Source of the DNA: Escherichia coli
GTDB lineage: Bacteria > Pseudomonadota > Gammaproteobacteria > Enterobacterales > Enterobacteriaceae
Assembly: GCF_003334385.1 (NCBI RefSeq)
Contig: NZ_QOWN01000110.1
DNA: 1,762 nt
Direction: 5' to 3' (one strand)
The notes beneath the pieces were generated by a model that did not search any database, was not told the DNA's origin, and saw only the letters and a program-made list of their open reading frames with translations. The number at the start of each line of letters is the position of its first letter. Within the stretch, counting starts at the first letter, position 1. The translations under genes were made by a program, and so were the position numbers. Positions 1-1,762 of this stretch are shown one piece after another.

Positions 1-546
1 GCCCTGGGGATAACGGCAAAACAGATTGCTGATGCCACAGGAAAGAAAAACATGGTGTCGCACTGGTTCAGTGCCAGCCAGTGGCAGCTACCGGACGAAA
101 GCGATTATCTGAAATTACAGGCGCTGTTTGCCCGGGTGGCAGAAGATAAGCATCAGCGCGGAGAACTGGAAAAGCCACATCACCAACTGGTCAGCACATA
201 CAGTGAACTGAACCGGCAGTATACGGAACTGCAGAGTGAATATAAGCATCTGCGGCGGTATTTTGGTGTGACGGTGCAGGTGCCGTACACCGATGTGTGG
301 ACGCATAAACCGGTGCAGTACTATCCCGGGAAACATCCGTGCGAAAAACCGGCAGAAATGCTGCAGCAGATAATCAGCGCGAGCAGTCGTCCGGGTGACC
401 TGGTTGCAGATTTCTTCATGGGGTCAGGTTCGACAGTCAAAGCAGCGATAGCGCTGGGACGTCGTGCAACTGGCGTTGAGCTGGAGACTGAGCGTTTTGA
501 GCAGACGGTCAGGGAAGTTCAGAATTTAGTCAGTCAGAACGGATGA
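1..546 (+). CDS. DNA methyltransferase, beta-class N6-adenine/N4-cytosine family (N6_N4_Mtase-like), C-terminal portion; 5' end probably lies upstream of the window
   Basis: Frame 1 is open from base 1 to the TGA at 544-546, so the ATG at 52 may be an internal Met. The translation carries HPCEKPAEMLQQIISASSRPGDLVADFFMGSGSTVKAAIALGRRATGVELETERFEQ, which fits the HPxxKP ... GD-V-D-F-GSG(S/T)T ... LGR ... G-E C-terminal motif block (AdoMet-binding motif I, FxGxG type) of beta-class amino-methyltransferases. No DPPY motif IV is present in the 182 codons visible, consistent with it lying upstream. GC about 53% by hand count. Confidence 0.8.
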   Translation, partial: ALGITAKQIADATGKKNMVSHWFSASQWQLPDESDYLKLQALFARVAEDKHQRGELEKPHHQLVSTYSELNRQYTELQSEYKHLRRYFGVTVQVPYTDVWTHKPVQYYPGKHPCEKPAEMLQQIISASSRPGDLVADFFMGSGSTVKAAIALGRRATGVELETERFEQTVREVQNLVSQNG

Positions 547-548
547 TA

Positions 549-577
549 TTGCAGAATTAGTTACGTACCGTTATTAT
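549..577 (+). promoter_or_regulatory. Putative sigma70-type promoter for the tRNA pair
   Basis: TATTAT (-10-like, 572-577) lies 9 nt upstream of the tRNA 5' end at 587. A weak -35-like TTGCAG (549-554) sits 17 bp upstream of it. Motif match by eye only. Confidence 0.3.
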
Positions 578-586
578 CCTATGCCC

Positions 587-662
587 GGCCCTTTAGCTCA
601 GTGGTGAGAGCGAGCGACTCATAATCGCCAGGTCGCTGGTTCAAATCCAGCAAGGGCCACCA
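587..662 (+). tRNA. ileZ: tRNA-Ile2 (anticodon CAU, presumably lysidine-modified, decoding AUA); ileX/ileZ-like
   Basis: Cloverleaf folded by hand: acceptor GGCCCTT (587-593) / AAGGGCC (652-658); D-stem GCTC/GAGC; anticodon stem 613-617 / 625-629 with loop CTCATAA (anticodon CAT at 621-623); T-stem GCTGG/CCAGC with loop TTCAAAT; discriminator A; encoded CCA at 660-662. The sequence is very close to E. coli ileX as I recall it. The symbol ileZ is the name used for phage-borne copies; Ile2 versus Met identity rests on that similarity, not on the anticodon alone. Confidence 0.85.
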
Positions 663-671
663 TATCACATA

Positions 672-748
672 CCGCCATTAGCTCATCGGGATAGAGCGCC
701 AGCCTTCGAAGCTGGCTGCGCGGGGTTCGAGTCCTCGATGGCGGTCCA
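672..748 (+). tRNA. tRNA-Arg, anticodon read as UCG (decoding CGA, possibly CGG)
   Basis: Cloverleaf folded by hand: acceptor CCGCCAT (672-678) / ATGGCGG (738-744), all 7 bp Watson-Crick; D-stem GCTC/GAGC with a 9-nt D-loop; anticodon stem CCAGC (699-703) / GCTGG (711-715), loop CTTCGAA with U33 and A37, anticodon TCG at 706-708; 5-nt variable loop; T-stem CGGGG/CCTCG with loop TTCGAGT; discriminator T; encoded CCA at 746-748. Unusual C1-G72 first pair. Confidence 0.8.
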
Positions 749-804
749 TTATCTGCATTATGCGTTGTTGGTTCTGATGAGTGAATCATTGTCTTTTGAG
801 CAAC

Positions 805-826
805 AGGCTATCATATAAGATAGCCT
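805..826 (+). other. Perfect 8-bp hairpin AGGCTATC-ATATAA-GATAGCCT downstream of the tRNA pair; possible weak terminator or RNA processing element
   Basis: Inverted repeat 805-812 / 819-826 with a 6-nt loop. The following sequence is only moderately T-rich (CAGACTTCCTTGTTTATTCTC), so a terminator role is uncertain. Confidence 0.2.
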
Positions 827-904
827 CAGACTTCCTTGTTTATTCTCGCCGGATGCTTCGTAGATATTTGCAGGCATCTGTATGCAGGGGTATTATTGCG
901 GCAT

Positions 905-1026
905 ATATCATCCGGAAAAATAAAAACTACATGCTGATCCGGAGATGATAGTTACAAGTCCTCCCGGATCCCGCATATTTACTATATTTTATAGATAATT
1001 GTTCTTGTTAATATGGAGATGGATAA
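905..1026 (+). promoter_or_regulatory. AT-rich upstream region of the lipoprotein gene with TCCGGA-type repeats, candidate promoter/operator, and Shine-Dalgarno
   Basis: TCCGGA at 911-916 and 939-944. An imperfect inverted repeat GATCCGGAG (937-945) / CTCCCGGATC (961-970) surrounds a 15-nt spacer. Several -10-like hexamers follow (TATATT 984-989, GATAAT 994-999), but no convincing -35/-10 pair at canonical spacing was found. GGAG at 1015-1018 is 8 nt upstream of the ATG at 1027. Confidence 0.3.
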
Positions 1027-1455
1027 ATGTATTGCCGTGCTGTACCAGTTCTTGTTTTGATATTAGCCAGTCTGACAACTGGCTGCACAAAAGATGTATC
1101 GACAAATAATTATGATGCTTCTCTGTATCACTCAGATAAATTAATAAAGTCGCAAAATTTGAGCTCATCGGAACGTACCCCTGATGCCAGTGAAGAAATC
1201 AGGCAGTATGCCATTCAGGTCAGGAAAGCCATAGAAGAACAGTTAAAGGATGCGAGTAAGTATTCAGGAAAAGAGTGTTCACTGAGAATGTATATGGCCC
1301 CGAATGGTCTTCTGCTACAGGTTAAAAGAGAAAGCGGTGATCCCGATTTATGTCGTGAAGCGATGAATGCAGTAAAGAATGCTGATATACCATCACCACC
1401 GTCTTCAGGAGTATATAAAGCATTTAGAAATGGCGTGCTGGATTTTAAACTCTGA
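1027..1455 (+). CDS. Predicted lipoprotein with a TolA C-terminal domain (TolA domain III)-like fold; moron-type accessory gene
   Basis: 142-aa ORF with an SD-like GGAG 8 nt upstream. The N-terminus MYCRAVPVLVLILASLTTGC has a basic n-region, a hydrophobic core and a lipobox-like TTGC, giving Cys20 as the predicted lipidated residue; Thr at +2 implies no inner-membrane retention signal. Residues ~55-142 (EEIRQYAIQVRKAIEEQLKDASKYSGKECSLRMYMAPNGLLLQVKRESGDPDLCREAMNAVKNADIPSPPSSGVYKAFRNGVLDFKL) align by eye with the E. coli TolA C-terminus as I remember it (YAGQIKSAIE..DASSYAGKTCTLR..APDGMLL.IKPEGGDPALC..A..AAK.AKIPKPPS..VY.VFKN..LDFK), roughly half identical, including both cysteines at the same 25-residue spacing. 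GC about 41% by hand count. Confidence 0.85.
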   Translation: MYCRAVPVLVLILASLTTGCTKDVSTNNYDASLYHSDKLIKSQNLSSSERTPDASEEIRQYAIQVRKAIEEQLKDASKYSGKECSLRMYMAPNGLLLQVKRESGDPDLCREAMNAVKNADIPSPPSSGVYKAFRNGVLDFKL

Positions 1456-1490
1456 CAGGGGGAGAAGATTTTCTCCTGTCCTGATGATTT
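1454..1490 (+). terminator. Candidate intrinsic terminator immediately after the lipoprotein gene
   Basis: Hairpin overlapping the stop codon: GACA (1454-1457) and GGAGAA (1461-1466) pair with TTCTCC (1471-1476) and TGTC (1477-1480), with a GGG bulge and a GATT loop. It is followed by CCTGATGATTTTGGGG; the T-run is short and 6 nt from the stem, so this is weak. Confidence 0.35.
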
Positions 1491-1548
1491 TGGGGCGCTG
1501 GAAAGATATTGTGCTGTGAAGTGTTAAATTCCTCACAATTCAGTAAGT

Positions 1549-1564
1549 TGACAGTTGCCTGTCA
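1549..1564. repeat. Perfect palindrome TGACAG-TTGC-CTGTCA (6-4-6), overlapping a consensus -35-like TTGACA (1548-1553)
   Basis: Direct reading: 1549-1554 TGACAG is the reverse complement of 1559-1564 CTGTCA. The same TGACAG / CTGTC arms form the outer stem of the hairpin at 1453-1480. No matching -10 hexamer was found at 16-18 bp spacing from the TTGACA. Confidence 0.5.
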
Positions 1565-1602
1565 GACTGAGCATTTGTTAAAAAAATTTCGCATGGTGAA
1601 TC

Positions 1603-1618
1603 CCCCTGTGCGGAGGGG
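1603..1618 (+). repeat. GC-rich hairpin motif copy 1 (CCCCTGTGCGGAGGGG)
   Basis: 14 of 16 positions identical to copy 2 at 1743-1758. Forms an imperfect stem CCCCT/AGGGG. Confidence 0.45.
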
Positions 1619-1740
1619 CGACTGGTGAACGGTATGATCTCTTTGATGATCGTAAGCGAGAATATGCGGGTTTAGTGTCACCGGGCTGAACTCACCGGGA
1701 GGCACCCGGCACCATGCAATGGCACATAGCGCCACTCTCC

Positions 1741-1762
1741 AGCCCCTCTCCGGAGGGGCTTT
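1741..1762 (+). terminator. GC-rich hairpin motif copy 2 (AGCCCCTC-TCCG-GAGGGGCT), followed by TTT at the window edge; candidate intrinsic terminator
   Basis: Perfect 8-bp GC-rich stem with a 4-nt loop, followed by T residues that run off the window. A full T-tract cannot be confirmed. Confidence 0.4.

Follow-up and report, generated by a model that had tools for sequence, protein, structure and literature searches.

The window analysed here, the whole stretch of 1,762 nucleotides of Escherichia coli DNA, opens with the 3' part of a DNA adenine methyltransferase gene, followed on the same strand by two tRNA genes, a gene for a predicted lipoprotein and, running off the 3' end, an sRNA-like element (Table 1). 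The window is present in its entirety, at 100% identity, in at least 15 complete E. coli genomes among the matches listed, and in NZ_CP053284.1 it maps to positions 15001-16762 of a locus, referred to here as L001, inside a lambdoid prophage that extends from the integrase to the tail genes. An initial annotation, made from the window alone, had proposed a probable phage origin for the gene, and the surrounding lambdoid prophage bears this out. Frame 1 of the plus strand is open for 181 codons from the first nucleotide of the window, and its product begins with ALGITAKQIADATGKK; these codons form the 3' half of a 352-codon gene (L001 14488-15546; WP_016232051.1), the 5' 513 nt of which, including the true start, lie upstream of the window, as had been supposed. 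Several antisense open reading frames of 36-73 codons within nucleotides 1-546 are unsupported; the coding frame on the other strand is strongly conserved. The source databases name WP_016232051.1 and its cluster 'site-specific DNA-methyltransferase (adenine-specific)'.

Table 1 Features of the window (positions are those of the 1,762-nt stretch)
Feature	Position	Strand	Basis
DNA adenine methyltransferase, 3' part (codons 172-352 and stop)	1-546	+	Translation; 100% genome match
Helix-turn-helix, LGITAKQIADATGKK	1-48	+	M.EcoGII model (PMC11551740); weak Pfam HTH_3 match
Gln179	22-24	+	
Larger part of the helical target-recognition/nucleic-acid-binding domain (residues 172-237)	1-198	+	Limits transferred from the M.EcoGII model (PMC11551740)
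Charged helical linker between the recognition domain and the C-terminal catalytic half (residues 238-259)	199-264	+	M.EcoGII model; own low-confidence model
C-terminal half of the Rossmann-fold methyltransferase domain (residues 260-352)	265-543	+	Motif positions; residues 281-347 align to solved enzymes
TGA stop of the methyltransferase, followed by a 40-nt spacer (547-586)	544-546	+	Translation; ARAGORN
tRNA-Ile2 (ileZ, anticodon CAT)	587-662	+	ARAGORN; Rfam tRNA; annotations
tRNA-Arg (TCG)	672-748	+	ARAGORN; Rfam tRNA; annotations
TolA-domain lipoprotein, 142 aa	1027-1455	+	
STnc100-like element, running off the 3' end of the window	1562-1762	+	Rfam RF02076

The initial annotation had also left room for a frameshift or stop upstream that would reduce the gene to a pseudogene fragment. 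The coding sequence in L001 has neither, four homologues share its length of 352 codons, and the E. coli genomes with a 100% match to the window carry an intact gene. Moreover, omega is 0.10-0.19 (Nei-Gojobori) among these four homologues (the methyltransferase of the window and those of Stx2a_1447, phiP27 and a Stx2c phage), also when the part within the window is taken alone, and therefore points to purifying selection on a working protein. The gene is common: it is present in 2027 of 5426 complete genomes of E. coli, and a genome may have as many as seven copies; 264 contigs encode the exact protein, which falls in a 90% cluster of 4845 members. A tblastn search of the phage collection returned about 280 records with a relative at 60% amino acid identity or more, mostly Stx-converting phages, 124 of them 'Stx2a-converting' records. 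The best phage match to the window is 1720a-02, with 95.3% nucleotide identity over positions 1-769; the likeness to Stx phages ends at nucleotide 769, which marks a boundary of recombination shortly behind the second tRNA.

The assignment to the beta class of amino-methyltransferases, proposed from the fragment, holds for the whole protein. The full protein matches Pfam PF01555 (N6_N4_Mtase) over residues 29-340 (E=4.7e-43), and the fragment in the window does so by itself, over model positions 115-219 of 221, with E=1.7e-24, far beyond chance; the only other profiles matched, in Pfam and NCBIfam, are YhdJ-like and CcrM-like models. The order of motifs, with DPPY at residues 35-38, FFMGSGST at residues 309-316 and an insertion in between, is that of the beta class, and by these sequence features the gene of the window, carried by a lambdoid prophage, codes for a beta-class amino-methyltransferase. 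The fragment had been said to carry the C-terminal catalytic motifs: a C-terminal block characteristic of the class is indeed present, with a conserved HPCEKP (nucleotides 334-351) and FFMGSGST (nucleotides 412-435), but the latter is the SAM-binding motif I (FxGxG), and the codons of the catalytic DPPY are found some 400 nt before the window begins.

The beta-class enzymes of solved structure (9c3u/8urk, M.RsrI, CcrM, M.MboIIA and DpnA) align to residues 8-142 and 265-347, with E values of 1e-25 to 1e-14, and show no alignment to the central residues 113-280, which, because only the flanking halves are matched, we regard as a family-specific insertion. In the published AlphaFold model of the related M.EcoGII, the catalytic domain is formed by residues 1-134 and 260-349, and the target-recognition domain, a four-helix bundle with a helix-turn-helix, by residues 160-237 (PMC11551740). 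Since the window begins at residue 172, about 85% of this recognition domain is encoded within nucleotides 1-198, contrary to the earlier view that the target-recognition region lies outside the window. Likewise, ALGITAKQIADATGKK, which had been read as a possible linker, corresponds in the M.EcoGII model to the helix-turn-helix of the recognition domain, where Pfam HTH_3 also gives a weak match (residues 167-195). Our own AlphaFold model, built on an alignment of six sequences, is unreliable (mean pLDDT 50.6); it has residues 146-257 as helical, with pLDDT values of 62-81, and includes a predicted helix at residues 231-257.

M.EcoGII is the closest characterised relative of the protein. Against M.EcoGII as given in Table S1 of PMC11551740, 328 of 348 aligned residues (94%) are identical, a figure that is approximate, and probably 94-95%, because our reference was machine-read from the supplementary PDF and contains evident reading errors (NHHIWA for NHIIWA, TKVPQ for THKPVQ and RRRA for RRA). 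An exact look-up of the sequence corrected by hand gave no match, and in the phage collection no record exceeds 93.7% identity to it (tblastn). The alignment has no insertion or deletion before residue 276. [quoted passage not shown] Both ancestors are active and non-site-specific, although SUPREM is only 71% identical (PMC11551740). M.EcoGII and its 95%-identical paralogue M.EcoGI come from prophages of E. coli O104:H4 C227-11 (Murray et al., 2018; PMC5778455). M.EcoGII is a non-specific adenine methyltransferase that is silent in the lysogen and deleterious or toxic if its expression is constitutive; the family to which it belongs is very large in E. coli prophages, and phage 1720a-02 is among its carriers (PMC5778455). 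Published work indicates that it acts as a dimer. Homologues of 92-94% similarity are labelled 'nonspecific' in a table based on REBASE (PMC6602927), and no motif could be attributed to such homologues in the methylomes of lysogens (PMC6602927; PMC5778455). From its sequence, we infer that the enzyme of the window acts on adenines in essentially any sequence context; the 'site-specific' label misleads, as the closest characterised relative, about 94% identical, is explicitly non-specific. The methyltransferase is thus a catalogued and abundant orthologue of a characterised, commercially used enzyme, and is already known: the family has been purified, engineered and sold as a chromatin-footprinting reagent, and the gene itself, catalogued in RefSeq and present in more than one in three complete genomes of E. 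coli, brings nothing new to biology.

The order of genes around the methyltransferase was compared in four loci (L001, Stx2a_1447, phiP27 and a Stx2c phage) and is conserved: Q, in some cases followed by inserted genes, then a 198-bp open reading frame (orf65), the methyltransferase, ileZ, one or two arg tRNAs, stx2AB or another moron, an esterase gene of the nanS-p type and the lysis genes. In L001, the product of Q (13092-13913) is a homologue of lambda Q (E=4e-41). Some 66 residues with many CxxC pairs are inserted in it (residues ~117-205), and it is paired with a pR' core that, at the specified positions, is identical to that of lambda. The sequence GGTAAATTTGCCCTAACGATGGG, found 26 nt past the stop codon of Q, corresponds at all specified positions to the -10 element and initial transcribed segment of lambda pR', the lambda counterpart being GGTAAATTTGACTCAACGATGGG. 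Its core, GGTAAATTTGnnnnAACGATGGG, is the same as in lambda pR' and, with none expected by chance, has a single occurrence in the 31.7-kb locus. In lambda, Q loads onto RNA polymerase at the AACGAT element, a sigma-dependent pause signal. The likeness to pR' was found by eye, against lambda, and then confirmed by the pattern search; a scan for consensus sigma-70 promoters did not call the site, and a MAFFT alignment of the spacer between Q and orf65 with lambda was uninformative. A first terminator, a strong GC hairpin followed by a run of T, lies at L001 13996-14011 (z=-4.0 for the segment), and a second, terminator-like hairpin, weak by folding energy (z=-0.7), lies at 14324-14341, after the 198-bp open reading frame. 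Because the methyltransferase gene is found downstream of Q, the pR'-like core and the two terminators, we place it in a Q-dependent late operon; its expression is probably Q-dependent and late. This predicted position agrees with published accounts in which lysogens do not express M.EcoGI and M.EcoGII, and in which their constitutive production is harmful. In the literature we found no measurements of expression or of virion methylation for natural prophage carriers under induction, and a ciprofloxacin transcriptome paper lists no prophage methylase of the M.EcoGII kind.

The 65-residue product of orf65 (L001 14140-14337), encoded just before the methyltransferase in all four loci, belongs to phrog_331, a group of unassigned function; its winged-helix signals are weak (TrmB, 1.3e-3; MarR_2, 0.017), and lambda orf-64 is not a relative. 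We considered it as a controller or partner protein and rejected it as an obligate partner, because it is present in only 55 phage records, SfV and mEp460 among them, against about 280 with the methyltransferase.

Downstream of the methyltransferase, the tRNA pair follows directly on the same strand, in a neighbourhood that is conserved in Stx phages. Since ARAGORN places the beginning of the first tRNA at position 587, the spacer is exactly 40 nt, in agreement with the distance given in the initial annotation. The first tRNA, with anticodon CAT, is called Met by ARAGORN and tRNA-Ile (ileZ) in RefSeq and in the Stx phage records, and is presumably read as Ile after lysidine modification; the two tRNAs found here compare with three (ileZ-argN-argO) in many Stx2a phages. 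The only sizeable open reading frame further downstream codes for a predicted lipoprotein, with a signal peptide followed by LTTGC with Cys20, residues 54-141 of which are a close copy of the C-terminal domain III of TolA (PDB 1s62, 3qdp and 1tol; E ~1e-25). Its gene occupies the slot of stx2AB in Stx phages and is preceded by a sigma-70-like site (window 867-896). In the phage collection the lipoprotein is rare, being found only in mEp460_ev081, at 81% nucleotide identity. As colicins and the g3p of filamentous phages bind TolA domain III, the lipoprotein might serve as a periplasmic decoy for either. The element at the end of the window matches STnc100 strongly, with 164.8 bits (E=1e-38; gathering score 47), has two GC-rich hairpins and is located upstream of a prophage gene for a SASA-family (nanS-p-like) esterase.

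None of these genes is a restriction gene. What follows the methyltransferase (the tRNAs, the lipoprotein gene, the sRNA-like element, the esterase and the lysis genes) has nothing nuclease-like, as had been noted for the window itself, and no restriction gene is found up- or downstream within the 30 kb context. Among seven to eight neighbouring proteins, PADLOC reported no match to a restriction-enzyme model; methyltransferase models alone were matched, by the methyltransferase itself. Hence, the adjacent cognate endonuclease gene by which a Type II restriction-modification system is recognised is missing, and the gene was rightly described as an orphan.

Taken together, the gene of the window is best explained as an orphan of the M.EcoGI/M.EcoGII family that would be expressed late and would methylate phage DNA broadly, against restriction, a reading to which we give a probability of roughly 0.8. 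The enzyme is a SAM-dependent beta-class N6-adenine methyltransferase, probably dimeric, and would have little or no sequence preference. In the lysogen, the gene would remain silent behind the terminators; after induction, RNA polymerase modified by Q would pass the terminators and transcribe it, so that the replicating phage DNA would be heavily methylated before packaging. The progeny genomes would then resist the many m6A-sensitive Type I, Type II and Type III restriction systems of the next host. The analysis establishes the family and motifs of the enzyme, the intact frame and its purifying selection, the conserved order of genes, the sequences of promoter and terminators and the want of a restriction partner; the absence of specificity, the late timing and the benefit against restriction are the parts of this account that we infer.

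A different question is whether the gene is of any present use to its carriers. It could be a stranded relic, an intact open reading frame in a defective prophage, with neither useful expression nor a present function; this would overlap with the main explanation as to the identity of the protein. In NZ_CP053284.1, a DnaT-like replication gene and the portal gene are annotated as frameshifted (L001 6921-7968 and 28040-30624) and a DUF1627 gene as truncated, and the prophage is probably defective in that strain; given the frameshifts in the portal and replication genes, the methyltransferase may never serve a productive lytic cycle in that host. M.EcoGII itself has been described as residing, unexpressed, on a cryptic prophage (PMC5778455). 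However, the reading frame is of full length and identical in many genomes, as the number of contigs with the exact protein attests, the family is under purifying selection and present in Stx phages that are inducible and have been sequenced, and the Q, pR'-like and lysis modules around the gene look intact. We therefore consider a relic possible but unlikely.

Considerably less probable is that the enzyme is an orphan with sequence specificity which, produced in the lysogen, has an epigenetic effect on genes of the host or the prophage. In its favour, the automated name of the exact protein has it as site-specific, the central domain contains a helix-turn-helix, a motif often used in sequence recognition, and there are about 20 differences between this allele and M.EcoGII. 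The few conservative substitutions in the recognition domain, relative to the non-specific M.EcoGII and in part common to the active, non-specific ancestors, argue against a change in specificity, as does the persistence of non-specific methylation in SUPREM at its much lower identity (PMC11551740). The gene, moreover, is located behind a late promoter and terminators, and homologues leave no detectable motif in lysogen methylomes (PMC6602927; PMC5778455). The initial annotation had raised the possibility that the enzyme alters host gene expression; because its relative M.EcoGII, at about 94% identity, is non-specific, toxic when constitutive and silent in the lysogen (PMC5778455), the enzyme is unlikely to exert epigenetic control over host genes in the lysogen.

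It has to be considered, too, that M.EcoGII also methylates RNA in vitro, more weakly than DNA (PMC5778455). Because of this activity, and because the gene shares one transcription unit with two tRNAs located 40 nt downstream, the enzyme might conceivably also place m6A on the phage tRNAs, on late mRNAs or on host RNAs during lytic growth, and so, besides protecting DNA, affect the translation of late or toxin genes; we consider this very improbable.

YdfU/DUF968 (L001 11656-12714), the only nuclease-like neighbour, is encoded 1.8 kb upstream of the methyltransferase; it matches phrog_96, 'HNH endonuclease' (E=2.9e-164), and its C-terminus shows an HNH-like Cys/His motif. The protein, encoded between a hok-like region and RusA/Q, appears to be uncharacterised; P1 (pdcB) and phages of Vibrio and Klebsiella have distant relatives of it. 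That YdfU, on the strength of this match and of its proximity, would be the nuclease of a restriction-modification pair with the methyltransferase as the modification half has next to no chance of being correct: in the Qin prophage of E. coli K-12, a YdfU 79% identical to that of L001 lies beside Q, and the methyltransferase is absent from the whole prophage; of the 175 phage records with a relative of YdfU, which extend to Vibrio, Klebsiella and Yersinia phages and to P1 (pdcB), just 11 are 'Stx2a-converting', compared with 124 for the methyltransferase; YdfU matches no PADLOC restriction-enzyme model; and its gene lies in the early, nin-like region, with RusA, Q, the promoter and the terminators between the two. 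The orphan status is supported by precisely this, that YdfU occurs independently of the methyltransferase and in the early region, beyond Q, the promoter and the terminators.

The orphan, broadly methylating enzyme favoured here can be set against several known systems. The solved beta-class enzymes (M.RsrI, 1eg2; CcrM, 6pbd; M.MboIIA, 1g60; DpnA, 5hek; and 9c3u/8urk) share with it the two halves of the catalytic fold, but act on specific sequences, and nothing related in sequence to the insertion formed by the recognition domain and linker (residues 113-280) occurs in any of them. Dam-like methyltransferases of lambdoid and Stx phages, such as M.EcoVT2Dam, are likewise orphan N6-adenine enzymes, but form a separate, GATC-specific family (PMC6602927) and are encoded by a different gene of the early region. 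Stx2a_1447 has both genes, the Dam-like one at positions 288-941 of its locus (L002); no Dam-like gene is among the annotations of the prophage in NZ_CP053284.1. Membership of the methyltransferase in the Dam (GATC) type was considered and rejected, on the grounds that its profile matches are confined to the PF01555, YhdJ-like and CcrM-like models and that the Dam-like gene is a separate locus. The Mom protein of phage Mu is a functional analogue only: it is silent in lysogens, toxic when artificially expressed, produced late and protective of progeny DNA, but the protein is unrelated, and its chemistry and regulation are different. Mom makes a carbamoylmethyl adduct on adenine. A comparison of Mom with M.EcoGI and M.EcoGII has been published (PMC12707154).

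With M.EcoGII, the protein has in common the beta-class order of motifs and an identity of about 94% over its full length, including the recognition domain with its helix-turn-helix, and, as with both M.EcoGII and M.EcoGI, it is borne by a prophage without a restriction partner; apart from the substitutions, the C-terminus here is three residues longer (...NLVSQNG, as opposed to the printed ...DLIV). To the methylases of lambdoid and Stx phages (1720a-02, Stx2a_1447, phiP27 and Stx2c phages) it is 87-96% identical in amino acid sequence, with an equal length of 352 residues, and its gene occupies the same slot of the late region, between Q/orf65 and the ileZ-arg tRNAs. In contrast to the Stx phages, in which stx2AB follows the tRNAs, the prophage studied here has the gene for the TolA-domain lipoprotein at the stx position, and lacks the third tRNA (argO).

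Follow-up and report, generated by a model that had tools for sequence, protein, structure and literature searches.

The idea that phage tRNAs lying beside virulence cargo serve the translation of that cargo has often been repeated for Stx phages. The locus analyzed here, a stretch of 1,762 nucleotides from an Escherichia coli prophage (contig NZ_QOWN01000110.1; hereafter the window), brings this idea into question: an isoleucine and an arginine tRNA gene precede a small AT-rich lipoprotein gene, and the arginine anticodon does not match the codons of this cargo. For what are these two tRNA genes kept, and how did the mismatch arise? An earlier note, made from the sequence alone, had proposed that the isoleucine tRNA supports translation of the cargo, while the arginine tRNA serves other phage genes. 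The features on which our answer rests are as follows.

1..546, + strand: 3′ part of a late-region DNA methyltransferase gene (full CDS of 352 aa), an ORF whose start lies 5′ of the window
587..662, + strand: ileZ, predicted tRNA-Ile2, anticodon CAU, CCA encoded (ARAGORN; Rfam, 72.5 bits; PGAP, tRNA-Ile)
672..748, + strand: argN, predicted tRNA-Arg, anticodon UCG, CCA encoded, C1:G72, U73 (ARAGORN; Rfam, 55.1 bits)
762..769, + strand: first 8 nt of argO (tRNA-Arg, UCU), GCGTTGTT, from alignment to four loci with intact argO
770..1532, + strand: AT-rich cargo cassette of 0.76 kb, 40% GC (Stx2a_1447 is matched up to 769 and again from 1533)
805..826, + strand: 8-bp hairpin (inverted repeat) just 3′ of the argO stub (fold of −13 kcal/mol, z = −3.3)
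1027..1455, + strand: gene for a predicted 142-aa lipoprotein with signal peptide, lipobox (LTTG/C20), linker of about 30 aa and TolA domain III (Pfam and PDB matches)
1562..1762, + strand: STnc100 (PasD-related) sRNA gene of prophages, its 3′ end lying beyond the window (Rfam RF02076)

Two tRNA genes of a phage backbone

ARAGORN detected exactly two tRNAs in the window, at 587-662 (CAT) and 672-748 (TCG), and Rfam recovered both. The two anticodons are those that the earlier note had read, and its count of two tRNAs holds as well, no third being found in the window by ARAGORN or by Rfam even at E ≤ 1. The first gene, a cloverleaf with anticodon CAU, is identical (76/76) to the annotated ileZ of Stx2a_1447. 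Among K-12 tRNAs it matches ileY at 70 of 76 positions and ileX at 68 of 76 versus 52 of 77 for metT and metU, that is, 89.5-92% identity to ileX/ileY against 67.5% to metT. Its acceptor stem (GGCCCTT/AAGGGCC) contains the pairs C4:G69 and C5:G68, as do ileX and ileY, whereas metT and metU align with T4:A69 and A5:T68. C4:G69 and C5:G68 are the identity pairs of E. coli TilS (EcTilS), and tRNA-Met carries U4:A69 and A5:U68 (PMC11947777; PMC1635315). Because these TilS pairs are present, the 587-662 tRNA is shown, as far as identity rules can tell, to be ileZ, a tRNA-Ile2 and not a tRNA-Met, which bears out the earlier description of an ileX-like gene. From the same rules we expect lysidinylation and charging with Ile: host TilS would turn the CAU anticodon into LAU, and AUA would then be decoded. 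Compared with the chromosomal ileX and ileY, ileZ shares CAU, C3:G70, C4:G69, C5:G68, A73 and the anticodon loop, but it carries 6-8 substitutions (D loop, anticodon stem, T loop and the 6:67 pair) and is phage-borne, in a late operon. An elongator tRNA-Met, which would bring no gain for AUA decoding, is very improbable. A CAU anticodon would read AUG if left unmodified, ARAGORN labels the gene tRNA-Met, and PGAP gives that name to a near-identical copy (2 nt different) in strain HS13-1; yet ARAGORN names tRNAs from the anticodon alone, calling CAT Met by default, PGAP names the 587-662 copy itself tRNA-Ile, and both the EcTilS pairs and the K-12 comparison side with ileX/ileY.

The second gene is identical to the annotated argN of Stx2a_1447 at 74 of 77 positions, so that the UCG reading was no error. 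The two copies differ within their D and T loops and at one pair of the T stem, where G:C has changed to G:U. Its predicted MFE structure is a cloverleaf. In our numbering, read from the sequence, it carries A20 and C35, which are identity elements for ArgRS; its discriminator, U73, is atypical. The UCG anticodon is absent from the host E. coli tRNA set and would be expected to decode CGA and, by wobble, CGG.

Both genes lie in the Q-dependent late region of a stx-negative, Stx-phage-like lambdoid prophage integrated at ompW. The gene order is Q, methylase, ileZ, argN, cargo, STnc100 sRNA, a sialate-esterase-type gene and lysis genes; in annotated contexts the array likewise lies 3′ of Q and the methylase and 5′ of the cargo slot and the lysis genes. 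The methyltransferase is annotated as WP_021565040.1 in NZ_CP060083. The STnc100 gene covers positions 1-197 of the 206-position model and scores 164.8 bits (gathering threshold, 47), and its homologous stretch lies downstream of stx2B in Stx2a_1447; the family is treated in bioRxiv 10.64898/2026.05.13.724894. Stx2 phages of the 933W/Sakai Sp5 type, for which Stx2a_1447 is our example, share with the prophage Q, a small ORF, the methylase, the tRNAs, the cargo slot, an STnc100-type sRNA, the esterase and the lysis genes, as well as the 9-nt spacer between ileZ and argN. They differ in that argO and stx2AB occupy the slot in which the window has the lipoprotein cassette, and the right flank of the window is only 83% identical to theirs. 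These contexts agree with the earlier statement that lambdoid and Stx phages carry an ileZ-argN-argO-type cluster before their cargo, and with its remark that a non-toxin lipoprotein fills the cargo slot here. Full-text literature searches for ileZ/argN/argO and for the tRNA genes of 933W returned no match; following GenBank annotations, we take the array to be the ileZ–argN–argO array of Stx phages.

Megablast places positions 1-769, methylase and tRNAs together, in one contiguous block that is 94-95% identical to Stx2a phages, and the conserved order of the module is methylase–ileZ–argN–argO. Both tRNA genes are thus, by position and conservation, members of a methylase–tRNA backbone and not of the cargo. 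A search of 5426 complete E. coli genomes placed ileZ-like genes at 7527 sites (3057 genomes), argO-like genes at 6223 sites (2369 genomes) and argN-like genes at 1514 sites (1061 genomes). Among the prophages sampled, identical ileZ genes precede unrelated cargo or none, and ileZ stays at 100% identity even where the flanking backbone falls to 80-84%; gene conversion among prophages that share a host, instead of selection, could account for this invariance.

We compared array state and cargo at about 10 loci. Stx2a_1447 has ileZ, argN and argO, and the four argN loci sampled that lack the cassette all keep argO (4/4), with other cargo or none. phiP27 (upstream of stx2e), mEp460 (mEp460_ev081) and the AH25 prophage also have a reduced array in the same slot, but with the opposite member lost: ileZ is followed by a degenerate argN pseudogene and an intact argO(UCU). 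Unlike the ileZ and argN of the window, this ileZ and argO pair does match ATA and AGA/AGG. In mEp460 and AH25 a paralogue of the window lipoprotein lies downstream of the array, though beyond the STnc100-like element and with a second gene for a TolA-III lipoprotein behind it. The paralogue, 94 of 142 aa identical, stands behind ileZ and Arg-UCU in loci L006 and L007.

The argO remnant and the cargo cassette

In place of a complete three-tRNA array, the window holds a reduced variant that keeps the argN–argO spacer and 8 nt of argO. Alignments with the four intact-argO loci show that the rest of argO past 769 is missing or unrecognisable, and megablast similarity to Stx phages stops at the same position. 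Beyond the stub, the anticodon arm of argO finds a collinear 13/16 match. Its local and global scores are, however, equalled by 3-6% of shuffles (p about 0.03-0.06) and by other segments of the window, and the similarity falls short of significance. The cassette occurs in 123 of the 5426 genomes, and 122 of these carry the left junction (749-1026) over its full length at >98% identity; spacing across the junction is identical in 23/23 IMG/VR contigs. Among the 123 genomes and 23 contigs we found no intermediate with both the cassette and an intact argO. Because 122 genomes and 23 contigs have the same junction in common, these alignments point to one recombination event behind it. argO may have been cut by this exchange or may have decayed earlier.

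The cassette is moron-like in its deviant GC content (40%, with 41% in the lipoprotein gene and 53% in the methylase flank) and in its absence from Stx2 phages with homologous flanks. Regulatory signals around it did not exceed chance. The hairpin at 805..826 has no T-run behind it and the terminator scan was negative, no terminator-like site was found around the cassette, and the hairpin after the lipoprotein stop codon has a z of −1.5. One promoter-like site (9/12) lies at 867-896, but shuffled sequences give promoter and terminator counts just as high. Over 619-948, the ORFs on the minus strand and the small ones overlap the tRNAs or are unsupported, and we regard them as mechanical.

The lipobox of the lipoprotein was read directly from the sequence. 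Residues 52-140 match Pfam TolA_C (PF06519) with 8.2e-23 over model positions 7-96 of 96, and the structures of E. coli TolA domain III (1S62, 3QDP and 1TOL) match with 1.6e-25, 45 residues being identical over the full 88-residue domain (51%) and both Cys kept. RefSeq names the protein ‘cell envelope integrity protein TolA’. This name does not hold: the NCBIfam TolA model is matched only at positions 297-386 of 387, with a score of 103 that falls below the NF007065 cut-off of 213, and the three-domain architecture is reduced to domain III. The cargo is not TolA because it lacks the N-terminal TM anchor and the long helical domain II and has a lipoprotein signal peptide instead. It belongs to PHROG 5772, a family without assigned function.

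The cargo is probably a lipoprotein of the outer membrane with a copy of TolA domain III exposed to the periplasm. Such a protein might be a putative decoy for the ligands of this domain, namely TolB/Pal, the translocation domains of group A colicins and g3p of filamentous phages. The same prophage encodes a lipoprotein-anchored TonB C-terminal domain. We put forward only tentatively, and consider rather doubtful, a joint scheme in which the TolA-III lipoprotein, as an outer-membrane-tethered periplasmic decoy, would intercept Tol/Ton ligands together with the TonB-domain lipoprotein, and in which the tRNA array would be a recombination hinge losing members regardless of cargo. If the decoy function were true, the lysogen would be shielded from colicins or Tol/Ton-dependent phages, or the outer membrane would be loosened at lysis. 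PADLOC gave no match for either lipoprotein, and literature searches for a prophage TolA-III lipoprotein found nothing relevant. As a small AT-rich envelope gene between conserved late modules, present or absent among close relatives and with a lipoprotein product, the cargo resembles lambdoid morons such as Bor/Iss, Lom and the Cor-type exclusion lipoproteins, but its fold and its presumed target, Tol-Pal, differ from theirs.

Codon demand and the origin of the mismatch

The codon counts made by hand in the earlier note proved right. In the lipoprotein CDS (1027-1455), Ile is encoded by ATT (1), ATC (1) and ATA (4), and Arg by CGT (3), AGA (3) and AGG (2), with no CGA and no CGG; argN is indeed unmatched to the cargo. 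The methylase part (1-546) has no CGA, 4 CGG, ATA at 3 of 5 Ile codons and 1 AGG. By binomial tests, the 4/6 ATA of the cargo exceeds the prophage mean with p = 0.009 and the host level with p = 1.7e-4; for its 5/8 AGR the two values are 0.008 and 1.7e-6. Few codons underlie these values, and AT-richness is simply a property of the gene.

Following the suggestion of a prophage-wide tabulation, we compared 56 prophage CDS with 40 host CDS (codons per 1000; Fisher p).

AGG: prophage 5.66, host 0.68, p = 2e-14, 8.4-fold
AGA: prophage 6.91, host 1.05, p = 1e-15, 6.6-fold
CGG: prophage 13.59, host 3.68, p = 2e-19, 3.7-fold
ATA: prophage 8.08, host 3.45, p = 5e-7, 2.3-fold
CGA: prophage 5.22, host 3.38, p = 0.025, a weak enrichment of 1.5-fold

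Over the prophage as a whole, no codons are more over-represented than AGA and AGG, and the top five of the 61 codons by enrichment include AGG, AGA, CGG and ATA, ACA tying with ATA. Since these codons are among the most enriched prophage-wide, the tRNAs fit the phage as a whole. The prophage contains 110 ATA, 71 CGA and 185 CGG codons, 111 of the latter in structural genes; Arg-UCG fits these CGG-rich structural genes, which makes plausible the earlier view that it serves other phage genes. Across four phages with three different tRNA sets, rare-codon loads are nearly equal (AGR 11-13 and CGR 14-20 per 1000 codons). Because the load is alike whatever the set, the tRNA complement does not appear tuned to demand and might be nearly neutral, although with n = 4 this is only a hint.

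The most serious alternative is that the Ile2 tRNA has been kept beside the lipoprotein gene because this AT-rich cargo needs it, as proposed for stx. The ATA richness of the cargo speaks for such a supply, as does stx2A, which in the same slot has ATA at 15 of 20 Ile codons, 6 AGA and 2 AGG; ileZ and the cargo are moreover adjacent and probably co-transcribed. However, the cargo holds only 4 of the 110 ATA codons of the prophage, ileZ is the same before unrelated cargo or none, and it is the methylase backbone in 1-769, not the cassette, to which the tRNA is tied. What is missing is just the Arg tRNA that would suit the cargo, yet the haplotype is found in 123 genomes. We therefore consider this explanation unlikely, and the earlier proposal that the Ile2 tRNA supports this particular cargo was not supported.

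Less probable still is that the tRNAs are spare parts against attack on host tRNAs by anticodon nucleases or tRNase colicins rather than codon supplements. Colicin D, a tRNase colicin, cuts tRNA-Arg. The unusual acceptor end of argN (C1:G72, U73), its anticodon foreign to the host, the failure of rare-codon load to follow the tRNA set across the four phages and the other envelope-protection-type morons in the same prophage would all suit this reading. On the contrary, the codons to which the anticodons correspond are those that the phage over-represents most, as expected under the supplement model but not under this one, and ileZ would not escape a nuclease that cuts host tRNA because its anticodon arm is nearly identical to that of ileY. 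That the genes are integration scars (att remnants) is hardly credible: prophages commonly integrate at host tRNA genes, and tRNA matches near prophage sRNAs have been read as such scars (bioRxiv 10.64898/2026.05.13.724894), but both genes are full length with CCA and occupy the middle of the late operon, with 17 kb between them and the integrase and ompW junction. Phage genome records (phiP27, mEp460 and Stx2 phages) contain them too, and they differ from every K-12 tRNA compared.

The array is thus the known rare-codon cluster of Shiga-toxin-type prophages with its third tRNA lost, and no new mechanism is involved. We regard as the probable explanation overall that ileZ and argN are known backbone tRNAs, that argO and the former cargo were swapped for the TolA-III cassette, and that the mismatch is a by-product of this history. 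ileZ and argN would be backbone genes inherited together with the methylase; in the late, lytic phase they would be transcribed jointly into a tRNA precursor, and they would be likely to top up host-scarce decoders for the whole phage. The ancestral array would have had argO as its third member, whose UCU anticodon reads AGA/AGG. A single recombination would then have replaced all but 8 nt of argO, together with the earlier cargo, by the 0.76-kb AT-rich cassette, and the tRNA suited to the AGA/AGG codons of the cargo would thereby be precisely the one lost. Anticodon and cargo are mismatched because argO(UCU) is absent, ending 8 nt in at the cassette junction; given modular exchange at a conserved tRNA array, the mismatch would therefore be a by-product. 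We rejected a special role of Arg-UCG as its cause, AGA and AGG being the codons that the prophage over-represents most and argO being the tRNA that is missing.

Implications for phage tRNA arrays

The tRNA arrangement is ordinary and the cargo mildly interesting. Two automatic labels are corrected here, tRNA-Met from ARAGORN and ‘TolA’ from RefSeq, a practical gain that is modest, and the TolA-III lipoprotein family PHROG 5772, found in a toxin slot, is flagged as a candidate envelope decoy. The locus is also a natural counter-example to the idea that phage tRNAs serve cargo translation. The same array occurs with different cargo or with none, argN has been lost in some lineages and argO in others, and the array of the window is missing the very tRNA for which its cargo and the whole genome would have most use, although the haplotype is widespread. 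Because the array loses members across lineages while the haplotype remains widespread, our results argue for tRNA supplementation at the level of the phage backbone, under weak selection, and for the array as a junction at which modules are exchanged.

Locus and identity of the two tRNAs

The chromosomes of several E. coli strains, including G1/2 and NCTC9112, are 100% identical to all 1,762 bases of the window. In these strains the matching segment falls among the late genes of a lambdoid prophage integrated beside ompW. This late region runs from antiterminator Q through a 65-aa ORF and a DNA methyltransferase to two tRNAs, followed by a gene annotated 'tolA', a SASA-family esterase, and holin and lysis genes. 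Besides one non-coding stretch, the window includes the following features.

Features of the window
1-546, methylase, last 182 codons (ORF)
587-662, tRNA 1, anticodon CAT (ARAGORN, Rfam)
672-748, tRNA 2, anticodon TCG (ARAGORN, Rfam)
1027-1455, lipoprotein CDS, 142 codons
1562-1762, + strand, cut by the window end, STnc100-family (RF02076) prophage sRNA gene (Rfam, 164.8 bits)

The STnc100 family is related to PasD and linked to sialate-esterase genes (preprint, bioRxiv 10.64898/2026.05.13.724894); such an element is also found downstream of stx2B in Stx2 phages.

ARAGORN detected exactly two tRNAs, with anticodons CAT and TCG, and Rfam confirmed both; neither ARAGORN nor Rfam at E<=1 found a third in the window. 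tRNA 1 is identical to the annotated ileZ of a Stx2a phage (76/76) and matches K-12 ileY and ileX at 70 and 68 of 76 positions, versus 52 of 77 for each of metT and metU. It has the pairs C4:G69 and C5:G68, by which E. coli TilS separates tRNA-Ile2 from tRNA-Met (PMC11947777; also PMC1635315), whereas Met tRNAs have T4:A69 and A5:T68. PGAP (RefSeq) also names it tRNA-Ile. These observations bear out the earlier note, which had described an ileX-like tRNA with a CAU anticodon, and we rejected the 'Met' label given by ARAGORN, which names such tRNAs by anticodon alone. By its sequence tRNA 1 is tRNA-Ile2, predicted to be lysidinylated and charged with Ile. A TTGCAG-N18-TATTAT element lies directly 5′ of ileZ (547-586), with a predicted start a few bases from the mature 5′ end; it scored under the promoter-scan threshold.

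ileZ is 100% identical between the window and three other backbones (the AH25 prophage and loci L017 and L019) whose flanks are only 80-84% identical, which suggests purifying selection or otherwise strong conservation, or else gene conversion between prophages that share a host. A copy in strain HS13-1 (locus L016, 1918-1993) differs by 2 nt, at position 32 of the anticodon loop and position 43 of the anticodon stem, and is called tRNA-Met by PGAP while copies with an identical acceptor elsewhere are called tRNA-Ile; phage tRNAs of this kind are therefore labelled inconsistently.

tRNA 2 matches the annotated argN of Stx2 phages at 74 of 77 positions and folds as a cloverleaf. Its anticodon is UCG, as in argN of the phage trio, in which argO has UCU, and the earlier reading of Arg-UCG was therefore free of error. 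The first pair is C1:G72 and the discriminator U73, an unusual combination since tRNA-Arg of E. coli usually has A73 or G73; a G51:U63 wobble replaces the G:C pair of the Stx2a copy. E. coli is not known to have a UCG isoacceptor of its own; it decodes CGA with an inosine-containing ICG tRNA and CGG with a minor CCG tRNA. The UCG tRNA is thus expected to read CGA and CGG through wobble.

Reciprocal loss of argN and argO

ileZ, argN and the stx/moron slot are already known from Stx and lambdoid phages; the window shares them but has a two-member array without argO, and a TolA-III lipoprotein as cargo. Over 1-769 the window matches many Stx2a phages as a single unbroken stretch at 94-95% identity; in those phages argO (UCU) comes next in the array, followed by stx2AB. 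The similarity ends 8 nt into argO (GCGTTGTT, 762-769) and restarts at ~1533, just 5′ of the sRNA. Between these breakpoints lies a 0.76-kb cassette of 40% GC containing the lipoprotein gene, and a search by alignment for an argO remnant past the 8-nt stub gave no statistical support. Directly 3′ of the stub, at 805-826, a stable 8-bp hairpin (AGGCTATC/GATAGCCT, -13 kcal/mol, z=-3.3) that is not followed by a T-tract may be a processing signal, a terminator remnant or a recombination scar.

Of 5,426 complete genomes of E. coli, 123 have the cassette. Because 122 of these 123 carry the left junction at full length and >98% identity, and all 23 cassette-bearing IMG/VR viral contigs have the same CAT and TCG pair at the same spacing, the junction points to a single recombination event, which later spread. 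argN loci without the cassette retained argO in 4/4 sampled, and their cargo is TerB-family plus DUF3927, IraM, or none.

About 770 genomes and phage mEp460_ev081 have a paralogue of the lipoprotein (94/142 residues identical) on another backbone, where ileZ is kept, argN is visibly degenerate and argO is intact; phiP27 has the same ileZ and argO form upstream of stx2e. Since argN decayed there and argO was lost here, comparison of these sequences indicates that the array loses different members in different lineages, and that the lineage of the window lost argO, the predicted reader of its cargo's AGA and AGG codons. In AH25 (L006, 3933-4907) and mEp460_ev081 (L007), two tandem TolA-III lipoproteins of 142 and 124 aa, both with lipoboxes, sit between an STnc100-like element and the holin gene.

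Codon demand across the prophage

Codon tabulation reproduced the hand counts of the earlier note: ATA accounts for 4 of 6 Ile codons and AGA or AGG for 5 of 8 Arg codons in the lipoprotein gene, and neither CDS of the window contains CGA. Four CGG codons in the methylase fragment, also an expected target of the UCG anticodon, had escaped mention. The cargo bias exceeds prophage and host averages, with small numbers (binomial p about 0.009 for ATA and 0.008 for AGR versus the prophage), and goes with the low GC (41%) of the gene. We compared 56 annotated CDS of the NCTC9112 prophage copy (13,610 codons) with 40 flanking host CDS (13,320 codons).

Codon frequencies per 1000 in prophage and host, ratio, and Fisher p
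AGG: prophage 5.66, host 0.68; 8.4x; 2e-14
AGA: prophage 6.91, host 1.05; 6.6x; 1e-15
CGG: prophage 13.59, host 3.68; 3.7x; 2e-19
ATA: prophage 8.08, host 3.45; 2.3x; 5e-7
CGA: prophage 5.22, host 3.38; 1.5x; 0.025

AGG, AGA, CGG and ATA are among the top five phage/host ratios, with ACA level with ATA; the ancestral trio therefore decodes the phage's most host-atypical codons. ATA and CGA, on whose enrichment the earlier proposal depended, are both enriched prophage-wide, and its suggestion that Arg-UCG serves other phage genes is supported by the CGG excess and by the location of 111 of 185 CGG codons within structural genes. The same tabulation shows that ileZ does not serve the cargo in particular, which holds 4 of the 110 prophage ATA codons. 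The mismatch between Arg tRNA and cargo is real and is explained by module shuffling, argO having been lost at the cassette junction. Among four phages that differ in their tRNAs (three sets in all), loads are nearly equal (AGR 11-13 and CGR 14-20 per 1000), which hints that the retained set is not finely tuned to demand. We infer that the tRNAs would be co-transcribed in the late operon, TilS modifying tRNA 1 and the UCG tRNA decoding CGG, to the benefit of late-gene translation.

A TolA-III lipoprotein and its companions

The 142-aa cargo product has a signal peptide whose lipobox, as seen in the sequence, is LTTG↓C20, followed by Thr at +2. The residue after the lipobox Cys guides lipoprotein sorting (the +2 rule), and this Thr suggests an outer-membrane destination. 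A linker of some 30 residues, low in complexity, leads to a complete TolA domain III (Pfam PF06519 at 8e-23; PDB 1S62 at 1.6e-25), 51% identical to E. coli TolA residues 333-420, both cysteines included. Unlike TolA, the lipoprotein has neither a membrane anchor nor helical domain II, and it falls under the NF007065 equivalog cut-off; RefSeq therefore over-calls it as 'cell envelope integrity protein TolA'. No function is assigned to PHROG 5772, the phage family to which it belongs, PADLOC returned no match, and we found no earlier description of this cargo in searchable literature. Our best guess is a periplasmic decoy that would bind partners of TolA-III, namely TolB/Pal, colicin translocation domains or g3p, because soluble periplasmic TolA-III confers tolerance to colicins and Ff phages and a leaky envelope.

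Some 8 kb 3′ of the window, after the lysis genes (L009, another part of the prophage, 29338-29664), lies a gene for a second energy-transducer domain anchored as a lipoprotein, a 108-aa 'TonB family protein' with the lipobox LVMG↓C. That one prophage encodes both TolA-III and TonB-CTD lipoproteins suggests a pair of decoys, for import by the Tol and Ton pathways. Elsewhere (L009 13351-16211 and, in a further part, L010 16939-18102), it encodes QueH, an epoxyqueuosine reductase (tRNA-modification enzyme), a Dcm-type methylase and NgoMIV-family restriction pair, an OmpC porin among tail genes, and Lom; strain G1/2 has hokD and other genes in place of the restriction-modification pair. The TolA-III cargo family and its TonB-domain companion are the only parts of this locus that might repay experiments.

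Follow-up and report, generated by a model that had tools for sequence, protein, structure and literature searches.

The question raised by this locus is whether the A+T-rich stretch that follows two phage tRNA genes in the late region of an Escherichia coli lambdoid prophage is separately acquired cargo, and what the lipoprotein encoded within it might do. The window analyzed here (the whole stretch of 1,762 nucleotides) lies in a prophage integrated at ompW (E. coli G1/2; 39 kb considered), and all features described below are on its plus strand. It opens with the 3' part of a DNA (adenine) methyltransferase gene (1..546; ORF 52-546, phrog_6952 at 2e-99), which belongs to the phage backbone rather than to the cargo and whose full coding sequence (L001 19488-20546) is annotated in RefSeq as a DNA-methyltransferase. 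Two tRNA genes follow, both called by ARAGORN: one with anticodon CAT (587..662; Rfam tRNA 72.5 bits; tRNA-Ile in RefSeq), which we take to be of the ileZ type that reads AUA, and a tRNA-Arg gene with anticodon TCG at the argN position (672..748; Rfam 55.1 bits). The right flank is a backbone block carrying the STnc100 sRNA (1524..1762; RF02076, 164.8 bits, E = 1e-38); the Rfam match spans 1562-1762 and ends with the window, and the block is conserved in L005-L010. Between the flanks lies the cargo cassette (770..1523), delimited by the positions at which homology with related prophages is lost and regained, and within it the cargo gene (1027..1455; WP_000271631.1), an ORF for a 142-residue lipoprotein with a predicted TolA C-terminal (domain III) fold. 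An Rfam scan judged by E-value placed no RNA family in 749-1523. Two small ORFs, 781-948 and 836-937, have no RefSeq annotation. The backbone thus reads Q antiterminator, small ORF, methyltransferase, tRNA-Ile, tRNA-Arg, variable slot, STnc100, nanS-p esterase and holin/lysis genes.

The original prediction started from base composition, and the computed values bear it out: the methyltransferase region, estimated at about 53% G+C, has 53.1% (1-540), the lipoprotein gene, estimated at about 41%, has 40.8% (CDS 1027-1455), and the intergenic region described as AT-rich (spacer 749-1026) has 38.1%, with 39.7% for the whole span 749-1455. Both the coding sequence (p = 1.3e-4) and the spacer (p = 4.8e-5) differ from 1-540 in Fisher tests, and the cassette as a whole has 40.7% G+C vs 53.1% on its left and 54.7% on its right. 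In a sliding-window analysis the cassette proved to be the lowest 754-bp window of the 39-kb prophage (mean G+C 0.514, sd 0.052); the minimum, 0.402, was at L001 20777, i.e., window position 777, within the cassette, and 0.6% of prophage windows were as low as the cassette. Codon use points the same way. The cargo gene has a GC3 of 0.331, where the methyltransferase gene has 0.602 and the median over the prophage is 0.518; the codon index of the cargo gene, 0.564, falls under both the prophage median (0.624) and all 38 chromosomal host genes (0.622-0.801) that served as the reference and reflect typical codon use instead of the usage of strongly expressed genes. The rare codons noted earlier are also present (13 of 142), with ATA serving for four of six Ile codons and AGA/AGG for five of eight Arg codons. 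The prophage is, however, a compositional mosaic in which dicB, racR, an HTH gene and a TonB-domain lipoprotein gene have similar G+C, GC3 and codon index. Since these other accessory genes are similarly low, composition alone is no proof of acquisition.

Comparison with related prophages is the stronger evidence. Among 5426 complete E. coli genomes, 1755 have the methyltransferase/tRNA left flank and about 123 have the cassette, which corresponds to about 7% of the flank-bearing genomes. In otherwise collinear prophages the same slot is filled by stx2AB, by TerB with DUF3927, or by iraM with or without DUF3927, and in L006 and L008 it is near-empty, argO being followed by the STnc100 block within tens of bases. 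Relative to such near-empty sites, the cassette replaces approximately 77 bp, comprising the rest of argO and a short spacer. Homology on the left stops at 769 (at 803 in L006, by blastn) and is back on the right at 1516-1533 (L006-L010). Hence, the foreign composition ascribed to 749-1455 stands, but its boundaries do not; by comparison, they run from ~770 or ~805 to ~1518-1523. Slot cargo thus varies among related prophages, which do not all carry the gene in a syntenic, vertically inherited context, and the G+C difference is significant. Between carriers, the cassette is 98.4-100% identical, whereas the methyltransferase is 93-96% and the STnc100 block 92% identical. Carriers of this cargo allele all have the same immediate flanks and differ in their Q genes and in downstream content. 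In Qin/DLP12-like prophages and in phage mEp460, an allele with 80% identity occupies another site, where an STnc100-like element precedes it. On this comparative evidence 770-1523 is a moron-type cassette in a hypervariable slot of the lambdoid prophage late region, and we regard it as very probably separately acquired cargo.

The left junction indicates how the cassette may have arrived. Alignment to intact argO from Stx2, iraM and TerB prophages identified a probable remnant of this third phage tRNA gene (tRNA-Arg UCU) at 762..808, in which the first 8 nt are intact and the anticodon-arm region matches at 14 of 16 positions, with the T arm and the 3' end absent. A collinear local match as good as this was reached in 65 of 5000 shuffles (p ~0.01); ARAGORN called no tRNA at 762..808. 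Where the tRNA similarity stops, an inverted repeat forms a near-perfect hairpin (805..826) with an 8-bp stem and a 6-nt loop, predicted to fold at -13 kcal/mol (z = -3.4), and none of 200 shuffles was equally stable. According to the comparison, a recombination event brought in the cassette and took away the 3' portion of argO, and the cassette has since moved among phage backbones together with short flanks. Direct repeats of the kind left by transposition or integration were also sought; the best pair (9/10; 771-780 and 1478-1487) was dismissed, about a dozen such pairs being expected by chance per 900 bp according to our estimate.

The original prediction also endowed the lipoprotein gene with its own promoter and terminator. 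Separate acquisition is upheld by the patchy distribution, the alternative cargo, the junction and the divergence, but the scans gave no clear support for this second part. The best candidate sigma-70 promoter, TTTGCA-18-TATTAT (867..896), is a weak 9/12 match, and two promoter-like sites were found vs 3.0 expected from shuffled sequence. A Shine-Dalgarno-like GGAG (1014..1017), read from the sequence, stands 9 nt upstream of the ATG. The two adjacent small hairpins 3' of the stop codon (1460..1496) do not form a canonical intrinsic terminator: the hairpin at 1460-1477 lacks a U-run and its stability is not above that of shuffles (z = -1.08), and a consensus terminator scan of the window called no terminator. 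The first canonical terminator downstream of the cargo gene is the terminator-like hairpin that closes STnc100 (L001 21741-21760). Lying on the same strand as the late operon, with Q/tR'-like terminators on one side and the holin gene on the other, the gene by position belongs, like stx2, to this Q-dependent operon.

What the original prediction had overlooked is that the lipoprotein contains the C-terminal domain of TolA. The translated gene begins with a signal peptide and lipobox (1027..1086; MYCRAVPVLVLILASLTTG followed by C) whose end reads ...LILASLTTG before Cys20, the predicted lipidated residue, and Gly19-Cys20-Thr21 is the same in every allele compared. The residue after the lipidated cysteine governs lipoprotein sorting (the +2 rule). 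Here the +2 position is Thr, not Asp, with Lys at +3, so that sorting to the outer membrane is predicted; we infer that the protein is lipidated and anchored to the outer membrane from the periplasmic side, its domain reaching into the periplasm. A 33-residue linker (1087..1185), 76% of which is polar, charged, Gly or Pro and which lies outside the TolA match, presumably acts as a flexible tether. The remainder (1186..1452; residues 54-141) aligns without gaps to residues 333-420 of the host TolA: 45 of 88 residues are identical to TolA of the same genome (51%), and both cysteines, the C-terminal ...LDFK and the position of the protein end are shared. The domain matches Pfam PF06519 at 8.2e-23 (model positions 7-96 of 96) and the TolA domain III chains 1S62, 3QDP and 1TOL in the PDB at ~1e-25 (best 1.6e-25). 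Given a gapless match at this level to a solved structure of TolA domain III, the fold is settled, and the product is very probably a lipoprotein-tethered TolA domain III. RefSeq names it 'cell envelope integrity protein TolA', presumably because it passes the TIGR02794 cut-off (75.9 vs 59.45), although it fails that of NF007065 (103 vs 213). A bona fide three-domain TolA (~390-420 residues) can be rejected, as the protein has 142 residues and only profile positions 297-386/387 match; this genome has its true tolA, encoding 421 residues, within the tolQRA-tolB-pal operon. That the cargo gene was captured recently from that gene is likewise ruled out by the 56% nucleotide identity and the saturated synonymous sites (pS 0.72).

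The gene appears to be maintained. Its frame is intact in about 123 genomes with this allele and about 770 with the other, and dN/dS among alleles is 0.26-0.36, a pattern indicating that the cargo gene is under purifying selection. Moreover, an exhaustive search uncovered a large family of short TolA-domain lipoproteins comprising dozens of clusters at 50% identity, with a lipobox in at least 46 of 71 short family representatives. The family contigs that were looked up are short metagenomic pieces; some members occur in non-phage contexts, and one distant member adjoins a colicin-type pore domain, a TonB_C lipoprotein and a Bor homologue. In the prophage studied here, a gene after the lysis genes encodes a TonB C-terminal domain on a lipoprotein tether. 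The literature searches brought up no paper dealing with a TolA-like lipoprotein or decoy of prophages, and the PADLOC defence-system models gave no family at E <= 0.1.

Based on these observations, the account we prefer on balance, by a modest degree, combines a cargo cassette with a TolA domain III lipoprotein that acts as a decoy. Taken separately, the decoy proposal, by which the lysogen becomes tolerant of TolA-dependent colicins and of filamentous phages, is a tentative one. Having neither domain I nor domain II, the anchored copy would be uncoupled from TolQR; incoming TolA-binding ligands, among them g3p-N1 of Ff-type filamentous phages and the domains by which TolA-dependent group A colicins are translocated, would dock on it, not on energised TolA, and advance no further than the outer membrane, and the lysogen would thereby gain tolerance. 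Binding of these ligands by a 51%-identical domain is assumed here. In TolA domain III itself, g3p-N1 and TolB bind strand beta3 and colicin A strand beta2, by strand augmentation, and the Kd of TolA for TolB is 40-200 uM (PMC7391070). Because the TolA-TolB contact is that weak, a modest level of decoy could spare the host Tol-Pal system. Periplasmic TolA domain III has served to render E. coli leaky (PMC6195910, which cites Levengood-Freyermuth 1993 and Wan & Baneyx 1998). Since periplasmic domain III harms outer-membrane integrity, the decoy may carry a cost. Overexpression of periplasmic domain III, in the 1993 work of Levengood-Freyermuth, reportedly also gave tolerance to colicins and Ff phages. 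Late-only expression, which the position of the gene makes possible, could fit lysis or release better than protection of the lysogen. We further speculate, with somewhat less confidence than for tolerance itself, that temperate phages of E. coli may carry outer-membrane-tethered TolA and TonB hub domains as joint decoys against Tol- and Ton-dependent colicins and phages; in that case the TolA-type protein would be the first to be recognised out of a large family of TolA-domain lipoproteins protecting by target mimicry.

The main competitor of the decoy is a modulator of Tol-Pal, in which the anchored domain would bind the TolB N-terminus (or CpoB) and block force transmission by TolQRA, making the outer membrane looser and more prone to vesiculation and leakage, so that late expression would aid envelope breakdown or release. 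The gene lies on the late operon just ahead of the lysis genes, exactly in the place of stx2AB, the search for a promoter of its own gave no convincing site, the TolB-binding beta3 strand (...LDFK) is conserved, and periplasmic TolA domain III makes cells leak periplasmic proteins (PMC6195910), all of which would suit this role. We nevertheless consider it unlikely: the phage is already equipped with a holin, an endolysin and an Rz-type lysis protein by annotation, a TolA-TolB affinity of 40-200 uM means that competition needs a high copy number, and the family is also found outside phages, where the colicin-type neighbour of one member fits protection better. The parallel TonB-domain lipoprotein of the prophage, which has no obvious lysis role, argues in the same direction.

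Far less probable are two explanations that would remove either the acquisition or the function. Were the segment old backbone lost elsewhere, its low G+C would be no more than the AT-richness usual for lambdoid accessory and regulatory regions, as the equally low G+C, GC3 and codon index of dicB, racR, HTH3 and hyp25377 would allow, and the immediate flanks common to all carriers of the allele would be expected; but the truncated argO at the left junction implies that the tRNA-bearing state was the earlier one, the cassette is more conserved (98-100%) than its flanks (92-96%), and it occurs in only ~7% of flank-bearing genomes, among carriers whose Q type varies. Equally remote is a functionless fragment of captured tolA hitch-hiking in a variable slot. 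Its plain annotation as TolA, the fact that it copies just domain III of a cellular gene and the PHROG function entry, 'unknown', are in keeping with such a fragment, whereas the frame intact in ~123 + ~770 genomes at a dN/dS of 0.26-0.36, the added and conserved lipoprotein signal and tether, and the recurrence of the same architecture in dozens of 50%-identity clusters are not, nor is the fact that the gene is intact amid prophage structural genes annotated as frameshifted.

The low G+C from which this work started is a routine finding and the cassette an ordinary moron, with a product of moderate interest. It is a further kind of cargo for the variable slot of Stx-like lambdoid prophages, itself well known, where cassettes are exchanged by recombination at two places, the tRNA cluster and the STnc100 block. 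In ~900 complete E. coli genomes the gene bears the RefSeq name TolA, which misleads, since the product is a lipoprotein with the one domain only; it belongs to a wide and so far unstudied family of short lipoproteins with a TolA domain, whose dozens of divergent clusters share this architecture. If the decoy proposal is true, prophages would confer colicin and filamentous phage tolerance by mimicking the hijacked host protein, which would be a simple form of lysogenic conversion with a bearing on how strains compete in the gut.

A moron, following the definition of Hendrix and Juhala as given in PMC3594210, is an extra gene with its own promoter and terminator; transcription in the repressed prophage is another mark of the class. 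The lambdoid morons (HK97 gene 15, lambda bor/lom) resemble the cassette in being present in only some collinear phages, in a G+C unlike that of their neighbours and in encoding an envelope protein likely of use to the lysogen. They simply add DNA, however, whereas the cassette took the place of part of a tRNA gene, and as to the promoter and terminator of classical morons it offers the weak 9/12 promoter match and no terminator call. The stx2AB locus has an identical backbone position, including the nanS-p type esterase, DUF1378, DUF826 and holin, and its left flank is 94% identical to that of the cassette over 769 bp; it differs in carrying toxin cargo next to an intact argO, in contrast to the TolA-domain lipoprotein and truncated argO found here. 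Llp of T5 and Cor of phi80/N15/HK022 are phage lipoproteins that block entry by acting on FhuA. Likened by description, they too are small phage outer-membrane lipoproteins proposed to shield the lysogen via an uptake pathway, but they target the receptor FhuA, not transducer homologues, while the mode proposed for the cargo protein is mimicry of the TolA hub domain. Compared with E. coli TolA domain III (PDB 1S62, 1TOL, 3QDP/3QDR, 2X9A), the cargo domain is gapless over 88 residues at 51% identity; TolA also has a transmembrane domain I and a long helical domain II, in place of which the cargo protein has a lipoprotein signal and a short tether, and because domains I and II are absent it cannot couple to TolQR. 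An engineered counterpart is periplasmic TolA domain III (Levengood-Freyermuth 1993; Wan & Baneyx 1998, both as cited in PMC6195910), which, like the cargo protein, is delivered without domains I and II; the engineered form is soluble, overproduced and causes leakiness, whereas the natural protein is diverged and, as predicted here, lipid-anchored.

The window proved identical to the reverse strand of NZ_CP060083.1 (2954295-2956056) from E. coli G1/2, a human commensal strain, where it belongs to a lambdoid prophage whose integration site adjoins ompW. The local order starts upstream of the window with the antiterminator gene Q (terminator-like hairpins lie 34-100 bp 3' of it), a 198-bp ORF and a DNA methyltransferase gene, the final 546 bp of which form the start of the window; two tRNA genes follow, one with anticodon CAT, annotated as tRNA-Ile (587-662), and a tRNA-Arg with anticodon TCG (672-748), then an AT-rich spacer, the 142-codon cargo gene (1027-1455) and the prophage sRNA STnc100 (1562-1762, running past the window end; Rfam RF02076, 164.8 bits), which forms the right flank of the variable slot and is succeeded by genes for a nanS-p-type esterase, DUF1378, DUF826, holin and lysis. 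Since everything from the methyltransferase through the holin lies on the same strand, the cargo gene is, judged by position, part of the Q-dependent late operon. The second tRNA gene has anticodon TCG in most relatives as well; ARAGORN gave TCT in the O157:H7 Stx2a prophage (L010 5672-5748), so that this phage has two tRNA-Arg(TCT) genes, and made no call at that position in Qin-like prophages. In some related prophages the STnc100 block is repeated in tandem, with three to five diverged copies between the cargo and esterase genes (L012 11722-12615; L023-L031); a link between STnc100 and PasD is drawn in a 2026 preprint. Frameshifts are annotated in most of the structural genes of the G1/2 prophage (L001 29930-41762: terminase large subunit, capsid, portal, connectors, tape measure), a state that could reflect prophage decay or homopolymer assembly errors; in contrast, the cargo gene is intact.

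Prophage comparisons bore out the original prediction that the lipoprotein gene was acquired horizontally and separately from its surroundings. Of 5426 complete E. coli genomes, 1755 have the left flank (1-748) at a coverage of at least 80% and about 123 have the cassette (770-1523), and the slot of otherwise collinear prophages is filled with stx2AB (O157:H7), TerB and DUF3927, iraM, or DUF3927 and iraM. All prophages compared lose homology to the window at 769, apart from one where it extends to 803, and regain it at 1516-1533. The slot is nearly empty in O158:H23 and Ec-U5, where the third phage tRNA gene argO (tRNA-Arg UCU) is followed by the STnc100 block within tens of bases, so that approximately 750 bp of the window stand in place of approximately 77 bp. 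At the left junction of the window the first 8 nt of argO are kept, followed by a decayed, collinear anticodon arm (14 of 16 positions, a score matched by 65 of 5000 shuffles), while the T arm is missing; given this truncation, the tRNA-bearing state appears to be ancestral and the cassette a later arrival. A hairpin with an 8-bp stem (805-826, z = -3.4) lies exactly at the end of the tRNA similarity, the probable argO remnant and this hairpin together spanning 762-826. The cassettes of other carriers are 98.4-100% identical to the window (99-100% in the 257-bp non-coding upstream part), and their flanks are 93-96% (methyltransferase) and 92% (STnc100 block) identical, which makes the cassette the more recent part. 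Carriers also vary in Q type (273 aa, 221 aa, or QuuD adjoining an ompC-like gene) and in the sequence 3' of the cassette.

The compositional shift on which the prediction had relied was reproduced by computation, and its hand-counted values of about 53% and 41% G+C, with an AT-rich spacer, were accurate: we obtained 53.1% for 1-540, 40.8% for the cargo gene and 38.1% for the spacer, 749-1026 (p = 1.3e-4 and 4.8e-5 for gene and spacer, respectively, by Fisher tests against 1-540). A scan of the 39-kb prophage stretch in all 754-bp windows (mean G+C 0.514, sd 0.052) placed the lowest value, 0.402, inside the cassette segment. The GC3 of the cargo gene is 0.331 (prophage median, 0.518), and the rare-codon usage noted by eye was likewise evident, with 13 rare codons out of 142, ATA specifying four of six Ile residues, AGA/AGG five of eight Arg residues, and a codon index (0.564) below those of all 38 chromosomal reference genes of the same strain (0.622-0.801). 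AGA and AGG are the codons that argO would decode, yet the arrival of the cassette destroyed that gene. Because the G1/2 prophage is a compositional mosaic, with similar values in dicB, racR, an HTH gene and a TonB-domain lipoprotein gene, composition taken alone is a suggestive, not a decisive, sign of acquisition. The claim that the gene is a moron with its own promoter and terminator stands as regards acquisition, and its transcriptional part is unproven: the best promoter-like site (TTTGCA-18-TATTAT, 867-896) matches at 9 of 12 positions and such sites were no more numerous than in shuffled sequence, a terminator scan of the window found none, and the hairpins 3' of the stop codon (1460-1496) have no U-run and ordinary stability (z = -1.08). 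A 10-nt direct repeat flanking the cassette, with copies at 771 and 1478, is no more than chance would produce.

The cargo protein starts with a signal peptide and lipobox, MYCRAVPVLVLILASLTTG preceding the Cys, and the Gly-Cys-Thr core does not vary across alleles; by the established +2 rule for lipoprotein sorting, a Thr in that position makes the outer membrane the predicted destination. After a 33-residue polar linker, residues 54-141 align without gaps to E. coli TolA 333-420, with 45 of 88 residues identical to TolA of the same genome and both cysteines and the exact C-terminus kept. The protein matches nearly the whole of the Pfam model PF06519 (8e-23), PDB entries 1S62, 3QDP, 2X9A and 1TOL (about 1e-25) and PHROG 5772, listed with unknown function; PADLOC gave no match. 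It is not a true TolA, being without domains I and II and scoring 103 against the cut-off of 213 of the full-length NCBIfam model, nor a recent copy of host tolA, given 56% nucleotide identity and saturated synonymous sites. RefSeq/PGAP nevertheless gives the name "tolA: cell envelope integrity protein TolA" to this domain-only lipoprotein of 142 aa in about 900 complete E. coli genomes, probably because the older model TIGR02794, matched over only its last ~90 profile positions, is the one whose cut-off is passed (75.9 vs 59.45).

About 770 genomes and phage mEp460 carry a second allele of the gene, which shares 80% identity across the 3' 375 nt; there it is located 3' of an STnc100-like element, and a further paralogue, less closely related, comes after it. 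This paralogue (124-131 aa, only 27% identity, MLTFWVGFVAG before the lipobox Cys; L002 6533-6907, L003 6891-7265, L004 6580-6975) lies 3' of the TolA-domain lipoprotein gene in Qin/DLP12-like prophages and in mEp460. In GN05476 (L005 5258-5686; also L034-L036) the cargo gene is mosaic, codons 1-53 (5' 159 nt) being those of the window and codons 54-142 (dS 0.2) resembling the other allele group, a pattern that points to intragenic recombination. The right junction of this carrier differs, lying directly past the stop codon, and upstream a truncated methyltransferase stands beside an ompC-like porin gene and quuD.

Periplasmic TolA domain III, in work by Levengood-Freyermuth from 1993, reportedly conferred tolerance to colicins and Ff phage. 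The domain alone in the periplasm serves as a means of making E. coli leaky (PMC6195910). It is a binding hub, engaged by strand augmentation at strand beta3 by Ff-phage g3p-N1 and TolB and at beta2 by colicin A, and the native TolA-TolB contact is weak (Kd 40-200 uM; PMC7391070). Colicin translocation domains or g3p entering the cell would first encounter an outer-membrane-anchored copy that has no coupling to TolQR, and this copy would hold them unproductively; because of such interception we tentatively favor the possibility that the cargo protein is a decoy, rendering the lysogen tolerant to TolA-dependent colicins and filamentous phages. Circumstantial backing comes from a TonB C-terminal-domain lipoprotein in the same prophage and from a family member beside a colicin-type gene.

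The main alternative, which we regard as rather unlikely, is that the protein is made late as a Tol-Pal modulator that loosens the outer membrane, which fits both the late-operon position of its gene and the missing evidence for an own promoter. It is highly improbable that the gene is a functionless hitch-hiker; dN/dS between alleles is 0.26-0.36, and the gene is under purifying selection. Equally improbable is that the cassette is ancestral backbone. Neither of the two outcomes that were to refute the original prediction was obtained: G+C does differ, and the prophages compared do not show uniformly syntenic, vertical inheritance. The decoy hypothesis, in turn, is easy to test.

An exhaustive HMMER search for the TolA domain yielded 296 cluster representatives at E <= 1e-3; 71 of the best 150 are short proteins (105-165 aa) with the domain C-terminal, at least 46 of these 71 with a lipobox. 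Their contexts are mixed, comprising one phage-like locus, chromosomal-looking neighborhoods and one recurring colicin-type cluster. This cluster, on metagenomic contigs (L078 3946-7384; also L079, L080), encodes a TonB_C lipoprotein, a Bor homologue, the TolA-domain lipoprotein and a colicin pore-forming domain protein (PF01024, 214 aa) with a small opposite-strand gene, and the DNA at and upstream of the TonB_C gene 5' end resembles the entry-exclusion region of ColE1-type plasmids (exc1, Exc2 lipoprotein). The TonB-domain lipoprotein of the G1/2 prophage (108 aa, MKRNLPLIILLSSLVMG before the Cys; L001 28014-28340, 3' of the lysis genes; also at L012 18061-18387 and L013 17790-18116) matches the E. 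coli TonB C-terminal domain over residues 26-104 (PDB 8RD6, 1U07; about 4e-16) and is classed by PHROGs as "Rz-like spanin". Both envelope energy transducers have a mimic in this one prophage, the TonB-domain lipoprotein paralleling the TolA-domain one. Low-GC morons (defined in PMC3594210) in the stx slot are, as a kind, well known; this one carries an uncharacterized, mis-annotated TolA-mimic lipoprotein at the site that holds stx2AB in Stx2 phages.

Follow-up and report, generated by a model that had tools for sequence, protein, structure and literature searches.

A prophage lipoprotein of Escherichia coli carrying a TolA domain III homologue in the Shiga toxin slot: a candidate Tol-system decoy

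Why does an Escherichia coli prophage carry a gene named after TolA? The window analysed here, a stretch of 1,762 nucleotides from contig NZ_QOWN01000110.1 (assembly GCF_003334385.1), contains a coding sequence for 142 aa (1027..1455, ATG start, stop codon counted in; all window coordinates are on the + strand) to which RefSeq has given the name 'cell envelope integrity protein TolA' (tolA). The same genome carries an intact ybgC-tolQRA-tolB-pal-cpoB operon elsewhere, so the prophage gene is an extra copy of TolA domain III (TolAIII). This raises the question of what the product is, and whether the host or the phage would profit from it.

A Shine-Dalgarno sequence, GGAG (1015..1018), was read directly from the sequence 8 nt 5' of the ATG. 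The N-terminus, MYCRAVPVLVLILASLTTG|C20, has R4 as a positive n-region followed by a hydrophobic core, and fits the PS51257-type lipobox pattern (PROSITE). It shows the features expected of a lipoprotein, namely Lys or Arg in the n-region, a hydrophobic h-region and a lipobox within the first 15-35 residues. Residues 1-20 (1027..1086) were assigned by this pattern check to a putative signal peptide with lipobox LTTG|C. A 142-aa ORF with a lipoprotein-type signal at Cys20 had been claimed in the original prediction, and both the ORF list and the pattern match bear this out. Cys20 would be the lipidated N-terminus after cleavage at the lipobox. Under the Lol sorting rule, a lipoprotein whose +2 residue is not Asp goes to the outer membrane, and sorting to the outer membrane is predicted here because +2 is Thr and not Asp. 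Three E. coli alleles (66-73% identical), a tandem paralogue of 24% identity and viral homologues at 46, 39 and 26% identity all retain the lipobox Cys, and in none of them is the +2 residue Asp. Residues 21-53 (1087..1185) form a tether of about 33 residues that was predicted to be disordered. The AF2 model has no secondary structure there (pLDDT 49-59 over residues 1-50), and the tether has the highest dN within the mature protein.

Residues 54-142 (1186..1452) were assigned to TolA domain III by Pfam, PDB matches, AF2 and Foldseek. The original prediction had recognised a TolAIII homologue of about 88 residues by eye and had called for a profile-HMM search and a structure prediction as checks; both came out in its favour. 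Pfam TolA_C (PF06519) matched aa 52-140 with an i-E of 8.2e-23 over model positions 7-96 of 96, and the PDB TolAIII chains 1S62, 3QDP, 2X9A and 1TOL matched at E=1.6e-25 to 8e-25 (aa 54-141 against TolA 333-420, ungapped), which is far beyond chance. Identity to TolA domain III was 45/89 (50.6%) with no gaps. C84 and C109 aligned with TolA C363 and C388 at identical spacing, again as claimed, and are predicted to be the same disulfide pair. The AF2 model had pLDDT >90 across the domain, with the topology alpha-beta-beta-alpha-alpha-beta, and was placed by Foldseek on the crystal structures 2x9a_B (rmsd 0.6 Å, TMt 0.95) and 1tol (rmsd 0.7 Å).

The rest of TolA is missing. When the protein was compared by BLASTP with the host's 421-aa TolA, only aa 57-141 aligned, to TolA 336-420, and no similarity to TolA residues 1-335 was found. 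Domain I, the N-terminal TM helix that couples to TolQ-TolR, is absent, and a lipoprotein signal stands in its place. Domain II, the helical, periplasm-spanning part of about 250 residues, is also absent, with just 33 residues separating Cys20 from the domain. Lacking both, the prophage protein would be unable to couple to TolQR. The origin of the domain was not discriminated by a distance/NJ tree of 137 C-terminal domains, in which the window protein stood at about the same distance from TolA of E. coli (0.476) as from a lipoprotein homologue in Serratia (0.48).

These absences settle the name. NCBIfam TIGR02794 scored 75.9 bits against a cut-off of 59.45, yet the match was confined to profile positions 266-361 of 362; the cut-off is passed by the domain alone, and PGAP therefore names the gene tolA. 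PRK09510 reached 103 bits, under its cut-off of 213 bits. The RefSeq label is an over-annotation. An orthologue of TolA was ruled out by the absence of domains I and II and by the location outside the tol-pal operon. That the gene is a genuine TolA, or a functionless, decaying fragment of a captured tolA, is thus hardly credible. The first idea draws on the TIGR02794 score that produced the name, and is met by TolA models matched over their last ~90 positions only, by the lack of a TM anchor and of domain II, and by the host's own tolA within its operon. Decay is suggested by the allele of strain H14, which is annotated as a pseudogene; by sequence, its reading frame of 142 aa is intact and includes a lipobox. 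Neither a dN/dS near 1 nor frequent disruption, the marks of functionlessness, was seen. Between alleles, dN/dS was 0.28-0.36 overall and 0.24-0.29 in the domain, and values of about 0.25 point to purifying selection on the gene. The architecture is kept down to 26% identity.

The gene lies in a well-defined cargo slot. Upstream are the 3' part of a prophage DNA methyltransferase gene (1..546, ORF 52-546; RefSeq annotation), which belongs to the backbone common to Stx phages, and the two phage-type tRNA genes that had been anticipated at this place. The first (587..662) has a CAT anticodon and was found by ARAGORN and by Rfam (tRNA, 72.5 bits); it was called 'Met' by ARAGORN, whereas RefSeq and the records of Stx phages give it as an ileZ-type tRNA-Ile. 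The second (672..748; ARAGORN, Rfam) is an argN-type tRNA-Arg (TCG). The third tRNA of Stx phages, argO, is absent from the window. Alignment by blastn with an Stx2a phage (L005) placed window 1-769 on L005 5001-5769 (94% identical) and window 1533-1762 on L005 7216-7450; stx2A and stx2B occupy L005 5930-7170. The 763-bp AT-rich cassette between these flanks (770..1532, delimited by blastn and GC deviation) takes the exact place of argO, stx2A and stx2B. The GC content was 40.8% in the ORF, 53.1% in the methyltransferase part and 38% in the cassette upstream of the ORF, so that the predicted contrast of about 41% with about 53% holds. The position is that of a moron, as had been proposed: an insert of deviant composition flanked by genes that are neighbours in related phages, here replacing argO and stx2AB between conserved flanks.

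The prophage is lambdoid, adjoins ompW and has a complete holin, lysozyme and spanin set. An identity of the protein as the spanin o-subunit (Rz1-type) was rejected: a separate Rz-type 'lysis protein' gene exists 3' of the lysozyme gene (L001 26189-26656), 3.6 kb separate the window gene from the holin gene downstream, and the mature part of its product contains a folded 89-residue TolAIII domain. Across 65 loci in IMG/VR the gene was located between Q and holin, except for two distant homologues (26 and 25% identity) placed after lysozyme.

The gene was present in 897 of 5,426 complete E. coli genomes. Prophages of the mEp460 type carry two tandem paralogues, the second of which is strongly diverged and ends FDMRG rather than LDFKP; the consensus C-terminus of the family is LDFKP/L. 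Short TolA_C proteins are numerous: among the best 150 representatives, 87 are of <=170 aa, and about 50 of those have a lipobox. PHROGs places the 142-aa protein in PHROG 5772, labelled 'unknown function'. A Kosakonia homologue was seen in an icd-adjacent island with DinI, and a Serratia homologue adjoins a holin-lysozyme remnant; these chromosomal copies are probably prophage remnants too. One metagenomic homologue lies between a ClC channel and an OpuA-type transporter, where the context is ambiguous.

Both ligand-binding strands of TolAIII have counterparts in the prophage protein. By alignment, LDFK (aa 138-141, 1438..1449) matches TolA 417-420 in every residue. In TolA these residues form the beta3 edge strand, which is the beta-augmentation site for TolB, g3p-N1 and ColN, with D418 and K420 defining the binding site (PMC4339652). 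The C-terminus lies one residue past LDFK, exactly as in TolA, so the beta3 edge strand is free. The point mutants D418P and K420P, which abolish the binding of TolB, ColN and g3p, have already been validated in TolA; the corresponding residues of the prophage protein are D139 and K141. LLQVKR (aa 96-101, 1312..1329) is the aligned counterpart of TolA 375-380 (LLDIKP), the strand where colicin A adds (PMC3365938), and is similar, not identical, to it. Binding of TolB to TolAIII is weak, about 40 µM (PMC4339652) or 4 µM (PMC2707214), and a TolA Tyr, 'Y352', has been implicated in it (PMC2707214). This residue (Y353 by alignment numbering) is Lys in the window protein and Gly or Arg in the other alleles. 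A g3p-N1-linker-domain fusion was modelled after PDB 1TOL using a 28-row alignment; N1 had a pLDDT <50 and the model as a whole an rmsd of 11 Å from 1tol, so that it carries no weight on binding either way.

The explanation that we favour, at about even chances, is that the phage cargo is a stand-alone, outer-membrane-tethered TolA domain III that would act as a competitor or dominant-negative decoy, most likely for host tolerance. The protein would be exported by Sec and lipidated at Cys20, and the folded, disulfide-bonded domain would hang on its flexible tether of about 33 residues in the zone where TolA makes contact with TolB-Pal. The same periplasmic zone is where the translocation domains of colicins and the g3p of filamentous phages would first appear. 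Since domains I and II are absent, TolQR could not energise the tethered domain, and whatever binds would be held unproductively. In the competition for TolAIII ligands, the parasites that bind with high affinity (colicin N, colicin A-type T-domains and g3p-N1, ~1 µM) would be caught first by the decoy, and the weaker physiological ligand, the TolB N-terminus, would be titrated only at high dose. Such titration would inhibit Tol-Pal and cause leakiness and vesiculation, either as a side effect or as a second use. The benefit under selection would most likely be that the host tolerates Tol-dependent colicins and phages.

This decoy is consistent with the missing domains I and II, the host tol-pal operon, the identical LDFK and the similar ColA-binding strand, all of which are read from sequence. 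Over-production of TolAIII in the periplasm is said to have made E. coli tolerant to group A colicins and Ff, and leaky, in the work of Levengood-Freyermuth, Click and Webster in 1993. The periplasmic TonB C-terminal domain was reportedly dominant-negative in the hands of Howard et al. in 2001, and expression of g3p reportedly gave Boeke, Model and Zinder in 1982 a Tol phenotype that is the mirror image. Several points count against the decoy. The replacement of the Tyr at the TolB-linked position would speak against it. Tol-dependent phages are specific for F or conjugative pili and may therefore be a weak selective force, and an expression strength sufficient to block colicins may be costly through the tol phenotype. 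No defence family in PADLOC matched the 142-aa protein at E<=0.01, and the lack of a matching defence model also argues against the reading.

A role in the lysogen, be it superinfection exclusion or colicin tolerance, would require the repressed prophage to express the gene. A promoter scan of the window returned 2 sites against 3.0 expected by chance from shuffles, which is no excess; the window has a single 9/12 match (867-896). The hairpin directly after the stop codon was unremarkable (z=-1.1), and no terminator was called in the window. With the scan at chance level and such a hairpin, lysogenic expression is unsupported for the window allele; it is plausible. In the mEp460-type prophages, a sequence 30 nt upstream of the allele agrees with the sigma-70 consensus at 10/12 positions (TTGAGC-18-TATAAT, L002 4942-4971), and a terminator follows the second paralogue (L002 6101-6118). 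This promoter-like site and terminator have the appearance of a moron layout. No common promoter was found across the upstream regions of the three alleles, which in alignment have just a 5' leader of ~50 nt in common. To judge by its position, the window gene sits within the Q-dependent late transcript, like stx2, and so would have to be strongly made after induction.

That position suggests a different beneficiary. The protein would then be made mainly after induction, from pR' via Q antitermination, and would titrate the TolB N-terminus. TolA would no longer strip TolB from Pal, Pal would stay off the peptidoglycan, and the outer membrane would loosen, bleb or stop constricting; lysis and release would be helped, burst size raised by a division block, or vesicle output boosted. 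The molecular act is the same as that of the decoy; the difference is that it would be aimed at the host system and would serve the phage in lytic growth. We regard this as rather unlikely. The gene is co-oriented with the late operon and embedded in it, from Q to holin (bar the two distant viral homologues), yet it is accessory: a lysis cassette of this kind is found in many lambdoid phages that do without the gene, and in Stx phages the toxin genes take its place. Rz1 provides a precedent for a late-made outer-membrane lipoprotein, and the tandem pair of the mEp460 type ends ~250 nt before holin; against this, the prophage already has its full lysis set, and Pal tethering would no longer matter once the peptidoglycan had been degraded by endolysin. 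LDFK, the strand to which TolB binds, is unchanged from TolA, but TolB binds TolAIII only with the weak affinities given above. The window allele has no promoter of its own above chance, whereas the mEp460 allele has its promoter-like site and terminator. In Stx2a phages the slot is occupied by stx2, and expression of stx2 is coupled to induction (PMC8065619).

It is also conceivable, though we consider it unlikely, that the domain has been re-purposed for another ligand and that the likeness to TolA is that of a mere beta-augmentation scaffold. A phage periplasmic protein, an outer-membrane receptor of competing phages or another envelope component would be candidates for this ligand. Identity to TolA is just 51% and surface positions differ, yet conservation on the surface is greatest in the two strands known to bind ligands, and the chain has no C-terminal extension. 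The large and diverse set of short TolA_C proteins fits such a change, as does the domain tree, which leaves the origin ambiguous. The divergent C-terminus of paralogue 2 suggests a second specificity within one phage; the family consensus nevertheless still ends LDFKP/L.

A second lipoprotein gene of the same prophage bears on the decoy. It encodes 108 aa (L001 27249-27575), is annotated 'TonB family protein', has the lipobox VMG|C, belongs to phrog_1267 and, by its match to TonB in the PDB (E=4e-16), is a TonB C-terminal domain. This TonB-type gene occurred in 1,616 of the 5,426 genomes and is located after the lysis genes. The PHROGs label of phrog_1267, 'Rz-like spanin', is not obviously supported by its sequence. 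Like the TolAIII lipoprotein, the protein consists of a lipobox and a short tether followed by a C-terminal beta-augmentation domain of an envelope energy transducer; it differs in its homology, which is to TonB and not to TolA, and in its site after the lysis genes. We tentatively raise the possibility, in our view the less probable case, that carrying outer-membrane-tethered, unpowered copies of TolAIII and of the TonB C-terminal domain (CTD) is routine among temperate coliphages, which would thereby equip their hosts or themselves with decoys against colicins of groups A and B and against Tol- or Ton-dependent phages. If so, this would be a natural class of immunity that works by mimicry of a periplasmic import hub and not by plugging of surface receptors, carried by some 1/6 (TolA-type) to 1/3 (TonB-type) of E. 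coli genomes under the annotations 'TolA' and 'TonB family protein'. No characterised example of a prophage TolAIII or TonB-CTD lipoprotein was found in open-access full texts and bioRxiv, a scope in which absence is not proof; together with the label of PHROG 5772, this agrees with the original statement that no characterised example was known.

Should the decoy hold, a very common E. coli prophage gene would modulate sensitivity to colicins and filamentous phages, or outer-membrane stability and vesiculation, from a slot that elsewhere carries Shiga toxin. Mimicry of a hub domain would be added to the mechanisms of prophage-mediated exclusion and tolerance, with relevance to colicin- and phage-based therapeutics and to competition between gut strains, and Tol-Pal researchers would gain a natural dominant-negative probe. 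For annotation, hundreds of RefSeq genomes contain a second 'tolA' that is no TolA, and some copies carry a pseudogene flag although they are intact.

Among known systems, TolA of E. coli itself is the closest. The prophage domain has its fold (0.6-0.7 Å), about half of its residues, its disulfide, its C-terminal end point and its LDFK. Unlike TolA, the protein stands alone, with no TM helix or domain II, and is AT-rich and prophage-borne; TolA is anchored in the inner membrane, whereas the prophage protein would be held in the outer membrane by its predicted lipid. The periplasmic TolAIII constructs made in the laboratory in 1993 likewise placed isolated TolAIII beside wild-type TolA, and their reported phenotype is the one proposed here. 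The prophage protein differs from them in being natural, phage-borne, 49% diverged and, by prediction, lipid-tethered to the outer membrane. Llp of T5 and Cor of the phi80/N15/mEp phages are small outer-membrane lipoproteins that both block FhuA, and Bor of lambda is a lipoprotein moron. Llp is described in bioRxiv 10.64898/2026.03.26.714494. Llp, Cor and Bor resemble the TolAIII lipoprotein as small phage lipoproteins of the inner leaflet of the outer membrane, encoded in cargo slots of temperate phages and altering envelope susceptibility. There is no sequence relationship between them, and Llp and Cor plug a receptor, whereas the TolAIII lipoprotein would mimic a periplasmic hub. Exclusion by filamentous-phage g3p, in which the pairing of g3p-N1 with TolAIII beta3 blocks Tol-dependent entry, is alike in its contact and reversed in its supply: Ff saturates the host's TolA with ligand, and the prophage would supply a surplus of unpowered TolAIII.

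The original prediction described window positions 1027-1455 as a lipoprotein gene carrying TolA domain III (TolAIII), a candidate decoy of the Tol system. The ORF starts with ATG, with GGAG 8 nt 5' of it, and its 142-aa product begins MYCRAVPVLVLILASLTTG↓C20, which satisfies the PROSITE-type lipobox rule. Residues 54-141 were aligned to E. coli TolA 333-420 without gaps (identity 45/89), placing C84 and C109, at identical spacing, on C363 and C388, the cysteine pair of the TolA disulfide. The protein matches the Pfam profile TolA_C (E=8.2e-23) and PDB chains 1S62, 3QDP, 2X9A and 1TOL (E=1.6e-25 to 8e-25), and is 52% identical to the TolA of its own host strain. An AlphaFold2 model was generated from an alignment of 62 family members. 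Residues 54-142 were modelled at pLDDT >90 with alpha-beta-beta-alpha-alpha-beta topology; residues 1-53 were of low confidence and without structure. Superposition on E. coli TolAIII gave an rmsd of 0.6 Å to 2x9a_B (TMt 0.95) and 0.7 Å to 1tol. GC content is 40.8% in the ORF and 38.1% in the spacer 5' of it, against 53.1% in the methyltransferase part. Every sequence feature named in the prediction is therefore real, far beyond chance.

The ORF also lies where it was placed relative to phage-type tRNA genes. The window contains the 3' part of a DNA methyltransferase gene (up to 546), tRNA-Ile(CAT) (587-662), tRNA-Arg(TCG) (672-748), an AT-rich spacer of 278 nt, the TolA-like ORF (1027-1455) and, cut by the window end, a strong match to the sRNA family STnc100 (1562-1762, + strand; Rfam RF02076, 164.8 bits, gathering score 47). 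The CAT-anticodon tRNA was called 'Met' by ARAGORN and is tRNA-Ile (ileZ) in RefSeq and Stx-phage records. A near-perfect inverted repeat, AGGCTATCATA/TAAGATAGCCT (805-826), forms an 8-bp hairpin directly 3' of the tRNAs, where the cargo cassette begins (fold z=-2.8 for 795-850). With 100% identity, the window recurs in lambdoid prophages across many chromosomes of E. coli. In the prophage of strain SCU-104, whose integration site adjoins ompW, the order is Q antiterminator, small ORF, DNA methyltransferase, tRNA-Ile(CAT), tRNA-Arg(TCG), TolA-like ORF, nanS-p-type SASA esterase, DUF1378, DUF826, holin, lysozyme and Rz-type lysis protein, followed by terminase and then head/tail genes.

Window 1-769 matches a Stx2a phage as far as the start of its third tRNA, argO; the match resumes 46 nt 3' of stx2B and covers window 1533-1762. 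The AT-rich 763-bp segment between these flanks (770-1532) therefore takes the exact place of argO, stx2A and stx2B; argO, the third tRNA of Stx2a phages, is missing from the window along with stx. STnc100 belongs to the backbone that the window has in common with Stx2a phages, 3' of stx2B, and ends in a stable hairpin (1741-1760, -17.3 kcal/mol, z=-3.3). Four or five copies, tandem-like, are present in another prophage (L004 8464-9430). In phage mEp460 it is upstream of the TolA-like gene (L002 4662-4837), not downstream as in the window, so STnc100 borders the cargo slot and could mark boundaries of recombination. In the Q-to-holin cargo region the TolA-like gene often has, as an alternative neighbour, a gene for an AraC-family (HTH_18) regulator (4826-5539 in L006-L008; about +1.1 kb from the TolA-like gene in L023-L030), located 5' of it in one group of alleles and 3' of it in another.

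Searched at the DNA level, the ORF was present in 897 of the 5,426 complete genomes of E. coli, with at least 95% identity in 122 and as an allele of ~80% identity in 764. The latter and the 'TolA protein' of phage mEp460 are identical. A third allele, at 72% identity, lies between an AraC-type regulator and nanS-p. In mEp460 and Rac-like prophages a second, strongly diverged paralogue (L002 5580-5975; L003 7526-7921) begins in tandem 150 nt after the first copy, with the holin directly next. It encodes 131 aa with lipobox VAG↓C and 24% identity, hits TolAIII in the PDB with E=5e-9, and was found in every mEp460-type viral contig of sufficient length. Scanning IMG/VR yielded 65 viral contigs with a TolA-like gene, co-oriented and between Q and holin in all save L078 and L079 (26 and 25% identity), where it is downstream of lysozyme. 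Among distant homologues, L076 (46%), L077 (39%) and L078 (26%, inspected as representative of the near-identical pair L078/L079) all have a lipobox at the start. Searching 1.84 billion cluster representatives exhaustively with HMMER produced 303 matches; among the best 150, 87 are <=170 aa, and about 50 of those 87 have a lipobox. Named members in Kosakonia and Serratia adjoin apparent prophage remnants. Purifying selection on the gene follows from comparison of the three E. coli alleles, with dN/dS of 0.24-0.29 for the domain and 0.32-0.57 for the tether.

RefSeq names the gene 'tolA: cell envelope integrity protein TolA'. This is an over-annotation, arising because the TolAIII domain alone raises the NCBIfam TIGR02794 score (75.9 bits) above its cut-off of 59.45 bits; on the stricter model PRK09510 the protein scores 103 bits against the 213 required. 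A 142-aa prophage gene thus bears the symbol tolA and is named as if its product were full-length TolA. The strain H14 allele is recorded as a pseudogene 'missing N-terminus', yet its 142-aa lipoprotein ORF is intact. Records with such annotation problems include NZ_CP053284.1 2156641-2157069 and NZ_CP010177.1 3853203-3853463. Identity with TolA proper was rejected: TolA residues 1-335 have no match in the protein, and comparison with host TolA found neither the TolQR-coupled transmembrane helix nor the long helical domain II. The prophage-bearing genome also has the canonical ybgC-tolQ-tolR-tolA(421 aa)-tolB-pal-cpoB operon. That the gene is either a real TolA or junk is very improbable.

The phage cargo is a predicted secreted, lipobox-bearing, tethered and complete TolAIII module, encoded beside an intact host Tol-Pal system. 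Under established rules, Cys20 would be lipidated and the Lol pathway would direct the protein to the outer membrane, since Thr rather than Asp is the +2 residue. This would position the module at the meeting point of TolA with TolB-Pal, which is also where colicin T-domains and g3p first enter the periplasm. It presumably could not be energised, so it could only compete, as a decoy for TolAIII ligands. We give an even chance to this mechanism with a benefit that lies in protecting the host. Levengood-Freyermuth and colleagues reportedly found in 1993 that laboratory export of TolAIII causes colicin and Ff tolerance and leakiness. Affinities in the literature lie near 1 µM for ColN and g3p and at 4-40 µM for TolB (PMC4339652, PMC2707214), and suggest that invaders would be caught at doses too low to affect TolB. 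A higher dose would inhibit Tol-Pal itself. The main rival, late Tol-Pal sabotage, posits an identical molecular act that serves another end: strong late pR' expression would titrate TolB, keep Pal off peptidoglycan and loosen the outer membrane in lytic growth. It is possible but rather unlikely, and a re-purposed binding specificity is unlikely. A promoter scan of the window allele gave no signal above chance, and no clear terminator was found directly after its stop codon, the nearest strong hairpin being the STnc100 3' end; in the mEp460 allele, a sigma-70 match of 10/12 lies 30 nt upstream, and a terminator follows paralogue 2. Sequence cannot decide between decoy and late sabotage.

TolAIII has two documented beta-strand-addition sites, beta3 (PMC4339652) and strand 375-380 (PMC3365938). 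In beta3, D418 and K420 make backbone hydrogen bonds to g3p-N1, and D418P and K420P abolish ColN, g3p and TolB binding with a full tol phenotype (PMC4339652). Residues 138-141 of the TolA-like protein, LDFK, are identical to TolA, and the family consensus C-terminus is LDFKP/L. The protein ends one residue after LDFK, as TolA does, and the predicted beta3 edge strand is for that reason unobstructed. At the second site, LLDIKP, used by colicin A (PMC3365938), the counterpart is LLQVKR. A Tyr implicated in TolB binding (PMC2707214) is not conserved, and paralogue 2 ends in FDMRG instead of LDFKP.

The SCU-104 prophage also encodes, 3' of its lysis genes (L001 27249-27575), a 108-aa lipoprotein, MKRNLPLIILLSSLVMG↓C..., with lipobox VMG↓C. 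The C-terminal domain of TonB (PDB 8RD6, 1U07) matches its residues 24-104 at E=4e-16. Of the 5,426 complete E. coli genomes, 1,616 have this lipoprotein, which is labelled 'TonB family protein' in RefSeq and 'Rz-like spanin' in PHROGs and shares the design of the TolA-like protein. One prophage thus encodes the docking domains of both energy transducers of the envelope as predicted lipoprotein-tethered copies, which strengthens the idea of a possible general strategy. Both docking domains work by beta-strand augmentation.

Searches of open-access papers and bioRxiv found no characterisation of either the TolA-like family or the TonB-type lipoprotein; a report in a subscription journal is possible. 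The TolA-like family is catalogued (Pfam domain, NCBI names, and PHROGs phrog_5772, 'unknown function', which holds both paralogues) and functionally blank. Membership tests place the protein in neither the Llp nor the Cor family, nor with TolA proper. By analogy, it would act like the laboratory TolAIII dominant-negative, and Llp and Cor, both exclusion lipoproteins, are similar to it in genomic role and in its predicted cellular location. It probably belongs with the phage-encoded envelope lipoproteins that alter susceptibility. The gene is very common and occupies a famous slot, and its new twist would be mimicry of a periplasmic hub, as against the plugging of a receptor.

Follow-up and report, generated by a model that had tools for sequence, protein, structure and literature searches.

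The window analysed here, 1,762 nucleotides of Escherichia coli DNA, falls within the late region of a lambdoid prophage and is 100% identical in several E. coli chromosomes. In the extended sequence (L001) the gene order is Q antiterminator, DNA methylase, two tRNA genes, a TolA-like lipoprotein gene, STnc100 (the element described below), a convergent AsxR-type anti-sRNA gene, a NanS-p esterase gene and lysis genes (holin, lysozyme). The Q gene ends at L001 4913 and the element starts at about 7519, with three CDS (a hypothetical, the methylase and the cargo gene) and the two tRNA genes between them. The TolA-like lipoprotein gene occupies the cargo ('moron') slot, the place of stx in Stx phages.

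The last 300 bp or so of the window (1456–1762) had been singled out, from the letters alone, as dense in palindromes and devoid of a notable + strand ORF. Indeed, + strand ORFs that overlap this region do not exceed 46 aa, and every string quoted in that sequence-only reading was found where it had been placed. The following features can be read directly from the sequence:

1456–1480, + strand: hairpin with arms GGAGAA (1461–1466) and TTCTCC (1471–1476), directly 3′ of the stop codon of the TolA-like lipoprotein gene
1548–1553: TTGACA
1549–1564: perfect 6-4-6 palindrome, TGACAG-TTGC-CTGTCA
1603–1618 and 1743–1758: pair of GC-rich 16-nt motifs, CCCCTGTGCGGAGGGG and CCCCTCTCCGGAGGGG, 14/16 identical and 140 bp apart
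1678 and 1692 (start positions): the repeated TCACCGGG
1695–1709: hairpin CCGGG-AGGCA-CCCGG

These features were compared with 300 dinucleotide-preserving shuffles of 1456–1762. The region contains five perfect hairpins whose arms are 6 bp or longer, the one at 1456–1480 among them; the shuffles average 0.5 and none of the 300 reached five, so that the hairpin density is well above chance. For the duplicated GC-rich motif, a 14/16 direct match was reached by three of the 300 shuffles, and a repeat search lengthened the match to 15/17 and found the two hairpins to be 76% complementary to one another. The TCACCGGG repeat was rejected as a signal, since an exact repeated 8-mer occurred in 120 of the 300 shuffles and is therefore within chance. 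The hairpin at 1456–1480, which was not called in a terminator scan, is part of the cargo gene and lies outside the sRNA module; it may be a weak terminator.

The ORF-free, palindrome-rich segment is a copy of a catalogued prophage small-RNA gene, STnc100 (Rfam RF02076), real but ordinary and already known. STnc100 is a gammaproteobacterial prophage sRNA that was first listed in Salmonella and is present in about half of complete E. coli genomes; a 2022 survey placed it among the most abundant annotated sRNA families, with no function listed. The match covers 1562–1762 on the + strand (164.8 bits, E 1e-38), where the window edge cuts off its 3′ end. Nine more bases complete it, the full match spanning L001 7562–7771 (179.1 bits over model positions 1–206, the gathering score being 47 bits) and ending at window-equivalent 1771. 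The G+C content of 1562–1762 is 0.547, compared with 0.41–0.45 in the adjoining segments. The suggestion of a structured non-coding or small RNA was thus well founded (E 1e-38; 179 bits at full length), and the Rfam search that had been proposed as a check settles the identity of that RNA as STnc100. We consider it likely that 1519–1762, together with about nine bases beyond the window edge, constitutes a small-RNA gene of this family.

The genomic setting is that of other family members. Copies in Stx phages, Leclercia and Superficieibacter also lie in a lambdoid prophage late region between Q and the lysis genes, and phage copies of the module are found after stx2B, after stx1B or directly after tRNA genes. 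Just outside the window, an AsxR match (RF02703; minus strand, L001 7828–7776) scores 63.0 bits, exactly the gathering score; it lies 5 nt beyond the STnc100 match, downstream and on the opposite strand. An AsxR/AgvB-type gene thus stands tail to tail with a + strand sRNA, the convergent sRNA dyad described for the moron site (Tree et al., 2014). STnc100 is named as such in the annotation of one phage record, and RefSeq has no feature annotated beneath most of the STnc100 matches among those listed. Spurious ORFs are drawn over STnc100 in some phage records.

A pattern scan of genome contigs (CACCGGGNNNNNCCCGGCACCA) proved too permissive, returning at least 120 loci of which most were chance matches in unrelated, mostly high-GC genomes; there were no Salmonella loci among the matches listed. 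When the Enterobacterales loci were re-checked with Rfam, 23 of the 26 had an STnc100 match, while the Pantoea and Buttiauxella loci in this set had none.

A MAFFT alignment of 37 distinct copies, drawn from nine or more enterobacterial genera and built without a structure reference, gave an RNAalifold consensus in which 1591–1717 forms a five-helix junction. Its elements, all on the + strand, are:

1591/2–1598 with 1710–1716/7: P1, closing helix
1599–1601: junction AAU
1602–1606 with 1612–1617: P2, with A1614 bulged and loop UGUGC; the first of the two GC-rich hairpins
1618–1620 with 1665–1667: P3, closing a variable insert
1668–1672 with 1689–1693: P4
1694: A1694, unpaired
1695–1699 with 1705–1709: P5, loop AGGCA

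In this consensus 96.6% of the cells are paired, compared with 42–47% when the partners are slid, and 15 of the 25 pairs show compensatory changes on both sides (0 of 500 shuffles). The covariance across homologues that had been suggested as a check therefore supports the fold, as would be expected of an STnc100 structure. The single-sequence fold has a free energy of −80.5 kcal/mol (z −2.3). P3 is a covarying 3-bp helix in the present alignment that is not seen in the Rfam consensus line, and Rfam helices 1, 4, 5 and 8 are poorly supported on the MAFFT alignment. The core holds two near-invariant sequence blocks.

Two further elements follow the core:

1718–1740, + strand: variable single-stranded linker AAUGGCACAUAGCGCCACUCUCC..., with C/U-rich CACUCUCC; putative target-pairing (seed) region
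1741–1762, + strand: intrinsic terminator, AGCCCCTC-TCCG-GAGGGGCT followed by UUCUUGU (Rfam model positions 183–206)

The linker varies between subfamilies whereas the core is nearly invariant. In PasD, a relative from EPEC, the proposed seed UGUGAG and the ends of the RIL-seq chimeras fall inside the homologous linker, and the Northern probe for EcOnc27 maps to the homologous linker of phage 933W. The variable linker is probably the seed.

Both GC-rich hairpins had been read as possible terminators. Only the second qualifies, with eight pairs (six of them G–C) followed by TTCTTGTGGG, and it terminates the sRNA itself; the first, followed by CGACTGG with no T run, corresponds to the invariant helix P2 of the core. 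A pair of intrinsic terminators was therefore rejected. The U-rich tail of the terminator reaches window-equivalent position ~1767, beyond the edge, and is interrupted (UUUCUUGU; six U in nine), giving a weak likeness to the terminators of Hfq-binding sRNAs. Most of the aligned family copies end with a GC-rich hairpin and a T run of differing sequence, and a few show none within the extracted span. Terminator variants across the family include GCCTGC.., GGCTGCC.. and GGCCTCTC.., whereas P2 is invariant, and the resemblance between P2 and the terminator is limited to the present subgroup. For this reason, neither a conserved duplication nor a terminator/antiterminator switch was retained as an account of the GC-rich hairpins.

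Upstream of the core lie:

1519–1590, + strand: conserved 5′ flank of the sRNA module, starting at about 1519, by homology to relatives
1555–1584, + strand: proposed sigma-70 promoter, with −35 TTGCCT (1555–1560), an 18-nt spacer, TG (1576–1577) and −10 TAAAAA (1579–1584)

Homology to Stx1, Stx2 and stx-negative phages begins at window positions 1500–1533, whatever the upstream cargo, and 5′ of about 1519 the comparison gave no homology to Stx phages. The TTG of the proposed −35 and the string TGTTA.AAA are unchanged in five relatives, and the promoter aligns with the TTGACT / TAAAAA promoter of PasD2. With the [A/G]UGGUG motif that opens the core taken as anchor, 73% of the 37 copies have a −10-like hexamer in the 6–12 nt before it, compared with 22–35% in control windows. 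RNA-seq places the 5′ end of PasD2 at 741157, which corresponds to the first G of the closing helix in that homologue. A promoter scan gave no + strand site at its thresholds. Further −10-like elements are present at 1522–1530 and 1535–1540. The proposed start predicts an RNA of 171 nt for the 933W copy, as against EcOnc27 Northern bands of ~235/247 nt; since these bands are longer than predicted, the RNA may start farther upstream or be processed out of a longer transcript.

The TTGACA at 1548 had been noted as a −35-like hexamer without a good −10, and no −10 partner exists at a spacing of 16–18 nt. Both the hexamer and the palindrome at 1548–1564 are confined to this subgroup and the 933W type; YYZ-2008, phi296 and E. 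albertii have changed forms or none. Since they are not conserved in close relatives, TTGACA at 1548 is probably not the −35 and was set aside as such.

Taken together, these features suggest how the element may work. In the lysogen, an RNA would be transcribed from its own sigma-70 promoter (TTGCCT, 18 nt, TGnTAAAAA), starting near G1591 and ending at the terminator to give a product of about 177 nt. As has been proposed for EcOnc27/sRNA103 and PasD, the 3′ hairpin and U tail of this RNA would mediate association with Hfq, and its variable linker would pair with target RNAs. In the lytic cycle, RNA polymerase modified by Q would be expected to pass through the terminator, since the element lies inside the late operon. 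It is from the homologues (EDL933, EcOnc27, PasD) that we infer expression as a discrete small RNA. for EDL933 the list of STnc100 copies runs to eleven, each with RNA-seq reads and one of them verified on a Northern blot (PMC5331693); EcOnc27 is crosslinked to Hfq, visible on Northern blots and destabilised without Hfq (PMC4104026); and PasD has been seen by RNA-seq and Northern blot, PasD1 and PasD2 both being abundant in RIL-seq (PMC8550237). PasD and STnc100 have been judged to be related (bioRxiv 10.64898/2026.05.13.724894). Effects on fimZ and espA are reported for sRNA103, and the literature on STnc100 members holds no validated direct target for any of them.

Compared with STnc100 as catalogued, the window copy has the same helices, the same invariant blocks and the same prophage late-region context, with no essential difference; it combines the canonical core with a linker/terminator variant common to phage phi296 and one E. 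albertii copy. EcOnc27/sRNA103 of the Stx2 phages (Sp5/933W), an Hfq-bound sRNA encoded 3′ of stx2B and convergent with AsxR, is a homologous gene in a homologous slot, with ~79% identity over the module and nearly identical core blocks. We placed EcOnc27 by its published probe sequence, which maps within the 933W STnc100 copy, the published coordinates giving offsets ~138 nt apart depending on whether AsxR or stx2B is used as the anchor. Convergent pairing with an AsxR-type gene is common to the two loci, but the upstream cargo is stx2AB in one and the TolA-like lipoprotein gene in the other. The sequences of the linker, or putative seed, and of the terminator also differ between the two, and their targets therefore need not be shared.

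PasD1 and PasD2 of EPEC E2348/69 occupy the same position, downstream of Q and upstream of a SASA/NanS-p esterase gene; they are 172–173 nt by experiment, start at the closing helix, and can be aligned with the window copy over the promoter, closing helix, P2 and terminator. However, the PasD linker carries the seed UGUGAG, which is absent from the window linker, and the PasD2 locus falls below the STnc100 gathering score, with P5 and the 3′ block degenerate. Identity with PasD was rejected on these grounds. The lambda-type late leader (pR′-tR′ 6S RNA; StxS in Stx phages) is likewise a short, terminated, structured RNA in a late operon under Q control, and is read through in the presence of Q. 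A late leader starts at pR′ right after the Q gene, whereas the window element lies ~2.6 kb farther on, behind three genes and two tRNA genes, and apparently has its own promoter. A late-leader-like segment, one of the original suggestions, is thereby ruled out by position.

The original interpretation was therefore right about a structured non-coding or small RNA and wrong about a terminator pair, a late leader and a minus-strand gene. The last of these would make the region the 3′ end of a convergent protein-coding gene. The minus-strand frame does run for 66 sense codons from the window edge to a TGA (TCA on the + strand, 1562–1564), but in the extended sequence it closes just past the edge, leaving a 57-aa ORF with a GTG start (1735–1562) that is not conserved as coding. 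No RefSeq CDS is annotated at the locus, the frame is broken by 8- and 4-nt indels relative to 933W, and the region is conserved in the manner of paired RNA stems; the probability of such a gene is negligible. Scarcely more credible is that the palindromes are DNA binding sites, for example an operator, for a phage or host regulator. The perfect 6-4-6 palindrome overlaps both the −35-like hexamer and the proposed −35, yet it is not conserved in close relatives, and the remaining inverted repeats show the covariation of RNA stems, with G–U pairs that are meaningless in duplex DNA.

More weight attaches to two readings that keep the structured RNA and give it another role, although we regard each as unlikely. 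The element may act mainly in cis on the late operon, with the free sRNA as a by-product: three terminators (its own, that of the convergent AsxR gene and another on the + strand) would keep transcription from the cargo gene or the sRNA promoter out of nanS-p and the lysis genes in the lysogen, and the folded core would act on the processing or stability of late transcripts made under Q antitermination. There are three terminator-like sites within 140 bp (+ strand 7741–7760, − strand 7798–7781 and + strand 7852–7875 of L001), all conserved beside nanS-p in Stx phages; the module is located at the cargo junction, and in Leclercia and Superficieibacter tandem copies occupy the entire Q-to-holin interval. 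However, the homologues accumulate as discrete RNAs bound to Hfq and yield chimeras with many mRNAs, and a terminator alone would suffice for insulation, with no need for a 125-nt junction with invariant loops. Action in cis is in any case compatible with the trans-acting small RNA proposed above.

Alternatively, the five-helix core could be the functional part, binding a conserved host or phage protein or mimicking a tRNA-like substrate, with the variable 3′ part secondary; we think this equally improbable. Its loops and junction nucleotides (AAU, U..GC, AGGCA) are invariant across genera while the stems covary, core-only copies exist (model positions 31–147), and Hfq crosslinks and RIL-seq ends fall in the 3′ part, outside the core. 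By our own comparison, its helix connectivity is like that of a class II tRNA, with a closing helix and four arms, the last abutting the 3′ strand. On the other side, the PasD core is degenerate although PasD is abundant and active in RIL-seq. Even with its thresholds relaxed, ARAGORN gave no in-register match (none at all at default or 90%, and only inconsistent, out-of-register ones at 70–80%), and the Rfam tRNA model had no match to the core (1591–1717) at E values up to 1; a tRNA-like element was accordingly rejected.

A small RNA of the STnc100 family remains our preferred reading. Within this family, a variable putative seed next to a near-invariant core is the reverse of what is seen in most base-pairing sRNAs. 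This pattern of conservation suggests that the core has a separate function. Tentatively, the near-invariant junction at 1591–1717 may be an active module, a protein-binding element or a mimic of tRNA topology that sets processing, stability or partner choice, though the chances are against it.

The correct call of a known element indicates that a reading of raw sequence can detect a genuine structured RNA. STnc100 adjoins the Shiga toxin genes in Stx phages, and the anatomy described here offers experimental handles on it: a five-helix junction, a likely promoter and start site, and a variable linker as the probable seed. If the proposal for the core is true, STnc100, EcOnc27 and PasD would share a design in which a constant structured domain carries an exchangeable seed. 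The AsxR/AgvB anti-sRNAs on the opposite strand, with their constant 3′ end and variable 5′ seed, would be its mirror image, and STnc100 and the AsxR/AgvB types would together make up an exchangeable regulatory cassette at the cargo junction of the prophage.

The Rfam search proposed by the sequence-only reading returned a single strong match to window 1456-1762, covering window 1562-1762 on the + strand and belonging to the prophage small RNA family STnc100 (RF02076; 164.8 bits, E 1e-38, against a gathering score of 47). The 3′ end of this match is cut by the window edge, and with flanking chromosome included the full-length match spans 7562-7771 of the extended sequence (L001, where 7562 is window 1562) and scores 179.1 bits. 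The suggestion of a structured non-coding RNA was thus borne out, and the region is a genuine feature, a member of an already described family.

Features of the window and its flank (helices P1-P5 and the unpaired positions are from the RNAalifold consensus)
1-546: DNA methyltransferase gene
587-748: tRNA-Ile(CAU) and tRNA-Arg genes
1027-1455, + strand: lipoprotein gene, 142 aa, annotated TolA
1591/2-1598 with 1710-1716/7, + strand: P1, closing helix
between P1 and P2, + strand: three-base junction AAU
1602-1606 with 1612-1617, + strand: P2, A1614 bulged, loop UGUGC
1618-1620 with 1665-1667, + strand: P3, closing the variable insert
1668-1672 with 1689-1693, + strand: P4
1694, + strand: unpaired A between P4 and P5
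1695-1699 with 1705-1709, + strand: P5, loop AGGCA
1718-1740, + strand: linker 3′ of the core, differing between subfamilies
1741-1760, + strand: intrinsic terminator (second GC-rich hairpin), U-rich tail to ~1767
1776-1828 (L001 7776-7828), - strand: AsxR/AgvB-family anti-sRNA gene (RF02703)
1852-1884 (L001 7852-7884), + strand: second terminator, AAGGCTGCGCAACTGCGCGGCCTT then a T run, between the AsxR-type gene and nanS-p

Several E. coli chromosomes carry the 1762-base window at 100% identity, and in SCU-104 it lies inside a lambdoid prophage. There, RusA, the Q antiterminator and a hypothetical gene precede the methyltransferase, the tRNAs and the TolA-annotated lipoprotein, 3′ of which is an unannotated gap of 525 bp (the region of interest being its first 307 bp), and then the SASA/NanS-p esterase, holin, lysozyme and Rz. 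ARAGORN calls window 587-662 as tRNA-Met (anticodon CAT) and RefSeq as tRNA-Ile, the usual ambiguity of a lysidine-modified tRNA-Ile2 of the ileZ type found in Stx-like phages; ileZ/argN/argO are the names listed for such phage-borne tRNAs. The 142-residue product is a predicted lipoprotein with a signal ending LTTGC; its residues 47-142 match the TolA C-terminal domain (TIGR02794, 75.9 bits, profile 266-361 of 362), and it also matches PHROG 5772 (function unknown). As a periplasmic decoy of TolA domain III it could plausibly block TolA-using colicins or filamentous phages.

Likeness to Stx1, Stx2 and stx-negative phages starts at window 1500-1533 independently of the upstream gene; the TolA-like gene therefore sits in the cargo slot held by stx in Stx phages, and the sRNA module starts at ~1519. 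This module (STnc100, AsxR-type gene, terminator, nanS-p) lies 3′ of stx2B in phage 933W, 3′ of stx1B in YYZ-2008 and directly 3′ of tRNA genes in the stx-negative phage phi296, and one phage record already carries the STnc100 label for it. Sequences similar to the 181-nt RNA are present in 2587 of 5426 complete E. coli genomes, at a median of 2 and a maximum of 10 places per genome, and most of the E. coli matches listed have no RefSeq feature annotated beneath them. In several phage and genome records (L124 1612-1839, L125 1534-1964 and L126 3198-3439) hypothetical proteins or a pseudogene are annotated over the STnc100/AsxR region; such ORFs are probably artefacts of annotating RNA genes as coding.

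All strings quoted in the sequence-only reading were found at their positions, and 300 dinucleotide-preserving shuffles of 1456-1762 served as a control for chance. The region is indeed dense in palindromes, with five perfect hairpins (arms of at least 6 bp) against a shuffle mean of 0.5, and no shuffle had as many. A direct match of 14/16, as seen between the two GC-rich hairpins, arose in 3 of 300, whereas the repeated 8-mer TCACCGGG, although present, is of a kind seen in 120 of 300. One copy of this 8-mer falls in the P4 loop and the other forms the start of the 3′ invariant block; P5 corresponds to the hairpin CCGGG-AGGCA-CCCGG. Of the proposed pair of terminators, the second GC-rich hairpin is terminator-like and the first, which is P2, is not. 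Their likeness is limited to the subgroup of the window copy; since most family members have unrelated terminator sequences we take it as incidental and reject a terminator/antiterminator switch.

STnc100 copies from at least nine enterobacterial genera (Escherichia, Citrobacter, Enterobacter, Superficieibacter, Phytobacter, Pseudocitrobacter, Lelliottia, Silvania and Leclercia) were confirmed with Rfam and aligned. Two near-invariant blocks, (G/A)UGGUGAAUCCCCCUnnGCGGnGGGGC at window 1593-1619 and CACCGGGAGGCACCCGGCACCA at 1693-1714, are separated by a variable insert, giving a core of 90-136 nt; the family alignment shows no conservation 5′ of the first block or 3′ of the second. RNAalifold gave a five-helix consensus for 37 distinct core sequences, with standard pairs in 96.6% of cells, compared with 42-47% when the 3′ partners were slid by 1-3 columns, and with both-sided changes in 15 of 25 pairs. 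None of 500 shuffles reached any pairing measure. The MAFFT alignment was built blind to structure, but predicting the structure on the same alignment favours it somewhat; P1, P2, P4 and P5 were likewise supported when the Rfam structure was mapped onto an independent alignment. These results show both the identity of the STnc100 RNA and its fold. Although the helix connectivity resembles that of a class II tRNA, neither ARAGORN nor the Rfam tRNA model recognised the core, and we therefore do not file it as tRNA-like.

The core also holds two Shine-Dalgarno-like strings, GGAGGGG and GGGAGG. Ratios of ribosome footprint to transcript for the eleven STnc100 copies of EDL933 range from 0 to 3.2 (PMC5331693), which may reflect either ribosome binding or artefacts of a compact fold. 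A coding gene on the minus strand was rejected: the extended sequence closes the frame just beyond the window to leave a 57-aa ORF with a GTG start, nothing is annotated there, and comparison with 933W shows the frame disrupted by indels (8 and 4 nt). A late-leader-like segment (pR′) is ruled out by distance, the element lying ~2.6 kb from Q.

Tandem arrays of 2-4 STnc100 copies occur in Leclercia (L116 3509-4627), Superficieibacter (L012 1237-1932) and E. albertii, with further array coordinates L011 9779-11404 and L010 4825-5482. ORF listings place the Leclercia and Superficieibacter arrays between a Q-like gene and holin-/lysozyme-like ORFs. The arrays include core-only members (model positions 31-147), and some single copies directly adjoin a tRNA gene (L063, L078).

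Convergent Hfq-bound sRNA pairs have been described at the "moron" site of eight Sakai prophages, with EcOnc27 and AsxR (EcOnc02) 3′ of stx2B in Sp5 (Tree et al., PMC4104026). The published EcOnc27 probe maps to 933W (L122) 1674-1708, inside the STnc100 copy and over its linker and terminator, which identifies EcOnc27, on sequence grounds, as an STnc100 RNA and the probed segment as its 3′ part. EcOnc27 is also named sRNA103; when over-expressed, it raised the levels of the fimZ and espA transcripts. The Sakai coordinates for EcOnc27 (1268411-1268490, +) and AsxR (1268494-1268542, -) abut (PMC4104026 supplement), and in the text AsxR is located 282 bp after stx2AB (PMC4104026); anchoring these coordinates on the AsxR sequence or on stx2B gives offsets ~138 nt apart. 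The EcOnc27 coordinates were reused unchanged in a later paper (PMC12711010), and probably place it too far 5′. All eleven EDL933 copies have RNA-seq reads, one being Northern-confirmed (PMC5331693), and in a survey STnc100 ranks as one of the most abundant sRNA families annotated, with no function given. EPEC PasD1 and PasD2 are related to STnc100 (bioRxiv 10.64898/2026.05.13.724894); they are abundant RNAs of 172-173 nt that form RIL-seq chimeras via their 3′ part (PMC8550237). Identity with PasD was rejected, as the PasD2 locus scores below the STnc100 gathering score and has a different linker.

Where does the RNA start? No + strand promoter was called at the pattern-scan thresholds. The consensus-like TTGACA (1548-1553) pointed out as a -35 has no -10 partner, and neither hexamer nor palindrome is conserved in YYZ-2008, phi296 and E. 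albertii. Invariant in these three are TTG at 1555-1557 (TTGCCT as -35) and TGTTA.AAA at 1576-1584 (TG, one base, TAAAAA), at a spacing of 18 nt. They align with TTGACT / TAAAAA upstream of PasD2, whose RNA-seq-derived 5′ end (741157) coincides with the G that opens the homologous closing helix. When the 37 copies were anchored on [A/G]UGGUG, at or 2 nt inside the start of that helix, the mean -10 score was highest for hexamers ending 6 nt before the anchor, and 73% of copies had a -10-like hexamer (at least 3 bits) ending 6-12 nt upstream, compared with 22-35% in control windows. These observations lead us to propose that transcription begins near G1591 and yields a ~177-nt RNA. Conflicting with this, EcOnc27 gives Northern bands of ~235/247 nt, the 247-nt form being destabilised without Hfq (PMC4104026 supplement), where 171 nt is predicted for 933W. 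Such sizes imply a longer RNA with its 5′ end 28-40 nt past the stx2B stop codon, and alternative -10-like elements are present at 1522-1530 and 1535-1540. Paganini et al. linked clinical outcome to two changes 3′ of stx2B, a SNP at +90 and the deletion of a T at +103. In this stretch the one Stx2c phage aligned (L127) and 933W (L122 1440-1745) differ (GTTAAAAAAATTTCGC against GTTTAAAAAA-TTCGC), and the differences hit the proposed extended -10 and the spacer between it and the proposed STnc100/EcOnc27 start.

Five bases past STnc100, the opposite strand matches AsxR (RF02703) at 63.0 bits, exactly the gathering score. Its 3′ part is conserved and matches AsxR, whereas the 5′ variable region reads CGAUUAUAAAAAUGUAUA... 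against CGAUUAUUAAAACGAGUA... in AsxR. Since this is the part of AsxR that pairs with FnrS, the anti-sRNA may sponge a different sRNA. The second + strand terminator, a strong one, is kept in 933W and YYZ-2008, and the phi296 copy has 5′-arm substitutions.

The mechanism that we infer for STnc100 draws on its relatives. In the lysogen, the RNA would be made from its own promoter and end at its own terminator. After induction, Q-modified polymerase from pR′ would transcribe past both this terminator and the following one into nanS-p and the lysis genes, as established for lambdoid late transcription; read-through ending at the second terminator would be antisense to the anti-sRNA. Hfq would bind the 3′ part, given that the crosslink peak of EcOnc27 lies right next to the 3′ end of AsxR (PMC4104026) and that PasD chimeras end within the last 50 nt (PMC8550237). 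The variable linker would pair with targets, like the proposed PasD seed UGUGAG. This putative seed varies while the core loops and junction are invariant, the reverse of the pattern in most base-pairing sRNAs, and we therefore retain the alternative that the core has a partner of its own. With the family itself already known, what is left of interest is the invariant core of STnc100.
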